Of a stretch of DNA of 64,000 nucleotides, positions 1 to 64,000 are shown piece after piece. Position numbers and translations under genes: made by a program. The notes beneath the pieces are model-generated. The model searched no databases. It was given only the letters and a program-made list of their open reading frames with translations, and was not told the origin of the DNA. How positions within the stretch are numbered: position 1 is the first letter of the stretch; the number at the start of each line of letters is the position of its first letter. The stretch is from Acidobacteriota bacterium (GTDB lineage Bacteria; Acidobacteriota; CAIWXX01). Where the stretch lies: the NCBI GenBank assembly GCA_040755995.1, contig JBFMAF010000029.1:1-64000 (forward strand). Reading direction: 5' to 3'.

Positions 1-129
1 CAGTCCGCGCCGCAAATAGCGGATGATCTATGACAAATCAACAGGTTGGAGAGACGGGCCGAGCTGGATTGGACCGAATCACCAACCCCAAAGCATGAGA
101 GGTGTAGTGTGAAACACGCTTCGGATGGC

Positions 130-690
130 GCGGCCGGTACGGCTGCCGCCACCGCCTCGGAGAATCGCTCCGCGGTCTGCCACTCATTGTCCCGCCGAAC
201 CTCATGGGCGGCCGGACGTTCGACGCCCGATTGCGCAAGCATGAGGTGGGCCAGCTCGTAGAGGAGTGTGAATGGCCTCGACGATGCAATCTCCCTGCTG
301 TTCACGCCGATCACCGGGAGCGGATGGGCGAAGAGAGTCGTTCCACGCACCTCCCCAACAGGGACTCCAGGAAACTGGAATACGAGCACGCCGAGCTTCT
401 CAGCACGATCCCTCCACGCTCGCCATGTCCTGTGCTCATCTCTCCACCTCAGTTGTTCTTCGACGGCGATCCCAGTCGCCTGCCGCAGCCTTTCACCCAC
501 TTTCTCCGTGCCCTCCGGGAGTCGAGCGCTGAGGGTAAGCGCCGGTACTTCCTCCTCGTTCTCCTCCAGGAGTTCGAGTGCGAATTCGCGGCGCCGCCGC
601 AGACCTCAGAGCACAAACCGCGAAATGCAAGGCTGGCGGCTGGCGCAAAGGCGAGTCGGACATGCCGTCAATTCTCAGATGACCTTGTAC
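130..690 (-). pseudogene. ImmA/IrrE-family metallopeptidase fragment
   Basis: Manual minus-strand translation (absent from the ORF track because the frame runs off the window): RRREFALEL..WRAWRDRAEKLGVLVFQFP..EVRG..PVIGVNSRE..FTLLYELAH..AERFSEAVAA. HExxH reads YELAH; a stop/frameshift near 605; no XRE N-terminus. Confidence 0.7.
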
Positions 691-747
691 CCTTGGGTGA
701 GCGGGGTTGCGCGAGCAGTCCCGCCCTCCTCGGGGCCGCTGCGTCCG

Positions 748-1317
748 CTACTCTTGGAACAGATCCGCCACCGGGACGGCGAATCCCGGAAGAACCTCGT
801 CGGCCGCAAGAACGTCGGCCGGGCCGAACGCACTGACCCGGGTGATGGAGCGGTAGGCGTAGACGGTCCGTGATGCGGGATCGGCGACCCAGATGACCAG
901 GACGCCGATCCTGAAATACTCATCGAGCTTCTTCATCACCTCGCTCCAGCGATCATCCGGTGACATGATCTCGACGATGAGCTCCGGAGCGACATCGAGG
1001 AAGCCATGCGGCGACCTGCGCCGCGAAAGCCGGTCGTGGGAGATGTAAGCCACATCCGCTCCTCTCACGCTGTCCGGATTTCGTGCCGTGAAGATGCCGA
1101 CCTCGCCCACGACGACCCTCCCCAAATCGTGCTGTTTGACGAAAGACCTGATCCGTTCGCCGAAGTTCATCTCGAAACAGCCGTGTGCATATCCCGTCGG
1201 GCTCATGCGGACCAGCCTCCCATCGACGAGCTCACATCTTCCGATGTCTCCCATTGCCAGCAGCTCGTCCCCCCTCACCAGTGTCTCAGTTTCCGAGACG
1301 GCGAACTGTGATGCCAT
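748..1317 (-). CDS. Uma2/DUF820-family PD-(D/E)xK endonuclease
   Basis: ELVDGRLVRMSP..HG..RGADVAYI..APELIVEIMSPDD..KLDEYFRIGV..IWVADP..VLPGFAVPVADLF; ATG at 1317 preceded by AGGTGG. Confidence 0.9.
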   Translation of the reverse strand: MASQFAVSETETLVRGDELLAMGDIGRCELVDGRLVRMSPTGYAHGCFEMNFGERIRSFVKQHDLGRVVVGEVGIFTARNPDSVRGADVAYISHDRLSRRRSPHGFLDVAPELIVEIMSPDDRWSEVMKKLDEYFRIGVLVIWVADPASRTVYAYRSITRVSAFGPADVLAADEVLPGFAVPVADLFQE

Positions 1318-1541
1318 CTTTCCACCTTGCCTGGCCTCAATATAGCGTACGGCGTGCCCAGGGGCAACTGGCCACGCACGTCCACGTCCGGGCGAGCCAA
1401 CCTGCCGCCGACGCCCGGCAGTGCCCAGCTTTGCAGCCGGCAGAGCCGTGACGTACGGAGGCGGAGTACGCGGAGTGCTGGCGCTGGCCTTGCGAGGGAC
1501 CGGCGTGGTAGTGTATTCGAGAAGGGGGCGGTCCGTGCAAC

Positions 1542-1670
1542 ATGATTGAGAGATACGATCCACTCCACGATCCCGGTCCGGGCAAATGGCTGGCGAAAGA
1601 CGAAATTGAGCGCATCGCGTTGGTCGAAGAGTATCACGGGCGCGCACGCATCTGTTTGCCGGACGCTTTC
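1542..1670 (+). pseudogene. N-terminal fragment of a small hypothetical protein
   Basis: MIERYDPLHDPGPGKWLAKDEIERIALVEEYH..ARICLPD is protein-like and is cut by the repeat starting at 1671. Confidence 0.4.
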
Positions 1671-1847
1671 GTGTTGCTGTGCTCAATCCAGGCTTCACCA
1701 GTTGAGTCGATGACGATGTGACCGGCAGCCGTGAGTGTTTCGCCCATTAACTCCCTCCTCGATCGAGCATAGCACGCCAGAGATGGACGGAGAACTTGCG
1801 GTTGCCGGCCAGCCGGCCAGCCGACCTCGAGCGGGCGCAGCCCCTGC
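1671..1847. repeat. ~170-bp imperfect direct repeat, copy 1 (DUF433 promoter, RBS and 5' end)
   Basis: Near-identical by eye to 9445-9613. Confidence 0.9.
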
Positions 1848-1855
1848 GCGAGGTG

Positions 1856-2161
1856 CTCGTGGGTTTCACGAAGAACCTCGAGGTAGTCGGCGTCGGCTAC
1901 AAGATCTCGAAGAAGGGCAATGCGATCGTCTTCAGTCTAGGCTACAGCCATCCCATTGAGTTTCCGTTGCCCGAAGGGATCTCTGCGACGCTCGACGAGA
2001 AGGGCGCCAAGATAGCGATCATCGGAGCCGACAAGCAGCTAGTCGGACAGATCGCCGCAAACATCCGCCGCCTGCGCCCGCCCGATCCCTACAAGAACAA
2101 GGGCATCCGTTACGCCGGCGAGGTCCTGAAGAAGAAGGCAGGCAAGACCGGTACGAAGTAG
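1856..2161 (+). pseudogene. rplF: C-terminal half of 50S ribosomal protein L6, orphan fragment
   Basis: LEVVGVGYK..LGYSHPIEF..GADKQLVGQIAANIRRLRPPDPYKNKGIRY..KKKAGKT; the N-terminal half and the spc-operon neighbours are missing. Confidence 0.9.
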
Positions 2162-2498
2162 GCGCAGCTAGTACGGTTTATCGCTATGGCGCCCTCGGGC
2201 GTGCTCCCGTACCTGGTCTCACTCGAGTGCCACCCTCTTCATCGAAGCGCTGCGGCATGCGCGCGTGTGAGCCCGGAGTCTGCTATCTTGCCGATGTCCA
2301 GACGATCCTGTGCCGGCGTTGATCAAAATGACCACTTCTCCTGCCGCATCATCTCCAGGAAGCGGGGTCGTCTTTCTCGCCATGAACGACGAAAGGGTCT
2401 AGCTCAGTGCGAGGAAGTTGCGGGAGGTGGAGGAGCTGGCCGTCGCCGTTGCCTGCTCTATGGCTGGCGAACGGAAATTCGCTGCCCTGCTGCGGCTG

Positions 2499-2972
2499 TC
2501 ACTCGGCTGACCCGCGAGGATCGATGACTGCCGGGCCTGTGGGGCCCTGCGAGTGGCCGATGCCCAGGCCGTTGTAGGCAATCCCGCAGTCGTTCTCTGC
2601 AGGTCCGACAGGGCCCTGCGAGTGGCTGATGTTCATCTCGGCCGGCGCGGCATCCGTCTGCGCTCCAGTCCCACCGCCCTCCTGCTCGCCCAGCCGCGCC
2701 TCCGCAGCCTTGGCCACGTCCGCGATAGCCTTCGGCGTATAGTGAGCCGACTTCCAGGTGTCGGCCAGGCCCTGCTGTACCTGCCGTTCTGCGGCCCTCG
2801 CATCCGCCTGCGCCAACTCGATCACATTCGGTTTCGGACGCTCGAAAAGCACCGACTTCTCCTGCCTGTCAAGCACCGATCCACCACCCTTGGGTCTCGC
2901 AACCTGGCCGCCTGTCGCGGCGGCAGGGGCTGTACCAGAGTGTGGCTTGCTACCTCCGACTGGGCCTATCAT
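2499..2972 (-). CDS. hypothetical low-complexity protein with a duplicated HSQGPxGP motif
   Basis: 157-aa ORF with an AGGAG RBS; no family recognised. Confidence 0.6.
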   Translation of the reverse strand: MIGPVGGSKPHSGTAPAAATGGQVARPKGGGSVLDRQEKSVLFERPKPNVIELAQADARAAERQVQQGLADTWKSAHYTPKAIADVAKAAEARLGEQEGGGTGAQTDAAPAEMNISHSQGPVGPAENDCGIAYNGLGIGHSQGPTGPAVIDPRGSAE

Positions 2973-3418
2973 TTCAAATCTCCTTGCCCTCCCGGGCTGA
3001 TGCGAGGCGACGCTGGCCTTTCATCCGCGTTCGACTCATGACCATCGTTCCTCCTATGGATTAACGCGGGAATTCGCCGGCAACCCTATCGTGGAGGCAT
3101 ATCCCGGATCGGGTGCAAGAAGAGGGGTCAGGCATAGGACATGCGCAGGCGGCGGGTATGGTCTCGGTCCACTTGTCTGTTCGAGTTCGGAGACGCAGAG
3201 CATCTCCTATCGCGCAAGGGGAAACGAGACACGCTCCAGTACGGTTGGTCTTTCAAGTCGTTCACGGCGGTGATCATTTCGCACACCGTATGCGGGGAAG
3301 TAGTCTGAATAATAGCCGTCGGGCGGATGAACCTGAACGAACATCTTAGTCCTCAGTGAGCGCGCCTCTCCGGCCCCCTCGGTGCAAGCCCGTCCGGTGT
3401 GACTGTGGTGCGCGCGTC

Positions 3419-4900
3419 TTATCGCGTCGAAGGGGTGAACTTGATGACACGGTCGAGGACAAGCTCCGCGTAGGTAGCTCCCACCATGGTCGACTTCTCG
3501 AGGTAGGCGCGGCACGCCACGAGCATGCCCTGATCCTCGGGTATTCCGCCCTCCGAGCAATCGTACTCGACCTCGATGCAATAAGGATCGTTGCCGCAAT
3601 GGCCCGGCCGCATGATCTTCCAGGCGTAGAGGTCCTGAACATCGGAGTCGTGCGGGAGATAGTATGCCGCGCTGCCCGGGAATTCGTCGTTGCGGATAGA
3701 GGCTGCGCCCACCAAGAGATCCCCGCCGGTTACGGTGAAATTGGAGTAGCTTGCCTTGCCCATGGCAGCGTGATTGACGCCATAGACAATGACGAATTCA
3801 TCCTCTCCAAGAAGGAACTTGCTCTGAGGGCTGTTGCCTATGTAGGCGGCGTCCCGGTTGTCGCCCAGGCAGTCCTGATTCCTCTGAATGCAGTTGTAGC
3901 CTTCCATCAAGTTCGCGGTGGGCAGTTCCGCGGGCTCATATTCCGGCGTGTACCTGGCCAAGATGGCCCTCCTCAGATCTTCTACCACCGGCAGCAGATC
4001 CAGCTCCGTCCTCCCGGTCCCGCGCACTCGCAGTCTCGGTACCGGGTACGGATCGAGCTTGTTGGGCGGCGTGGCCTTCTTTGGAGTCAGTCGCCAGACG
4101 GTCCCGGGATTTTCTATGTAGGCATGGATGGCCGGCAGAGTCGGATCGTCCGTCGCCATGCGCACCGCAAACGTACAGCTATCGTCCGATTGGTCAATGC
4201 CGAGGTTGACGATCTCGGATGGAATGACATCGATGTTGATGATGCCTGCAGGGTATTCGGCCCGGAGAAGGGCTGCCTTCACGGTGGAGGCGATCTGCTT
4301 GTCGGATGTCGTGATGATGATCGTGTCCTTGGAGAACGGATCCTCAGCGGTCCCTGAGCACTTGATGGTCATGTTGTTGATCGTGTCGTGCAGGCTTGCA
4401 AAGACCTCGTGAGACCGCTTCTTCATCGACGGCAGAAGAGGGCACGGGGTTTCGGAAGGCGGAGTCCCAGCGCGATCGTAGAGGTAGCTCACAAAACCGA
4501 AGTACTTCATCTTCGGCGGCGTGATCCCGATGAGCACGATGGCCTCGTCGGCCCGCAGCCGCCAGCACATAGATCGGTTCGGTTGCTGTGCGCTCGAGAA
4601 ACTCTCAGCCAATGGATTCAACGCCGTCTGCCCTGGTGCGGCAGGTAGAATGTACACTCCATAAGTACTGGAGGCGTTGTTGCCCCAGCAGCTCGGCAGC
4701 TTGCAGCTGCAGCACATCGGGATGAGGTCCGGGAAACTGAGCGAGCCTTGGTTGTACTGGAACCCCTCCGACTTGATCTCGTCGAGGAACTTCTGGAGGT
4801 CGCCAGCATGTCCCTTGCCAGCGCCGAAGGAAAGGATAAGAGCCAAAACTAGTGATGATGCCCCCGCGAGACCCATGATTCGCCCGGCTTCTCTTTGCAT
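3419..4900 (-). CDS. secreted Cys-containing hypothetical protein
   Basis: 493-aa ORF, AGGAGG RBS, N-terminal signal peptide ending ..GKGHA, host-like codon usage. Confidence 0.8.
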   Translation of the reverse strand: MQREAGRIMGLAGASSLVLALILSFGAGKGHAGDLQKFLDEIKSEGFQYNQGSLSFPDLIPMCCSCKLPSCWGNNASSTYGVYILPAAPGQTALNPLAESFSSAQQPNRSMCWRLRADEAIVLIGITPPKMKYFGFVSYLYDRAGTPPSETPCPLLPSMKKRSHEVFASLHDTINNMTIKCSGTAEDPFSKDTIIITTSDKQIASTVKAALLRAEYPAGIINIDVIPSEIVNLGIDQSDDSCTFAVRMATDDPTLPAIHAYIENPGTVWRLTPKKATPPNKLDPYPVPRLRVRGTGRTELDLLPVVEDLRRAILARYTPEYEPAELPTANLMEGYNCIQRNQDCLGDNRDAAYIGNSPQSKFLLGEDEFVIVYGVNHAAMGKASYSNFTVTGGDLLVGAASIRNDEFPGSAAYYLPHDSDVQDLYAWKIMRPGHCGNDPYCIEVEYDCSEGGIPEDQGMLVACRAYLEKSTMVGATYAELVLDRVIKFTPSTR

Positions 4901-5134
4901 CTCAGATCCTCCTTGTAGTGGCGATTCTCAAGAAGGGACGCTCTTGCCCCTCCGACCATGCACAGAGCATTTCTCCCTCCAACCCGGTTTTCTCATGGCT
5001 GCGGCCTAGCATACTGTATCGTTTCCAGCTTGTATACCAGACAAGGCTATGGCCACCCTGTGCTCGGCAACTGTGGCAGAGTGATGTCTGCGTCTCACTG
5101 TCATGGCAAGGACAGGTGCAGAGTGTTCGAGAGA

Positions 5135-5563
5135 CTACTTCTGCCTGGGGCCAGGACGCGCGATGAAGCGGTGTGTGAAATCGGAATCGAGGGCGAGGGC
5201 CTCGCGTATGCCGAGCCTCTCCATCAGCACGAAGCTCGTGCAGTCAGTGAAGCTGTATTCCTTGTCCTGGTGGCGCTTGAAGTATTCGAATGCCTCACGT
5301 TCCTCCTCGGCCGTCACGTGATGGACGCGCGCGATCTTCTCGGCGAAGAGATACTCGCCAGCCTTCACCGCGGCCGCATGGATCCGCGGAGGCGTGGTGC
5401 GGATGAGCGTGATCGTCTCGCCGATGACGAGGTTGGTCGTGAAGAAAAGATCCTTGAGCCGACGGCGTCCACGGTAGGACTCGAACACATCTCGGACGCG
5501 CGCATGGTCGACGTCCTCCTCAGAGAAAAGCGGATAGAGGAAGCTCGTATCGAGGAAGATCAT
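5135..5563 (-). CDS. vapC: VapC-like PIN-domain toxin
   Basis: IFLDTS..SFTDCTSF.LM..ALDSDF PIN motifs; 4-bp overlap with the upstream gene. Confidence 0.9.
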   Translation of the reverse strand: MIFLDTSFLYPLFSEEDVDHARVRDVFESYRGRRRLKDLFFTTNLVIGETITLIRTTPPRIHAAAVKAGEYLFAEKIARVHHVTAEEEREAFEYFKRHQDKEYSFTDCTSFVLMERLGIREALALDSDFTHRFIARPGPRQK

Positions 5564-5787
5564 CGGTGATAGAGGTGCTTGTCGTGCTGTTCGCCGACGG
5601 GCTCCTTGAGCCCGCCCTTTATGAAGCCGATCAGCTCATCGGCTGCCTTCCAGCCCGTGGGATCGTCGTCATCCTCGGGGGCAGGCGTGGGGATCAGCAC
5701 CTCGACCTCCGCGTGCTCTTCGAGTCGGACTGGTTCGACCGGCTTGAAGACGCCGTCCTCGTAGATCGCCTTGACCGCTGTTGTCAT
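5560..5787 (-). CDS. DUF104/AF2212-like antitoxin
   Basis: VKAIYEDGVFKPVEPVRLEE..VEV signature; coupled to the PIN gene. Confidence 0.85.
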   Translation of the reverse strand: MTTAVKAIYEDGVFKPVEPVRLEEHAEVEVLIPTPAPEDDDDPTGWKAADELIGFIKGGLKEPVGEQHDKHLYHR

Positions 5788-5937
5788 CTCATCACCTGGA
5801 TATCGATTCTACCACCCCGCAGGTCTGTTCAGTAGCCTCCAGTTTGGCTGCATAGGGTATGCAACAGTTAGCACGGAACTGTCGTAGGGGGACGGATACG
5901 AAACCCTGTGAATTCCGACTCTGCCGGAGGCGATGCA

Positions 5938-6519
5938 ATGCGGGAATTCCGAGTAGCCTGGCGCGGGGTTGATCTCTACGATTCCATCGAAGACGACGGC
6001 ATGGCTCTCACGGCACGGGCCTGCCATCACATTGCCTGCGAGATCGTATCGTCTATCGGCAGTTCCATCAGGGACCACGTCCCCGAAGCGTGGCGGGAGG
6101 ACAGTTGGGCCTCACTCGAGTTTCAGAACCTCGGCCAAAGGGTTCGCTGCGTTCTGGCGCTGCGAGACGAGAACGACTACTCCGTCAGCGTCGGTTGCGT
6201 AAAGGGTATGTTTCGGTCACTGATAGGCCGAAAAGCGCCGCGTGAAGTCATGCATCAATGTATTGAGGACCTGGTTCCGCCGATTGCGCTGCGGGACAAG
6301 AGCGATCGATGGTGGCGGGAAGTCAAGGCGAGCGACGACTTCTTCGACCGGCTGTTCCAGGCCTTCTACGACAAGCTCGGGCTTCCTAATCTGATGAGGA
6401 AGACCGATTACCATGTCCTGGCCAGATTCATGCCCCCTGACGAGATCGATCAGGAAGTCACGAATGTACTGGACATGATCCTCGATGTTGCGAAGAGGGC
6501 GAAGGTGCCGCCAGCGTGA
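5938..6519 (+). CDS. hypothetical protein, probably chimeric
   Basis: GGAGG RBS; the C-terminal half (LVPPIAL..WW..KASDDF.DRLF..NLMRKTDYH) resembles the tail of AAA/OLD-type ATPase proteins and the N-terminal half looks unrelated. Confidence 0.45.
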   Translation: MREFRVAWRGVDLYDSIEDDGMALTARACHHIACEIVSSIGSSIRDHVPEAWREDSWASLEFQNLGQRVRCVLALRDENDYSVSVGCVKGMFRSLIGRKAPREVMHQCIEDLVPPIALRDKSDRWWREVKASDDFFDRLFQAFYDKLGLPNLMRKTDYHVLARFMPPDEIDQEVTNVLDMILDVAKRAKVPPA

Positions 6520-6694
6520 GTGGCTCGGCTCTGACAAAGGCGGCCGTTGGGGGTCGCATTGCCTGGGCCTGCGACTCCTCGGGACCGCAACTCCAATCGT
6601 GTCATCGACACGTGGGACGAGCGAGACTAGGTCCCGCGGGTCTTGGTGTGCCGCAGTCGATTCAATGGGCCGAGCCCGAGGAGGTGAGAATACG

Positions 6695-7129
6695 ATGCAA
6701 GACGATGAAATCCAAGAGGCGCCCCTCCGTGTCATTGAGGTCGCGGGGAGATGGAATGCGTTCGACGGGCCGGCGATCACATCAGATCTTCGCACCCACC
6801 GGACTCTCTGGCGGACCGCCATGCTTGTGGGACCACCGACTGAGGTGTTTCTCGACGCGGAAACACATGACCTCATTCGGGCCAACCATGACTACTCCGC
6901 TCATCGAGGAATACCCGATGTGCTATACGGCTTCGATACCCTCCAGCTCACCCCGGCGATTGGCTTGGAGGACGCACTTGAGAGCCTTGCCCGCAAATGG
7001 GGGGCAGACGACCAGCGCTGGATCGGTCTTCCCAGAGCGGCCTCAGCACTGGACTTCGAGGACGAAGCTGCATACGTCCGGGCTGGAGGAGACCCCAGAA
7101 GAGTGTTGCTTGAATTGTGGTGGGACTGA
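6695..7129 (+). CDS. hypothetical protein ending LELWWD
   Basis: GGAGGTG RBS; 144 aa. Confidence 0.6.
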   Translation: MQDDEIQEAPLRVIEVAGRWNAFDGPAITSDLRTHRTLWRTAMLVGPPTEVFLDAETHDLIRANHDYSAHRGIPDVLYGFDTLQLTPAIGLEDALESLARKWGADDQRWIGLPRAASALDFEDEAAYVRAGGDPRRVLLELWWD

Positions 7130-7339
7130 CCGAGAATTCCGGCTTCCGTCGGCTTGCCTCAGAACGCCGTGTCGCAACGGCTTCATGGGCGAGACCATCT
7201 GCCTGAACGATTCGACTGCCCTCGGTCATCCGTGACGAACTGGTGGTGAACCCTCCTCGGACCAACGAACGCAACTCAATAGAAGTCCCCAAGGTCAACA
7301 ACGGACTGCCCCAGGATTCCTTCAAGCGTCCCACGAAGC

Positions 7340-7522
7340 TCACGGTGAATGGTTGGCGGCCGGTTGCTTTCGGGCAGGCACTTGCCACAGTCTATCACGG
7401 GCGCGAAGCGGCTGGCCCTTCGCAGTGAGGGCCTCAACAAGCGCCCGGGCCGGTCCCGCGATCACCTCCACGACCGGACCCACCGTGACGAGATTTGGAA
7501 CTTGACTCGTGAAGGATGGCAT
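7340..7522 (-). pseudogene. truncated clan-AA aspartyl-protease-like gene (N-terminus only)
   Basis: MPSFTSQVPNL..VGPVVEV..LTAKGQP; ends before any DTG motif; directly follows the DUF5678-like gene. Confidence 0.5.
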
Positions 7523-7524
7523 GA

Positions 7525-7764
7525 CTACACAGCAATCTGGAAGGAGGTGAAGTAGCTCGGCACCTCGATCTCCACCACCTCCTTCACCAGGAAGGGTTGA
7601 TTCCCATATTCCTCGTAACCGCGCTTGAGCGCGTCTTCTCTGCTCGCGAACACATCGACCACTTACTCTCCCTTTACCAGGACAAACCTCCCCTTGGCAC
7701 TGCCCAGCAATTCCAGGCGGTGCGCTACGTACGTCTTGAGCTCTTCATCGAGCACGCTGGCCAT
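7525..7764 (-). pseudogene. DUF5678-like small protein with an internal TAA
   Basis: Manual translation MASVLDEELKTYVAHRLELLGSAKGRFVLVKGE*VVDVFASREDALKRGYEEYGNQPFLVKEV; TAA at 7663-7665; GGAGG RBS. Confidence 0.7.
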
Positions 7765-7995
7765 GACGACCTCCCTTGCTCTTCTGTCTCCTGGAGTCAT
7801 TATAACCCCAGCCTATTCTCCCTTGCCAGTTCCCCGTCGTGCGGCTCCGTGGCCACGCGAGGTCTTGCGGTTGCTGGGAGTCCGGGGCGTGGGCCAAGAG
7901 GGGCACTGGCGCTACCCTGGGAATCCGGTCCACGCCCACGCGGCCACGCGGTCGGACATCTGTGTGAACCTCAGCGCTCTGCCAGATTGCAGAAT

Positions 7996-8103
7996 ATGGA
8001 TTTGCAGTGGGATCACGGGAAGGCCGCGCGGAACCTCGCAGAGCACGCCGTGGACTTCCATGAAGCGGCGACGGTCTTCGGCGCTTCGTTGTCTGCCACA
8101 GGT
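7996..8103 (+). pseudogene. BrnT toxin N-terminal fragment
   Basis: MDLQWDHGKAARNLAEHAVDFHEAATVF parallels the intact BrnT genes at 12238 and 47829. Confidence 0.75.
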
Positions 8104-8124
8104 CGACGGAAACGGAGGAGCACA

Positions 8125-8875
8125 ATGACGCACTCGTACCGGCAATATGATCCGAACCTGCGATTTGCTGATACGACCGGCGGTGTTGCTGTGCCGCTGC
8201 TCTACGTTTCGCCAACCCAGTACATCCAATCGCCCGGCGCTATCCATCGTCTGGGTGAATTCCTGGCCGACCTCATCGGCCCCGACGCGCGCGTCGGCCT
8301 CCTTATCACGCCAGGCCGACGACGTGCACTCTTCGCTGCAGTTGCTGACAGCCTGCGACGGGCGCGTCTTGCCATGACCGATGCCACGTTTGCAGGCGAA
8401 TCAACACTCAGTGAAGTGGAACGGGTTACGGCTGTTTTCGGGGAGCAGCCGGTCAACGCTGTTGTCGGCATCGGCGGTGGCAAATGCCTGGATACGGCAC
8501 GGATGGCAGCGAACCGGCTGGGCACGCGCGCAGTGACGATTCCCACGACGGCTTCGACAGATGCTCCGACTGCTGCCGTTTCGGTGATCTACCGTGAAGG
8601 CGGCGTATTCGACGGGGTGGAATACAGCCACACGAATCCCTTGCTTGTGTTGGCCGATGAGACTGTTCTGGCTGATGCGCCACCACGCTATCTGGTGGCT
8701 GGGATGGGCGATGCATTCTCTACGTACTATGAAGCGCGATGCTGCATGGAGAATCCATCGGCTCGTACCGGGCGGGGCGCCCGCCCGACGATGTGCGCGC
8801 TCGCTATTGCCTCTCAATGCCGCGAACAACTTCTGACCCATGGCGTGGCTGCGCTGCAGGAACTGCACGACGGAC
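8125..8875 (+). pseudogene. gldA: glycerol dehydrogenase (iron-containing ADH family), C-terminally truncated
   Basis: GIGGGKCLDTA, IPTTASTDAP, APPRYLVAGMGDA motifs; similarity stops near 8875, before the metal-binding His residues. Confidence 0.85.
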
Positions 8876-9204
8876 GGCCCGTTCCGGAGTTCATCAGGCC
8901 TGGCTGCCTTCCCGATCAGCTCCAAATCCTCCACGATCTGTCCGATCGTGGCGCGCTTCTGATGAGCGTACACAACGCCCTCAAAGGGAATCCCGAGCTC
9001 TTGCCTTCGCGCAGCTTCGGACAGCAGGTCGGAGTCCTGAGAGAACACGACACGGCCGAGTTCTTTCGCTCGATCCAGCAGTCTGCTGTCATCGATTCCC
9101 GTTCTTCCGTCAGCCTGTGCGGTCAAAGCATCGACCTGGCGGAGGCGCAGCGCCTCGGTCACGGCGCGAGGAACATGCTCGTCCATGTAGAACCGGACGC
9201 TCAC
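8870..9204 (-). CDS. DUF5615 PIN-like toxin; native stop lost at the junction
   Basis: VRFYMDEHV..DDSRLL..RVVFSQDSDL..GVVYAHQ..IGQIVEDLELI; the frame runs on antisense to gldA to 8401. Confidence 0.8.
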
Positions 9205-9521
9205 TTGAGGCGCCCTTCAGCCTTCAATCGGGCGACAAGTGGGGACGCGCCTTGATGTAGCCTGCGCGCATCGACCTCGTCGCCTTCGCGGCTGATCCTC
9301 TCATCCATCTCCCTCTTGTGGTCGTAGTAATACGCAAGAGCGGCGTGGATCTGTGCCATGGACACCTGGCCATAGTGCTGGTAGTGGATCTCCTCTGGGC
9401 TCCAGCCGTGAGCAAGATGGTCTAGTGCGATTTCGACCACTTTTGTGTTGCTATGCTCAATCCAGGCTTCACCTGTGGAGTCGATGACGATGTGACCGGC
9501 AGGCGCGAGTGTTTCGCCCAT
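9201..9521 (-). CDS. DUF433 antitoxin
   Basis: KVVEIA..GWSPEEI..QIHAALAYYYDH; GTGA overlap with DUF5615. Confidence 0.9.
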   Translation of the reverse strand: MGETLAPAGHIVIDSTGEAWIEHSNTKVVEIALDHLAHGWSPEEIHYQHYGQVSMAQIHAALAYYYDHKREMDERISREGDEVDARRLHQGASPLVARLKAEGRLK

Positions 9522-9613
9522 TAACTCCCTCCTCGATCGAGTATAGCACGCCGGAGATGGACCGAGAACTTGCGGTTGCCAGCCAGCCGGCCTCGAGCGG
9601 GCGCAGCCGCTGC
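9445..9613. repeat. ~170-bp imperfect direct repeat, copy 2
   Basis: Matches 1671-1847. Confidence 0.9.
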
Positions 9614-9744
9614 CACGTGATGACCTGGCGGGCATTCTGTCGCACGGCTTCGCAGAGCGGCTGTTTCCTCCGGAGCGCCATCTCATTCCGGGCATCGACG
9701 ATTTCTACGAAGTCGAGCTCGCTTTCTACGAGAACCAGATCCTC

Positions 9745-9856
9745 GTCGGGGATCCAGATCAACGCCGATCCCTCGATGGAAGACGGCGACGGGATCACCA
9801 CCGGGGCGGTGATCGAACGAAACCGCGTCTATGAAAACGGACGGCAGGGCGGCGCC
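9745..9856 (+). pseudogene. internal fragment of a right-handed beta-helix protein
   Basis: SGIQINADPSMEDGDGITTGAVIERNRVYENGRQGGA. Confidence 0.55.
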
Positions 9857-10006
9857 GTTGAAGATCTCCCGCAGGTGTTGCTCGTGCACGTTGCCGCTCA
9901 CGAAATCGCCGCGGCCATCGATGATGCTGCAAACGACCTCGCCATTCGCATGGACGCAGGCCGTCTCGAATGCGTGCCGGCATCGAAGAGCCTTGGTTTG
10001 CTTCAC
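9850..10006 (-). pseudogene. SPASM/twitch-domain fragment
   Basis: C.HAF....VHANGEVVC......F.SGNVHEQ.L.EIFNG. Confidence 0.65.
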
Positions 10007-10036
10007 AAAACGCCCGGATGCGCCTGGAAGATCGGC

Positions 10037-10555
10037 CTACGGCACCACCTGCCGCAGGGAGACCAGCATAGCGAGCAGGCCGAGTACGCCGAGCACGATG
10101 CCGGGGAATGCCAACTTCAAAGGGGAACGTTCGCCGGGGTTGACTCGCGACAGCTTCAGGGCTCGGAGACCGAAGGAGATCCCCAACACGGAGCCGATGC
10201 CCGCGAGCCAGAGGAGTGACAGCATGAGGCTTGCCATCGACAAACGACGGACCCTTCGGGAAATCTCGTCCTCGGCGGCCTCGACCACATCGCGCGCGGG
10301 GCCGGCCCACGCCGGATCACACCGGGGTTCGAGAAGCTCGCGCGCACAAGATGCATCCTCGGCCGCGACAAGGATCTCGATCGGGCCCACGACAGGATTC
10401 AGGCCACCGACCTGTCCGTGGCCAATCAGATTCTGGAGCTGGGCATTCCTCGTGACGAATTGAATTCCCGCATCGGCCAGCAAGCCCTCGACCACAGCAC
10501 ATTCGGATGGGTCCTGAGGAACCCAAATGGTGACAAGTTCATTCTCTGATGACGT
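10037..10555 (-). CDS. DUF2007-like domain plus C-terminal membrane segments; start codon apparently ACG
   Basis: VVEGLLADAGI..IEILVAAEDA..ARELL, then hydrophobic helices; GAAGGAG RBS followed by ACG at 10555. Confidence 0.6.
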   Translation of the reverse strand, partial: TSSENELVTIWVPQDPSECAVVEGLLADAGIQFVTRNAQLQNLIGHGQVGGLNPVVGPIEILVAAEDASCARELLEPRCDPAWAGPARDVVEAAEDEISRRVRRLSMASLMLSLLWLAGIGSVLGISFGLRALKLSRVNPGERSPLKLAFPGIVLGVLGLLAMLVSLRQVVP

Positions 10556-10707
10556 GGCGATCTCTCCTTCGACACCCACTCTATCAGGAACAGAGCCCTG
10601 GTTGCCATCAGTCGGGACCCCGAGCGCGCTGGGGTGAGATAGAGGCTGCCGGCAGCTTGCAGAGAATCGACTGGATGGTGTATACATACATCGTCGGAGG
10701 CGACGGC

Positions 10708-10962
10708 ATGGTTCGAACGCAGATCTACATTGATGAGGCGCAGAAGACGACGCTGGATCGGCTCAGCAGCGAACGGCACATGACCGTGTCGGATCTGGTC
10801 CGTCGGGCCATCGACGAGTTCATTGGTGGAAACGAGGTCCGCTTGCAGGAAGGGCTGAGGCGGAGTTTCGGGATTTGGAAGAACAGGCACGGGTTGGGCG
10901 AGACGGGCCGGTACGTGCGCGGGCTTCGTCGTCAATGGCGAACGCGCAAGTCACGGATGTGA
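10708..10962 (+). CDS. ribbon-helix-helix (CopG) antitoxin
   Basis: MVRTQIYIDE..VSDLVRRAIDEF..SFGIWK; GGAGG RBS. Confidence 0.85.
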   Translation: MVRTQIYIDEAQKTTLDRLSSERHMTVSDLVRRAIDEFIGGNEVRLQEGLRRSFGIWKNRHGLGETGRYVRGLRRQWRTRKSRM

Positions 10963-10965
10963 AAC

Positions 10966-11370
10966 ATGGAGCGCTGCCTGACTGACACGGATGTGCTCAT
11001 CGACCACCTGCGAGGATACGCCGAGGCACAGCGCTTCTTGAGCGAGGCCGCCGCCGGCAAGTACGTCCTGCACTACTCGGTTGTCAGCAAAGCCGAGATT
11101 TTGGCAGGCATGCGGAACGGCGAGGAAGAGGGTGTGAATCTGCTCTTCAGGGGAATGAACGAGGTGCCCGTCGACGGGCTTGTCGCGGAGATGGCAGGCG
11201 AGTACATGCGGCGCTATCGAAGATCTCACCGTCTCCTGCTGCCCGATGCACTGGTAGCTGCGTGTGCAAAGAGAATAGACGCTGCCCTCGCGACGCTGAA
11301 CAACAAACACTACCCGATGACCGATGTGCGCGTTCTGGTGCCATACGAGAGGCCGACGGGGCGCAAGTGA
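10966..11370 (+). CDS. vapC: VapC PIN toxin
   Basis: DTDVLIDHLRG..LPDALVAA..LATLNNKHYPM. Confidence 0.9.
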   Translation: MERCLTDTDVLIDHLRGYAEAQRFLSEAAAGKYVLHYSVVSKAEILAGMRNGEEEGVNLLFRGMNEVPVDGLVAEMAGEYMRRYRRSHRLLLPDALVAACAKRIDAALATLNNKHYPMTDVRVLVPYERPTGRK

Positions 11371-11546
11371 GGGATGCCGTTCTGGCGTGCTACCGTGCGG
11401 GTATCCTGATCTACTGGAAGATGCTTCATGCCTGTCACCACGCCTCCCGTCGAGGCTCTCCCGGCGGCGCCGTGGGCTTCGGCCAGAACGAAAACAGCCC
11501 GGCGGTGGGCGGCCGGGCAGAGGGGGCGGGATTCTTTGCAGGCTCT

Positions 11547-11829
11547 ACTAGGGATCGGAGTTGACTCCGGACTGATTGCCTTCCGGCGTTCCTGGGATGT
11601 GGAGCTGCTGGCCGTGGGCACGCCTGTGGTCTATGCATGCCGGATGTCCAGCCTCGCGGCTCCTGGCCAGACACTCCTGAATCAGCAGTTCTATCAGAAG
11701 CTTCAGGCCGAGACTCGGCGGACACGTAGGATTCGAGGGATTCGGAAGAAACTCAAGCGAGAGGGCGTTTTCACCTTCTACGGGCTGAGTCATGCCATGA
11801 CGAAGCGGTCACGATCGGGAACTACCTGA
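11547..11829 (+). pseudogene. class III nucleotidyl cyclase C-terminal fragment
   Basis: LGIGVDSG..AVGTPVVYACRMSSLAAPGQTLL. Confidence 0.55.
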
Positions 11830-11957
11830 TCACATGAGGGGGCGGTCGGTGCAGCGGTGCGCGACAATCAAGGTCGCGATCTCAGTCCCCGGAGTCGCGC
11901 CGATCTGCAACCAGCTGTACCCACCGGACTTGAATCCGAGGTCACGGGCGCGGTGTC

Positions 11958-12251
11958 TCAGGCGGTCTTTCTCAACACCTCTGCCATCGCATCGGCGATC
12001 ACTTTTTCGTCGACGCCTCGTCCTCTCAGGATTTCAGCGAACGCACCTATCTGGTCATGTTCGAGCCTGGCCAGGTCCTTGCGCAGACACTGCCCGATAT
12101 ACGTTCGAATGAGAGGCTGGTAGCCCGAGAATCCCAGACATGGAGCGACCATCTTCAGATCCTCGATCACATCCTCCGGCATGCGTATGCTGATCGTGAC
12201 CATGGGGCGGTTCCTGTCCAGGCGTTTCTTGATGCGATTAGTAGTGTTCAT
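11958..12251 (-). CDS. BrnA/CopG-like antitoxin
   Basis: RPMVTISIRMPEDVIEDLK..GFSGYQPLIRTYIGQ; overlaps the BrnT gene. Confidence 0.85.
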   Translation of the reverse strand: MNTTNRIKKRLDRNRPMVTISIRMPEDVIEDLKMVAPCLGFSGYQPLIRTYIGQCLRKDLARLEHDQIGAFAEILRGRGVDEKVIADAMAEVLRKTA

Positions 12252-12537
12252 AGGTCCTCCATTCGGACGGAGTAGCCGGTCTGGCCGAAATGATGCGAAT
12301 GACGTTCTCACTACGAACTAGTAGATGCACCACGACCAACAGCCGGCAATCATCGGTGAAGCCAATCGCTGCGTCCCGGCATTCCTCAGCATCAGTTGCG
12401 TCGAGAAGCCGCATGAATGGATCGAAAAACACCTCGGACGCTTTCTCGAAGGTGACATGATGTTTCGAGTGATTCAGGGCCGCTTTCTCGATGTCCCACT
12501 CGAATACCTGCCCATGCAATTCAAAGGTCAAGTCCAT
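12238..12537 (-). CDS. BrnT-family toxin
   Basis: FEWDIEKA..N..KH.V.FE.A.EVFFDP..IRIISARPAT. Confidence 0.9.
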   Translation of the reverse strand: MDLTFELHGQVFEWDIEKAALNHSKHHVTFEKASEVFFDPFMRLLDATDAEECRDAAIGFTDDCRLLVVVHLLVRSENVIRIISARPATPSEWRTYEHY

Positions 12538-12616
12538 CGAAAGTAGTGTATACACGATGTCCATACGTGTCAAGACCGCTCTTGGGCCCAGCGATGCAAC
12601 CGGGGAAGCAGACAAG

Positions 12617-12716
12617 CCTCGGTCTACGAAGCCTACGGCGTTTAGCTTCTTGATCTCGTTGCAGTACCTCACGCAGAGGCCGCAGTGGATGCAGAATGAT
12701 GGGTCTTTTTCGAAGC
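12617..12716 (-). pseudogene. ~100-bp internal fragment of bamI (third copy)
   Basis: [36 protein letters not shown] near-identical to 24401-24500 and 17312-17411. Confidence 0.95.
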
Positions 12717-12877
12717 TAGAGCGCCGTTCCACCGCGGACAGCAAACAGGCGCGAGATCTCGGGCTCGGCGAAGACGCCAACTACCGCGCGGGTCAGTACA
12801 AGGTCCTGCTCGACCTGCGGATCTGAAGTCCATGGCGCTTCAGCGCGCCACTCGGTGATGTAGTCGAGAGGGATCAT
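12716..12877 (-). pseudogene. AbiEii nucleotidyltransferase toxin, N-terminal fragment
   Basis: MIP.DYITEWR..APW..QVEQDLVL.RA..RGGTAL, then a stop at the junction with the bamI fragment. Confidence 0.85.
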
Positions 12878-13410
12878 AGGTCCCTCTCTGCTACGTCGTT
12901 CACGAAAAGCCGCCACCGGGAATCACGCCTGGCACGTGCGATGGATTTTCTCGGCCTGAGCGGCACGTATTCCTTGGCGCGGGCAGCGACAAGCTCGTGG
13001 AGCGGCGCCGCGAGGTCCGCGGCCTTCACGATGTCGAGCAGGTAGCCAAGGCGCTGGCTCCACGGGAGCGGTGAGTGGGTACTCGCCGCACGCAGCCTGA
13101 CAGCGTCCAAGCTCTCCGCCAACTCCGAGAGGATCGTCGCGACGTTGGAAAGGCCGCCTGCGTGGCCAGGATAGCCGACGAGGTCGAACGCAGTCGCCTC
13201 CGGCGTCGACACGCGCAGGAAACCCCGCAACGTGGTCTTCTGCACCGCTGGGATCTCGGCGACGTTATGGCGAGCGACGAAGGTGACGCGAACGCGGCCA
13301 CAGCGTATGTGCGGGCGGTTTTTCGCGACGACGACCTGGAAGACCATGGGCGCTTGATGAGCAGCGCCGTGCAGGCACGCAGCGGAGAGCAGGCCTGCGT
13401 AGTGGGACAG
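12874..13410 (-). pseudogene. AbiEi type IV antitoxin, 5'-truncated
   Basis: YAGLLSAA.LHGAAHQ.P.VFQV..VSTPEATAFDLV..GGLSNVATIL.EL..QRLGYLL. Confidence 0.8.
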
Positions 13411-13592
13411 CCGGCCGCGGCCTGGGCTCTCCCGGCCTTCCCTCAAGCGACAGGATGAGCCTCGTTTCCTCGCGGCATACGAACGCGCTGGCGCTCCGTG
13501 TCCACCCCGATCTCTGCGATCATTCATGTTTCATCCCGATGATGCTTCGTGTATATTTTGACGGATGCGCTTGGAGTGGGAGGTCGAAGCGT

Positions 13593-14180
13593 ATGGGGAC
13601 ACAACTGGCGGTGCTGGAACAGGCGGGCCCGAAGACGAAGTGGCATCCATCTTCATTGTGCGCGCCCGAGCTCGCACCACTCCAGGTGCACGTCACCGAA
13701 CGGGGCGTCTTGTTCGGCGGCGACTGCCTCGATATCCTCCCTCTGATCCGCGACGCTGCCATTGACACCGTCTTTGCCGATCCCCCCTTCAATCTATCCA
13801 AGAAGTACGGCGCTGGGGTCAACGACGATCTGCCTGAGACGGACTACGTGGAATGGTGCAAGCTGTGGCTGAACCACTGCCGCAGGGTCTTGAAACCGGG
13901 CGGTTCGCTCTTCGTCTACAACCTGCCAAAGTGGAACGTCATCATCGGGAACCACTTGAGTGAGCAGGGTATGCTCTTCCGTCACTGGATCGCCGTCAGC
14001 GTGAAGTTGAGTCTGCCTCTCCCCGGTCGGCTCTATCCATCCCATTACAGTCTCCTTTACTTCACCAAGGGGAAGCCGAAGACATTCCGTAGGGTGCGCA
14101 CGCCCATACTCACCTGCCGCCATTGCGGGGGAGAGATACGCGACTACGGCGGTCACAGGGACGCCATGAACCCGAAGGGT
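13593..14180 (+). pseudogene. N4-C/N6-A DNA methyltransferase (BamHI-like), C-terminally truncated
   Basis: GDCL..FADPPFN..RVLKPGGS..RLYPSHYSLLY..CRHCGGEIRDYGG..MNPKG; no FxGxG SAM-binding motif follows. Confidence 0.85.
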
Positions 14181-14447
14181 TGGAGTCGCCGACCGAGGGA
14201 GGAAGACTCGCGCGCCCAGCGCCGCACACGGCGCAGCGGGCGGGACTGGATCGGCCGCTCAGAACCTCCCCGACGGCTGATCGCCACCGGATTCCCATAA
14301 AGACCAAGGAGGACTCCGATACTGCATGGATGTGGTTAGGTGCTATTCCAGCTGCCGTTGCCTGGAAGGCGCATTCAGGGCCTTCGCGTGGCGAGATTGG
14401 ATCGAACGATGTTGCAGAACGCCATGGTGGTTGGTTAGACTATACGT

Positions 14448-15140
14448 ATGGAATTGAATGACGAGACCTTGCCCCGCAGTCCACTGCAGTTGATGGTTGC
14501 GGCTGAACTCAAGCTTCTCTCCGATCTCGTTCCAGAGCGGCGAGAGGCACTGTGGGGAGTCTTACGGGACTTCGTCCCGAGCACTACATGGATACTCGAA
14601 GTGGAAGTCAATCGCTTGGCCGAGATGGCGGGGGTCGACCCGAGAGCCGTTCAAGCGGCGATGAGGCTCATCCGCAGCCTACCCGATGCGATCGAACAGG
14701 GGAAGCGTGACCCGAGTCAAATCGTGGCGAATACTGAGGCTTTCCTGCAATCCGCCGGGTTCAAGTCCACGGATATCTCCCTCGTACGCGATATCTTTGC
14801 GGCCTGTAAGGTACTGATACCTAGATTCGTCCGTATCGAAGAGATCGAGAAAGCCCTACCATGCTTCCGCACCTGTCATGTTGCATGCGATATCCGGTTA
14901 CTCCAGCAAACGGGCGACCCGAAAGGGCGTTATGGAACGGTCGCGATCGTGCGACTCGGGCTGGACGAGGGGCCGCTTGCCGGCTTTCAGTGCACCCGCG
15001 AATCGCTCGGTCTGCTGGTTGAGTGTCTTCGGAATGGTTTGAACACATTGACGGAGCTTGAGAGGGTTTTCGAGGCATTTGGAACGCGGTCGGTCGGGGC
15101 GAAGGATGAATCAACAGATCGCTCGTCGACAGAATCCTAG
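14448..15140 (+). CDS. hypothetical protein, candidate prokaryotic COMMD-like
   Basis: Helical N-terminal domain, then LP.F......DIR..TVAIVRL.LD.....FQ.TRESL..LV..L...L..L (three strands plus a long helix, COMM-domain-like). Confidence 0.6.
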   Translation: MELNDETLPRSPLQLMVAAELKLLSDLVPERREALWGVLRDFVPSTTWILEVEVNRLAEMAGVDPRAVQAAMRLIRSLPDAIEQGKRDPSQIVANTEAFLQSAGFKSTDISLVRDIFAACKVLIPRFVRIEEIEKALPCFRTCHVACDIRLLQQTGDPKGRYGTVAIVRLGLDEGPLAGFQCTRESLGLLVECLRNGLNTLTELERVFEAFGTRSVGAKDESTDRSSTES

Positions 15141-16221
15141 TAGGATGTGCTGGCGCTCCGGCAATGCCGAGCCACTCCGTCTGGGGTTGCCTGAGCTGGA
15201 TGAGCCTCCGAAGTGGCAATCGTGGGTTCCGCGTGCGTGCCGTGGAGAACTGGAGCACGGCGCCGTGGACGCCCCACCGAAGTCTAACGAATGGACTGGC
15301 CAACTCCTGCCCCTTAGGGAAAAGGGGCGTAGGGATTTGTGGGCGCATCTTATGACTTTTGTCGAATCGCTTACAGAGGCGGCTCCGGATGGAACGGGCG
15401 AGGCAGAAGAGGCAGATCGGCTTGTGCAGGATGGTCTTCTATGTGGGCGGATGGCTGCGAGTCGGCGAACGGCTGCGCGCCGCCTGGAACTTGCCATAAG
15501 GTCGAGGGCCTCCACGGCATCTCTTTGGCTGCACGCCTGCGCGCGATTGCGGGCCGATGAGGCGGCACCGTTCGTCGTCGAGGCGCTCCAGTCGCCTTGG
15601 TCTCGTGAGGTGCTTTCTGCTGCGGTCGACGCCGCGAGAGCTGTGATTCGTCACCCCGGAACGGCGTCAATGATAGCCCCTCTCTTGTGCAGGCGGGGTG
15701 AAGACCTACTCGGCGAAGCCCCTTTTGTTGCGGCGCGAGCCTTGATGGGCGCGATTATGCTCGCTGGAGAAGCGGGGTGGCCTTGGTTGGTTCAGCGGTT
15801 CGCCGCTTGGCCGCCACGACACCTCCAACCCGCCATGAGAATCGTGTCGCATCAACTCGCCCAGCGCCACCCGTATGAGCGGGGGAGCCTTCCGAATGCA
15901 AGTAGCCTGCGAGCAGAGGCCATCGCCTTGGAGGACCGTCTCAGGGGTCAGCCACAGGAAGAAGTCCGATTCGTTCGAGCTGACCTGCTGGAATTGGTCG
16001 CACTTCTTGGGCCAGGGGGAGCACTGGATGAAGTTGTTGATCGTTTGATAGGCGCGCATAGCACTGGGGACATGGTAGTACGGGCCGGCGCGGCCGCGGC
16101 GATGCGGCGATTGGGTCGCGAGCTGCCGGTTTCGATCGAACTTGTGATGCGTCATGAGGGGGGTCAGCAGCTGATGCGAGACGCGCTCTCAATGACGAGC
16201 CTGTCGCAGGCCAAGCAGTGA
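15106..16221 (+). CDS. all-helical HEAT/ARM-repeat-like protein
   Basis: Ala/Leu/Arg-rich amphipathic helices such as VVRAGAAAAMRRLG; overlaps both neighbours; start uncertain (15106 or 15145). Confidence 0.6.
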   Translation: MNQQIARRQNPSRMCWRSGNAEPLRLGLPELDEPPKWQSWVPRACRGELEHGAVDAPPKSNEWTGQLLPLREKGRRDLWAHLMTFVESLTEAAPDGTGEAEEADRLVQDGLLCGRMAASRRTAARRLELAIRSRASTASLWLHACARLRADEAAPFVVEALQSPWSREVLSAAVDAARAVIRHPGTASMIAPLLCRRGEDLLGEAPFVAARALMGAIMLAGEAGWPWLVQRFAAWPPRHLQPAMRIVSHQLAQRHPYERGSLPNASSLRAEAIALEDRLRGQPQEEVRFVRADLLELVALLGPGGALDEVVDRLIGAHSTGDMVVRAGAAAAMRRLGRELPVSIELVMRHEGGQQLMRDALSMTSLSQAKQ

Positions 16222-16874
16222 TTTGGCCGTCAGCCTCTCTGCACGAGACACCGATCAACCTCATAAGGGAGGGTTCGGTCGTCTTTCACATCGATGGCTT
16301 GGTCCAACATGTCGGCATAGCGGCGTTGTCTGCACTTCATGGGACTGAAATCCCGGTCTACGGAGCATCCCACAGAGACACGTTTCGGGAACACTGGGAC
16401 GGGAATAGGGATCCCTGGAAGGTCAGTGTCATAGGGTGGGCGGCGCGGGAGGATGGCGATCTGCTTAAGGCGCTGGTGTTGAAGGAGTGCGACCGCCTGC
16501 AGTCTCTAGTGATCGATGCTGGGTATAGATCGGAAGAACCCTGCCACTGGCAGATATGGCCGTGCTATAGGTTGGTCGAGGATTCCGACACAGCTACGGT
16601 GGTGTTTACGGGCTCATGTGCGGGTTTCGTCGAACACTGTTTTGAAAAGGCCGGCGTGGATCTCGTAGATGAGCGAGAGCTTCCCCTGACGCCTTGCGCA
16701 GATGGCGAACCAAGTTGCGTTCAGGTTCAATACCGGAAAGCGGGCGGTACGATCCGACGGCTCTACCCCTCCTACCAGATTCGTGCATTCCAGCTCGACG
16801 AATTCCCTTGGCAGCCCGATGAGCGATACAGGTGCTATCCTGAGCACTTCTACGAACAACCCACTCGTCCCTGA
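16218..16874 (+). CDS. candidate permuted papain-like (NlpC/P60, YiiX-like) amidase/peptidase
   Basis: GSVVF..QHVGI near the N-terminus and SCAGFVEHCFEKAGVDL later (His before Cys); GTGA coupling to the upstream gene. Confidence 0.6.
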   Translation: MIWPSASLHETPINLIREGSVVFHIDGLVQHVGIAALSALHGTEIPVYGASHRDTFREHWDGNRDPWKVSVIGWAAREDGDLLKALVLKECDRLQSLVIDAGYRSEEPCHWQIWPCYRLVEDSDTATVVFTGSCAGFVEHCFEKAGVDLVDERELPLTPCADGEPSCVQVQYRKAGGTIRRLYPSYQIRAFQLDEFPWQPDERYRCYPEHFYEQPTRP

Positions 16875-17136
16875 GCCTGCCCTTGGCACGGACTTCTGTC
16901 CTTCAGAAGCATGAGCATGTCTGGCCGTCAGAAGCGCAGAGGCCCCATGCACCTCAGCGATTCTGCGACGAGTCGAGCAAGTCGATGGCCCTGTGCTTGC
17001 AGAGCGACCGCGTGAACGCCGCTCCGCGCTCGATCCACGGCACCCTCCTACTAGCAAGTGCGCGGGTCGGGATGGGTAAGCTGTCTTGTCCTCGCGCGCT
17101 TCACGGCCGGTGAAGATAATGGTTGAGGGTAGCGGG

Positions 17137-17760
17137 TCAGGAGCGTGTCTTGGCTGACGCCGCCCTTGGAGCGGCCCGTGGAAAGGCGATGGCTTCAACT
17201 AGCACGAAGGCGGCTTGGAGGTAGGACGTGGGGCAGAGGGGGAAGCATTCTTTGCAGTTGTTGCATTCCTTCGAGGCTATCTCGGGGACGAAGCTGATCT
17301 CTTTTTTTATTCCTCGGTCGACGAAGCCTACGGCGTTTAGCTTCTTGACTTCGTTGCAGTACCTCACGCAGAGGCCGCAGTGAATGCAGAATGAGGGGTC
17401 TTTTTCGAAGCGGTCGCGGTCGGCGCCGTATTGTGCGGCCAGATCAACCAGCTGAGGCGAGTCCGGGGCATGGGCTAGTAGCAGCTCCAGCACGGTCTTG
17501 CGAATCCGGTCGACGCGGTCGGACCTCGTCCTGATGTTGAGGTCTGCCTCTACCGGGTGAACACAAGAGGCCACTAGCTTGGTCTGGCCGCGGGATTCCG
17601 CTTCTACGATGCAGATCCTGCAGCCGCCGTAGGGTTCCAGTTTGTCATGGTGACAGAGCGTGGGTATGGATATGTGCGCGCTCCTGGCGGCGTCCAGGAC
17701 GGTCATCCCTTCGGTTGCCCGGATTTCCTTGCCATCAATCCGCAGATGGACGTCGCTCAT
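17137..17760 (-). CDS. bamI: second, intact copy of BamI (2Fe-2S/4Fe-4S protein)
   Basis: 207 aa; 22 substitutions by my count versus 24226-24849; all Cys motifs retained. Confidence 0.9.
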
Positions 17761-18527
17761 CTTCCTTGCTCTTTCTGAGGATCATTCTCTTGTCTTCGGG
17801 GATCGGAGGCGGGACGGGGACTCCCGAGATCTTCTTCACGGCGGCGAAGCGCGGCGGACAGACCTCGATGCAGGTTCCGCAATTGGTGCATTTCTCCTGG
17901 TCGATTACGTGGATCTTGTTCTTCGCGCCGTCGATTGCGTTCGTTGGGCACTTGCGCAGGCAGATCAGACATGCTTTGCACTTTTCTGGATCGATGTAGT
18001 ACGCGATCAGATCTTTGCTGGAGAGGGCGGGGCATCGCTTCTCCTTGATATGCGCTTCGTACTCGTCTCTGAAGTAGCGCAGCGTGCTCAAGAACGGGTT
18101 CGGAGCAGCCACCTCGGCACGCACGGCAATAGGGTGACTCTCGCTCACGAATAGAGGGACACTCTGGGAACACGATTTGGCACGAGCCATCACAGCCCCG
18201 CTGCCCGCAACGTCTTGATCCCAAGCGGGCCTGTCCACCGTTTCTCTCGCGCCACGGCGCGGCGCGGTATGCAATCAGCCACCTTTCCCGATATCCGTCT
18301 GGCTCTCTTCTCGTGAGCATCCCCCTGGCATTTCTGGTGAGCGTCGAACGGCTTGCCCTGCGCGCAGAGTGAAGCTGCCGAGGCCGTCTCCGACAAAGGA
18401 TCCGTGGTCTCCATCTCGCCCCCCTCGCCTTCCCCCTGGTGATTCCCTCTGTGCATCATCTGCCTCAGGCCTTCCCGGCCTGGGACGCATTTCCCGCATG
18501 ATTCCTCCGTGAGGAATTCGATGAAGT
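17735..18527 (-). pseudogene. 3' portion of a second bamH, split by a ~240-bp insert and partly frameshifted
   Basis: 17735-18108 matches 24824-25197; ~18350-18527 is a degraded match to 25200-25380 (FLTEESCGKCVP). Confidence 0.9.
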
Positions 18528-19060
18528 GTGTCCCTCCGGCGAGACTGCGCCGATGATGGTGCCCGGCCGAAGGCCGGTCGGCTGGCGGAGTGGCGGTTCG
18601 GCCTTCATGATTGCTGGGGGTGGACGGGGCCAAACGGCGCGACGGCTCTCGGAGTGATCAGGCGGCTTTCAGGGCTGGTAGCTCCGCCAGCGTTTGGCGG
18701 TAGTTCCAGGGAAGCCAGGCGGAGGGGTTCTTCCTGAGGGCGTATTCATGGCGCTGAAGTTCGGTGAGGTAGTCGAACGGGTTGACGCCGGAACGGGTGG
18801 CAGTGTGAATCAGTGTCATCAGGACGTCGCCCACGGCCGCTCCGTGGCTGTTCTTGTAGAACATTGAGGCCTTGCGATGCAGCACACACCTCTTGATGAG
18901 CTGCTCGCAGAGGTCGTTGCTCATCGGGGCACTGGGAATCTTGGTGAAGCTAGTGAGTTCGGTCCAGTGTCTATGCAGGTAGGCGATCGCCTTGCCCAGA
19001 CCGCTGTTGGGCTCGGCTTTCTTGGTCTCGATGAGATCGGTGGCCCAGCGCTTAAGTGCC
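18528..19060 (-). mobile_element. IS66-family remnant (transposase C-terminus and probable element end)
   Basis: EPNSGLGKAIAYL..HW.EL..F..P..PMSND.CE..IK..VL.RK.S.FYK..GA..GD..MTLI.T....VNPFDYL..WLPWNY (stop 18658); GTGTCCCTCCGG at 18528 abuts the bamH fragment. Confidence 0.85.
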
Positions 19061-19117
19061 TTTCGTGCCTATCATGGTATCGGCAGTGTGCATGCAACTG
19101 ATGCCAAGGAGCCAATC

Positions 19118-22111
19118 ATGCTCACACTCCGGATCACTCAGACCGCCGAAGGCAACGACCAGTATCGCGTCGAAACCGCGCTCGACGAAAACGGACGCAG
19201 GTCGGGCCTCGCCACCAGCCGCTTTCTATTCGCGTTCACCGATCAAGACCGCGAGGGGATCCGCTGGTATTTGGAAGATTATCTAGAGTACCCGCTCGAT
19301 CCTGCGCCCAAGATTGCGACGCGCATCGAACGACGCATCGCCGACATTGGCACGGAACTGTTCAGCGCTGTGTTTGATTCGAGCCCGACGGCACAGCGTT
19401 TGTGGGCGCGCCTGCAGCCGAGCCTCAACGACACGCGCCTCGAAATCATCACCGGGATTCGCGAGGCGACATCTATCCCATGGGAACTCCTCCGCGATCC
19501 ATTGACCGGCACGCCGCTCGCGCTCGATGCCCGCGCGTTCGTCCGTTCACAGACCGTCCCGGCGCGGCCCCCACGCCCGGTCGACAAGTCGCCGCTCGAC
19601 GCAGGCGAGAGCAGAATCCGCATCCTGCTCATCATCTGCCGCCCGCGCGGGCGCGACGATGTGCCGTTCCGTTCCGTCGCGAGCCGGATACTCCGGAGCC
19701 TGAGCCGGGATGCTCGCAATATCGTCCAGCTCGACGTGCTGCGCCCGCCCACGTTCGAGCAGCTGGGGAAGACGCTACGCGCCGCCAAGCGCAGCGGGCA
19801 ACCATATCACGTCGTCCACTTTGACGGGCACGGCATATATGCGAACATCCCCGAGCCCGACCAACTGGCCGCGTTTCTAAAATCGCTGGGGGTCTTGACG
19901 CTGGGAAAGCCCCGCCCCGGCGAGCACGGCTATGTACTGTTTGAAAACCCGCAGGCTCGAGAGAACACGGAACTGATAGATGGCGATCGCCTGGGCAAGC
20001 TGATCGTGGAAACCGGCGTGCCTGTGCTGGTCCTCAACGCCTGCCAGTCGGCCTTTGCCCAAGCGCCTGAAGCACCCACGAGCGCCGGTCAAAGCACGCA
20101 AGACCAGGTGCGTGCGTTCGGCTCGCTGGCGCAAGAGGCGATGAACGCGGGCGTGGCTGGTGTGGTGGCGATGCGTTATGTACTCCACGTCGAGACGGCC
20201 AAACGGTTTGTGGCCGACCTGTACGACGGGCTACTCCGCGGCGAGACGCTCGGCGGCGCGGTGACGTTCGCGCGCAAACAACTGGCCGATGACCCGCAGC
20301 GCGAGATTGGCTACAAGCCCATTGTGTTGCAGGACTGGCCTGTGCCGATTGGGTACGAGGCCGGGCCCATCGCGCTCTTTCCGCCGGTTAACCATGGTGC
20401 AGCTGCGGCGCCCCGACGCATCACGGTGGACGCGCCAGCGCGCGTATCGCTGGAGGGGGTGGCGCCGCCACCCGACGTGGGCTTTTTCGGGCGCGATGAA
20501 ACGCTCCTGGCGCTCGACCGCGCGTTCGATACCCAATCCATCGTGCTGCTGAACGGCTACGCCGGGAGCGGTAAGACGACAACGGCGGCGGAATTCGCTC
20601 GCTGGTATGTGCAGACGGGCGGCGTTCAGGGGCCCGTGCTCTTTACCACGTTCGAGCAGTACCGCCCACTCCCGCGCGTGCTGGATGTGGTCGGGCACGT
20701 TTTTGAGCACATGCTTGAGCAGAATCATGTCAACTGGCTCACACTGGACAATGCAGCGCGCATAGAAATGACGTTGCTCATCCTAAGGCAAGTCCCCGTT
20801 CTGTGGATTTGGGACAACGTGGAACCCGTAGCAGGCTGGGGCGGCCTGCCGTCCGCGTGGAGCGTCATCGAGCAGAAGGAATTGGCCGACTTCTTGCGCG
20901 CAGCGCGAGAAACCGGATCCAAATTCCTACTCACCTCGCGGCGCGAGGAGCGCGCGTGGCTCGGCGATCTGCCGCGCCGGGTGAAGCTGCCGCCCATGCC
21001 CATGCAAGAGCGCGTCCAATTGGCGCGCGCGCTGGCGGACAGGCTGGGGCGGCGCATGACAGAGGTGGAGGACTGGCAGCCGCTGTTGAACTACACCGCG
21101 GGCAACCCGCTGACGCTCACAGTGGTGGTGGGCCAGGCCCTGCGCGATGGACTCAGGACGAGGGAGGAGATTGAGGCCTTTGTGACTAGACTGCGCGCGG
21201 GCGAGGCGGTGTTTGATGATGAAGCGAGTGAGGGCCGCAGTCGTAGCCTGGGGGCGTCGCTGGCGTATGGCTTCGCCAGCGCGTTCACGGAGGCCGAGCG
21301 GAAGCGGTTGGCGCTTCTCCACCTGTTCCAGGGCTTTGTGTATGTGGGTACACTTGAGGCGATGGGCGACCCGGAAATCGGCAACCTGCCCGAGGTGCAT
21401 GGCATTTCGCGCGAAGCTGGCATGGCCCTGCTAGCCCGTGCTTCCGAAATCGGCATGCTCACGTCGCACGGTGGCGGCCTTTATTCCATACAGCCGGCGC
21501 TGCCGTGGTTTTTTCGGTGCCTGTTTGAACAGCACTACGGCGCCACTCCGAGACGTCGCCCAACTGACGAAGTAGCGCACTATCTCACTTCCGCGGCTAG
21601 ACTTTACCAGGAGGCGCCAGACCTGCTGCCCCCGAACGCCGCGAATGATGTGGCCATCACGCACAACCAGCTTGGCATCATCTATCTTGATGCCGGTGAC
21701 GTCGAACGCGCGTTGATACACTTTCGGGAGGCCGCTCGGAGCCACGACTCAGCGGGCAACCTTCATGCTGCGGCACAGACCCGCTATAACGTCGCCGTCG
21801 CCCTTGTGAGCACCGCCCGCCTAACAGATGCGCTCGATTATGCCGAGGCCGCATTGCAGACCTTCTCCACCTTTGGCGACCGCGCGGGGGATCAGCTAGA
21901 AATGACGCAGAGGCTGGTTGAGGAGATTCGGCAACTGATGTCACACAGACAGTCGGGAGCGCCGGCATCACTGGGCGTCAGTACTCGCCATATTCATCCA
22001 GTCCGTATGTCCCCGAAAAGACGCGATCTCTCCGGCTGCGATCCGCCTCCGCATGCTGTCGGCAAGAAGGACCTGAACGATGTGAACGCCTGGATGGCCT
22101 GGAACCCCTGA
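19118..22111 (+). CDS. CHAT (caspase-like) + STAND NTPase + TPR protein, probably internally deleted
   Basis: VVHFDGHG and VLNACQS catalytic motifs; FFGR, Walker A GYAGSGKTT, Walker B LWIWDNVE, GNPLTL; only a few TPRs. Confidence 0.85.
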   Translation: MLTLRITQTAEGNDQYRVETALDENGRRSGLATSRFLFAFTDQDREGIRWYLEDYLEYPLDPAPKIATRIERRIADIGTELFSAVFDSSPTAQRLWARLQPSLNDTRLEIITGIREATSIPWELLRDPLTGTPLALDARAFVRSQTVPARPPRPVDKSPLDAGESRIRILLIICRPRGRDDVPFRSVASRILRSLSRDARNIVQLDVLRPPTFEQLGKTLRAAKRSGQPYHVVHFDGHGIYANIPEPDQLAAFLKSLGVLTLGKPRPGEHGYVLFENPQARENTELIDGDRLGKLIVETGVPVLVLNACQSAFAQAPEAPTSAGQSTQDQVRAFGSLAQEAMNAGVAGVVAMRYVLHVETAKRFVADLYDGLLRGETLGGAVTFARKQLADDPQREIGYKPIVLQDWPVPIGYEAGPIALFPPVNHGAAAAPRRITVDAPARVSLEGVAPPPDVGFFGRDETLLALDRAFDTQSIVLLNGYAGSGKTTTAAEFARWYVQTGGVQGPVLFTTFEQYRPLPRVLDVVGHVFEHMLEQNHVNWLTLDNAARIEMTLLILRQVPVLWIWDNVEPVAGWGGLPSAWSVIEQKELADFLRAARETGSKFLLTSRREERAWLGDLPRRVKLPPMPMQERVQLARALADRLGRRMTEVEDWQPLLNYTAGNPLTLTVVVGQALRDGLRTREEIEAFVTRLRAGEAVFDDEASEGRSRSLGASLAYGFASAFTEAERKRLALLHLFQGFVYVGTLEAMGDPEIGNLPEVHGISREAGMALLARASEIGMLTSHGGGLYSIQPALPWFFRCLFEQHYGATPRRRPTDEVAHYLTSAARLYQEAPDLLPPNAANDVAITHNQLGIIYLDAGDVERALIHFREAARSHDSAGNLHAAAQTRYNVAVALVSTARLTDALDYAEAALQTFSTFGDRAGDQLEMTQRLVEEIRQLMSHRQSGAPASLGVSTRHIHPVRMSPKRRDLSGCDPPPHAVGKKDLNDVNAWMAWNP

Positions 22112-22137
22112 AACCGAAGCCCCGAAACCGAAACCCC

Positions 22138-22166
22138 TTGACATTCTCGCCGGGATCGATGAGCAT
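22138..22166 (+). promoter_or_regulatory. candidate sigma70 promoter for an RNA convergent with DUF3800
   Basis: TTGACA (22138-22143), 17 bp, GAGCAT (weak -10 keeping the key A and T); predicted +1 near 22173. Confidence 0.4.
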
Positions 22167-22172
22167 ATGAGC

Positions 22173-22210
22173 GGAGGCTTTGTCGAGTACGATCGGCATT
22201 GCCTTTTTCC
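22173..22210 (+). ncRNA. candidate DUF3800-associated small structured RNA
   Basis: GGAGGC-UU-UGUCGA-GUACGA-UCGGCA-UU-GCCUUU stem-loop ending in a U-tract, ~30 bp beyond the DUF3800 stop on the opposite strand. Confidence 0.5.
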
Positions 22211-22240
22211 ATTTGCCCTGTGATCGATTTCCAGTCCCAT

Positions 22241-23134
22241 CTACGGGGTATCCGCTTCTCGTTTCTCCTCCCTCGGCCTGAGATCTTCGATGTAGGAGAA
22301 ACTCCAGATCTGGTGTCCCTCCCGATATGAACGGTGGCGGAGACGGCAGGCCAGATTCGCCAGGTCAGACAGCTCCTGACGTGCCGGACGATCCATGCCT
22401 CCTATCCTCGCACCCCACACTAGCAGGTAGGCGAGGATGTCCGCGACCTGGATGGCGGTGGTCAGCTCGCTATGAACGAAGAACGGCTCCGGGATGACTT
22501 GGGCAGACCTGGCCCTTCCCTTCGCCGTCTCCCGAAAATACCGCGCCATCTGGTCTATGAGAACGTGGCACTGTGATCGCTCCAACTCATCGAACACAAC
22601 CAGGCCCAAGGGTCGATCTGCCTGATCATCCAAGAAATAGAAGAATCGCTCGAACAGGTAGGCATAGTCCTTCCGCAGGAAATCCCCGTGTGGGCGGGGC
22701 GCGTCTCTATCAACGATGCTGGCAAGGGCCTTGCAGCCGTATTGGCTGCAGAGCTTGAGGACACGCTCCACAAACGAGATCTTGGCCTGGGCCAAGGCGG
22801 TGAGCTCAGCCCTTGTGACGGCCCCCTGCTTCGTGCCCGACTCATCAGAGTCACCGCGTTGCAAACATCCCAGCGCAAGCCTGGTCCGATCAGGTGGGTC
22901 GATCGGGGGCCTTTGCGAGGCCAGCCGAAAGGTCTTCCTCTTGAGGAGCCTCCGGCCCTTCAACTCTCCGCTTTCACGAGACACCCGACGACCGAAGAAC
23001 TCAATCTCCGCACTTTGAAGATCGCAAACGAAGTTCCAGAGGCTGCGGTCATGAATGCACACCCCCGCCAATACCTCATACGGTGAGTCCCGGTGATCGT
23101 GACCGCTATCGTCTACGAAGAGGAAGTAGCTCAT
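22241..23134 (-). CDS. DUF3800-domain protein
   Basis: YFLFVDDSG..YEVLAG..ELKG..VVFDE..IQVADILAY. Confidence 0.85.
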   Translation of the reverse strand: MSYFLFVDDSGHDHRDSPYEVLAGVCIHDRSLWNFVCDLQSAEIEFFGRRVSRESGELKGRRLLKRKTFRLASQRPPIDPPDRTRLALGCLQRGDSDESGTKQGAVTRAELTALAQAKISFVERVLKLCSQYGCKALASIVDRDAPRPHGDFLRKDYAYLFERFFYFLDDQADRPLGLVVFDELERSQCHVLIDQMARYFRETAKGRARSAQVIPEPFFVHSELTTAIQVADILAYLLVWGARIGGMDRPARQELSDLANLACRLRHRSYREGHQIWSFSYIEDLRPREEKREADTP

Positions 23135-23165
23135 TGCGTATGGCAACTCCGCTGTGCCGGGGGAA

Positions 23166-23726
23166 TCATGGCTTGTCCTGCACAAGATCCATCGGCAGCG
23201 AATCCAAGAACGTTTTGAGACGTTCGACCTCCGCCTTTCGTAAATCCCGGGGCAACTTCAACCGCGCGGTACAGTCTGGTCGCAAGGGAAAGGGGTATTC
23301 GATCGTGTTCGACGACACAGGCTCCACAGGATCGATCTCCCCGGCCCTCTCGGACTCCGGCACGGGATACTGCGCCGAGCCCGTCCTGCCTCGTGGCACG
23401 CCCCTCCGCGCCCCCGGCTTGCCCCTGAACCGCCATCCTGCCGGGCTCTTCGCGTAGTCCAGATAGATCCCAACTGCTTGGCGGAATCGCTGTGAATACA
23501 CTCCCAGGGTCTTCGGGGAGATCCCCTGGGAGCTCCTGTTGTGGAAACGAGTCAGAACATGCTCGACATCCATCGCAGAGACATCCTGCTGTTCGAACCC
23601 ATCAACGCCAGCAGTTACACGGCGAACAGCCGAGAGGTATGAGCTGGCGGTCGGTTTCTTGATCAAACCCTTCTCTACTGCCCAAGGCCAAAAATCCACC
23701 AGCGCCTTCCCTGATATCTGTGCCAT
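23166..23726 (-). CDS. hypothetical protein with an integrase core-binding-like helical N-terminus
   Basis: TASSYLSAVRRV..SPKTLGVY.QRFRQAV, linker, YPFPLRPD..LPRDL..EVERL; GGAGG RBS; no catalytic recombinase domain. Confidence 0.7.
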   Translation of the reverse strand: MAQISGKALVDFWPWAVEKGLIKKPTASSYLSAVRRVTAGVDGFEQQDVSAMDVEHVLTRFHNRSSQGISPKTLGVYSQRFRQAVGIYLDYAKSPAGWRFRGKPGARRGVPRGRTGSAQYPVPESERAGEIDPVEPVSSNTIEYPFPLRPDCTARLKLPRDLRKAEVERLKTFLDSLPMDLVQDKP

Positions 23727-23755
23727 TGCGACCTCCCTGCGTAGTTCACATAGAC

Positions 23756-23783
23756 ATTATGCCACATTTCACATCAATGTCAA
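23756..23783 (-). promoter_or_regulatory. sigma70-type promoter of the 23726/DUF3800 pair
   Basis: TTGACA, 16 bp ending in TGG, CATAAT on the minus strand. Confidence 0.6.
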
Positions 23784-24225
23784 GAGTCAATACACAACGA
23801 TTGCACGCCTCATTGCATGGACATTGGAATGCCCCGGTGCACCGTGCGGATCAATGAATTCAAGAGCCAGGGAATGGTACATCCTATTCGGAGGTGTTTC
23901 TGAGTGATGCTGACATCGCCGGTCACATCAGCACCTTGGTTGTACACCTCTGAATGCAGACACTCGAACTGACTTGCCCAATGTTCACATTGCGCACCCC
24001 ATTGGGCCACCGTGCTCGGTGCGATGCTATTGTCGGTCAGCGGCACCGGACCCTCTGTGGCGCGAGGGCCGTCGATGAGCCTGAGGACTCCCAGAACCAG
24101 TATGTGCCCTCGCGAATCTGCTCGCCGCAGAGCGGTCCTATGCCGGAGCTCGGGCAGCAACGAACAAGGGAGCGCGGAAGGCTCCTTGATCGGGAGTAGG
24201 GGAGACGCGGGAGCAGTCGGGGCAG

Positions 24226-24849
24226 TCAGGCGACCGTCTTGCCTGACGCCGGTCGTGGAGAGGCCGATGGAAAGGCGAGCGCTTCGAGGAGGACGAAGGC
24301 GGCTTGGAGGTAGGAGGTGGGGCAGAGGGGGAAGCATTCTTTGCAGTTGTTGCATTCCTTGGAGGCTATCTCGGGGATGAAGCTGATCTCCTTGCGGATG
24401 CCGCGGTCGACGAAGCCTACGGCGTTTAGCTTCTTGATCTCGTTGCAGTACCTCACGCAGAGGCCGCAGTGGATGCAGAATGAGGGGTCTTTTTCGAAGC
24501 GGTCGCGGTCGGCGCCGTATTGTGCGGCTAGATCGACTAGCTGAGGGGAGTCTGGGGCGCGCGCTAGTAGCAGCTCCAGTACGGTCTTGCGAATGCGGTC
24601 GACGCGGTCGGACCTCGTCCTGACATTGAGGTCTGCCTCTACCGGGTGAACACAGGACGCCACTAGCTTGTTCTGGCCGCGGGCTTCCGCTTCTACTATG
24701 CAGATCCTGCACCCGCCGTAGGGTTCCAGTCTTTCGTGCTGACACAGGGTGGGTATGGATATGTGCGCGCCTCTGGCGGCGTCCAGGACGGTCATGCCCT
24801 CGCTGGCACGGACGTCTTTGCCGTCAATCCGCAGATGGACGTCGCTCAT
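24226..24849 (-). CDS. bamI: class II benzoyl-CoA reductase subunit BamI (NuoG-N-like FeS protein)
   Basis: IPTLC..GGCRIC..ASC 2Fe-2S motif; CIHCGLC and CNNCKEC ferredoxin motifs; last gene of the operon. Confidence 0.85.
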   Translation of the reverse strand: MSDVHLRIDGKDVRASEGMTVLDAARGAHISIPTLCQHERLEPYGGCRICIVEAEARGQNKLVASCVHPVEADLNVRTRSDRVDRIRKTVLELLLARAPDSPQLVDLAAQYGADRDRFEKDPSFCIHCGLCVRYCNEIKKLNAVGFVDRGIRKEISFIPEIASKECNNCKECFPLCPTSYLQAAFVLLEALAFPSASPRPASGKTVA

Positions 24850-26779
24850 CTTCCTTGCTCTTTCTGAGGATCATTCTTCTGTCTTCCGGGATGGGAGGGG
24901 GCACCGGTACGCCGGAGAGCTTCTGCACCGCGGCGAACCTGGTCGGGCAAACCTCCAGGCACGTTCCGCAGTTGGTGCATTTCGCCTGGTCGATGACGTG
25001 GATCTTGTTCTTAGCGCCGTCGATCGCGTTCGTTGGGCACTTCCTCAGGCATATCAGGCACGCTTTGCACCTGTCCGGATCGATGTAGAACGCGATCAGC
25101 TCTTTACACGAGAGGGCAGGGCATCTCTTCTCTTTGATGTGGGCCTCGTACTCGTCTCTGAAGTAGCGCAGCGTGCTCAGGAACGGGTTTGGAGCTGTCT
25201 TGCCTAGGGCGCAGAGGGAGGCCTCCTGGGCTGTCTCGGAGAGAAGCTCCAGGGTCTCGATGTCGCCCTCCCTGCCCTTGCCCTTCGTGATCCTGTCTAA
25301 TATCCTGTGCATCTGCCGCAATCCTTCGCGACACGGGACGCACTTCCCGCAGCTCTCTTCCGTCAGGAACTCGATGAAGTACCTGGCGACATCTACCATG
25401 CACGTGTCTTCGTCCATCACTATCATGCCGCCCGAGCCCATCATCGAGCCGGCCTTCGTCAGCTCGTCGAAGCCTACTTCCAGGTCCAGCAGCTTTTCCG
25501 GAATACACCCGCCCGACGGTCCGCCGGTCTGCATCGCCTTGAACTTCTTCCCGCCGGGTATTCCACCGCCTATCTTGTAGACTACGTCCCTCAACGGAAT
25601 GCCCATCGGCACTTCGACTAAGCCGGTGTTGGCGATCTTGCCCACCAGGGAGAAGATCTTCGTGCCCTTGCTGCCATCGGTGCCGATCGAGGCGAACTCG
25701 GCGGCTCCCTTGTTGATGATCAGCGGGACATTGGCCCACGTCTCCACGTTGTTGATGTTCGTCGGCTTGTCCCAGAGCCCCTTCACCGCCGGATACGGCG
25801 GCCGCGGCCTGGGCTCGCCCGGCCTCCCCTCCAGCGACAGGATGAGAGCTGTCTCCTCGCCGCAGACGAACGCGCCGGCGCCTCGATGCACCTTTACGTG
25901 GAAGTCGAATCCGGAGCCGAGGATGTTCTTCCCCAACAGGCCGCGCTCCTCAGCCTGCCTCAGCGCAATGCCAAGGTTCTTCACCGCCAGCGGATACTCC
26001 TGGCGGACGTAGACGAAGCCATGTTGAGATCCGATCGCATACGCACCGATCAGCAGCCCCTCGATCACGCTGTGCGGATTGCCTTCCATGAGAGACCTGT
26101 CCATGTAGGCCCCTGGGTCTCCCTCGTCGCAGTTCACAACGACGTACTTCGGGTCGCCTGGGGCATTGCGAGCGATCTCCCATTTCACACCGGTGAGAAA
26201 ACCGGCTCCACCTCGCCCGCGCAGCTTCGCTTCCTTCACCTCCGCAATGATCTGCTCCGGCGTCATCTCGAACAGCGCCTTGACCAGCGCCCGGTAGCCG
26301 CCGATCGCTATGTAGTCTTCGATGCTCTGGGGATCGATCTTCCGGTTGGGGCCGAAGACGAGCCGTCTCTGATTCTTGTAGAACGGGATGTCGGATTCCC
26401 TGGTCGTCTTCTCGCCCGTGACTTGGTGAACGTAGAGCAGGCGATCTATGATCTTGTTCTCATTCAAGGCCGCGGAGGCGATCTCGGGAACGTCTCCGGG
26501 CGCCACCTGCAGATAGCACGTCTCCTCGGGGTCGATCACAACGATCGGACCTCTTTCGCAAAAGCCGTGACAACCGGTGCTCCTGAGACCCACCTTGTCC
26601 TTCAGGCCCTGCTTTTCGAATTCGTCCTTGAAGGCTGAGACCACGTCAGTCGCGCCGCATGCAAGGCAGCCGGTTCCTGCGCATATCGAAACGCATGGCG
26701 AGTTGGGGTCTCTTCGGGATGATAGCTCTTGCGAGAGCTTCGCCAGCTCTTCGGGCGAGCTCAGGCGTGGCACTGTCAT
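24824..26779 (-). CDS. bamH: BamH, NuoF-like FMN/NADH-binding subunit
   Basis: LRGRGGAGF, NCDEGDPG, GAGAFVCGEETAL, ESCGKCVPC and a C-terminal 2x4Fe-4S domain. Confidence 0.9.
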   Translation of the reverse strand: MTVPRLSSPEELAKLSQELSSRRDPNSPCVSICAGTGCLACGATDVVSAFKDEFEKQGLKDKVGLRSTGCHGFCERGPIVVIDPEETCYLQVAPGDVPEIASAALNENKIIDRLLYVHQVTGEKTTRESDIPFYKNQRRLVFGPNRKIDPQSIEDYIAIGGYRALVKALFEMTPEQIIAEVKEAKLRGRGGAGFLTGVKWEIARNAPGDPKYVVVNCDEGDPGAYMDRSLMEGNPHSVIEGLLIGAYAIGSQHGFVYVRQEYPLAVKNLGIALRQAEERGLLGKNILGSGFDFHVKVHRGAGAFVCGEETALILSLEGRPGEPRPRPPYPAVKGLWDKPTNINNVETWANVPLIINKGAAEFASIGTDGSKGTKIFSLVGKIANTGLVEVPMGIPLRDVVYKIGGGIPGGKKFKAMQTGGPSGGCIPEKLLDLEVGFDELTKAGSMMGSGGMIVMDEDTCMVDVARYFIEFLTEESCGKCVPCREGLRQMHRILDRITKGKGREGDIETLELLSETAQEASLCALGKTAPNPFLSTLRYFRDEYEAHIKEKRCPALSCKELIAFYIDPDRCKACLICLRKCPTNAIDGAKNKIHVIDQAKCTNCGTCLEVCPTRFAAVQKLSGVPVPPPIPEDRRMILRKSKEDERRPSAD

Positions 26780-26782
26780 GAT

Positions 26783-27235
26783 CTACTCGTAGCCCTTCAT
26801 CACGTCTTTCGCATCTGCCGACGATAGCCTGCCGTGAGTCTTCCCGTCGACTACCATCACCGGCCCCAGAGCACAGCAGCCGAGACAGTTCACGGTCTCC
26901 AGGCTGAACTTCAGATCCATGTCCGTTTCGCCGGGCGTGATGCCGGTCAGATCCTTGACCGTGTCGAGGATGCGATCGGAGCCGCGGACGTGACATGCCG
27001 TGCCCATACAAACGTGTACCTCGTGGCGTCCCTTCGGAACCAGGCTGAAGGCCTTGTAGAACGTCGCGATGTGCCGTATCCGGCTCATGGGAACCTGCAG
27101 TCTTTCGCTCACTCTCTCCAACGCTTCCCTCGGCAGCCAGTGGTTTTCGCTCTGTATTTCGAGCAATACCTGGATGAGGGAACTGGCCTCGCACTGGTGC
27201 TCGTCTATGATCCAATCGATTCTTTCGATGTCCAT
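26783..27235 (-). CDS. bamG: BamG, NuoE-like 2Fe-2S subunit
   Basis: ATFY, VCMGTACH, NCLGCCALGP. Confidence 0.9.
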   Translation of the reverse strand: MDIERIDWIIDEHQCEASSLIQVLLEIQSENHWLPREALERVSERLQVPMSRIRHIATFYKAFSLVPKGRHEVHVCMGTACHVRGSDRILDTVKDLTGITPGETDMDLKFSLETVNCLGCCALGPVMVVDGKTHGRLSSADAKDVMKGYE

Positions 27236-27242
27236 CGCTGCT

Positions 27243-28004
27243 CTACGCCAGGGAGTAGCTCCCCCGGTTCGCATCGTACCTGACCAATCCATACTTCGAT
27301 GAGGCTCTGACGTGTCTCGACAACTCGCTCGGGCTCAGACCCGTCTTCTTCGACAGCTCTCCGGTCGACAGAGGGCCTCCGCCGAGAAGCGACATGATCT
27401 GTGAAAGGGCCAGTTTGTCTACGATCAGCTCCTTGAACAGCACGTCCATCTCTTCGCTGGCGTAAAATCTCCGATAAGCCTCTTCTGACTTGACCGGCAC
27501 TCTGAGTCTCTCCCTCTCCACCAGCCTGATGTACGGGACCAGCTCTGCTATGGCCTCGAGCTTGCGCTTCATTGCGGCTACGTCGATGCCTTCGCCCTTG
27601 CCGAGAGGACCCAGCTTTTTCAGAGTCTCCGCAAACTCGTTCATGACCTCTGCGAAGCGGATGCCTTCACCGGCCGACATCCCCTCGATCCTCAGTCGTT
27701 CGGGATTCAACCCGACGTGCTCCAGCAGTCTCTTGCCGAGCAACACCATGCCCAACGCGTGGTAGTTCCCGTCGGTGATGTAATGGCATTCGTTGAATCG
27801 GCAGCCGCCTATGAAGACCCCGTCCATGCCGTTGATGAATCCGCGGAGCACGAAAGAGAGGTCGACCCTGCCGCTGCACATCACGCGAATGAGTCTGGCG
27901 TCGGTCGCGTATTGTTGTCTGGAAACTCCAGACAGGTCCGCTGCCCCGTACGCTCACCAGTTGCAGACGAACCCCAGGAATCTCGGCTTGTGCTCAAGAT
28001 GCAT
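27243..28004 (-). CDS. bamF: BamF, MvhD-like selenoprotein (UGA = Sec17)
   Basis: AGGAGG RBS and ATG 28004; FVCNW-UGA-AYGAAD continues in frame to VMCSGRVD..GCRFNECHY; C-terminal HTH-like extension. Confidence 0.9.
27907..27953 (-). promoter_or_regulatory. bacterial SECIS-like hairpin
   Basis: Directly 3' of the UGA: GCGUA..UGUCUGGA-GUU-UCCAGACA..UACGC; perfect 8-bp upper stem, with 27 nt between the UGA and the apical G. Confidence 0.75.
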
Positions 28005-28028
28005 GGCCTACCTCCTTTCTGCGCGGTG

Positions 28029-31000
28029 TCATTGATGAACCTCCGAGAGGGGAGGAGACGCTGCGTCGATCTGGCTCAGCAGCTCTTCGTCCGTGTAGTG
28101 CAGCAGCGAGATGGCGGAGGTCGGGCAGACGGAGTTGCAGAGGCCGTCGCCCTTGCAGAGCACCGGATTGACTCTTGCCTTCTTGCCCTGCGGCGTGTCG
28201 TAGAACTCGATGGCGCCGTATGCGCAAACCGAGATGCATGCGCCGCACGACACGCAATCACGCTCGCGCACGGTGCAGACGGAGCCCGATGCTGTGACCG
28301 TGTCCTGCGAGAGAAGTGTCACGGCGCGCCCGGCGGCTCCGAATGCCTGGCTCAGCGCCTCCGATATGTGCTTCGGATAGTGAGCGATCCCGCACAAATA
28401 CACGCCGTCGGCGGCGAAGTCGACGGGCCTCAGCTTGACGTGGGCTTCCTGGAAGAAGCCATCCGGCCCCGTGGCCACCTTGAAAAGACGCGCGACCTCG
28501 TGGGTCCCCGCCGAGGGAATGACGGCTACGGAAAGGGCGACGAGATCCGCGTCTATCGCAAGCCTCTGGCCGAGAATGGGATCGGCAACGGTGACGCGCA
28601 GAACGGACCGGCCATCTTCCTCGGCGGCTTCCACCACCGGCTTGTCATCGAACTCGTACCGGACGAACTTCACGTCCCTATCGGCCGCTTCACGATAGTA
28701 GTCTTCGGCGAACCCGTAGGTCCTCATGTCCCTGAACAGGATGTAGATGTCGACCTTCGGGTGCTTCTCTTTCAACTTCAGCGCGTTCTTGATCGCCTGG
28801 CTGCAGCAGATTCTCGCGCAGTAGTTCCTGTCCGCCTGCCTGCATCCCACGCATTGGATCATCACGAGGCTCCGGGACTCGAGGAGCTTCGCATGGCCCC
28901 TTGCGATCTTCTCCTCAAGCTCGAGCTGTGTCATGACCCGGTCGTCTTCTCCGTAGAGGTACTCGGTGGGTCTGTATTCGTCGGCGCCTGTGGCAATGAC
29001 GGTGGTTCCGTGCTTGATCCGTATGAGCCTTCCCTGGGACTGCACCGTAGTCTGGAAACTCCCCACGTAGCCCGCGGCCTCGATGATCGTGGCGTCCGTG
29101 TATACGTGGATCAATCGGTGCCTGTATACCTTGCGCGCGAGATCCCTCACGTAAGCCTGCACATCCAGCCCGTCCAGTGTGTAGTGGATTCTACGCGCCA
29201 TCCCCCCGAGATCCGCATCCTTCTCAACGAGGTAGACCTCGTATCCCTGGTTTGCGATGCTCAGGGCGCTGGTCATTCCGGCGAGGCCTCCACCGACCAC
29301 CAGCGCCTTCTTCGTGACCGGCAGCTTGAATTCCGACAGCGGCTGCAGGTGGCACGATCGAGCGACCGACATCCGGATGATGTCCTTCGCCTTCTGCGTG
29401 GCCCTGTCCTTCTCGCGCGAGTGGACCCAGGAGCAATGCTCGCGGATATTCGCCATGTCGTAGAAATACTGATTGATTCCAGCTTCGCGCAGCGTGTCGC
29501 GGAACAACGGCTCATGCGTCCTCGGCGTGCACGCGGCGACTACCACGCGATTGAGCCCTTTTTCCTTGATCGAGTTCGCCAGTCTCTGGGCGGCATCGGT
29601 GGAGCAGATGAAGAGGCTCTCTTCGGCGTGAACGACGTTGGGCAGGGTTTTCGAATACTCGACCGTGGAAGCAATATCCACCACTCTTCCGATGTTGGCT
29701 CCACAGTGACACACGTACACCCCGACCTTGGCTTCCTCTTCCGAGACATCCCTTTCCGCCGGGTACACCCTGTCTTTCGCCAGCTTCCCACGCCGCGACG
29801 CAAGCAGCTCCCCGCACTGCGAGCCGGCTCCGCTGGCCGTCACGACAGACTCCGGGATATCCATGGGCCCCTGGAAGGCTCCGCTGATGAGAACCCCCGG
29901 GCGAGTCGTCTGCATTGGGTTGACCGGATTGGTCTTGCAGAACCCGTGCGAATCGAGCTCGATGCCGAACGTGGTCGCGAGACCGCGAGCGCCTGCCGGC
30001 GGGTTCATTCCCACGGAAAGCACGACGAGATCGAATTCTTCTTCCTTTATGCCATCGTCGTCCGTGGCGTATCTTATGGTGACGTTCTTGGTTTCCGGGA
30101 TCTCCCTTCCTATCGACACGTAGCTTCTGATGAATCGGATCCCAGGGAGTCTTGCCGCTCGCTGGTAGAACCGCTCGAAGTCCTTGCCGTACGAACGGAC
30201 ATCATTATGGAAGATCGTGCATTGAGCCTCGGCGTCGTGGTCTTTCGTCAGGATCGCCTGTTTCTGGGTATAGGTGCAGCAGACCGACGAGCAATAGCTG
30301 TTGCCGCCCGGGATAACCTGCCTGGAGCCGACGCAGTGGATCCAGGCTATCTTGTGCGGATGTTTCTTGTCGGACGGGCGCAGTATCTCGCCTTCGTGCG
30401 GCCCGGTCGCGCATAGCAGCCGTTCGAAGTCGAGACTGGTGACGACGTTCTCCATCTTTCCATAACCGTAGTCGCCTCTCGGCCTGGGGTCGAACACCTC
30501 GTAGCCCGGACACAGAACGATCGCCCCTACACCGACCTCCACCTTCTCCGGCGTCTGGTTGAAATCGATGGCGCCCTTCTCACAGACCGCCGCGCAGATG
30601 TGGCACTTCTTCTCCTTGAGGTAAAGGCACTTCTCATCGATGTAAGGGACCAGGGGAATAGCCTGGGCGAAGTAGATGTGGATAGCCTTGTTCCGCGATA
30701 GATCCTGGTTGAACGGGTCCGGCACCTGGACCGGGCAGTACGAGACGCAGGTCGTGCAGCCGGCGCACTTGTCCGCTATGACGTACCTGGGCCTCTTCCT
30801 CAGAGTTACCCGAAAATCTCCCGCCTCACCTTCGACCTTGTCGACTTCGGTATACGTCAGGATCTCGATATTCGGATGCCTGTCGCATTCGATGAACTTG
30901 GGAGACTCGATGCACATCGAGCAGTCGTTGGTGGGGAAGGTCTTGTCGAGCTGCGCCATCTTGCCGCCGATCGTCGGCGATTTCTCGACCAGGTAGACCC

Positions 31001-31103
31001 TGTAGCCCGAAGTAGCCAGGTCGAGGGCGGCTTGAATGCCGCTGATCCCACCGCCGACAACCATCACATCCGCGTGGTGTCCAGCAGCAGGCAGCTTTTC
31101 CAT
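28029..31103 (-). CDS. bamE: BamE, HdrA-like flavin/FeS subunit
   Basis: VVGGGISG, LDKTFPTNDCSMC, two CVGxR/YC..CC modules, a second VVGGGLAG, FFQEAHVKLRP and ferredoxin motifs. Confidence 0.9.
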   Translation of the reverse strand: MEKLPAAGHHADVMVVGGGISGIQAALDLATSGYRVYLVEKSPTIGGKMAQLDKTFPTNDCSMCIESPKFIECDRHPNIEILTYTEVDKVEGEAGDFRVTLRKRPRYVIADKCAGCTTCVSYCPVQVPDPFNQDLSRNKAIHIYFAQAIPLVPYIDEKCLYLKEKKCHICAAVCEKGAIDFNQTPEKVEVGVGAIVLCPGYEVFDPRPRGDYGYGKMENVVTSLDFERLLCATGPHEGEILRPSDKKHPHKIAWIHCVGSRQVIPGGNSYCSSVCCTYTQKQAILTKDHDAEAQCTIFHNDVRSYGKDFERFYQRAARLPGIRFIRSYVSIGREIPETKNVTIRYATDDDGIKEEEFDLVVLSVGMNPPAGARGLATTFGIELDSHGFCKTNPVNPMQTTRPGVLISGAFQGPMDIPESVVTASGAGSQCGELLASRRGKLAKDRVYPAERDVSEEEAKVGVYVCHCGANIGRVVDIASTVEYSKTLPNVVHAEESLFICSTDAAQRLANSIKEKGLNRVVVAACTPRTHEPLFRDTLREAGINQYFYDMANIREHCSWVHSREKDRATQKAKDIIRMSVARSCHLQPLSEFKLPVTKKALVVGGGLAGMTSALSIANQGYEVYLVEKDADLGGMARRIHYTLDGLDVQAYVRDLARKVYRHRLIHVYTDATIIEAAGYVGSFQTTVQSQGRLIRIKHGTTVIATGADEYRPTEYLYGEDDRVMTQLELEEKIARGHAKLLESRSLVMIQCVGCRQADRNYCARICCSQAIKNALKLKEKHPKVDIYILFRDMRTYGFAEDYYREAADRDVKFVRYEFDDKPVVEAAEEDGRSVLRVTVADPILGQRLAIDADLVALSVAVIPSAGTHEVARLFKVATGPDGFFQEAHVKLRPVDFAADGVYLCGIAHYPKHISEALSQAFGAAGRAVTLLSQDTVTASGSVCTVRERDCVSCGACISVCAYGAIEFYDTPQGKKARVNPVLCKGDGLCNSVCPTSAISLLHYTDEELLSQIDAASPPLSEVHQ

Positions 31104-31141
31104 GCCATTCCTGAGATCGGTTCCGGAGGTCGTCTGCCTGT

Positions 31142-32293
31142 TCAAATCGCTTCCTGAACTATCTCGGTGATGTCCTTGATGCTGATGGTAGCATCGTCGC
31201 CGAGGCTCAACCGGCCCTCCTCGAACATCGTGATGCAGTACGGACAGGAAGTCGCCAGAACCTCGGCACCGGCATCTGCGGCTTGCTGGAGTCTGATATC
31301 GGAGAACCTCTCCCCCTTGGGCGTGTCCATCCAGATCCTTCCGCCACCCCCGCCGCAACAGAGGCTGTCCCGTCGCGAGGATGCCATCTCGACCAGTTCC
31401 AGGCCGGGGATCTTCTTCAAGACCTCCCGGGGCTCGTCATAGATGCCATTGTGCCGGCCCAGGTAGCACGGGTCATGGTATGTCACCTTCTTCCGGCAGT
31501 CTCCGGTGAGTTGGAGCCTTCCCTTCCTGATGAGCTCGGAGATGTACTGGGAGATGTGGACGATCTCGAAGTTCACCATGAATTCCGGATACTCGTTCTT
31601 GAACGTGTGGTAGCAGTGAGGAGAGGATACAATGATTTTCTTCACCCCGCTATCTATGAACGTCTTGATGTTCTCCTTCGCCAACGTCCTGAAGACTTTC
31701 TCGGCGCCGGTCTTCCTGATGCTTTCTCCGCAGCAGTTCTCCTTCTCGCCCAGAATCCCGAAGTCCACCCCGGCCTTGTCGAGGATTCTGGAGGTCGCGA
31801 CAGCGACCTTCTTGAGCCTCGGGTCGTAGCTGAAGTAGCACCCGACGAAGTAGAGAACCTCCATCCCCTCTTCGAACGGCCTCACCGGCAAACCCTTCGC
31901 CCAGTCGGCCCGATTCTTGCGCGCCTCGTTCAGCGGGTTGCCTGCGTCGAGAAGGCTGGCCCTAGCGCCGCGCGCGGAACGGGCTGACGATGGGAACACG
32001 TCGTATTTCGAAGCGACCCGGCGCAGGGCTACTCCGAGCTCGATCTGGTCCACCCCCCTCGGGCACTGCTGCGGGCAGTTCCCGCAGGTCGTGCAGCGCC
32101 ATATGTCGTCACTTTCGATCTGACTCAGACCAAACGAAGCCTCGCGAATGATCTTCCGTATGCTGAACTTCGTGACCCGATTCCACGGGCAGACGACGTC
32201 GCACTTTCCGCACTGGTAGCAGAACTTGTGGGCGACACCCCCGGCCTCTCGGATCTCTTCCACCGTTTCCGGGAACGGGGCGACTGTTTCCAC
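31142..32293 (-). CDS. bamD: BamD, HdrC/B-like (4Fe-4S + CCG domains)
   Basis: CYQCGKC, CTTCGNC, CCGE, YHDPCYLGR, CCGGGGG. Confidence 0.88.
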   Translation of the reverse strand: METVAPFPETVEEIREAGGVAHKFCYQCGKCDVVCPWNRVTKFSIRKIIREASFGLSQIESDDIWRCTTCGNCPQQCPRGVDQIELGVALRRVASKYDVFPSSARSARGARASLLDAGNPLNEARKNRADWAKGLPVRPFEEGMEVLYFVGCYFSYDPRLKKVAVATSRILDKAGVDFGILGEKENCCGESIRKTGAEKVFRTLAKENIKTFIDSGVKKIIVSSPHCYHTFKNEYPEFMVNFEIVHISQYISELIRKGRLQLTGDCRKKVTYHDPCYLGRHNGIYDEPREVLKKIPGLELVEMASSRRDSLCCGGGGGRIWMDTPKGERFSDIRLQQAADAGAEVLATSCPYCITMFEEGRLSLGDDATISIKDITEIVQEAI

Positions 32294-32328
32294 GGCTCTC
32301 TACTTCTCTAGCGAACCTGCGGCAGCCT

Positions 32329-32360
32329 ATTCCGCATTCCGCATTCCGCATTCCGCATTC
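32329..32360. repeat. heptamer tandem repeat (ATTCCGC) x4.5
   Basis: Directly visible between bamC and bamD. Confidence 0.95.
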
Positions 32361-32365
32361 TGGGT

Positions 32366-32920
32366 CTAGCCCTTCTTCGAGATCCGGGCGAGGGTGTCCA
32401 TGATCTTCTGCACACCGTACTTGTTCATCAGCGATTCCAGCCCTGCCTCCATCTCGTCCTGGCTCCCTTCTTCTGCTGCTACTTCCTCCTCCCGCTCTTC
32501 ATAGACCAGGGCGTCGTTCAGGCACCACTGGACGCACATCGGCTCCGCCAGCGGCGGATCGCTTTCGCACATGTCGCATTTCAACGGAAGGCCGGAATCT
32601 GGCTCTTTGAATATCGGCCTCGATGAACACGACGCCCTGCAGAAGCTGCACTCGTCGTATTCCTTCCCGTCGATCACGTACTTGTCCCTTCCGGCGCACT
32701 CGGCCGGAGCGTACTCGCCTGCGTAGACGGGAACGTATATGTCCCGCAGCGGCTCGCGGATCACCCGGATTCTCGATCGTTCCGGATTGCTGCTGCTGTA
32801 TTTCGGCGAGGCGTGGAAGGCCGAGCAGATCACTTCGCACGCGCGGCAACCGTTGCACTTGTCTACGTCGACTTTGATCGTCTTGACCGTTTTCGTTCTT
32901 GTCTCGACCTTCATGGTCAC
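32366..32920 (-). CDS. bamC: BamC, 4Fe-4S subunit
   Basis: CNGCRACEVIC, ECSFCRASC, KCDMC..CVQWC; overlaps the bamB stop. Confidence 0.9.
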   Translation of the reverse strand: MTMKVETRTKTVKTIKVDVDKCNGCRACEVICSAFHASPKYSSSNPERSRIRVIREPLRDIYVPVYAGEYAPAECAGRDKYVIDGKEYDECSFCRASCSSRPIFKEPDSGLPLKCDMCESDPPLAEPMCVQWCLNDALVYEEREEEVAAEEGSQDEMEAGLESLMNKYGVQKIMDTLARISKKG

Positions 32921-34920
32921 TTCCGATCTGCCGCGGCGTTCTGCGCGGAAGGAGCCCCGCTATCGCCCGTCAATATGCCCCGTTTCAGCAAGTCCTCGGC
33001 GACGTAACCCAGTCCCAGCTCGTTCAAGCACTTCTCGGTGGGAACGCCCTGGTCGTTCCAGCCCTTGAATTTGTAGTACTCGTCCAGCAGCTTCTCCTCG
33101 AGCTCGGGGAATCGTTTCTTCCAGTGGTCTTCCGGAGGCCGATCGTCCTTCCTCGTCAGGCCTCTTCTATTGTTTATGGCCCTGAGGAGGGTGCGGTTCC
33201 TCTTGGTTACCTGCGTCAAGCCGGCCTCGTCAATGGCGATCCCGGCGGCCGAGGAGATCACGGCCGGGTAGTTGTGTATATGGTAGGGCGGCTTCAGAGG
33301 AAACGATGACAGGCCGGCGCAGACGCCCAGGGCGTCGTCGATATAGTGCATCTTCTCCTGCCAGTCCACGATTTCGCAGCACATCTCGACGGTCGGGTAA
33401 TTCGGAATCGAGCGTTCGCCGCGCAGTTCCCAATCCAGCAGATACTGCTTGAACTTCTCGTCGGGAACTTGGATCCAGTCTCTTACGAACTCCTCCCTCT
33501 CCTCCTTCGTCGCGAAAGGCGCCTGCGGGAACTGCCCCTCGATCTGGGTGATGTTCGCTTTTTCGCCCGTGGCGTACATGAGGAAATAGATCGGATTCAG
33601 CATTCCCAGCTTGAGCGGCAGCTGCTCGTGTTTCTTGATCGTGTTGTGAGCGTACTGCTCGGCGCCCTTGCCGATCGTCTGAGCAGCCCAGTACGTGCCG
33701 TTGGCCAGGACGTCCCCGATTCCTTCCCGGCGGACGATCCTGTCGAGCAGCCAGTAGAACTTCTCCTCGTTCTCGGACGGCATTCCCGCCAAATCATCGG
33801 CGCTCAGGATGCCGGCATCGTGCAGCTCGAGGGCGAATGCCATGACTTGCGGGGCCGAGTACGCGTCAACTCCGTATTCGGTGGCACGCTGAGCGATCCT
33901 GAAACCGAAATCCAGGTCGGAATAGGCTGCCATCGTGTACGTCAGCTTGGAGAAGCATTTCATCATGTAGGTCGAGAGCCCCGGCACCGAAATCGTCGCC
34001 CCGCATTTCATCGGGCAGTTGTAGCAGCTGATCAGCCTCTTCCTGACTTTTTCCTGGGTCCCTGCCCACTTCTGCTCTATTTCCTTCGTCCAGAAATCCT
34101 TCCGCCGGGTGCGGGAGTTCCCCCACATGAAATTGGTGGTGTGCCATTCCTCGTCGACGAGTTTCATCTCTTGCGGTGAGCCCAGCCCGGCCAGAATGGG
34201 CATCACACCGGGAATCGGTTTCTGCTCTCGCAGCGCGATGTATCGCAGCACTTCGTTGCAGAGATCCATGAGCTCCGCCGGGCGGGCAACGTTGAGGTCC
34301 TGCGTTCCCCGAACGGCGATGGCCTTCAGCCTCTTGTCACCCATTACGGCGCCGATCCCCAGCCGGCTCGCACTGGCCCTCCCGTGCTCGATCGAAGCGA
34401 AATAGACCCTGTTCTCGCCCGCGAGTCCGATCGCCGCCACCTGGGCCTTCGGTTCCTTCAACTCCTGCCGAATGAGCTCAGCGGTTTCGATCGCGCCCTT
34501 GCCGTGAAGGTGAGATGCGTCGCGTATCTCCACCTTGTCGTTGTCGATCCACAAGTAGACCAGCTCGGGGGATTTCCCGCGAATGACGACCTTGTCATAT
34601 CCGGCGTGCTTCAACTCGGGCGCCCAGAAGCCCCCCATCATCGAGTAGCCCATCAGCAGAGTCTGGGGGGAATACGTGGAAACGATGGTGCGATTGGCAC
34701 CGGGAACGGGCGTGCCGGCCAGCAGGCCGGCGGCGAATATCAGCAGGTTGTCCGGAGAGAAGGGTTCGACTTCGGGAGGGACCCTGTCCCAGAGCATCCT
34801 GGCGTTGGTTCCCAGCCCTCCCAGGTGAAGCTCGGTCAGCTCCGGATCGCTCTCCACCCGTTCGATGTTGCCCCTCGTAAGATCGATTTCCAGATTGAAC
34901 CCTGTCTCTGCGAACCTCAT
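32917..34920 (-). CDS. bamB: BamB, tungstopterin catalytic subunit of class II benzoyl-CoA reductase (AOR family)
   Basis: MRFAETG..GGFWAPELK..GAVMGDK..CYNCPMKC..YMMKCFSKLTY..TQIEGQFPQ..CAGLSSFPLKPPY, which I recognise as BamB-type; bamC-I gene order supports it. Confidence 0.92.
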   Translation of the reverse strand: MRFAETGFNLEIDLTRGNIERVESDPELTELHLGGLGTNARMLWDRVPPEVEPFSPDNLLIFAAGLLAGTPVPGANRTIVSTYSPQTLLMGYSMMGGFWAPELKHAGYDKVVIRGKSPELVYLWIDNDKVEIRDASHLHGKGAIETAELIRQELKEPKAQVAAIGLAGENRVYFASIEHGRASASRLGIGAVMGDKRLKAIAVRGTQDLNVARPAELMDLCNEVLRYIALREQKPIPGVMPILAGLGSPQEMKLVDEEWHTTNFMWGNSRTRRKDFWTKEIEQKWAGTQEKVRKRLISCYNCPMKCGATISVPGLSTYMMKCFSKLTYTMAAYSDLDFGFRIAQRATEYGVDAYSAPQVMAFALELHDAGILSADDLAGMPSENEEKFYWLLDRIVRREGIGDVLANGTYWAAQTIGKGAEQYAHNTIKKHEQLPLKLGMLNPIYFLMYATGEKANITQIEGQFPQAPFATKEEREEFVRDWIQVPDEKFKQYLLDWELRGERSIPNYPTVEMCCEIVDWQEKMHYIDDALGVCAGLSSFPLKPPYHIHNYPAVISSAAGIAIDEAGLTQVTKRNRTLLRAINNRRGLTRKDDRPPEDHWKKRFPELEEKLLDEYYKFKGWNDQGVPTEKCLNELGLGYVAEDLLKRGILTGDSGAPSAQNAAADRK

Positions 34921-35060
34921 GGTCTTCCTTCTTGCATGGCCCGGATCGGTCATTCCGGCCGGCTTCGAAAACTGACCGGAAATCAACCTTGGTCAGTATA
35001 TCAGAAGCCTGAGCGGGCGACAAGAGAGAGAGCGCGCCCCCGCGCCCCCCGTTCCCGGGT

Positions 35061-35486
35061 CTAGTCTCTGCTCGCTTGTTGGTCTCCCAGTTCTCGCAAG
35101 AAGTCGGCCGCCCTGACGATCTTGATCTTGCCGTGGTGACCCATCGGGAGCAGATGCCGTTCATCTCCTGATACGATGTGCGATGCGGCACCCTCGAGTG
35201 CGCACTCGATCACCTTGTCGTCGTCCGGGTCAGCGCTGACCACCCGGACGGTCCCGGTGACGGGGATGACGTGCAGAAAGCCGAGGAGATCCGCGACAGC
35301 TTCCGCACTGTCAGAGTACGAAAACCTCAATTTACTTCGCAGCTTCTCGTCCAGCTCCTCCAGGATCTCCCTGCACGTCAGGCCGGTGACGATGCGCGCA
35401 CGCGAAGCCTCGAGACACTCGTAGGGGTTGCCCCGCCAACCGATCGCAGAGAACAGTATGTTGGTGTCGAAGACGGCTACGAGCAT
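35061..35486 (-). CDS. PIN-family toxin
   Basis: VFDTNILFSA..DPDDDKVIECA..IVSGD.RHLL. Confidence 0.9.
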   Translation of the reverse strand: MLVAVFDTNILFSAIGWRGNPYECLEASRARIVTGLTCREILEELDEKLRSKLRFSYSDSAEAVADLLGFLHVIPVTGTVRVVSADPDDDKVIECALEGAASHIVSGDERHLLPMGHHGKIKIVRAADFLRELGDQQASRD

Positions 35487-35728
35487 CGCCGGTCTTCGTG
35501 CACGAGATCGTCCACCAGTCTCTGGCGCTCGTCGTCGCTCATCGTCTCCCAGTCGAGACCGCGCTCAGCGGCATTGCGGCGCAGCTGAGCCTCAGCCAGC
35601 GCCATTCGGGACTCACGGCGTGCGCGTGCGTCATCGGCCAGTCTGAGAAGAACGGCGCGCTTTAACTCCGGGCGCAGATGATCTATCAGTTCAAGGACCT
35701 GTTCCTCGGACAGCTCCAAGACCGCCAT
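35477..35728 (-). CDS. putative antitoxin
   Basis: Small acidic ORF overlapping the PIN gene start. Confidence 0.7.
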   Translation of the reverse strand: MAVLELSEEQVLELIDHLRPELKRAVLLRLADDARARRESRMALAEAQLRRNAAERGLDWETMSDDERQRLVDDLVHEDRRCS

Positions 35729-35902
35729 CTTCCCTCTCCTGTTCAACCGATTCTAGCACACATGCGGATCGAGTTGTGCTTGAACCCGCGTTGGCGCCTT
35801 GGTACGCTGCTCAAGATCCTTCGGGGCCCCAGCTTCCTGATGTACGCGAGGTCGAGGATCACGATCACGAGAAAGCAGCGGTGTGTGGTATAATGACCCG
35901 AA

Positions 35903-36502
35903 ATGCATTCGAGTCAGAACGGGCGGGCCAACAGGATCGACAAGCGCGACAACATCCTCAAGGCGGCCTGGGGCCTCATCCGGCACTATGGCTACAACAA
36001 GACCACGATCGACGATATCGCCAAGGGCGCCGGCGTGGCCAAAGGGACGGTGTATCTGTATTTCCGCTCGAAGGCCGAGATCATGCTGGCCCTCACCGAG
36101 CTCACCAACGACCGCATCGCGGCCGAGCTCGAGCGCATCGCGCGGGGTCCGGGCTCGCCCGAGGAGCGCCTGCGCGCGTGCCTCATGCACCGCATTCTCA
36201 CGCTATATGACATCGTGGAGAAATACCCGCACGGCTCCGATGTCATCAGCTCCATGCTGCCGCAGATCGTGGACCGGCTCGACCGCTACGTCCGCGCCCA
36301 TGGCGTGCTGCTCGCCGGCATCCTGCGCGAGGGCGTCGAGTCCGGCGAGATGAGCGTCGAGAACCCCGAAGGCACGGGCCGCCTCCTGGCGGAGCTCTTC
36401 GAGTTCCTCACGCCGCCCTACTACCGGTTCAAGACTCGACGCAGCCTCGAGAAGTTCGCCGGCGAGACGCTGGACCTGGTCCTCGTGGGCCTGCGCGCAT
36501 AG
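35903..36502 (+). CDS. TetR/AcrR-family regulator
   Basis: GYNKTTIDDIAKGAGVAKGTVYLYFRSK. Confidence 0.95.
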   Translation: MHSSQNGRANRIDKRDNILKAAWGLIRHYGYNKTTIDDIAKGAGVAKGTVYLYFRSKAEIMLALTELTNDRIAAELERIARGPGSPEERLRACLMHRILTLYDIVEKYPHGSDVISSMLPQIVDRLDRYVRAHGVLLAGILREGVESGEMSVENPEGTGRLLAELFEFLTPPYYRFKTRRSLEKFAGETLDLVLVGLRA

Positions 36503-36673
36503 AACTCCCGAGTCTCACGTGGCAGCGCATCCCGACGCGGGGAGTCGCCTGCCTTGGCCAGCGCATCGCGACGATTCGCATGCGCAAGGCGCTGACCGGC
36601 GGAGCCTCGGCTGGCTCCGCCGGCCCTGCCGGGCCGTCCAGGATCATTCGATCGCCTGGACGGCTTTTTGTCC

Positions 36674-38746
36674 TCAATACACGACGTTGTTGTCTGGACG
36701 CCGGGAGATGTCGTATCCCGGCGCGTAGAACCCTGACGAGTCTACTGTTGGGGGCGAGTTGTCCCAGGTGTTGCCCACAGCGTATATGACGGCTCCCACC
36801 GCCATGTTGCGTACGTTGTTCCCGTACAAGATGCCGTTGTTCGTCCCGTAGGGAACAGCGGTGGTCGGGCTCCACAGGTTGTGAAAGACGTTCCCACCGG
36901 GGCTCGTGGTCGTTCCGAGGTCATAGGTCCCTTGAAACCACACCATGACGCCGGCATAGGTGTGTTCGCTCACGGTGGTATCCCTCATAGTGAGTGTAGC
37001 TCCGGCGACGTCACACGTGCAGCCGTACATGTATCCCTTCACCGTGCAGCGGTTCAGGCTGAGGACTCCCGCCGCTATGGGCACGGCTTCCGCGCCATTC
37101 TGCGTCATCAGGCTTCCAAGCAGCGTCCCCAACCAGTTGAAGCTGAGAGTGCAGTCTTGCAACGACGCCGATCCTGCATCTCCGACCGTAACCGCCCCTC
37201 CGCCGATAGGAACACCTCGGAGATCCGTAGTCGCGGCAGGACCCCCTCCGCCGAAGTTGGAAATCCTGCAGTCGGTCAGGCTGACCGAGGCAAAGGTGAC
37301 ATAAACACCGACCCCGCCACCTCCAACGAGCGCCAGCGAGCTGAGACTGGTGTTGTCACCCGGAACTACGCAGACGCCGTAGGCCGTCGGTATGGGAATC
37401 GACGCGGTAGGAGGGACATAGGAGCCGGCGCCCGCAATGTACGTCTTCTTCATCCCGGCCCCACGCAACGCCACGCCGTCCGGAACGAAGAGCGGGAACG
37501 TCTCTCCGGAGTCGGCCTCGTAGAACCCGGGGGCGACCGACACCGTCCATCCGCTGGTCGCTACAGACAACCCCTTCGTGATCGTCTCGTATGGGTTCTC
37601 AAAGCTGCCGTCGCCGGTCGTGTCGCTGCCGCGGTCCTGATCCACATAGATTGTGTTGGCGGCGCCGCCGACCGTCACCGTCACGCTGTCCGACTCGGAA
37701 TGCCCTCTCCTGTCTTTTACGACGATCTTGTAGGTCGTGGTCGAGGTGGGCTGCACCATTAGTGATCCATTCACCGGAACACTGCCTATGCCGTTATCGA
37801 TCGACGCAGAGACGGCCCTCTGCGATGTCCACTCCAGTGTCGCCGTCCCACCCTCGGCGATTGTCGCCGGAGTCGCCGATATGATCACGGAAAGAGCCGC
37901 ATTCCCCAGAAGCTGCCTGATGACGTCGGTCGCCAGCTGCTTCAAGTTTGTCCGGACAGCCGACCCGATGTCGCTGTCGGGCAGATCGACCAGAGTGTTG
38001 ATGAACTGCTTCATCTTGAAGATGGCCCGCCGCACGTTGTGCGCATCGTATGCCTTCTCGGATGCCCGGACGTATCGCCGCAGTTCTGTCTTGGCCCCGG
38101 CGTCCATGGACGCGCCGCGCAGGGCGTCTTTGAGCTCGCTGTAGTCAACCAGGGGAGGTCCCGTGGTGTCGAAGAGCGGACCGCGGAGTGACGAGCCGCC
38201 GGCCTTCGTCGTGGCCGGCAGGAACCGGCCATCACCCAGCCCGCGGGCCCGCGAGATGGACCTGTCAAACAGGTTGGCCGTTGATACGTCGGGCCTTCCA
38301 TCGCCGTCGAAATCTCGCACCGACAGCTCGACGGGACCGTCTCCGATCCGGATGACCGTCCGATGCCTGTAGGAACCATCCGCCATGGCCACGTAGACGT
38401 CGACCTTCGACCTCAAGAAATCCGCGACTGCCAGATCGAGCGCCCCGTCGGCGTCGAAATCAGCCGCCGCCACGTCGGAGACTGCCCCCAGTACTGGCAA
38501 CGCAAGCGTGCTTTCTGAGGTTACGATGTAGACTCTGTCCCACATGAAGTTCGACGTCGCGCGTGCGGCGAGATCTGGCTGACCACGGGCCTCTGCGCGA
38601 TCGGCCGGTCCGGCCAGCTGAGCCGAGTGTGCATCGGACCACACGCCCGTGAACTCGGGAGGTTGCGTTGCGTGGAGCGGGCAGGCGAACAAGGCGACGA
38701 CCGCCCACGCCGTGCTCCAGCGGAGATCTGGACGATGCCATCTCAT
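36674..38746 (-). CDS. secreted multidomain protein: FG-GAP repeats, Ig-like domain, DUF1565 beta-helix
   Basis: Signal peptide; DFDADG.LDL and DFDGDG.PDV; IYVD..GSD..GDGS..PY.TIT. Confidence 0.8.
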   Translation of the reverse strand: MRWHRPDLRWSTAWAVVALFACPLHATQPPEFTGVWSDAHSAQLAGPADRAEARGQPDLAARATSNFMWDRVYIVTSESTLALPVLGAVSDVAAADFDADGALDLAVADFLRSKVDVYVAMADGSYRHRTVIRIGDGPVELSVRDFDGDGRPDVSTANLFDRSISRARGLGDGRFLPATTKAGGSSLRGPLFDTTGPPLVDYSELKDALRGASMDAGAKTELRRYVRASEKAYDAHNVRRAIFKMKQFINTLVDLPDSDIGSAVRTNLKQLATDVIRQLLGNAALSVIISATPATIAEGGTATLEWTSQRAVSASIDNGIGSVPVNGSLMVQPTSTTTYKIVVKDRRGHSESDSVTVTVGGAANTIYVDQDRGSDTTGDGSFENPYETITKGLSVATSGWTVSVAPGFYEADSGETFPLFVPDGVALRGAGMKKTYIAGAGSYVPPTASIPIPTAYGVCVVPGDNTSLSSLALVGGGGVGVYVTFASVSLTDCRISNFGGGGPAATTDLRGVPIGGGAVTVGDAGSASLQDCTLSFNWLGTLLGSLMTQNGAEAVPIAAGVLSLNRCTVKGYMYGCTCDVAGATLTMRDTTVSEHTYAGVMVWFQGTYDLGTTTSPGGNVFHNLWSPTTAVPYGTNNGILYGNNVRNMAVGAVIYAVGNTWDNSPPTVDSSGFYAPGYDISRRPDNNVVY

Positions 38747-39038
38747 AGGATTCCCTCCATTCCGAAACGATGTATCTAAGCGGCCACGAGACACTGTGTC
38801 TGTGACCCATACGATGAAACACTACAACCGTACTAATATCGAACGGCGAAACCGAACCAGGCCTGCCGGCGACATCCGGTGATCCGCGGTGGGTCTCCGA
38901 CGCCATCGGGCGCGGCCGGTGGAGGACCGACTACACACTGACGATAGGCCGTGGCCTGGGCGTTGTCAAGCCATCGCACGTTCCCGCGTTCACGGGTGCG
39001 CCCGGGTTTTCCGGTATAATTGATCGGAGGGTCCGAAG

Positions 39039-39425
39039 ATGGGAAGGATAGTGGCGTCGGTCAGAATCGAGAATGCGGCCGACCCCAGCGTCAAGCTCCG
39101 GTGTGACGCGCTTGTCGAGACTGGAGCGTCGCTCATGGTGCTTCCGAGCGCCTGGCGCGAGAGACTCGGCGTCTTGGACAACCTCAGACAAGTTCAAATG
39201 GAGACGGCCACGCAGGAGATCGTCGAAGGTCAGGTTTGCGGTCCAGTCAAGATCCAGATCGAGGGATTTCAACCCATCTACAGCGAGGTCCTCTTTGTGG
39301 ACATGAAGCCGGAGGAAGGTGACCACGAGCCGCTGATCGGGTACGTGGTCCTGGAGCAGTCCCAGGCGGCGGTGGACGTGCTGGGTCACCGCCTGATCCC
39401 CGTGAAACGCATGGACCTGAAATGA
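39039..39425 (+). CDS. clan AA aspartyl-protease-like protein (catalytic motif reads ETG)
   Basis: DALVETGA..LVLP..EPLIGYVVLEQ..VD. Confidence 0.75.
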   Translation: MGRIVASVRIENAADPSVKLRCDALVETGASLMVLPSAWRERLGVLDNLRQVQMETATQEIVEGQVCGPVKIQIEGFQPIYSEVLFVDMKPEEGDHEPLIGYVVLEQSQAAVDVLGHRLIPVKRMDLK

Positions 39426-39453
39426 CATCGGGGTGCTTCGGGATCGCGGCGGG

Positions 39454-40029
39454 ATGAGCGTGCCGGCGATCGTGCTAGCGGCCGGCAGGAGCAGCCGCTT
39501 CGGCCGCAACAAGCTCGTGCAGCCGGTGCGAGGCAGGCCGATGATCCACTGGGTCCTCGATGCTCTGGCGGATCCGCGACTTTCGCCAATCATCGTGGTC
39601 GTGGGGTTCGAGAAAGAGGTCGTCGCCGAGTGCTGCGCCCAGCTCGCTGGGCCCGTAACGATCGTCGAGAACGAGCTCTACGAACAGGGCAGGTCCAGCT
39701 CGATTCGCGCCGGCATCACTGCGCTCCCGCCTGGAAGCTCATGCGCTCTGGTCGCGCTAGGAGACATGCCATTCATCACGGCTTCGCTTGTCACGGCACT
39801 GCTCGATGCCTTTCACCGGAAGCCTCTGATTACGTTCCCGATCGTCGCAGGCAGGAAAGGACACCCCGTCATATTCCCGGCGCACACGTTTCCGCTGCTG
39901 CAGCAGTTGCGTGGAGACAAGACGCTCCACGACTACCTTCTGAACCACCCGGACCTCACGCAGCCGATCCCATGGGACGACAGCGGTTGCACGGTCGACA
40001 TTGATACGAGCGACGACCATCCAGGGTGA
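39454..40029 (+). CDS. MocA-like molybdenum cofactor nucleotidyltransferase
   Basis: IVLAAGRSSRFG.NKL..LGDMP..GHPVIF..DIDT. Confidence 0.85.
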   Translation: MSVPAIVLAAGRSSRFGRNKLVQPVRGRPMIHWVLDALADPRLSPIIVVVGFEKEVVAECCAQLAGPVTIVENELYEQGRSSSIRAGITALPPGSSCALVALGDMPFITASLVTALLDAFHRKPLITFPIVAGRKGHPVIFPAHTFPLLQQLRGDKTLHDYLLNHPDLTQPIPWDDSGCTVDIDTSDDHPG

Positions 40030-40290
40030 GGGCGCGCGCCGTACACCCCTGTGAGCCGCCGGTACGGGGACGGGGAGACGCGGGGACGCGGAGACCGCAC
40101 GGGTGCCGCACGCGCCTCCTCTGCCAGAAACCCCCACAGCGCGAATAGCTCAGATTGCGCCTGAGCGCCTGACACGATCATGCAACTTGACGCAATATGA
40201 TGTCAGGTAGCCACACGTTCTGGCGCCCGCTCATTCACGGGGCCCAGGATCGGATGACTACGATCCTTGGTTTCTTAGGAAGGGGGCATC

Positions 40291-40749
40291 ATGGAAGAGA
40301 AGGGGCTTGAACGTCGCGACTTCATGAGGACCACGGTGACTGGCGCCGCCGCCATGGCTGTGGGAGGCGCGCTCGGGAGCGAACATGCCCACGCGAGTGA
40401 CATCACGTGGGGAAAGAGGCTCAATGAGCCGCTCGTGAACCTGCTGGACGCCAAGTATGCTGACATGCTCGTCGGCGACGCCAGGAAGATCCTCAAGAAG
40501 GATCTCATCCATATGCGCATGATCGAGGTCCGTGATAGTGAGGGCTTGACGAACCCACGCATCAAGGCTCTGAATGTCACGGAGATTCGGTCGATCGAGG
40601 ATGCACTGGACCAGTGGCACAAGGACATCCTCCAGGGCACCGCGCAGGTGGATCTCGCCTCGCTTAACGGCGACGCATGCTGCTGCTGCACGTGCACTCC
40701 GTGCTGCTCCTGCACCTGCGCCGCCGCGGTTACTGACAGCGTGAGGTGA
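40291..40749 (+). CDS. RiPP precursor with a Tat-like signal and a Cys/Thr/Ser-rich core
   Basis: ERRDFMR + hydrophobic stretch + AHA; C-terminal CCCCTCTPCCSCTC; first gene of the YcaO cluster. Confidence 0.85.
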   Translation: MEEKGLERRDFMRTTVTGAAAMAVGGALGSEHAHASDITWGKRLNEPLVNLLDAKYADMLVGDARKILKKDLIHMRMIEVRDSEGLTNPRIKALNVTEIRSIEDALDQWHKDILQGTAQVDLASLNGDACCCCTCTPCCSCTCAAAVTDSVR

Positions 40750-40890
40750 TCGAGGGCTGGCGCCATTCGCGAGCTGCCGCGCCGGGACGAACGAACCTGG
40801 CGTGCACCGTCTACTTCGACCTCAGGGTGAGAAGTGTGCCAGCCCGAAGGGAGGGGCGTGGGGATTAGTGGAGCCCCTTGACCGTTGCCC

Positions 40891-42177
40891 ATGCATGTTC
40901 TCCTGATCCATCCTGATTACGAGTTGGACCCCGCCGCATATGGTGCGGCCGACTGTTGGTTCTGCGAGCCTCTCGCGCTAGAGTACCTGGCAGCCGGTGC
41001 CAGGCTCGACGGCCACGAGGTGCGCATTCTGGATCTGCGACTTCATCCGGGTGGTCTGAGCCGGGCACTCGCTGAATTCACTCCGGATGTAGCCGGCATA
41101 ACCGGCTACAGCCAGCATGTGCCGCGGATGCTGGAGATATGCAAGGAGTGCAAGGCGGTTCTCCCCAACTGCGCAACGGTAGTAGGCGGGCATCACGCGA
41201 CGGTGATGCCCGAGGATTTCTTCCGCTCGGAAGTCGACCACATCGTAATCGGGGAAGGGATTCTCCCGCTCCGCAGGCTTCTTGCCGATCTGGACATGGG
41301 CGTACGCGAGAGGGTGCCGGGCGTCTGGAGCCGGGATGGTGACGCGTTCATCGATGGCGGCGAGGCACCTCATCCCGCGCTGGATTCCCTGCCGCAGCCC
41401 GACAGGACGACCTCGGCGAGTGATCGGTCGTACTACTACATGGGGGCCATGAAGCCGGTCGCCCTGCTGCGTACCTCCATCGGCTGCACCTTCCGCTGCT
41501 CGTTCTGCTCGCTCTGGAGGTTGATGCGAGGGAAGTACCTGGTGAGGAGCATTGACGACGTCGTCCGAGAGATCGAGCAGATCGGCGAGGAGAATATCCA
41601 CGTTGTGGACGACGAGCCGTGGCTGGATCGCCGGCGCATGGAGTTGCTGGCCGGCAGTATCGCCAGGGCGGGGATCCGAAAGAGCTATTTCGCGTACTGC
41701 CGGGTGGATACCCTGATCAAGCACGAGAGCCTCTTGAGCACGTGGCGAGGCATAGGACTCCGCTGCCTGTTTCTGGGCATTGAGGCCATTACGCCCCGTG
41801 AGCTGCAACAGTACAAGAAGGGATACACGGTCGCGCAGGTGGAAAGGGCTCTGGAAAGGGCGGCGGACCTGGGCCTGACTCCATATTGCCTGTTCGTCAT
41901 TCATCCCTCCTATTCGCGAACGGAGTTCGACCGGCTCTCGCGTTTCATCCAGCGGCGGCGCATTCCGAATCCAAGCTTCACGGTCTGGACTCCACTTCCC
42001 GGAACCTATGAGCTGGCCGATTTCCAGGGACTGACTGAGCTTGGCGTCAACGGGCGTCCCAACTGGTACTACTGGGATCTCCAGCACCCGGTAGTCCCGA
42101 CGCGCCTGCCCAAGGAGGAGTTCATGCGACAAGTGCTTCGAATGCGCATGGTGCACAGCAACCTTCTCCGGCGATAG
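40891..42177 (+). CDS. cobalamin-dependent radical SAM enzyme (class B methyltransferase-like)
   Basis: N-terminal B12-binding domain (EPLALEYLA..VVGGHHAT..GEG) and CTFRCSFC. Confidence 0.9.
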   Translation: MHVLLIHPDYELDPAAYGAADCWFCEPLALEYLAAGARLDGHEVRILDLRLHPGGLSRALAEFTPDVAGITGYSQHVPRMLEICKECKAVLPNCATVVGGHHATVMPEDFFRSEVDHIVIGEGILPLRRLLADLDMGVRERVPGVWSRDGDAFIDGGEAPHPALDSLPQPDRTTSASDRSYYYMGAMKPVALLRTSIGCTFRCSFCSLWRLMRGKYLVRSIDDVVREIEQIGEENIHVVDDEPWLDRRRMELLAGSIARAGIRKSYFAYCRVDTLIKHESLLSTWRGIGLRCLFLGIEAITPRELQQYKKGYTVAQVERALERAADLGLTPYCLFVIHPSYSRTEFDRLSRFIQRRRIPNPSFTVWTPLPGTYELADFQGLTELGVNGRPNWYYWDLQHPVVPTRLPKEEFMRQVLRMRMVHSNLLRR

Positions 42178-42201
42178 TCGGGTATCGAAAGGACAATCCC
42201 C

Positions 42202-43296
42202 ATGCCTGAAGACAGGAGACTGCGGTCATTCACGGTTCAGTTGATTGAGCAGAGCGACGGGGTGCTCATCCTCAGAGGGAACAGACGGCTGAGAGTGACG
42301 GGGGAAGGAGCCGCCGAAGCAACTCAGATCATCTTCACGGCCACGTCCGAAGATGGTATACCCCTGGAACAGTTGCTGGAGCTCTTCCCAGGGCCCGACA
42401 GGGACCCAGCCGAAAAGCTCATCGAGCGCCTGCTGGGTGCGTCGTTTCTGATCTACTCCGACGGCCCCCTGCAGCCGCCTCTGGATAGGATGGAGGACGA
42501 GCAAGACATCTTCTACTGGACATATGGAGTCGGTGCCAGCACCGTCAGGAAGAACCTGGATCAGTTTGGAATCCTCGTCGCCGGAGTGAACCGGATCACA
42601 CGCCGGCTGTGCGAGGCGATCCAGCTGTGCGGCATCAGCAAGTACCAGGTCATCGACGACAATCTGCTTCGCAACGCCCGTCTATTCGATGCCGACGGGC
42701 GACTGCGCCCAGAGGAATGGCCGTCCCCGCTGCACGCGCCGATCGGGAACGAGGGCCGTCTCAGGGACATCGATCTCTCAGGCATCGGCTGCCTGATCGC
42801 GGCCTCGGATGCGGGGGGCCAGTACTACCTGCGCGACTGGAACCGCTACTGCGTGGACAACAAGCTGGTGTTCCTGCCGGTGGTCCTGAGGGATGCCGTG
42901 GGATTGGTGGGTCCCATAGTGGTTCCGGGCGATACGGCTTGTCTCGAGTGCCTGCGGCTGCGCGAGGACTCGAACCTCGGCGACCCGCCGGCGATGCGCG
43001 CAGGCGAAGCCCACGCCTTCCACGCCCAGATCGTCAACGGGATGCTTCCGTCCATGGCCTCGATCCTGGGGGACATCGCCGCGATGGAGACCGTCAAGTT
43101 TTTCTCCCGCCTGCTGCCGTGGAGAGTCGGCCACCTGGTGGAAGTGAATCTCATGGCTCCCGAGCTCCAGGTGCGGAGAGTACTGCGAGTGCCGCGGTGC
43201 CCAGTCTGCGGTCCTCTGTCCCGCACACCGTCACAATCCCCGCTCAAGCTCAGTTTCGTACCCGCCAACTACACGGACTACACCGATGCGAAGTGA
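42202..43296 (+). CDS. TOMM leader-binding E1-like partner of YcaO
   Basis: N-terminal RRE-like region; VGPIVVPGDTACLECL..R; RVPRCPVC. Confidence 0.88.
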   Translation: MPEDRRLRSFTVQLIEQSDGVLILRGNRRLRVTGEGAAEATQIIFTATSEDGIPLEQLLELFPGPDRDPAEKLIERLLGASFLIYSDGPLQPPLDRMEDEQDIFYWTYGVGASTVRKNLDQFGILVAGVNRITRRLCEAIQLCGISKYQVIDDNLLRNARLFDADGRLRPEEWPSPLHAPIGNEGRLRDIDLSGIGCLIAASDAGGQYYLRDWNRYCVDNKLVFLPVVLRDAVGLVGPIVVPGDTACLECLRLREDSNLGDPPAMRAGEAHAFHAQIVNGMLPSMASILGDIAAMETVKFFSRLLPWRVGHLVEVNLMAPELQVRRVLRVPRCPVCGPLSRTPSQSPLKLSFVPANYTDYTDAK

Positions 43297-44617
43297 CGAC
43301 GTCCCGGTGCGCCGCCTCCTGGGTGCCCTCGATCACGTGGTCGACGGCAGGGTCGGCATTGTCAAGAGCCTTGAGGAACGACCGGCGGAGCCGGGAGCAC
43401 CGGCCTTTCATCATGTGTACTCGCATGCATGCAACACGGCCTGTTTCGCGGGCTACGAGAACTTCCGGCACAACGGCGGCGCCGCGGCGACGCTCGAACG
43501 CGCCGTGGCCAAGGCAGTCGGGGAGGCCGTCGAGCGGTACTGTTCCGCTATCTACGATCATACGGCGCTGACCGTTTGCCCCGCTGAATCCGCCCCCTTC
43601 GAATGCATCGACCCTGCCGTCTTGGAGCTTTACCGGCCTGAGGATTACAGCAGGCCGGACTTCCCATGGACTCAGTGCCTGCCGTCCACCCCGGTCCGCT
43701 GGACCAGATGTGTTGATGTCTTGGCCGGCCGAGAGATCCACGTGCCGGCGGCGATGGTCCATCTTCCTTACTACTTCCACCCCGCCAACGAGGACCCTCC
43801 TATCATGCAGCCTATCTCCACGGGACTTGCCTGCCACATGGGCGCGTTTGGAGCGGCATGCGCAGGTGTTTATGAAGTAGTGGAACGCGATGCGATTACG
43901 ATCGCTTGGCAGGCGGAGCTGCCGCTGCCCCACGTCATTCCGGAAACCCTCATCGCGGAGAGCTACGACCTGGTGGAGCGATTCGAGAGAGTCGGCTTCC
44001 GCGTGACGATCCTGGACGCAACGATGGATCACGGGATTCCCACTATTCTGAGCGTGTTGCTGAGCGACGTGGAAACGCAGCCCGCGGTCGTGGTGGCCGG
44101 CGCAGCTCATCTGGATCCCGAGCGCGCCATGCGCGCGAGCCTCGAGGAGTTGGCCCATACGCGGCGCTACAGCCACCTGATTAAGAGCTACAGCCCGCTC
44201 AAGGAGGCGGGACTGGACTACCAGGAAGTGAAGAACCAGGTCGGGCACCTTGGGTATTGGGCCGAGCATGAGAACCGGCACAAGATAGGCTTCCTGCTGC
44301 GTTCCGAGGAGCGGGTGGATTTCGGCGAAATCCCGTGCCTGGACACCGGCCATCCCAGGGAGAACTTGCTCGTCCTGTGCCGCCGGATCGAGTCCGTCGG
44401 CTGTCGCGTGCTCGTGGCTGACCTGACCACCGACGACGTTCGCGACCTGGGTTTTGCCGTAGTCCGAGCCGTCGTCCCCGGTTTCCATCCCCTCTTCCTC
44501 GGCCATTCGCACCGCGCCACCGCAGGAATAAGACTGACTCAGACGCCCGGGCGCCTTGGACTGGTAGGACGAGACGTGCGAGACGGTGGCAATCCGTTGC
44601 CCCATCCCTATCCGTGA
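43286..44617 (+). CDS. YcaO cyclodehydratase
   Basis: KAVGEAVERY, STGLACH, EVVERDA and a C-terminal PLPHPYP typical of azoline-forming YcaO. Confidence 0.95.
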   Translation: MRSDDVPVRRLLGALDHVVDGRVGIVKSLEERPAEPGAPAFHHVYSHACNTACFAGYENFRHNGGAAATLERAVAKAVGEAVERYCSAIYDHTALTVCPAESAPFECIDPAVLELYRPEDYSRPDFPWTQCLPSTPVRWTRCVDVLAGREIHVPAAMVHLPYYFHPANEDPPIMQPISTGLACHMGAFGAACAGVYEVVERDAITIAWQAELPLPHVIPETLIAESYDLVERFERVGFRVTILDATMDHGIPTILSVLLSDVETQPAVVVAGAAHLDPERAMRASLEELAHTRRYSHLIKSYSPLKEAGLDYQEVKNQVGHLGYWAEHENRHKIGFLLRSEERVDFGEIPCLDTGHPRENLLVLCRRIESVGCRVLVADLTTDDVRDLGFAVVRAVVPGFHPLFLGHSHRATAGIRLTQTPGRLGLVGRDVRDGGNPLPHPYP

Positions 44618-44624
44618 GGTGGAC

Positions 44625-45425
44625 ATGCTGATGGAGAACAGAACGTTGAGAAGCCTGCGGCGGGCCGTCGGCGCGGCCAGCCGGTCGTGGGAGATCTACC
44701 ATGAGAATTCCAAACTGACTCAATTCGATATTGCGCCTCCAGGGGAGTGGGTGGTGCAGGAGATGGAGCGATACACGCATTCTCTGGACTTCCGAGGGAG
44801 ACCGGAATTCAAGCTCCCCGCCGACCTCGACCCCTTGCAGCTCTCCCTTGGGGAATCCATCACGCAGCGCGTATCGACACGCAAGTTCTCCGAACGGGCT
44901 ATCGCCTTTCGGGAGCTGGCCACCCTGCTGCACTACTCTTATGGGATCAATCGAACCAACGAGGGAACGGGCTTCCCCAGACCGTTCCGCAACGTTCCAT
45001 CGGGCGGCGCACTGTACCCTCTGGATATCTTCTGCTGTGTGAGGGCCGTCGACGGCCTGAGCCCCGGCCTCTATCACTTTCACCCCCCGAGCAGCAGCCT
45101 GAGGCTGCTCGCCGAAGGCGACTGGACAAGGCAGCTCTCGCCGATCGTCGTGCAACAGGAGTTGAGCGCTGCCGCCGTCATGCTGTTCATAGTGGCGCAG
45201 TTCGAGCGCGCCCTGTTCAAGTACAAGGACCGAGGCTACCGGTTCGTGTTGCTCGACGCGGGGCACCTGGCACAGAACATCAATCTCGCATCCACTGCAC
45301 TGGGCCTCGGATCGGTCGATATCGGCGGCTATTTCGATCGCAAGGCCGACGATTTCGTCGGAGTCGACGGCCTGCTGCAGTCGACGATCTACATGGTGGC
45401 CGTCGGGCACAAGCAGGCCGAATAG
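44625..45425 (+). CDS. SagB/ThcOx FMN-dependent azoline dehydrogenase
   Basis: YHENSK, RVSTRKF, RNVPSGGALYP, KYKDRGYRF..LDAGH. Confidence 0.93.
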   Translation: MLMENRTLRSLRRAVGAASRSWEIYHENSKLTQFDIAPPGEWVVQEMERYTHSLDFRGRPEFKLPADLDPLQLSLGESITQRVSTRKFSERAIAFRELATLLHYSYGINRTNEGTGFPRPFRNVPSGGALYPLDIFCCVRAVDGLSPGLYHFHPPSSSLRLLAEGDWTRQLSPIVVQQELSAAAVMLFIVAQFERALFKYKDRGYRFVLLDAGHLAQNINLASTALGLGSVDIGGYFDRKADDFVGVDGLLQSTIYMVAVGHKQAE

Positions 45426-45455
45426 CTGATCCGCACCGATCGATGGGGGCAGAAC

Positions 45456-46370
45456 ATGATCGATGATCAGGCGTATGTGCAGTTGTTGTCCAGACATTGG
45501 GGACTTTTCGGCAGCGAAGGTCAGGAGAGGATCGCCAGGGCGAGGGTTGCCGTCGGAGGGTTGGGGGGCATTGGGAGCGCGGCGGCGCTGCTTTTTGCCA
45601 AAGCCTCGGTCGGCAAGCTCGTCATCTGTGACCGCCAGGCGTACGGCGTCGAAAACGTCTGCCAGCAGGCTCTGGCTTCGCACGGAGCTGTTGGAATACC
45701 GAAGGCCGATGCCGCGGCCGCCGAGTGCGCCCGGCACACCCGGCACACTGAGCTCAAGGCATTCTCAGGTGATCTCACGGACCCGGTGGTTGCGGCCGCT
45801 CTGGTCGAAGGCGCCGACGTGGTTGTGTCCGCTGTGGACAACCCCGAAGCCCGCAGCGTCCTGGGCGTCGTCTGTTCGCGTGCCGGCATCCCATTCGTGG
45901 TGCCGGCAGCCATCGGGTGGAGCATCATTCACACAGTCTACTTCCCGGGCGAATGGGCTTATGACAGCCAGTTTCGGTTCATGAAGGGCATCCGTCTCAG
46001 CGATGGTCTGCCTGACATGCGCGACGAGCTCACCAGCCGGATGATCCGGCGGGAATGGAGAATGTGGTCGGTCGCAGTAGCAGGCTGGAACAGGGAAGCC
46101 CTGGAGAAGTTCCTCAGAGGCGAAGAGCCCTGCTATTGGATCTCCGCACCCCAATGCTTCTTCGGCGCGTCGCTGGGGATCCTTGACGCACTCAAGATTG
46201 TCAGTGGCGTGGGCGCTCCGTTCAGATACCCGGCGCTCTTCTGCTACGACACGAAATCACATTGCATACTCTCGCTGAACGATATTCTGAGGCGCCGACA
46301 CTGCCTGCAGGAGGTTTGGGAGAAGGGCCCCGAGGCAGTGCTGACGGTGGTTGAGTCGTGGGAGACGTGA
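45456..46370 (+). CDS. ThiF/MoeB-family adenylyltransferase-like protein
   Basis: GQERI..ARVAVGGLGGIG..ICD..KADAA..DVVVSAVDN. Confidence 0.85.
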   Translation: MIDDQAYVQLLSRHWGLFGSEGQERIARARVAVGGLGGIGSAAALLFAKASVGKLVICDRQAYGVENVCQQALASHGAVGIPKADAAAAECARHTRHTELKAFSGDLTDPVVAAALVEGADVVVSAVDNPEARSVLGVVCSRAGIPFVVPAAIGWSIIHTVYFPGEWAYDSQFRFMKGIRLSDGLPDMRDELTSRMIRREWRMWSVAVAGWNREALEKFLRGEEPCYWISAPQCFFGASLGILDALKIVSGVGAPFRYPALFCYDTKSHCILSLNDILRRRHCLQEVWEKGPEAVLTVVESWET

Positions 46371-46509
46371 GCCAGCCGACGCACTGATGCAGGGATTCGC
46401 TGCATCAAGGCCGATTGCTGCCATATGGTTGCTGGCTGCGCCGCCCATCGCGCTGATGAGGGAGGCTGGCAGACGGAGCGGGCAATGCGGTCGGCGCCGG
46501 CCTCAACAC

Positions 46510-47406
46510 TCAACGTCGTGCGGGCCATCCCCGCTGTAACACATCGAGGGCAGCCGCCGCGTCCAACGCGCGAGGCGCAGTCTCCCCCTCGAACGCGAGC
46601 GGATGCGCCGTCTCGCGGAGGATCTGCTTGCATTGAGACGGCGACAGATCGGGCTTGACGGCCTTCATGAGCGCTAAAACTCCTCCAACTACTGGTGCCG
46701 TCGAAGAAACAGATAAGAACGCTTGTCTCCAGGGCTTGTTCTCGGACAGCACTTGGCGACACCTCTCAATCCACACAACGGTGTAGTCGTAGTGAAGGAC
46801 ATTGACGTCCGGCTCTCTGCCGTCATCAGTACCGCCCCACAAGCCGGAAGGCATGATGTTGCCGGGATGACTACAGTGAATGAAGGCGGTCCCGATCCCA
46901 GCCTTGTGGGCGCGATCCAGGGCAGCGTCGAGGACTCTCCGCGCTTGCCCGCCGACTGCCTCCTGTGAATACGTCAGCACGTGCAGTCGTTGTTCGATTG
47001 CCCAGTCGACGGCATCCGATATGGCAGTCACTGTGGCAGGGGGATCGTCGAAGACGACCACATTGAGAGCGTAGACATCGGCCTCTGGCGCGATTTCGTG
47101 GAGGACCGTTGCCATCCAGTATCCATGCCATTCCCGTTCCATGAGGTACGCCTCACCGCCCTTCGCGAAGTTCCTCGCACCCGCGTACAGCGTTGGATGC
47201 AGCCTCACGCCGAAGCTATGGTCCAGTATTCCTACCCGGATTCCACGACCCCTCGAGATGTTCTGGGCCTGCGCGATGTTGTGTAGTGTGAAGTAGGATT
47301 CCCTGCCGTTGGCACCTGGAAAAACCAGAACCGTGTTCGGATCGTCGGCATGAAGGAGAGTGCCCAGAAAACACAACGTTGCAGGAATCAGAATTACGCA
47401 TCGCAT
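46510..47406 (-). CDS. secreted S8 subtilisin-like peptidase
   Basis: Signal peptide; GIRVGILD, WHG..MA..IAPEA, VSSTAPVVGGVLALM. Confidence 0.8.
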   Translation of the reverse strand: MRCVILIPATLCFLGTLLHADDPNTVLVFPGANGRESYFTLHNIAQAQNISRGRGIRVGILDHSFGVRLHPTLYAGARNFAKGGEAYLMEREWHGYWMATVLHEIAPEADVYALNVVVFDDPPATVTAISDAVDWAIEQRLHVLTYSQEAVGGQARRVLDAALDRAHKAGIGTAFIHCSHPGNIMPSGLWGGTDDGREPDVNVLHYDYTVVWIERCRQVLSENKPWRQAFLSVSSTAPVVGGVLALMKAVKPDLSPSQCKQILRETAHPLAFEGETAPRALDAAAALDVLQRGWPARR

Positions 47407-47590
47407 CTTTCCCCTCCGTGAGGATACACATCTGGAATACGGCCTGATCCTGGAGCGCTCCGCAGCGGGGGCAGGCGGCGAAGTGCGGCAGGCTATGGGG
47501 CACGGCATGATTTCACCCCAGAGCTAAGCATGACAAACCCCGGGGCCTGAAACCAGGACAACTTCGGCGCAGCCCCGCGCGATGTCGAGC

Positions 47591-47842
47591 TCAAGCGGCG
47601 CGACGCTTTGATGCGCGTCTGCCGGAGCGACCGGTGATGCGCGCGGTTTCCTGCGTGAGCGCGAGCAACGCTCGCAACGCCTCGTTTACCGCGTTAGAAC
47701 TGGGGAACACCTTGGCCAGGCTCGGATCGAGAAGGACAACCGACGTGCCCTTCGCGACCTCTTTGAAGAACTTCCCCCGTTCCAGCCTGCCGAAGTCGGA
47801 GCGTCGGTACTCTGCGCGCATTCCGTCTTCAACCTTCTTCAT
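47591..47842 (-). CDS. BrnA-like antitoxin
   Basis: MRAEY..RGKF..VLLDP.LAKVFP..AVNEALR. Confidence 0.8.
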   Translation of the reverse strand: MKKVEDGMRAEYRRSDFGRLERGKFFKEVAKGTSVVLLDPSLAKVFPSSNAVNEALRALLALTQETARITGRSGRRASKRRAA

Positions 47843-48104
47843 ATAGCTTCCTCTCTGCGTGAGTGGCACGCCGGGCGCTGATGATGCGAATGCCGCCATG
47901 GCGATAAGTACGCGAGACCGCAAGCAATCGACCAAGGCCCGACAGTCCGAATGTGATGTAACGAGACTCCTCTGCGGAGTGGTCAGGGTCCGGACCAGAT
48001 ACCGCCAGCGGATCAAGGAACACTGAGGCACCTTCGTCGAAGGATACGCCGTGCTTGGCCGCGTTGGACCTTGCCTTCACCGGATCCCGTTCGAACTTCA
48101 TCAT
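47829..48104 (-). CDS. BrnT-family toxin
   Basis: KA.SN..KHGVSFDE..VF.DP..DPDHS..E.R..IRIISAR.AT. Confidence 0.9.
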   Translation of the reverse strand: MMKFERDPVKARSNAAKHGVSFDEGASVFLDPLAVSGPDPDHSAEESRYITFGLSGLGRLLAVSRTYRHGGIRIISARRATHAERKLYEEG

Positions 48105-48455
48105 CGCCAGTGCCCCGGTCTGCCATGCACGATTGCCATCGCTCGCAGATGATACACCGAGAAGAAGGCCGTCTCAACGGGCCAATGGACTTGCGGACTT
48201 ACACAACAGGTAAGCTTGTGCTGGGCGCCGCCGGAGCGCCGAGGCAGGCGAGCCCCCAGGTGGGCTACACACCACTTCGCGCCGACTTCCATGGTGCGCG
48301 GCCGCGTTTGCGTAGTATAATCCGTTTACAAGACCAGAGAGATGCTCATGCGCGATCTAGTTTCACGCGAGGTCTCGGAGGAGCCGGAACCCCTGGGACT
48401 GATGCTCGACATGCAAGATATCTGGGAGCCTATCGACGAGTTGCAGGAGGTCTGA

Positions 48456-48686
48456 ATGGCCAAAGGGATGTTTCAGGTCATTATCGAACAGGACGAGGCT
48501 GGATACTTCGTTGCGGAGTGCCCGGCCCTCAAGGCGTGTTATGCGCAGGGCCGTACCTTCGAGGAGGCCATAGATAACATCAAGGACGTCATCTCTCTCT
48601 GTGTCATAGACCTGAAGAAGAGCGGGAAGAGGCTTCCGCGTCAATCTGAGATCATCGGCGTGAAGCACATCATGGTGCCGGTTTGA
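48456..48686 (+). CDS. hicB: HicB-family antitoxin
   Basis: EQDEAGYFVAECPAL..CYAQG.T.EEA..NIKDVI. Confidence 0.9.
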   Translation: MAKGMFQVIIEQDEAGYFVAECPALKACYAQGRTFEEAIDNIKDVISLCVIDLKKSGKRLPRQSEIIGVKHIMVPV

Positions 48687-48907
48687 GCCCCCCTGTGGTC
48701 AAACCGAAGGAACTCGTCAGAGCACTCGGAAAACTCGGCTTCAATCTCATCCGAAAATCACGAGGTAGTCGCTGGCAGTTCGAGCATCCAGATGGGCGTC
48801 GAACGACTGTGCCGATGCACAAGGGAGTGGACATCGGCCCAGGGCTCCTCCGCAAGATCCTCCGAGACATTGAAATCGACGTGGAGGAACTGGAGAAGTA
48901 TCTCTAG
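48683..48907 (+). CDS. hicA: HicA-family toxin
   Basis: LVRAL.KLGF..RGS....HPDGR.TTVP.H..I.PGLL.KIL; the usual GSH His reads Arg. Confidence 0.85.
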
Positions 48908-48919
48908 AATCATCACAAG

Positions 48920-50140
48920 CTACTGTATCGGCCCGACCCTCTCCACGATCGTCGCGACACCCTGGCCGACGCCTACGCAGAGTGTGGCTAGGCCGTACCG
49001 GACACTGGGGCGGCGGCGCATCTCGTGCACGAGCGTCGTTAGCAGGCGGGCGCCCGTGCAACCGAGTGGGTGCCCCAGCGCGATGGCGCCGCCGTTCACG
49101 TTGCAGATCGACGGGTCGATCCCCAGCTCGCGCATACATGCGACGGCCTGGGCCGCAAACGCCTCGTTCAGCTCGATAAGTCCGATGTCGCCCATCTGAA
49201 GCCCGGCGCGCTTGAGCGCCTTGCGCGTGGCCGGGATGGGACCGATCCCCATGTAGTCGGCGTTGACACCTGCCGAAGCGCACGTGACGAAGCGCGCGAT
49301 TGGGGTCACGCCGAGCTCGGTTGCCTTCTGCTCGCTCATCACCAGAATCGCAGCGGCTCCGTCGTTGATCCCTGAGGCATTGCCGGCGGTGACGACTCCG
49401 CCTTCCTTGAACGCCGGCTTCAGCTTCGCCAGCTTCTCCATCGTCGTATCCGGCCTGGGGTGCTCGTCGGTGTCGACGATCAGAGGATCCGCCTTGGTGC
49501 GCGGGATGCTGACCGGCGCGATCTCGTCCTTGAACCGGCCCGCCCTGTTCGCCTCGGCCCATCGCCGCTGCGACTCCAGCGCGAGCTCATCCTGCTCCTG
49601 TCGCGTCACGCCGTACTTCACCGCCACGTTCTCGGCGGTCATCCCCATGCTCACGGCCGCGTGGACCGGCAGCATCTTCGGATTGACGAAACGCCAGCCG
49701 AGTGTGGTATCGAACATCTCGATGTTGCCGCGCGGGAAGGCGGCCGGCGGTTTCCCCATCACCAGAGGCGCGCGCGTCATAGACTCGACTCCGCCCGCAA
49801 CGAACACGTCGCCGCGATCCAGCTCGATCGACTGCGCCGCCATGTTGAATGCCTCGAGCCCCGACGCGCAGAGTCGGTTGAAGGTGACCCCGCCGACATG
49901 CTCCGGAAGCCCCGACAGCAATACAGCCATGCGCGCCACATTCCGGTTGTCCTCGCCCGCCTGGTTCGCACACCCCATGTACACGTCCTCGATACTGGCC
50001 GGGTCGACCCCGGGGTTGCGCGCGAGAAGCGCACGTAGCACGTGCGCAACCAGGTCGTCGGGCCGGACATCCTTCAGGCCGCCGGCATACGCGCCGATCG
50101 GCGTCCGAACCGCATCCACGATGACGGCAGTCTTTGTCAT
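48920..50140 (-). CDS. acetyl-CoA C-acyltransferase (thiolase, PaaJ/PcaF-like)
   Basis: [36 protein letters not shown]. Confidence 0.95.
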
Positions 50141-50153
50141 TTCGTCTCCTCTG

Positions 50154-51326
50154 CTACCCGAAGGCGGCGATACCGGTGAGCTCGGCACCGATGATCAACG
50201 AGTGGATATCATGCGTCCCCTCATATGTCTTGAGGGTTTCGAGATTGAGCATGTGGCGGATGACGGAGTGCTCGAGGGTAATTCCGGCGGCGCCGAGCAT
50301 GTCGCGCGCCATTCTCGCGATTTCCAAGGCATGGTGAACATTGTTCATCTTGGCCATGGAGACGTGGACGTGAGTCGCCTTGCCCTCGTCCTTGAGTCTC
50401 CCCAGGCGGTAGCAGAGCAGCTGCGCCTTGGCGACCTCGGTCGCCATGTAGGACAGCTTCTGCTGCACGAGCTGAAACGAGGCGATGGGCTTGTCGAACT
50501 GCTTCCGCGTCTTCGCGTAGCTCAGCGCGGCCTCGTAGCAGGCGACTGCCGCCCCGACGGCACCACAGGCGATTCCATAGCGCGCCTGGTTCAGGCACAT
50601 GAGAGCTGCCCTCAACCCGTGCGCCTCCGGCAGCATGTTCTGCTGAGGGATTCTGCAATCCTCGAAAACCAGCTCGGAGGTGACCGATGCGCGCAGCGAG
50701 TACTTGTGCTTGATCAGAGGGGCCGAGAAGCCCGGCGTGCCCTTTTCGACGAGGAAGCCCCGGATCTGGTCGTCCAACTTCGCCCACACCACGGCGACGT
50801 CCGCGATCGTCCCGTTTGTGATCCACATCTTGTTGCCATTGAGGACGTATGAGCTCCCGTCCTTCACCGCACGCGTCGTCAAGCCGCCGGGATCCGAGCC
50901 GTAGTCGGGCTCGGTCAGCCCGAAGCAGCCGATCGCCCTGCCGGCGGCGAGCCTTGGCAGCCAGTACTTCTTCTGCTCCTCGCTTCCAAACTGCCAGATC
51001 GGGTACATCACCAGCGCACCCTGCACCGACACGAAGCTGCGAATAGCCGAATCCCCTTTCTCCAGCTCCACCATCACGAGACCGTATGCCACGTTGTTGA
51101 TTCCAGCACCGCCGTATTGCTGCGGAAGGTTGGCTCCAAGATACCCCAGCTCCCCCAACCTCGGCACCAGGTGATCGGGGAATGTGGCGTCTTCGAAGTG
51201 CTTCGCGATGATCGGGGCAACCTCCTTCTCGACAAACTCGCGCGAAACATCACGCACGAGCTTTTCTTCGTCTGAAAGCATCTCCTCGATATTGAAAATA
51301 TCGGCCGGGTTCATCTTCTTCTCCAT
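50154..51326 (-). CDS. gcdH: acyl-CoA dehydrogenase, glutaryl-CoA dehydrogenase-like
   Basis: [14 protein letters not shown] and [17 protein letters not shown]. Confidence 0.8.
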
Positions 51327-51415
51327 AGTTGGCCCAGGCACCTCAAAGCCCCCGCCAGTACTGTAGCGTTTAACCCCTGGAGCGTCAACGCGACGCGCGC
51401 CCAGGTCGGCGCACC

Positions 51416-51444
51416 TTGACAGGTCCGAGGCTGGAACCTAGACT
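51416..51444 (+). promoter_or_regulatory. sigma70 promoter
   Basis: TTGACA-17 bp-TAGACT. Confidence 0.7.
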
Positions 51445-51480
51445 CCTTCTGAACGGGATCGGCAGCGACATGGAGGCGGC

Positions 51481-52056
51481 TTGAATACTCCGGATACGAT
51501 CGAACTGCCGAGAATGCTTCTGATCGGCTCGAGCGGGCGTAACGCGGGCAAGACGCGGCTGGCCGTCAGAGTCATAGGCAACTACTCCGGCAAGGTCGAC
51601 ATCATCGGGCTCAAGGTGACGGCGGTCACGGAGAGAGATGGATTGTGCCCGAGAGGAGGCGAGGGGTGCGGCGTCTGCTCGCAGATGGAAGGGGAGTACT
51701 GCATCGTGGAGGAGCTCGACGCCGAGGGCCAGAAAGACACCTCGCTGCTCCTCCGTGCAGGCGCTCGACGCGTCTACTGGCTCAGGGTCATGAAAGACAA
51801 GATGAGAGACGGGATGGAAGCCCTGCTGCGCGAGCTGCCCGAGGACGCCGTGGTTGTTGCCGAGTCGAACAGCCTCCGCCTGGCCGTCAAGCCGGGGCTC
51901 TTCCTGATGGTGGCGGACAGCAGATCGAAGCCGAAGCCGTCGGCAGAGCAGGTATGGGCGCTGGCGGATCGCATCATCGAGACCAACGGCCAGGAATTCG
52001 ACACAGGTAGAATAGACGCCATACGGCTCACGGACGCGGGCTGGGAGTGCGCGTGA
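51481..52056 (+). CDS. MobB-related P-loop protein
   Basis: IGSSGRNAGKT, CPRGGEGCGVC, KDT....AGA, ESNS; coupled to mobA. Confidence 0.7.
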   Translation: MNTPDTIELPRMLLIGSSGRNAGKTRLAVRVIGNYSGKVDIIGLKVTAVTERDGLCPRGGEGCGVCSQMEGEYCIVEELDAEGQKDTSLLLRAGARRVYWLRVMKDKMRDGMEALLRELPEDAVVVAESNSLRLAVKPGLFLMVADSRSKPKPSAEQVWALADRIIETNGQEFDTGRIDAIRLTDAGWECA

Positions 52057-52625
52057 GCGCTCCCGGTTCCAGCGGCCGCTCGGCCATCATCCTGGCCGGC
52101 GGAGAAAGCACGCGCATGGGCAGAGACAAGGCGCTGCTGCCGTTCAAGGGCAGGCCTCTGGTGCAGAACATCTTCGAGACGATCGAGCCCTATTTCGACG
52201 AGATCATCCTGAGCTCCAACCATCCGGAACGCTACGGCTTTCTGAAGGCCAGGGTGGTGCTGGATGAAGAGACGGGCCGCGGCCCGCTGATGGGTCTGTA
52301 CTCTGCGCTGCGCGCGTCCTCCAGCGAGATCAACTTCGTCGTCGCCTGCGACATTCCGGAGGTCAACGTGCGGTTCATGCTGAGCCTCCTGGAACATGCG
52401 GCTGAGTACGACGCGGTCGTCGCAAGCATAGGGGAGTGGCGTGAGCCGCTCTTCTCCGTCTACCGGAAATCCTTGACGTCTGTGATCCGAGCGGTTCTGG
52501 ATGAGGGCAAGAACAAGATCACGTGCGTCTTCGGGCGATGCCGTGTGAAGTATCTTCAAATGGAGGAGGCCGCATGGTACAGGAACATCAACACCGACGA
52601 GGACTATGAGAGCCTGAGCCGATGA
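52053..52625 (+). CDS. mobA: molybdenum cofactor guanylyltransferase
   Basis: ILAGGESTRMGRDKA..GPLMG..ACDIP..EPL..NINT. Confidence 0.92.
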   Translation: MSAPGSSGRSAIILAGGESTRMGRDKALLPFKGRPLVQNIFETIEPYFDEIILSSNHPERYGFLKARVVLDEETGRGPLMGLYSALRASSSEINFVVACDIPEVNVRFMLSLLEHAAEYDAVVASIGEWREPLFSVYRKSLTSVIRAVLDEGKNKITCVFGRCRVKYLQMEEAAWYRNINTDEDYESLSR

Positions 52626-52729
52626 GCTGTTGATGTCTTTCCTCGCCGATCGGTCCGACTGACCGCAGGTGCTCCGGCAGGCGGCATGAGGAGCCCCTGG
52701 GCTCTATCATTCGCCTACTGCTCTCACGG

Positions 52730-52759
52730 TTGACAAGCCTTTGGGGGTTATCCTAGACT
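52730..52759 (+). promoter_or_regulatory. sigma70 promoter of the molybdoenzyme operon
   Basis: TTGACA-18 bp-TAGACT. Confidence 0.65.
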
Positions 52760-52860
52760 CGCTGCAGTGGTCATTGCAGGAGCTGGCGCTGTGGTCTGTG
52801 TTCCAGCATAGCTGAATCCGGAAGAAGATGGCCGATTTCTTCTAGAAAGGCGAAGTGCAG

Positions 52861-55491
52861 ATGGACGTACAACCTGGGCACGTCAAAGAGGACGTTTGGA
52901 TTCCGACCTCCTGCGGGGGATGCTACGCGCAGTGCGGCATACTCTGTCACCGTGTGAACGGTCTCCTGGTCGAGATCGAGGGGAACCCGGAGAGCCCGGC
53001 CGGGAGCGGCAGGATCTGCGCGAAGGGGACGGCGCAGCTCATGACGCTCTACGACCCGCACCGGATCAACTACCCGGTGAAGCGGACGAATCCGCAGAAA
53101 GGGGTGGGAGTCGATCCGATGTGGGAGCGGATCAGCTGGGAAGAGGCGCTCGACATCATCGTCTCGAAGCTGAAGGCGGCTCATCAGAAGGACCCGAGAG
53201 GTGCGTACTTCCAGGCGACGACGGTGCAGACCAGCGAGATCAGGTTTGCCGTGATCGCGTTCATGCGCGCCTTCGGCTTCAAGAACTACTGGGTGTCGGG
53301 CGGGGGCTTGTGGTGCGGCAACGGAGCCCACTTCATGAACGGAATCATGCACGCCGCCTGGTCGATTATCCCGGACTTCCAGCTCAACAACTACACGCTC
53401 TACTTCGGGTGCTCCAAAGGCCACGGGGCCGGTCACGCAGCGCTTCAAACGGCGCAGCAGGCCGCCGACGCGAGGGCGAGGGGCATGAAGGCGGTGGTCT
53501 TCGATCCCTATCTTTCGACACAGGCGTCCAAGGGGCACGAGTGGGTTCCGATCCGAGTCGGAACGGACGGAGCCATGGCGCTGGGATTGATAAACGTCCT
53601 CCTCAACGAGCTCAACATCTACGATGCCGAGTACCTCAAGCTGAAGACGAATGCGGCTTACCTGATACAGCCGGATGGGCACTACAAGAGAGACAAGACC
53701 ACCACGAAGCCTCTGGTCTGGGACAGCGTAGACGGCAGAGCAAAGGCATTTGATGATCCCACGATCAAGGATTTCGCCCTCGATGCCACGTACGACGTCG
53801 ACGGGACGACCTGTTCGACTGCGTTCAAGCTCCTCAAGGAACACGTCAAGAAAGAGTATCCGATCGAGAAGGTCTCGAAGATCACGAGCGTCCCGGTGAA
53901 GACGATCCGGCGCATTGCGAAGGAGTTCGGTGAGCATGCCCAGATCGGCAGCACGATCAGCATCAAAGGGAAGGTGCTTCCGCTCAGGCCTTCGGCGGCC
54001 ATCTTCTTCCGCGGGACGCAAGGGCACGTGAATTCGGGCTGGACATGCCTGTCGATCGATCTTCTCAACCACGTCATCGGAGCCGCGGACGTTCCGGGTG
54101 GATCGATGGGGCATGGCCCGCCGGTCTGCCAGGGCTACCCGGACACGGGGAAGCCGAACACGGTCCCGTATCCGTGCGAGGACGGCCTGATGGTGGTCAA
54201 GGGCTGGGTGTACGATCACAAGCCCTATCCGCTCCGCAAGCCCTCCCCTCCGGCCCGGCTCGACCTCCAGGACATGTTCCCCTGCTCCGTCTACAATGCA
54301 TTCACGATCTGCTCGCCGGATTGGGAGAAGTATCTGGAGAAGTTCAAGATCGACTACCGCCCCTCGATCATGATCAACTTCGGCTCCAACTCGGTCATGA
54401 CGATGGGCAACGCCGAGCAGGTGACCGAGAACTTCCTGAAGAAGTTCGAGTTCATCTTCTCTTTCAACATCTATCACAACGAGTTCACCGAGGCGGTTGC
54501 CGACGTCGTTCTGCCGGATGCGTCCTTCCTGGAACGATACACGCCCTGCGTGACGTTCCCGTCCACGTTCTCGCACCCGACGGCGGTCGATCACTGGGTC
54601 TGGCAGATACGGCAGCCGGTCGTGGAGCCCCTCTACGAGCGGCGCGACTTCAACGAAGTGATGCTGCACATCGCGGACAGGCTCGGCCTCAAGAGCAAGT
54701 ACTTCGACGCGATCAACAAGATCATTCCCGTGCGCTACGGCGGCGACATGAGCAAGGAGTACGAGCTCGATCCCAACGGCGACCACAGCTGGCAGGATAT
54801 CTGCGACCGAGTGCTCAAGGACCGGCTCGGCGCGGGACACGGCCTGGAGGAGCTGAAGAAGACGGGGCTCGTGAAATGGCCGACGAAGGTCGAGGAGATG
54901 TACTGGAGATGGTTCGTTCCGGTCAGGGTTCCGATCTACTTCGAGTACTTCATAGACGCGGGCAAGCAGTTGAAGGAGGTGGCCGGGTCGTTCGGCATGC
55001 CTGAGATCGCCGACTACAAGTTCTACGAGCCGCTGGCGCAGTGGAATCCGTGCCCGTCTCACACGATGGAAGGATCGGAATACGATCTCTGGGCATTCTG
55101 CTGGCGCCCGTCGTTCCACACCCAATCGTCGAGCCAGAACAACCCGTGGCTCGACGAGATTTCGGTCAACGACCCGTGGGTGTACATGATTCAGATCAAC
55201 GAGCAGACCGGCAAGAAGAAGGGAATCGCCGACGGAGACATGGTCTGGGTCGAGAACCCGATCGGCAAGCGGATCAAGGGAAGGGTGAGGCTGGTTCAGG
55301 GGGTCCATCACGAGCACGTGTCCATCGCCGGCTGCCACGGCCACTGGGCGAAGGGGATGCCGATAGCGAAGGGCAAGGGGGCGTTCTTCGATGATCTGAC
55401 CGAGTGCGATCTGGCGCACACAGATTCCCTGACGCAGGGTTCCGACACTTGCGCGAAGGTGAAGATCTACAAGTGCGAGGTGGCGTCATGA
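52861..55491 (+). CDS. DMSO-reductase-family Mo/W-bisPGD catalytic subunit without a Tat signal
   Basis: CGGCYAQC..ICAKG FS0 motif, ISWEEALD, GTDGA, ADVVLP..LER, GIADGD.V.V. Confidence 0.92.
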   Translation: MDVQPGHVKEDVWIPTSCGGCYAQCGILCHRVNGLLVEIEGNPESPAGSGRICAKGTAQLMTLYDPHRINYPVKRTNPQKGVGVDPMWERISWEEALDIIVSKLKAAHQKDPRGAYFQATTVQTSEIRFAVIAFMRAFGFKNYWVSGGGLWCGNGAHFMNGIMHAAWSIIPDFQLNNYTLYFGCSKGHGAGHAALQTAQQAADARARGMKAVVFDPYLSTQASKGHEWVPIRVGTDGAMALGLINVLLNELNIYDAEYLKLKTNAAYLIQPDGHYKRDKTTTKPLVWDSVDGRAKAFDDPTIKDFALDATYDVDGTTCSTAFKLLKEHVKKEYPIEKVSKITSVPVKTIRRIAKEFGEHAQIGSTISIKGKVLPLRPSAAIFFRGTQGHVNSGWTCLSIDLLNHVIGAADVPGGSMGHGPPVCQGYPDTGKPNTVPYPCEDGLMVVKGWVYDHKPYPLRKPSPPARLDLQDMFPCSVYNAFTICSPDWEKYLEKFKIDYRPSIMINFGSNSVMTMGNAEQVTENFLKKFEFIFSFNIYHNEFTEAVADVVLPDASFLERYTPCVTFPSTFSHPTAVDHWVWQIRQPVVEPLYERRDFNEVMLHIADRLGLKSKYFDAINKIIPVRYGGDMSKEYELDPNGDHSWQDICDRVLKDRLGAGHGLEELKKTGLVKWPTKVEEMYWRWFVPVRVPIYFEYFIDAGKQLKEVAGSFGMPEIADYKFYEPLAQWNPCPSHTMEGSEYDLWAFCWRPSFHTQSSSQNNPWLDEISVNDPWVYMIQINEQTGKKKGIADGDMVWVENPIGKRIKGRVRLVQGVHHEHVSIAGCHGHWAKGMPIAKGKGAFFDDLTECDLAHTDSLTQGSDTCAKVKIYKCEVAS

Positions 55492-56117
55492 CTCGATATG
55501 GATTCGTGATCGACCTCAAACGATGCTATGGATGCTACTCCTGTCAGGTGGCGTGCAAGGCGGCGAACCACACACCGAGAGGGATCGACTTCGCCAGGTG
55601 CCTCCAGGGTGAGACGGGGACCTACCCGGCGGCACTGCGGCAGATGCTCCCAACCCTCTGCATGCAGTGCGCCAACCCGGAATGCATGAGAGTCTGCCCG
55701 ACCGGGGCGACGCAGCAGAACGAGTATGGGATCGTCACGGTCGACAAGGACCTCTGCATGGGGTGCAAGTACTGCATGATGGCATGCCCGTACGGCCAGC
55801 GCCACACGGTGCCCGAGTGGCAGACCTACTACCCGCATGCAGGCGGGGATCTCGATCCCTACCAGGCGTTCGCAAAGGCAAGATGGGAAGAGAAGTACGG
55901 GTTCGGCATCGCCACCAAGTGCGATTTCTGCATGGACCGCGTCAGGCAGGGGAAGCAACCCGCTTGCGTTGTCACCTGCCCGGCCAAGGCGCGCTACTTC
56001 GGGGACTTGAATGACCCCGAAAGCGAGATCTCGATTTTGATCCGGCAGGAGCGCGGTTTTCAACTCAATCCGGAATTCGGGACCGATCCGTCGGTCTACT
56101 ACTTACCACCGAGGTAG
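55488..56117 (+). CDS. four-cluster FeS subunit (DmsB/PsrB-like)
   Basis: CYGCYSC, CMQC..C, CMGCKYC, KCDFC. Confidence 0.93.
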   Translation: MTRYGFVIDLKRCYGCYSCQVACKAANHTPRGIDFARCLQGETGTYPAALRQMLPTLCMQCANPECMRVCPTGATQQNEYGIVTVDKDLCMGCKYCMMACPYGQRHTVPEWQTYYPHAGGDLDPYQAFAKARWEEKYGFGIATKCDFCMDRVRQGKQPACVVTCPAKARYFGDLNDPESEISILIRQERGFQLNPEFGTDPSVYYLPPR

Positions 56118-56124
56118 GACAGCC

Positions 56125-57036
56125 ATGGATATGAAGGCGCAGACAAAATGGAGCTGGCTCATCGCCGCTTACCTGTTCCTCGCCGGAGTCGGCGGCGGCG
56201 CATACATCACCGGTGCAGTCGCTGACTTCCTCGGCTCAGACTGGGCGGGCGTTTCCACAATCGGTGTTCTCCTGGGCTTCCCGTGCGTGCTTGTGGGATG
56301 CATGTTCTTGATCGCCGATCTGGGAAAACCGGTCAATTTCTGGCGAGCGGCGATGCGGCCGAATACCTCCTGGATCGCCCGCGGCACCATCATCATCACA
56401 GTGTTCATGATCCTCGGAGCTGTGCACACGGGGCTGAAGATCTGGAGCCCCGTGCAGTCCGCCGGCGCGGTGGACTCGCATCGGACCGTCGCGGCATTCG
56501 GCATTCTCTTCGCGCTGGGCACTGTGGTGTACACGGGGATCCTGCTCGGAGCGTCGAGGCCAATAGCGTTCTGGAGCACCGCGACACTCCCGCTGCTGTT
56601 CCTGGTCTCGGCACTCTCGACCGGGACCATGGCCGTGATCCTCGTCGCCACGGTCGCCGGAGAGCCGATCGAATTGATCTCTGCCCTCGCCCGGGCTGAC
56701 GCCGTGCTGATCGTCCTCGAGATCCTGGTCCTCGGCTTCTATCTCCAGGCCACTCACCGAGTCCCGGAGTCCAGGGCATCCGCCAGGCTCGTGCTGACGG
56801 GCTCGGTCGCTCCGCTTTTCTGGGCCGGTGTGGTCGTCTTCGGGCTCTTCGTGCCGTTGGCGATGGAGGTGCTGAGCGCGGCTGCTCTGGAAGGAGGCGG
56901 CGCCGTCGCCGCCACGGCCGTCGCCTCTGTGACCGGGATCATCGGCGGGCTCTTCCTCCGCCAGGTCGTTCTCGCTGGCGGAATCCATGCGCCTCTGAGA
57001 GTCGGCCGCTTCGAATACGCCCTGTCCAATACGTAG
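56125..57036 (+). CDS. NrfD/PsrC-family membrane anchor
   Basis: W..LIAAYLFLAG..DLG.P..SWIARG..YTG.LL; about eight hydrophobic segments. Confidence 0.9.
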   Translation: MDMKAQTKWSWLIAAYLFLAGVGGGAYITGAVADFLGSDWAGVSTIGVLLGFPCVLVGCMFLIADLGKPVNFWRAAMRPNTSWIARGTIIITVFMILGAVHTGLKIWSPVQSAGAVDSHRTVAAFGILFALGTVVYTGILLGASRPIAFWSTATLPLLFLVSALSTGTMAVILVATVAGEPIELISALARADAVLIVLEILVLGFYLQATHRVPESRASARLVLTGSVAPLFWAGVVVFGLFVPLAMEVLSAAALEGGGAVAATAVASVTGIIGGLFLRQVVLAGGIHAPLRVGRFEYALSNT

Positions 57037-57058
57037 CGAGGCGCGGCCTCGCGGCGCC

Positions 57059-57093
57059 TCGAGTAGAGAGTAGAGAGTGGAGAGTCGAGAGTG
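57059..57093. repeat. degenerate heptamer repeat (AGAGTAG/AGAGTGG/AGAGTCG)
   Basis: Directly visible; overlaps the start of the CoA-transferase gene. Confidence 0.75.
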
Positions 57094-58285
57094 GGAAGCC
57101 GCTCTCGACGGCCTCGTCGTTCTCGATCTTACGCGTGTGCTCGCTGGGCCCTACTGCACGATGACGCTCGGCGACTTCGGTGCACGCGTGATCAAGATCG
57201 AGCAGCCGGGCCGCGGCGACGATACGCGGCAGTGGGGCCCGCCGTTCTCGGCGGCGGGCGAGAGCGCGTACTATCTTTGCGCGAACCGCAACAAACAGAG
57301 CGTCACGCTCAACCTCAAGAGCAAGATGGGGCTTCAGATCCTGCGCGAGCTTGCTTCGCGCGCGGACGTATTGGTCGAGAATTTTAAGGTTGGCACCATG
57401 GAGCAGCTCGGCGTTGGGTATGCGGCCTTGCGCGAGCTCAATCCAGGGTTGGTCTATTGTTCCATCACCGGCTACGGACAGACGGGGCCGTACCGGGACC
57501 GCCCGGGATATGACAACGTGATCCAGGCGCAGGGCGGCGTCATGAGCATCACGGGCCCGGAAGACGGCGAGCCGTACAAGGTCGGAGTCGCGATCGCCGA
57601 CATCACCGCTGGCATGGTTGCCACCATATCGATTCTTGCCGCCCTCCAGTGGCGCAGCCGCACAGGCCAGGGCCAATACATCGACGTGGCGCTGTTGGAC
57701 TCACAGCTGGCGTGGCTGGCAAATGTCGCCAGCGCCTACCTCGTGTCCGGCAAGCCTCCTCGGCGCTATGGCAACGCGCACGCAACCATCGTGCCCTATC
57801 AGCTCATGCCCACAGCGGACGGCTGGCTCATGTTGGCGGTCGGCAATGACACTCAGTTCGCAGCGCTCTGCAGTCTGCTCGGGCGCGAAGAATGGATCAC
57901 CGACGAGCGCTTCGCCACCAACCCGGCTCGAGTTACACATCGCAAGCAGCTCATACAAATGCTCAAGGAGATATTCCCAACTCGCACCACGAGAGAGTGG
58001 GTCGATCTGCTCCTGGGCACAGGAATCCCTTGCGGGCCGGTGAACGACATCCCCGCAGCGCTGTCGGATCCACAGGCGGTGGCGCGCTGCATGGTCCAGA
58101 GCGTAAGCCATCCAACCGCGGGTGAGGTAAGACTAGTCGGCCCGGCGACGAAGCTCGGCACGACCCCGGCGAGGATCTTCAGCGCTCCACCAGTACTCGG
58201 CGAGCACACGGACGCAGTGCTCAAGGAGTTGCTCGGGTTCGATGAGGAGCGGATCGCCGAGCTCCGCGCCTCGGGCGTTATCTGA
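57077..58285 (+). CDS. CaiB/BaiF family III CoA-transferase
   Basis: LDLTRVLAGP..GDDTR..NRNK.S..GYGQTGPY..PGYD..P.LGEHT. Confidence 0.95.
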   Translation: MESREWEAALDGLVVLDLTRVLAGPYCTMTLGDFGARVIKIEQPGRGDDTRQWGPPFSAAGESAYYLCANRNKQSVTLNLKSKMGLQILRELASRADVLVENFKVGTMEQLGVGYAALRELNPGLVYCSITGYGQTGPYRDRPGYDNVIQAQGGVMSITGPEDGEPYKVGVAIADITAGMVATISILAALQWRSRTGQGQYIDVALLDSQLAWLANVASAYLVSGKPPRRYGNAHATIVPYQLMPTADGWLMLAVGNDTQFAALCSLLGREEWITDERFATNPARVTHRKQLIQMLKEIFPTRTTREWVDLLLGTGIPCGPVNDIPAALSDPQAVARCMVQSVSHPTAGEVRLVGPATKLGTTPARIFSAPPVLGEHTDAVLKELLGFDEERIAELRASGVI

Positions 58286-58648
58286 GACGCGTGCCCGCGA
58301 CGGACACAGGAAAGCCCGACGCATCCGACGGCCAGTCTGACAACAACGGGCACTCGTCTATCAGCCAATCTCGATGCCAGCCACAGGAAAAGGAAAAGAA
58401 AAGGAAAAGAAAAAAAAGGCGATAGCATTGACCTCGGCCTTCGAGGTGTGGTATGCGTTCATCATGACAAGCGGCAAGAGGGGGCATTGCTGTGACAGGT
58501 GGTTCTTCTGAGGTAGCCATCTCCACGGCAGTATCGCTGGCAGGGATTGCTCGCGCCTGCCCGCCGCGTGATCTGGCACCGGCTCGAATTCCGCCCCCCG
58601 CACAGTAGGAATTTCCCTCCCGCACGAGTCTCGGGAGTTGAGGCTCTC

Positions 58649-59623
58649 GTGACTGCTCGTTGGGGATCGTGTGCTATCCCAGCGCGTCTGGCCGTTGCTG
58701 TCATCGCAGCGGTGTTCCTTGCGTGCGCAGGTTGTGGCAACACGCCGCCCTCGGCAACGAACGATCAAGCCATCATTGTGCTGCAAGCGTCGCCGTCGAA
58801 GGTGACTCCGCGGGGGCGTTCAACCATCATTGCCACAGGTATTAAGAAGACCGGAACTCCCATCTGGCCCGGCACCATCATTACGTTCACCGCCGACCGC
58901 GGCCGCATCGATCCTGCCGAGGGCGCGTTCGACGGCAACGGGCGTGCGGAGGTGACCTACTTCGCGCCTGACACGATCTGCACAGCGAATATAGACGCCA
59001 GTTCGGGCAGCGTGGATATCGCGGCGATCACGATCGAAGTCGGCTCGGCCGCGAGCTCGGTAGTGCTGACGGCCAGCCGCACATCGCTTCCGGAAACGGG
59101 CGGAACCGTCACGCTACGGGCGATGGCTTACGATGAAAGCAGCAACCCGGTGGCAAGAACGCCGATCGTGTTCACTGCAACTTCCGGCGTGTTGAGCTCG
59201 GGGGGCCGGCCGGTCTTGACGAACGCATCAGGCGTTGCCAAGGATCGACTCACGACGTCAGCCGACGCCACGGCAGTTGCATATTCAGGGTCGGTCGCGA
59301 GCGGCGAGGTCCAGATCACCGTCGAGGAGCCCCTGCCGAACGAACCGCCAACCGCGGACTTCGTGTACTCGCCACAAAGCCCAGTGACAGGGCAGAAGGT
59401 GTACTTTAACGGTGATGTCTCCTCCGATCCAGACGGTCGCATAGTGACGTGGCAATGGGACCTTGGCGACGGTACGACAGCATACGGCAGGCGGACGAGC
59501 CATTCCTATATCACCGCGGCAACGTATGCGGTCGTCCTCTGTGTCACTGATGAGGACGGAGCCCGCGACTGCCAATCGTATGACGTGGTTGTCGCCGAGC
59601 CCGCGGCCGCTGCCGCGAGGTAG
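58649..59623 (+). CDS. lipoprotein with Ig-like (Big-1) and PKD domains
   Basis: Lipobox-like LACAGC; PTADF..FNG..SSDPDG.I..W.WDLGDG PKD motif; start uncertain. Confidence 0.8.
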   Translation: MTARWGSCAIPARLAVAVIAAVFLACAGCGNTPPSATNDQAIIVLQASPSKVTPRGRSTIIATGIKKTGTPIWPGTIITFTADRGRIDPAEGAFDGNGRAEVTYFAPDTICTANIDASSGSVDIAAITIEVGSAASSVVLTASRTSLPETGGTVTLRAMAYDESSNPVARTPIVFTATSGVLSSGGRPVLTNASGVAKDRLTTSADATAVAYSGSVASGEVQITVEEPLPNEPPTADFVYSPQSPVTGQKVYFNGDVSSDPDGRIVTWQWDLGDGTTAYGRRTSHSYITAATYAVVLCVTDEDGARDCQSYDVVVAEPAAAAAR

Positions 59624-59626
59624 ACC

Positions 59627-60430
59627 ATGGATCGCACGTCCAGGCTCATCGTTCTGCTCGCGCTGCTGGCTGCGGCGATCACGCTGGCCTTCTCGCAGAA
59701 TCGTGCCTCAGTCCGACCCACGCAGAGGGCGCGCACGGCACCGAGGTATGTCCCGATGAAATCGGTGCCGGTGGTGCGAGGTTTGCCCGAAGCGCCGGCT
59801 GATCCTCCCGACAGGAGTGCCTCGCATCGCAATCCCTTCAAGTACGCCGACCAACCCGACACTCCGGCGTACGTACCACCTCCTCCGCCACCGCCGCCTC
59901 CGGAGATCAAGCCCGAGAGCCGGTTCCTCGGAACGATCTACCTTGGGGAGCCGATTGCTCTGTTCAGCCTCAAGAACGATGTCGTGCCGCTCAGGCAGGG
60001 GGAGGTTCTCGAGGAGAAGTACACGATCAGGCAGATCGAGTCCGAGTCGGTCGTCCTCGAAGACGCGCGGCATAAGAACACGGCGATGCTTTCGCTGGGG
60101 AAAAGCCGAGATGAACAACCATCGCGCGCAGAAGGTCGGGCCTGGCCGCCGCTTCACCGCATCCGCTGCGTGCCTCCTGGCGATCACACTGCTTCTCCCT
60201 TCCTGTGCCGCCAATCGGGCATACAAGGCCGGGCTGCGGGCGGAGCGGGCCGAGCGCTATGCGGACGCCATTCGGTACTACAGCGAAGCCACCGCGCGCA
60301 AACCAGAGGAACCGAGGTACCGCATGGCGCTTTCAACTGCGTTGATGAAGAGCTGCGAGGCGCACCTGAAGCGAGGCGAGGCGCTCGAGCGCGGCGGGGA
60401 GTACGAGCTCGCCTACCAGGAATTCCGTAA
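59627..60430 (+). CDS. PilP/GspC-like secretin accessory protein (3' end runs into the secretin gene)
   Basis: TM helix, RNPF, poly-Pro, FLGTI..GEVL..Y.I..IE.ESV; the protein-like sequence ends near 60110. Confidence 0.6.
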   Translation: MDRTSRLIVLLALLAAAITLAFSQNRASVRPTQRARTAPRYVPMKSVPVVRGLPEAPADPPDRSASHRNPFKYADQPDTPAYVPPPPPPPPPEIKPESRFLGTIYLGEPIALFSLKNDVVPLRQGEVLEEKYTIRQIESESVVLEDARHKNTAMLSLGKSRDEQPSRAEGRAWPPLHRIRCVPPGDHTASPFLCRQSGIQGRAAGGAGRALCGRHSVLQRSHRAQTRGTEVPHGAFNCVDEELRGAPEARRGARARRGVRARLPGIP

Positions 60431-62354
60431 TGCATTCGCTGAAAACCCCTGGAGCGACGTGGCTCTGCTCAAGCGCGATATGGTGCACAAGCTCCTTCTC
60501 GCGCGGGCCGCACCTGAGAAGACGCCGACGGAGGCGCCAATCGTATCACCACTGGCTCAGCTCCCCACCGAGCCAGTCAACTTGAAGCTCTCGGATGCCG
60601 AGCTCACAGAAGTCTTTGCATCGATCGAGCGTCTCACGGGCATCACGTTCATCTACGACGAGGCCTTCAAGAGCCGGAAGGTGACGGTGAACTTCCAGCA
60701 GACGAGCTTCCGCGAGGTGCTGGACCGGCTGATGCTGACGCAGCATCTCTTCTACAAGCTCATCGATTCGCGAACGATCCTGATTGCGAACGACACGGAG
60801 GCCAAGCGCGCTGAGTACGCCGAGCAGGCCGTGAAGACGTTCTATCTGCACAACGCGGAGGCCACGAAAGTGGCCGCGAACCTGAAATCGATGGTGGACT
60901 TGAATCGGGTGATGGTGAACCCGGAGCTCAAGGCGATCACGATCAAGGACAGCGCGGAGAAACTCGAGTTCGCACGGCGGCTGATCGAGAAGGAGGACAT
61001 GCGGCGGGCCGAGGTCGTCGTCGACATGGAGATTCTGGAGTTCAATAGGAACCGGCTGCGCCAGTATGGATTGGACTTTTCGAGCTACGCGGTCGGCGGA
61101 GCGATCGCTCTGGAGCCTGTCACGAAATTTCCAGAGGCAAGCCTCATACGCGGCCACATGCTGGGTCACATCGAGCTCTCGGACATTATCTTCTCCATAC
61201 CGTCGGTGATCTACCGGCTGCTGCGCACTGACACGCACACGCGGTTGATCGCGCGCCCGCAGCTCCGTGCGGCCGAAAGCGAGACTGCCGCGATCAAGAT
61301 AGGGGATCGCGTCCCGGTCCCCGTGACTACGTTCGTGCCCGTGGCGGGAGGAGGGGTGAATGACCAACCGATCACTTCCTTCCAGTACGTGGACATTGGC
61401 CTGAGCATCGAGCTCACTCCGGAGGTGCATTACAACGGGGAAGTGAGCCTGAAGTGCAAGTTCGAGCTCACGAGCATCGTGAGAGAGGGGACGGCGACGC
61501 TGCCGCCCACAATCGGCAACCGCACGGTGACCTCGACCATCCGGCTCAAGGACGGGGAGACGACACTGATAGCGGGCCTGATCCGGGACGAGGAGAGACG
61601 GAGCCGCAGCGGGTTGCCGGGCATATCGGATCTGCCCGTGCTGGGGCATCTGCTCGCGTCGAACCAGGAGACGCGGGACCAGACCGATTTGGTGTTCACA
61701 ATGACTCCGCACATCGTGAGGCTGGCGGAGGTAGGGGAGGAGGAGCGCCGCCCGATCTGGGTTGGAACGGAGAAACAGCTACGAATCTCAGAGGAGCCGC
61801 CACGATTTGTGGAGGTCGACAAGTCTCGGTCGCCGGTCGTGGGTGAAACCCAGCCAGAGACGACGCCGGCGCAGCCTCGCCCTCCCGGTGGAGCGCCGTC
61901 CCGTCCGGAGACGCCACCGACCCCACCGCATGAGGAACCGCGAACCGGGAACCGGGAACCTGAAACCATCCTGTTCGACCCGATGCAAGTGGTGGTGCCG
62001 TTGGGCCAGGAGTTCTCGATGCAGATCAGGGGACAGTCTTTCGAGCCGAATGCTCAGTGTTCGTTCCAAGTCGTCTTCGACCGGGCGATTCTTACACTGA
62101 TACGCATCGAGCCTGGCCGGAGGGTGGCGGACAGCTTCAGGAGCGACATGAGAAATGGCGTCGCCTGGATCAGCTTTGTGTCAGGAAAGGATTTCGATGG
62201 GGACGTCTGCAGCGTTGTGTTGACCGGCAAGGCGCCCGGGTCGACACAGCTCCTGATCGACGGCGCAAGCGTGATCGATGCCACGGGCACGCCATCGAAG
62301 GTGTCCTTTGTGCCTGCCTCCGTGCGCGTGGCGGGCGACCGGGGCTCGATATGA
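60111..62354 (+). CDS. GspD/PilQ-type secretin with N-terminal TPR and C-terminal cohesin-like domain
   Basis: Lipobox-like signal; LKDGETTLIAGL..GLPGISDLPVLG.L..DLVF.MTPHIV secretin motif. Confidence 0.9.
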   Translation: MNNHRAQKVGPGRRFTASAACLLAITLLLPSCAANRAYKAGLRAERAERYADAIRYYSEATARKPEEPRYRMALSTALMKSCEAHLKRGEALERGGEYELAYQEFRNAFAENPWSDVALLKRDMVHKLLLARAAPEKTPTEAPIVSPLAQLPTEPVNLKLSDAELTEVFASIERLTGITFIYDEAFKSRKVTVNFQQTSFREVLDRLMLTQHLFYKLIDSRTILIANDTEAKRAEYAEQAVKTFYLHNAEATKVAANLKSMVDLNRVMVNPELKAITIKDSAEKLEFARRLIEKEDMRRAEVVVDMEILEFNRNRLRQYGLDFSSYAVGGAIALEPVTKFPEASLIRGHMLGHIELSDIIFSIPSVIYRLLRTDTHTRLIARPQLRAAESETAAIKIGDRVPVPVTTFVPVAGGGVNDQPITSFQYVDIGLSIELTPEVHYNGEVSLKCKFELTSIVREGTATLPPTIGNRTVTSTIRLKDGETTLIAGLIRDEERRSRSGLPGISDLPVLGHLLASNQETRDQTDLVFTMTPHIVRLAEVGEEERRPIWVGTEKQLRISEEPPRFVEVDKSRSPVVGETQPETTPAQPRPPGGAPSRPETPPTPPHEEPRTGNREPETILFDPMQVVVPLGQEFSMQIRGQSFEPNAQCSFQVVFDRAILTLIRIEPGRRVADSFRSDMRNGVAWISFVSGKDFDGDVCSVVLTGKAPGSTQLLIDGASVIDATGTPSKVSFVPASVRVAGDRGSI

Positions 62355-62485
62355 TCCGTAGGTCTCAAGGCGCGGGAGTGCAGTGCCATGAGGGGTTTTT
62401 CTCTTGAATGACAAAGATTTCTTGATTCTCGTGACACTTGTAGACATGAGAAGGTAGGTTTCGAAATGGAGACGAGGATGGAGTG

Positions 62486-64000
62486 ATGGTCGACCAGTTT
62501 CGTAGATTGGGTCTTGCCGCAAAGATCGGAATCATATTCGTGTCGCTGGCGGTGCTGGCGGGATCATTGTACGGAGGGCGGCTGCTTCTGCTGCAGCCAT
62601 CGCAGACCCCGCCGAGTGCACTCAAAGGTGGGCCTCCGCAGTCGGTGACGATTCTCAGCGCTCACTGGACCCCGGCGTGGGTGTCGCCTCCGGCAGTGAC
62701 CACATTCACGGCGGAGGTAGTGGCGCGTGCGCCCCACGGGACCTTCGTGGTCCATGGGTTCCTGCGCCTGACGGACGGAGCCGGAAACCTGGTGCGCAGC
62801 TGGGCCGAGATAAAGAAGGTCAAGACTGATACCGGGGAGGAGCGGATTCTATTCAGTTGGACATTTGACGGAAATGACGGTCTTGGCCAGCCGGTGCCAG
62901 ACGGCGCCTATAGCACGGCCTTCGAGGTCCAGTTCAGAGGACAAAGAGCGACGTGGAGTGGGGTGGTCTGGCTAGATCGGCTGCCGCCCACTGTAGCAAT
63001 TGACCGACCCGAAGAAGGCCAGTTGACGGGAGCCTCAGTCGACGTCCGTGCAACGTGGGCGGACCCGCTCAGCGGGATAGACCCGAGCACAGGCAGCGTG
63101 ACTCTCGACGGCGCGCCTGTCAGTGGACTCCAGATCGATGCGAGTGGAGCTCGCGGGACGATCGAGGACATCGCCGGGGGGCAGCATACGCTCGTAGTGT
63201 CTGTGGCGGACTACGCCGGCAACACGGCCAGTGCGTCCAGGGAGTTCGTGACAGATCGCACGCCGCCTGCAATCACCATCCAGCAGCCCCGAGGGCAGAT
63301 CAACGGGCCGTCTGTGGCGATTGAGGTCGTGTGGTCAGATGAGGGCGGAGCCGGAATCGACTCCAGCAGCGGTGAGATACTGCTCGACGGCTCGGCGGTG
63401 TCCGGCCTCGCGATCGATGAGCAGGGCGCGAGAGGGACGCTCGAAGTTTCTCCAGGCGCGCACACGCTGAGCGCGTCAGTGAGCGACGAAGTCGGCAATG
63501 AGGCGACTGCGACGAGCGACTTCGAAGTCAGCGGCGGCCAACCCGGCGTTCAGAAGACCAGCATCGTCGGGACAGTAGCCGACTCGGCGGGCGCGACACT
63601 CTCCGACGTCGAAGTATCGAGCCCGGGCGCGAGCCAAACGGTTACCACCGACGCCGAGGGCCGTTTCGTGATCGAGCTGACCTTCGGCGGCACGCACTGG
63701 CTCACGTTCGAGAAAGAAGGCTACATCCCCGTGCAGCGCCCCGCCACCGTGCCCGAAGGGCAGCACTACAACGTGGGCGAAATCCGGATGGTTGCCGAGG
63801 ATCCCAACGTCACGACGATCGGCCCGGCAGGCGGCGCGGCGAGCAACTCGAGCGGTGACGTGGAACTGATAGTCCCGCCCGGGGCACTCTCGGAGCCTGT
63901 CGAAATTCGCCTGACTCACATTCCAACATCCAAGGAGCTACCGGGTCCGCTCAATGCGTCGGACAACGTACAGTACCCGATCGAATACACGTTCTGCGTA
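62486..64000 (+). CDS. large membrane-anchored or secreted Ig-domain protein, partial (possibly the N-terminus of an RHS/YD protein)
   Basis: Open frame to the window end (absent from the ORF track): TM, FlgD-like W.FDG.DG.G..VPDG.Y, repeated D..PP Ig units, carboxypeptidase-regulatory-like TDAEGRF, VPPGAL. Confidence 0.75.
   Translation, partial: MVDQFRRLGLAAKIGIIFVSLAVLAGSLYGGRLLLLQPSQTPPSALKGGPPQSVTILSAHWTPAWVSPPAVTTFTAEVVARAPHGTFVVHGFLRLTDGAGNLVRSWAEIKKVKTDTGEERILFSWTFDGNDGLGQPVPDGAYSTAFEVQFRGQRATWSGVVWLDRLPPTVAIDRPEEGQLTGASVDVRATWADPLSGIDPSTGSVTLDGAPVSGLQIDASGARGTIEDIAGGQHTLVVSVADYAGNTASASREFVTDRTPPAITIQQPRGQINGPSVAIEVVWSDEGGAGIDSSSGEILLDGSAVSGLAIDEQGARGTLEVSPGAHTLSASVSDEVGNEATATSDFEVSGGQPGVQKTSIVGTVADSAGATLSDVEVSSPGASQTVTTDAEGRFVIELTFGGTHWLTFEKEGYIPVQRPATVPEGQHYNVGEIRMVAEDPNVTTIGPAGGAASNSSGDVELIVPPGALSEPVEIRLTHIPTSKELPGPLNASDNVQYPIEYTFCV

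What the first reader, a model, noticed from the sequence alone, without database searches (positions are those of the whole stretch)
14448..16874. Candidate new defence system: COMMD-like + HEAT-repeat + permuted papain-like peptidase
Seen: three intact, overlapping co-oriented ORFs in a zone where most non-TA genes are broken. ORF1 has a helical domain followed by a COMM-domain-like pattern (LP.F..DIR..AIVRL..FQ plus a long helix). ORF2 is alpha-solenoid-like. ORF3 has HVGI before SCAGFV..C...AG, the His-then-Cys order of permuted NlpC/P60 enzymes. Established: eukaryotic COMMD proteins form rings through this domain, and permuted NlpC/P60 proteins are amidases, peptidases or acyltransferases. 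Inference: a sensor (HEAT), oligomeric scaffold (COMMD-like) and protease module, plausibly antiphage. I do not recognise this combination as a named system.
Basis: partly seen in the sequence, partly recalled or inferred. Interest (0 to 1): 0.85.

Follow-up and report, generated by a model that had tools for sequence, protein, structure and literature searches.

The report
COMMD-ring, repeat protein, peptidase cassette
Three overlapping bacterial genes encode a relative of the human COMMD ring proteins, a likely helical-repeat protein and a predicted papain-type enzyme; the trio recurs in unrelated bacteria and likely works as a toxin-antitoxin-style or anti-virus module, which offers a first testable job for bacterial COMMD proteins.

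Summary
ORF1 is a prokaryotic COMMD-like protein. ORF3 has the permuted papain-like NlpC/P60 fold with His31 and Cys134. ORF2 is only weakly HEAT/ARM-like. The same three-gene order recurs at 4 of 12 other ORF3-family loci; 10 of 12 keep the helical gene.

A reverse search found 9 further COMMD-like genes. All 9 lead tight three-gene cassettes, but with other partners: a distant permuted papain (2), DUF7689 (3), retropepsin-like (2), an unassigned family (2). TIGR04255 fills the same first slot before three of these partner pairs.

Best reading (about 0.4): a tripartite toxin-antitoxin-like module, with ORF3 the toxic enzyme, ORF2 its inhibitor and the COMMD ring an exchangeable chaperone or sensor. 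Binding, toxicity and phage defence are untested; most loci sit among housekeeping genes. No PADLOC model or paper was found. Prokaryotic COMMD-like proteins are published, function unknown. This scan noted COMMD-led cassettes before on other DNA, with different cargo.

The parts
14448..15140 (+). ORF1, prokaryotic COMMD-like protein, 230 aa: helical HN domain (about residues 12-139) and COMM domain (three strands plus long helix, residues 143-210)
14874..15077 (+). COMM domain of ORF1 (predicted dimer and ring-forming part)
   Evidence: Strands E143-153, E162-172, E178-182 and helix H184-210 in the model; aligns to 8esd_F residues 151-223. Ring formation is inferred from PMC13392464, not tested here.
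15106..16221 (+). ORF2, helical HEAT/ARM-like protein, 371 aa (start uncertain: 15058, 15106 or 15145); proposed inhibitor/adaptor of ORF3
   Evidence: Pfam HEAT_2 E 0.0053, below cut-off. Profile of genes in the same slot hits designed ARM repeats at E 5e-4. Leave-one-out score 12.4 bits, reached by 0 of 200 shuffles. Not folded.
15106..15315 (+). Variable, likely unstructured N-terminal tail of ORF2 (first 70 residues); candidate docking site for the COMMD ring
   Evidence: FoldIndex -0.059 against 0.222 for the last 100 residues; poorly aligned among relatives. The docking role is inference.
16218..16874 (+). ORF3, permuted papain-like NlpC/P60 enzyme (YiiX/PPNE fold), 218 aa
16308..16310 (+). 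His31 of ORF3, predicted catalytic histidine
   Evidence: His in 40 of 41 family members, one gap
16617..16619 (+). Cys134 of ORF3, predicted catalytic cysteine at the start of helix H134-144
   Evidence: Cys in 41 of 41; helix start in the model

Best explanation
The three genes form a conserved, sporadically distributed cassette that likely works as a tripartite toxin-antitoxin-like module: the papain-fold enzyme ORF3 would be the toxic effector, the helical ORF2 would bind and restrain it, and the COMMD-like ORF1, predicted to form a ring, would act as an exchangeable chaperone or sensor that keeps ORF2 functional. In this model a phage protein or a stress that occupies the ring destabilises ORF2 and releases ORF3, which cleaves an amide or ester bond in a host target and stops growth. 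Shown here: the folds of ORF1 and ORF3, the conserved His/Cys pair, the gene order, and the exchange of first-slot genes and partner pairs. Inferred and untested: ring formation by this protein, every protein contact, toxicity, the substrate, the trigger and phage defence.
For: (1) ORF2-type and ORF3-type genes travel as a pair: a large helical gene is directly upstream at 10 of 12 other ORF3-family loci. COMMD is added in front at 4 of them (L002, L003, L007, L008) and absent at 4 with visible upstream DNA (L004, L006, L010, L017), as expected of a two-gene core with an optional third part. (2) All 9 further COMMD-like genes found by profile lead three tightly packed co-oriented genes. The third gene is a distant permuted papain (2; hhalign 96% to the ORF3 family), DUF7689 (3), retropepsin-like (2) or the small A11 family (2). 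(3) TIGR04255, unrelated to COMMD (hhalign 0.2%), stands before the same partner pairs: L019, L045, and L051/L054-L057. In the window's own genome both A11 hits lie about 500 bp downstream of the two TIGR04255 hits. (4) COMMD tree: cargo types are interleaved, with one DUF7689 locus grouping with three HEAT-papain loci at 97/98 support. (5) Mobility: the ORF3 family is in 0 of 60 and 0 of 400 genomes of the own phylum (overlapping sets); GC3 0.62-0.65 against 0.73-0.77 for three neighbours; related triads are the main cargo of two 6.6-6.9 kb plasmids. (6) The window's first 24 kb holds many TA-family genes (BrnT twice, PIN/RHH, DUF5615/DUF433, AbiEi, Uma2). (7) All 18 second-slot proteins tested have a first-70-residue FoldIndex below the control median of 0.193 (n = 286). 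(8) Precedent: TAC systems, where a chaperone stabilises the antitoxin and senses a phage protein (10.1101/2024.02.24.581848, passages).
Against: No contact was modelled or measured. Liu et al. report no AlphaFold-predicted complex between COMMD-like proteins and neighbours in Myxococcota, Chlamydia or Halobacteria (PMC13392464, sections 10-11). Gene order is the reverse of TAC and the tail is N-terminal, not C-terminal. The low-FoldIndex tail is also present in the four HEAT proteins without COMMD, their starts are uncertain, and my control was filtered by composition. Only 2 of 17 loci scanned (L002, L006) had clearly defence-type neighbours; the other PADLOC hits were kinases at L017 and L031 and one mad3/mad8 match at L040, and most loci lie among housekeeping genes (no background control). 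None of the 9 reverse-search loci carries the window's own HEAT plus ORF3-family pair. The neighbourhoods of the closest ORF3 relatives (40-53% identity) were never seen; conservation rests on members at 26-48% in best segments. The second-slot gene of L002 is not demonstrably homologous to the others (38 of 200 shuffles reach its score) and L011 is marginal. The third triad residue is Gly in ORF3 (His/Glu/Asp in 25 of 41). ORF1 has a long branch (2.8), so its place in the tree is unsure.
Confidence: 0.4

Rival explanations
1. One reading: a signalosome-like defence system in which the HEAT protein senses a phage protein, the COMMD ring is the assembly platform, and the enzyme is switched on by recruitment rather than released from inhibition.
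For: ORF2 is large and repeat-like and diverges fast (13-27% identity among slot-mates), as sensors do. Some loci are near defence genes: Avs4 at L006, helicase pieces at L002, a ubiquitin-like operon and DUF4297 at L019.
Against: HEAT plus enzyme occurs without COMMD at 4 loci. The middle slot behind COMMD is filled by at least four families, three of which showed no homology to the HEAT family when tested, many of them only 160-240 aa.
Confidence: 0.2
2. A non-defence regulatory module: ORF3 removes or transfers an acyl group on a lipid-amino-acid or peptide substrate, as proposed for YiiX/BcPPNE, under control of ORF2, with COMMD as a localisation scaffold.
For: The closest solved folds are suggested lipid-amino-acid amidases (PMC3142127, first part and passages). 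At L004 the HEAT protein carries a zf-HC2 anti-sigma-type finger and is followed by a CHAT gene. Many loci lie among housekeeping genes.
Against: Very patchy distribution, extreme divergence, small-plasmid carriage and exchange with unrelated enzymes fit conflict systems better than housekeeping.
Confidence: 0.15
3. COMMD is the substrate or effector: the third gene is a protease that cleaves the COMMD ring to switch it on or off, as bacterial proteases do for gasdermins (analogy recalled).
For: The third gene is protease-like at 7 of 9 reverse-search loci (DUF7689 only by a recalled Cys/His motif). An earlier scan note pairs an archaeal COMMD with a zinc protease (e1-6420837, not checked).
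Against: The same enzyme pairs occur behind TIGR04255 or alone; 2 of 9 third genes are not protease-like.
Confidence: 0.12
4. A secretion-system toxin cassette: COMMD as loading adaptor, ORF3 as a TseH-like exported effector, ORF2 as immunity protein.
For: [quoted passage not shown]
Against: No VipB (PF05943) match in the own genome, 99.84% complete. ORF3 has no extra N-terminal domain, and no secretion gene family was found among the window ORFs scanned.
Confidence: 0.05
5. Chance neighbours in a scrapyard region.
For: The region is a mosaic of fragments.
Against: The same order with overlapping or near-abutting genes at four other loci, for families found in only 1-2% of genomes searched.
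Confidence: 0.02

Closest known systems
Prokaryotic COMMD-like proteins (Liu et al., Nat Commun 2026, PMC13392464; PDB 9q6a, 9q6c; also Asgard COMMD in PMC12962969)
   Same: ORF1 has the HN plus COMM architecture; best fold match is 9q6a and the family profile hits it at E 1.8e-12. One gene per genome.
   Different: The paper leaves function unknown and reports T6SS-like neighbours in Myxococcota. 'Operon', 'peptidase', 'defen', 'phage' do not occur in its main text, and 'peptidase', 'protease', 'HEAT repeat', 'NlpC' not in the four supplementary files held as text. Three-gene cassettes with a helical partner and an enzyme are not described in the sections read.
[quoted passage not shown] 2011, PMC3142127)
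   Same: Fold, His-before-Cys order, Cys at a helix start, G-D-type motif before the first strand (G in 33 of 41, D in 23 of 41).
   Different: 11-14% identity, no Pfam or NCBIfam match; third triad position is Gly in ORF3; extra invariant Cys141 and a C-terminal RLYPxYQIxAF motif; always paired with a helical gene where whole.
Toxin-antitoxin-chaperone systems (HigBAC, CmdTAC; 10.1101/2024.02.24.581848; PMC11618068 seen as a listing only)
   Same: Three-gene logic with an oligomeric third component that serves different two-gene cores; middle gene with a likely unstructured tail.
   Different: The third component has a COMMD fold, not SecB; it comes first, not last; the tail is N-terminal; the effector is papain-like; toxicity is not shown.
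TIGR04255 three-gene cassettes (NCBIfam family of unknown function)
   Same: Same first slot and three shared partner pairs.
   Different: No detectable homology to COMMD; not seen with the window's own HEAT plus ORF3-family pair (0 of 14 loci); no paper found.

Membership tests
Prokaryotic COMMD-like proteins | N-terminal helical HN domain | tested here: met
Prokaryotic COMMD-like proteins | C-terminal COMM domain: three-stranded antiparallel sheet plus long helix | tested here: met
   E143-153, E162-172, E178-182, H184-210; 8esd_F rmsd 2.8 over 72 residues
Prokaryotic COMMD-like proteins | Detectable kinship to a solved member | tested here: met
   Profile A7, which includes ORF1, hits 9q6a at E 1.8e-12; ORF1 alone scores only 7.1 bits against the others, 0 of 200 shuffles reach it
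Prokaryotic COMMD-like proteins | Homo-oligomeric ring of 8 or 10 subunits built from dimers | not testable with these tools
[quoted passage not shown] | His precedes Cys (circular permutation) | tested here: met
   His31 and Cys134; profile 112-161 matches 9ubf 25-67 and profile 11-44 matches 78-113
[quoted passage not shown] | PPNE core fold | tested here: met
[quoted passage not shown] | Polar third triad residue | tested here: inconclusive
   The candidate column is His/Glu/Asp in 25 of 41 but Gly49 in ORF3; the column was chosen by spacing, not from coordinates. PPPDE1 also lacks this residue (PMC3142127)
[quoted passage not shown] | Conserved active-site tyrosine | tested here: inconclusive
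   Tyr117 aligns near the NlpC/P60 tyrosine; Tyr in 20 of 41 with 13 gaps in an unstable column
[quoted passage not shown] | Enzymatic activity and hydrophobic S1 pocket | not testable with these tools
HEAT/ARM alpha-solenoid (ORF2) | Tandem helical-hairpin repeats | tested here: inconclusive
Toxin-antitoxin-chaperone (TAC) | SecB-like chaperone | tested here: not met
   ORF1 folds as COMMD
Toxin-antitoxin-chaperone (TAC) | TA pair followed by the chaperone gene | tested here: not met
   COMMD comes first at every triad seen
Toxin-antitoxin-chaperone (TAC) | Disordered chaperone-addiction tail on the antitoxin (C-terminal in known TACs) | tested here: inconclusive
   Low-FoldIndex N-terminal tail, present with and without COMMD
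Toxin-antitoxin-chaperone (TAC) | Toxin neutralised by antitoxin, dependent on the third gene | not testable with these tools
   Needs expression tests
Catalogued defence system | Match to a PADLOC-DB 2.0.0 model | tested here: not met
   No hit for ORF1-3 at E up to 1; among 22 related proteins only two weak unrelated hits. DefenseFinder and post-2023 models were not available

The most novel reading that the evidence does not exclude
Bacterial COMMD rings are the sensing or chaperone module of an undescribed, broad class of three-gene conflict systems: a COMMD or TIGR04255 gene in front, an adaptor or antitoxin, and a swappable enzyme (permuted papain, DUF7689, retropepsin or others). The ring at the core of the eukaryotic Commander trafficking complex would then descend from a bacterial immune or toxin-control component.
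Probability: 0.3. Interest if true: 0.9.

Novelty: new variant of a known kind. Interest (0 to 1): 0.74.

Why it matters
Prokaryotic COMMD-like rings were solved in 2025-26, but the authors state that their function is unknown. This cassette gives them a consistent genetic context and a direct test: three small soluble genes, a predicted catalytic Cys/His to mutate, and natural variants with and without the COMMD gene. If it behaves as a toxin-antitoxin-chaperone-like or antiphage module, it adds a non-SecB third component and a papain-fold effector to that field, ties in the uncharacterised TIGR04255 family, and bears on where the eukaryotic Commander ring came from.

Tried and rejected

Dropped rows: P0022 and P0023 (repeat proteins, spurious) and the fragments P0027, P0045, P0046 were left out of the ORF3 alignments, and the fragment P0010 out of A5; L044 was dropped from the COMMD count because it is RNase P protein. 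My reading of the A11 family as ADP-ribosyltransferase-like is recalled from a motif and was not confirmed. DUF7689 as papain-like is likewise recalled (no solved-structure match; no profile match to ORF3). The idea that TIGR04255 is SecB-like found no support. The first genes of L020, L021, L062 and L063 matched neither the COMMD nor the TIGR04255 profile. Homology between the HEAT family and three other middle-gene families was tested and rejected.

Paper searches with no description of this cassette. The library lacks most subscription journals, bioRxiv supplements were closed, and the dataset tables of PMC13392464 may not all be among the four files searched.

Full report
Observation. The three ORFs are present as described: 14448-15140, 15106-16221 and 16218-16874, all on the + strand, intact and overlapping. 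They are soluble by hydropathy and single-copy in the 7.7-Mb assembly. The first 24 kb of the window is a mosaic of TA-family genes, a half methyltransferase directly upstream, duplicated Fe-S oxidoreductase fragments downstream, an IS66 remnant, a CHAT-STAND-TPR gene and DUF3800.

ORF2. Evidence for HEAT/ARM repeats is weak but consistent. Among nine aligned slot-mates, seven including ORF2 beat all 200 shuffles in a leave-one-out test; L011 was marginal and L002 failed.

Forward test of co-occurrence. Twelve other ORF3-family loci were obtained and read. Four carry COMMD, helical gene and enzyme in the window's order (L002, a Pirellulaceae genome; L003, L007, L008). Four carry helical gene and enzyme without COMMD (L004, L006, L010, L017). 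Two end inside the helical gene (L009, L011), one is a lone 3' fragment (L005), and one (L018) has a distant enzyme, a different helical gene and a COMMD gene that a profile not containing it found at E 8e-9. The family is rare: 0 of 400 own-phylum genomes and 2 new among 400 around G061; these profile searches miss distant members. The closest relatives (40-53% identity, including one from Pyxidicoccus sp. MSG2) have no neighbourhood data here.

Reverse test. The COMMD profile matched 7 of 401 genomes (two were seeds) and 6 of 301 (one seed, one false hit to RNase P). All 9 new genes lead three closely packed co-oriented genes: helical protein plus distant permuted papain (L029, L030), short helical protein plus DUF7689 (L031, L032, L043), DUF5678-like protein plus retropepsin-like protein (L041, L042; Pfam below cut-off for L042, motif only for L041), and a 'WDG' protein plus the unassigned A11 family (L033, L040). 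None has the window's own pair. In a 15-row tree the cargo types do not sort into clades, though 8 of 12 inner branches are unresolved and ORF1 is long-branched.

The first slot is exchangeable. The distant papain type was seen at 8 loci: behind COMMD at 3, behind TIGR04255 at 1 (Rhizobium plasmid), behind an unassigned gene at 4. Of 14 TIGR04255 loci from 121 genomes, one has the DUF7689 pair, five have the WDG protein at E below 0.01 and one more weakly, six have another family with a QGD..TQxCD motif, and one is different. The own genome holds two TIGR04255 cassettes ending in A11 genes. COMMD and TIGR04255 show no homology.

Context. Of 17 loci whose flanks were scanned (98 ORFs chosen by a crude filter), L006 has Avs4 and L002 has helicase pieces of Druantia/DISARM type; other hits were generic; most loci lie among housekeeping genes (no background control). 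L019 lies beside a ubiquitin-like operon and DUF4297. L062 and L063 follow what looks like a type I methyltransferase (read by eye). L030 lies beside primase and VapE genes, L031 beside a tRNA. This is the pattern of small mobile modules, not of strict defence-island residents.

Mechanism. A two-gene core ending in an enzyme, with an optional and exchangeable oligomer-forming gene, is the logic of toxin-antitoxin-chaperone systems (10.1101/2024.02.24.581848, passages). I therefore favour ORF3 as effector, ORF2 as inhibitor and the COMMD ring as chaperone or sensor (0.4). It is not a TAC member: the fold is not SecB and the order is reversed. Some form of conflict or defence role sums to roughly 0.7. 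No contact, toxicity or defence was shown.

Novelty. No PADLOC model and no paper describes the cassette. The parts belong to known folds. Earlier notes of this scan report COMMD-led cassettes with small membrane proteins or a zinc protease on other DNA (unchecked), none with this cargo, and none matched ORF3 by sequence. I rate it a new variant of a known kind, interest 0.74.

Noticed in passing
window 12617-12716, 17136-18106, 24225-25195, 13412-13494, 25799-25881: Fragments of the resident Fe-S oxidoreductase/hydrogenase-like operon (24.2-27.3 kb) recur between the TA genes: a 971-bp copy at 88% identity, a 100-bp piece three times at 95-97%, an 83-bp piece at 87%. This may mark repeated homology-assisted insertion at one site, or an assembly problem.
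   Followed up: partly
window 18992-22111 (+): 1039-aa CHAT protease, STAND-type ATPase, TPR protein; its TPR part looks short; no full-length PADLOC match.
   Followed up: no
window 23166-23726 (-) and 22241-23185 (-): A 186-aa ORF with no family hit directly upstream of a DUF3800 gene, overlapping it; a possible second small cassette.
   Followed up: no
window 13455-14300 (+): N6/N4 methyltransferase that stops after about half of its model, directly upstream of ORF1; a close full-length relative lies upstream of the TIGR04255 gene at L048 (seen by eye).
   Followed up: no
G000 C9:41393-43145 (-) and C52:91355-93196 (+): Two TIGR04255-led cassettes ending in A11-family genes in the window's own genome.
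   Followed up: partly
L004:3273-7664: Variant in which the HEAT protein carries a zf-HC2 finger, preceded by a broken sigma-factor-like fragment (by eye), with a split ORF3 relative and a CHAT gene behind it.
   Followed up: partly
L020:4572-6643 and L021:3350-5224: Small Acinetobacter and Psychrobacter plasmids whose main cargo is a three-gene cassette ending in the distant permuted papain; first gene unassigned. Convenient test cases.
   Followed up: partly
L046-L050, L058: TIGR04255 cassettes ending in a family with a QGD..TQxCD motif, 6 of 14 loci; recalled as MazF-fold-like, not tested.
   Followed up: no
window 3422-7235: Four ORFs of 203-493 aa without any Pfam hit at E 0.001, two of them overlapping at 5908-7235.
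   Followed up: no

Follow-up and report, generated by a model that had tools for sequence, protein, structure and literature searches.

The window, by which we mean the whole 64-kb stretch of DNA that was analysed, carries a gene for a small Cys-rich protein (P0001), followed on the same strand by genes for a B12 radical SAM enzyme, an RRE/E1-type C protein, a YcaO protein, a SagB-type dehydrogenase and a ThiF-family protein (Table 1). The C and D genes overlap by 11 nt, and the remaining gaps between the enzyme genes are 7-30 nt. The ORF list places the start of the SagB gene at GTG 44586 instead of the ATG given in the table. A promoter and terminator scan found no more promoter-like sites than chance would give (2 versus 1.4), and seven terminator-like sites versus 3.2 expected, none of which is at the operon end. 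As the GC content of the cluster (62.3%) matches that of the genome (62.7%), there is no sign of recent transfer.

Table 1. Features of the cluster and its convergent neighbour (positions in the window).
Feature	Position	Strand	Basis or remark
Precursor gene P0001, 152 aa	40291..40749	+	RBS-like sequence upstream
Predicted Tat signal peptide, residues 1-35	40291..40395	+	TIGR01409, rule-based test, shuffles
Conserved helical leader domain, approximately residues 41-120	40411..40650	+	AlphaFold2 model and conserved columns
Core peptide, 14 residues, 9 Cys, one Pro (P137)	40678..40719	+	Sequence scan
Short follower starting Ala-Ala-Ala (A144 99% conserved)	40720..40746	+	Alignment
Cobalamin-dependent (class B) radical SAM enzyme, HpnR-like	40885..42177	+	Start TTG 40885 or ATG 40891
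C protein (RRE and E1-like scaffold)	42202..43296	+	TIGR03882, fold model
D protein, YcaO cyclodehydratase with Pro-rich C terminus	43286..44617	+	TIGR03604
B protein, SagB-type FMN dehydrogenase	44625..45425	+	ATG 44625 after GAGG site
ThiF/MoeB-family protein without CxxC	45456..46370	+	Pfam 7e-30; co-transcribed by spacing
Subtilase (S8), hydrophobic N terminus	46510..47406	-	Converges on operon end; membership uncertain

The architecture of P0001 set out in the initial annotation (RRDFM, hydrophobic region, AHA, helical part and 9-Cys core) is borne out by its sequence and by AlphaFold2 modelling. The RRDFM motif occupies residues 8-12, with the arginine pair at 8-9, and is followed by 17 uncharged residues and by A-H-A at 33-35. 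The helical domain, of approximately 75 aa, was modelled from a 149-row alignment with a block pLDDT of 83-96, and its conserved columns include L94, D98 and F106. In fold searches this model drew no Foldseek match at E 0.001, and its best match reached Z 3.3; this proves neither a new fold nor the absence of a relative. In the core, 13 of the 14 residues are Cys, Ser or Thr, and no other stretch of 10 or more C/S/T/P residues containing six or more Cys occurs in the six-frame translation of the 7.7-Mb genome. The core is nearly unchanging over 149 family members, and Pro137 is 99% conserved in the family. The thiopeptide precursor PbtA was rejected as a relative of P0001, the weak profile match (E 0.047) being taken as noise from Cys content.

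The enzyme set and gene order originally proposed agree with Pfam matches and with three family models, each passed over its cut-off. The C protein scores 52.8 bits against TIGR03882 (cut-off 36.9) and 73 against TIGR03603, under the cut-off of 188; its model (pLDDT 91.5) has an RRE-type N terminus of three strands and three helices and matches TruD, LynD and MccB over their full length, approximately 353 columns. The YcaO protein scores 271 bits against TIGR03604 (cut-off 219) and ends in PHPYP, and the SagB protein scores 148 bits against TIGR03605 (cut-off 78). A second YcaO protein encoded in the genome (C47, 611 aa) lacks a Pro-rich end and was rejected as a member of the same pathway. 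With a YcaO D protein, an E1-like/RRE C protein, a SagB protein and an enzyme-linked precursor rich in Cys, Ser and Thr, the assignment of the cluster to the azole-RiPPs (LAP/TOMM) is supported at the level of sequence.

The radical SAM gene encodes B12-binding and radical SAM domains (Pfam 1e-21 and 1e-16), with CxxxCxxC at residue 199, and scores 222 bits against the HpnR model, far under the equivalog cut-off of 650. Its claimed membership in the cluster gains support from G001, the one related genome with the cluster, in which a 48% orthologue adjoins the precursor gene; no orthologue was found in G002, a related genome without the precursor. A 43% paralogue lies elsewhere in both the source genome (G000) and G001, and the gene is absent from the locus of Tistrella, discussed below. 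The ThiF-family protein, initially counted as a component, is not conserved in related clusters and was dropped from the core set. Neighbouring molybdopterin genes were likewise rejected as part of the cluster, since the ORFs scanned at the loci of G001 and Tistrella included none. No metal-transport or metal-regulator genes were identified among the selected neighbouring ORFs scanned.

The precursor belongs to a family without an existing model, for which a family profile search returned 364 clusters; a search with P0001 itself gave 44 matches, from which P0036, a repeat protein of 1307 aa, was removed before all counts. Fetched members are approximately 100-190 aa long. The initial annotation had suggested collecting homologues and asking whether the arginine pair, the core and the enzymes are conserved together. 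Two Cys runs around a Pro are present in 156 of 158 members and C, D or B genes adjoin the precursor at all five loci with context, which ties the family to azole-forming enzymes; the arginine pair is much less general (41 of 158). Both C and D genes are found at four of the five loci, the fifth being a contig of 1.1 kb. The family occurs in two of 401 genomes of a sample of the same phylum and was not found in the genomes searched elsewhere (0 of 301, 0 of 2 and 0 of 137). Among the 120 stretches listed by a pattern scan of metagenome DNA there were two full family members and three weak matches to the core only. An alignment query against metagenome and viral contigs gave 597 and 430 pattern matches, none of which was confirmed. 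No match came from viral sequences searched for the C protein or a core pattern, nor from plasmids searched with P0001, P0061 and ThiF, and all leads from the atlas searches lay under 0.9. The sole YcaO match on a genome contig (L001, 33%) proved unrelated, and its genome is without a family precursor.

The N terminus of P0001 passes the twin-arginine model TIGR01409 (18.7 bits, cut-off 16.7) and falls under the cut-off of Pfam PF10518 (16.2 bits, cut-off 22.7). To count such signals we used a rule-based pattern, RR-x-(F/A/L)-(L/I/M/V) together with 13 or more uncharged residues, which is strict enough to be found in only 27 of 4752 candidate ORFs of the source genome. It is present in 41 of 158 family members, compared with a mean of 0.29 and a maximum of 3 in 200 shuffles, and 23 of the best 120 profile matches carry a Tat signal. 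The consensus of the Tat-bearing members is D/S/N-R-R-x-F-L-K/R. Among them the hydrophobic part is less alike than the helical domain (27% versus 36% mean identity) and RR-x-F-L stays fixed, the pattern expected of a working signal. Tat-bearing members are spread over several branches of a quick tree of the domain, which implies 16 changes, of which strongly supported branches force only two. TatC was found in the source genome and in G001, whose clusters are the only two Tat-bearing ones with visible surroundings; the two organisms belong to a single family. Hence the Tat signal of the precursor looks conserved and genuine by its sequence. Nevertheless, approximately three quarters of the family is without it, so that the signal is an optional add-on and the pathway in general does not need Tat; the claim that the precursor has a Tat signal stands for P0001 and its like and does not extend to the family. 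Two signal-less members (L075 and L127) retain the helical domain and still adjoin C and D genes, indicating that the signal is unnecessary for enzyme recognition. What defines the family is its helical domain together with the Cys/Pro core.

RiPPs normally depend on a dedicated exporter, and the Tat pathway is an export route for folded proteins. Three ABC ATPase queries found no match in the window; there is likewise none on the G001 contig and none within 24 kb at the Tistrella cluster, whose precursor has no Tat signal. The missing exporter is therefore weak support for Tat and does not single it out. The initial statement that the cluster has no ABC exporter and no CAAX protease is borne out by the ABC ATPase queries and by PF02517, which has no match on the window's contig, but it does not extend to proteases in a wider sense, because the S8 subtilase converges on the operon. 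Immunity genes, also stated to be absent, lack a shared signature by which to recognise them. This subtilase is a possible candidate for an extracytoplasmic processing enzyme.

The enzyme group has already been catalogued. Cox et al. (2015) named a TOMM group 'gallolytisin', a bioinformatic group with no characterised product, whose Table S2 includes the Tistrella mobilis D protein I3TVJ1 and gives no precursor for Tistrella (PMC4603692). The window's YcaO protein is 39% identical to the D protein encoded on Tistrella plasmid pTM3, with an E of 8e-98 for an assumed database size of 2e10, and falls within the group's D-protein BLAST threshold of E < 1e-54 (PMC4603692). The plasmid record searched is unannotated, and we equate its D protein with I3TVJ1 from the strain name. 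The pTM3 cluster also encodes a member of the P0001 family. Separate C and D proteins are common to both systems, and the window core resembles the gallolytisin cores, in which two Cys runs surround Pro, Ala or Asp. The strict Cys4-Xaa-Cys4 form (Xaa = Pro, Ala or Asp) is absent from the window core and present in one of 158 members, and the listed gallolytisin precursors themselves deviate from it (PMC4603692). However, those precursors are only 37-46 aa long, without a folded domain or signal, whereas the window's has both, and descriptions of gallolytisin clusters include ABC transporters and a regulator where the window has a B12 radical SAM gene and no ABC transporter. The enzyme group is thus already in print, although uncharacterised, and the suggestion of a new architecture holds for the precursor: a long folded leader with a Tat signal was not found in the openly readable literature.

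Other systems share further features. Nostatin A (NHLP/proteusin) combines a long protein-like leader, azoles and a class B cobalamin radical SAM enzyme, NstA, for which alkylation of a core Pro with Thr, Cys or Ser neighbours has been proposed (PMC11583998); the window lacks LanM and an epimerase but has a Tat signal. Neither NHLP (nitrile-hydratase-like) nor Nif11 leader models matched any of 43 family members. Bufferins and DAG-RiPPs have protein-like precursors, Cys-derived heterocycles and general export signals with no dedicated exporter (bioRxiv 10.1101/2024.03.18.585515; PMC13056109), and bufferins bind copper in the periplasm (bioRxiv 10.1101/2024.03.18.585515). Their modifying enzymes are of the MNIO type and their export signals of the Sec or lipoprotein kind, whereas the window has YcaO and SagB proteins, a twin-arginine signal and no MNIO (DUF692) gene among its cluster genes. 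The searched parts of PMC12452194 and PMC13056109 contain no mention of 'Tat' or 'twin-arginine'.

We favour, as reasonably probable, a LAP/TOMM pathway in which the precursor is a small folded protein that undergoes thiazole formation, perhaps Pro methylation, and Tat export, and may then bind metal. The enzyme families point to a C protein that would grip the precursor by its conserved helical domain rather than by the signal, with YcaO and SagB converting most core Cys, and perhaps Ser and Thr, into thiazoles and oxazoles on both sides of the invariant Pro. The radical SAM enzyme may then C-methylate a core residue, for which Pro, as proposed for NstA, is the foremost though still tentative candidate. 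Quite probably, given the signal seen in the sequence, the twin arginines keep the precursor from Sec and the finished protein leaves through TatABC, its helical domain providing the folded passenger that this route takes; cleavage by signal peptidase behind A-H-A would then leave a chain of 117 aa (12.9 kDa unmodified). Once exported, the product might stay within the envelope, either intact or cut back by a secreted subtilase. Metal binding by the near-invariant thiazole array is the single function we prefer, although only as a possibility that we hold with some doubt.

The same maturation and export could instead yield a streptolysin-S-like, membrane-active or antibacterial peptide. Its folded leader would keep it inactive, and a secreted subtilase would liberate the core; as this would happen only outside the cytoplasm, no immunity gene would be needed. 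Streptolysin S (SagABCD) shares with the window discrete C and D proteins, SagB, a contiguous cyclisable core, which is a hallmark of cytolysins (PMC4603692), and a short non-cyclisable tail, and each of the two Tat-bearing clusters has a signal-bearing subtilase-clan protease beside it, of type S8 in the window and of type S53 in G001. We nevertheless regard this as rather unlikely. The window differs by its internal Pro and long folded leader and lacks the ABC transporters and CaaX protease present in all cytolysin clusters (PMC4603692); tblastn gave no match between the S8 and S53 proteases, which are thus not orthologues; a SagA-type precursor model matched none of 43 family members in NCBIfam and Pfam at E 0.01; and the near-constant core would be unlike many competition peptides.

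An unlikely reading of another kind is that the twin-arginine segment does not export the product but is a degenerate or recruited tether, a vestigial signal or a docking site, the product leaving or staying as in the non-Tat majority. That most members lack a signal is consistent with this, as is the exporter-free gene set of Tistrella, but all three signal regions are kept across several branches of the domain tree, and divergence of the hydrophobic part around a fixed RR-x-F-L argues for function. It is highly improbable that P0001 is simply an exported Cys-rich metal- or cluster-binding protein, with the YcaO genes acting elsewhere. Tat often transports cofactor-loaded proteins, free Cys runs bind metals, and a profile scan gave a NifU match (E 0.012), although far under cut-off. 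Against this, azole-forming genes adjoin every family member seen in context, the genome holds no second Cys-rich candidate, and the core resembles the listed gallolytisin precursors.

Returning to the Tat-exported azole protein that we favour, Tat waits for cytoplasmic maturation and would therefore suit RiPP export. Preliminary attempts at engineered Tat export of lanthipeptides were unsuccessful (PMC5686179), and we found no natural Tat-exported RiPP in the openly readable literature, although one may have been described elsewhere; Sec and lipoprotein export of RiPPs, in bufferins and DAG-RiPPs, is itself a recent finding. If true, a natural example would show a solution where engineering failed. 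There is perhaps an even chance that P0001 represents a widespread new class of poly-thiazole mini-proteins whose leader domain is both the enzyme-recognition surface and the folded body required by Tat, with a subset maturing in the cytoplasm and leaving via Tat without a dedicated exporter, and with members acquiring, losing or exchanging the export tag, be it Tat, none or perhaps a lipoprotein signal. The P0001 family would fill in the precursor type hitherto missing from part of the gallolytisin group, and the non-Tat form in a cultured strain, Tistrella mobilis KA081020-065, opens its chemistry to testing.

The window ORF bears out the precursor described in the initial annotation, with the RRDFM motif, an uncharged stretch (17 residues), an A-H-A site (residues 33-35) and a 9-Cys core, and its account of the genes was likewise confirmed. 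The core is the only Cys run of its kind in the 7.7-Mb genome, in which the family profile found no second precursor copy. In the AlphaFold2 model, residues 41-120 form a compact helical domain (block pLDDT 83-96), and the signal and core have low confidence. The predicted Tat signal scores 18.7 bits against TIGR01409 (cut-off 16.7) and, at 16.2 bits, stays under the cut-off of Pfam PF10518 (22.7).

Positions of the features in the window, elsewhere in its genome and at other loci
Feature	Location	Strand	Remarks
Precursor ORF, 152 aa	40291-40749	plus, as are the next five genes	RRDFM at residues 8-12
Core, 14 residues, 9 Cys	starts 40678		within precursor ORF
Subtilase gene (S8)	46510-47406	minus	signal-bearing, hydrophobic N terminus; converges on operon end
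Molybdopterin genes	32917-34986, 39433-40029, 52047-55491		around cluster
Two probable type II toxin-antitoxin pairs	35061-35746, 47591-48104	minus	PIN domain, BrnT; either side of cluster
Second YcaO	C47:6150-7982	plus	611 aa, no Pro-rich end
G001 locus	L004		Tat precursor, C, D, B, TPR protein, divergent radical SAM; genome of same family
G001 TPR protein	L004:6460-8808	minus	after SagB
G001 S53/kumamolisin-like protease	L004:14378-16141	minus	signal-bearing; flanks cluster
Tistrella mobilis plasmid pTM3	L127		non-Tat precursor, C, D, B, TPR protein
pTM3 TPR protein	L127:15593-18046	plus	after SagB
Metagenome locus	L075		SagB end, tandem pair of non-Tat precursors, C, D
1.1-kb contig	L034		SagB ahead of precursor
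NHLP-like leader ORF	L091:297-686	minus	
NHLP-like leader ORF	L120:1-330	plus	
Plasmid pPB control cluster	L129:4667-11087		
Different YcaO cluster	L001:196-7212		

Five genes follow the precursor on its 3′ side, encoding a B12-binding radical SAM protein, an RRE/E1-like protein (C), a YcaO cyclodehydratase (D), a SagB dehydrogenase (B) and a ThiF-family protein. D and B score above curated TOMM cut-offs and C above that of TIGR03882. The C and D genes share an 11-nt overlap. The model of C (pLDDT 91.5) aligns over its full length with TruD, LynD and MccB, and its N terminus has three strands and three helices, as arranged in an RRE. The ThiF protein, which has no close counterpart in the same-family genomes G001 or G002, is accessory at best. 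Three plasmid ABC ATPases used as queries recovered the control locus and found no ABC ATPase in the 64-kb window, and none of the seven CAAX-type protease matches in the genome lies on this contig, in agreement with the initial annotation.

The neighbouring molybdopterin genes encode an aldehyde:ferredoxin oxidoreductase, MocA-like and MobA-like transferases and a molybdopterin oxidoreductase. The proteases flanking the window and G001 clusters both belong to the subtilase clan and are not orthologues; they may act in a later removal of the leader domain. The genome also holds more than 20 B12 radical SAM-like genes, several near each other on contigs C24 and C33, some 25 proteins bearing Tat-type signals, and the second YcaO, which has no precursor or SagB nearby.

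An exhaustive phmmer search with the precursor gave 44 matches, one of which, a 1307-aa repeat protein, was left out; a profile built from the other 43 matched 364 clusters, the best 120 of which were listed. Where members are named, they belong to Cryptosporangium, Pseudonocardia, Sphingomonas and Nitrospirota. In Pfam and NCBIfam the 43 members matched no family beyond Tat-signal models and stray single matches. The members have in common a domain of ~75 residues and, in the core, two Cys runs flanking Pro, with Ala-Ala-Ala after the core; Pro137 and four Cys columns are kept at 95-99% in a 149-row alignment. In one member, P0013, the RR motif is degenerate and is accompanied by a hydrophobic stretch and a lipobox-like Cys; this is possibly a lipoprotein form of the precursor. 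A clade including actinobacterial members (P0028, P0053-P0067 and relatives) replaces the Tat signal by a different conserved N-terminal extension (~60 aa) that lacks RR. Two further ORFs fuse the same core to a leader that resembles the NHLP type and ends in a double-glycine motif, which suggests leader swapping onto a common core.

The distribution of the Tat signal was assessed in 158 family sequences (154 fetched proteins and four from loci) by a rule of our own, patterned on the TatFind and TatP criteria: an RR-x-[FGAVML]-[LITMVF] motif close to the N terminus, followed by 13 or more uncharged residues. The rule was passed by 41, compared with a mean of 0.29 and a maximum of 3 in 200 trials with residues 2-60 shuffled, and the consensus of the 41, D/S/N-R-R-x-F-L-K/R, is the textbook twin-arginine motif. 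Under a stricter rule 27 of 4752 candidate ORFs in the window's genome pass, the precursor included, and TatC is found in both this genome and G001. The signal occurs in 22 of the 43 members recovered with phmmer, a set skewed towards Tat forms by the signal in the query, and in 23 of the best 120 of 364 clusters matched by the profile. On a quick tree built only from the domain (157 rows and 118 columns, with many unresolved forks), the Tat label changes 16 times versus 36 with shuffled labels, just two changes being forced by strongly supported branches, and a 48-member clade lacks the signal altogether. This pattern suggests repeated gain or loss. Judged by these motifs, the Tat signal is convincing yet optional, being carried by a minority of the family.

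At all five loci with a family member and readable context, C, D or B genes adjoin it. Since signal-less precursors also adjoin C and D, the enzymes would have to recognise either the helical domain or the core. The radical SAM proteins of the two Tat clusters are 48% identical; no orthologue was found in G002, which has no precursor, and none is present at the Tistrella locus, while the window's genome has a paralogue elsewhere at 43%, as does G001. The TPR-containing proteins (~780 aa) of G001 and pTM3 are 35% identical over 443 aa, with no match in the window's genome. The missing exporter is a weak argument for Tat, because no ABC ATPase lies within 24 kb of the non-Tat Tistrella cluster either; an MFS gene is located ~8 kb upstream of that cluster. 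The different cluster at L001 has a 466-aa YcaO and SagB followed by two ORFs close to them in size (452 and 247 aa), which may reflect a duplication, and no family precursor was found in that genome.

The enzymes have a named relative. Cox et al. (2015; PMC4603692) use 'gallolytisin' for a D-protein group, uncharacterised so far, whose clusters have ABC transporters and a regulator and whose core is Cys4-Xaa-Cys4, and file under it a D protein of T. mobilis KA081020-065 with no precursor given (Table S2). The pTM3 D protein, which we infer to be that entry, matches the window D at E 8e-98, well beyond the group threshold of 1e-54 (PMC4603692). Their precursor search covered proteins of <150 aa whose C-terminal half is rich in Cys/Ser/Thr (PMC4603692), so long-leader precursors would be missed. 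The window cluster shares the D-protein link with this group but has none of its ABC transporters; it is a related LAP, not a typical member, because precursor length and ABC content both differ. The control cluster on Lactiplantibacillus plantarum plasmid pPB has an unannotated short Cys-ended ORF resembling the listed gallolytisin precursors, then a hypothetical gene, YcaO, SagB, an M16 peptidase and an ABC transporter.

RiPPs exported by Sec, the bufferins (bioRxiv 10.1101/2024.03.18.585515; PMC12452194), or by lipoprotein signals (PMC13056109) are known. Urban et al. (PMC5686179) speculated that Tat might suit lanthipeptides, and their preliminary attempts failed; the accessible text of the LPP paper (PMC13381572) contains no 'Tat', 'twin-arginine' or 'signal peptide'. 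In full-text searches, which lay outside most subscription journals, we found no natural Tat-exported RiPP, no YcaO azole pathway with a twin-arginine precursor signal, and 'gallolytisin' in Cox et al. alone; the core motifs also gave no publication. No account of such a precursor architecture was found in these searches, although the enzyme group had already been named.

Thiazole formation from Cys is the established chemistry of the C, D and B enzyme families. In the proposed pathway C would recruit the precursor, D and B would convert core Cys to thiazoles, and the class B radical SAM would probably methylate the invariant core Pro. The folded, modified protein would then be exported via Tat, and cleavage after A-H-A would leave 117 residues (12.9 kDa unmodified). 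The precedent for methylation is the azole peptide nostatin A, for which alkylation of a core Pro by cobalamin-dependent NstA has been proposed (PMC11583998).

The initial annotation had offered a toxin or a metal chelator as the product. Tentatively, and at clearly less than even chances, we favour envelope metal binding, because the core is near-invariant, no immunity-like gene is conserved and the bufferins offer an analogy. The main rival, a streptolysin-like antibacterial or lytic peptide, would suit a Cys-run core and seems somewhat less likely still. The original interpretation is upheld in part: the azole cluster and its Tat signal are supported, the signal is optional in the family, and the exporter argument is weak. 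Judged by its genes, the window cluster is a LAP pathway of a named, uncharacterised enzyme group, whose predicted substrates form an undescribed precursor family with folded leaders.
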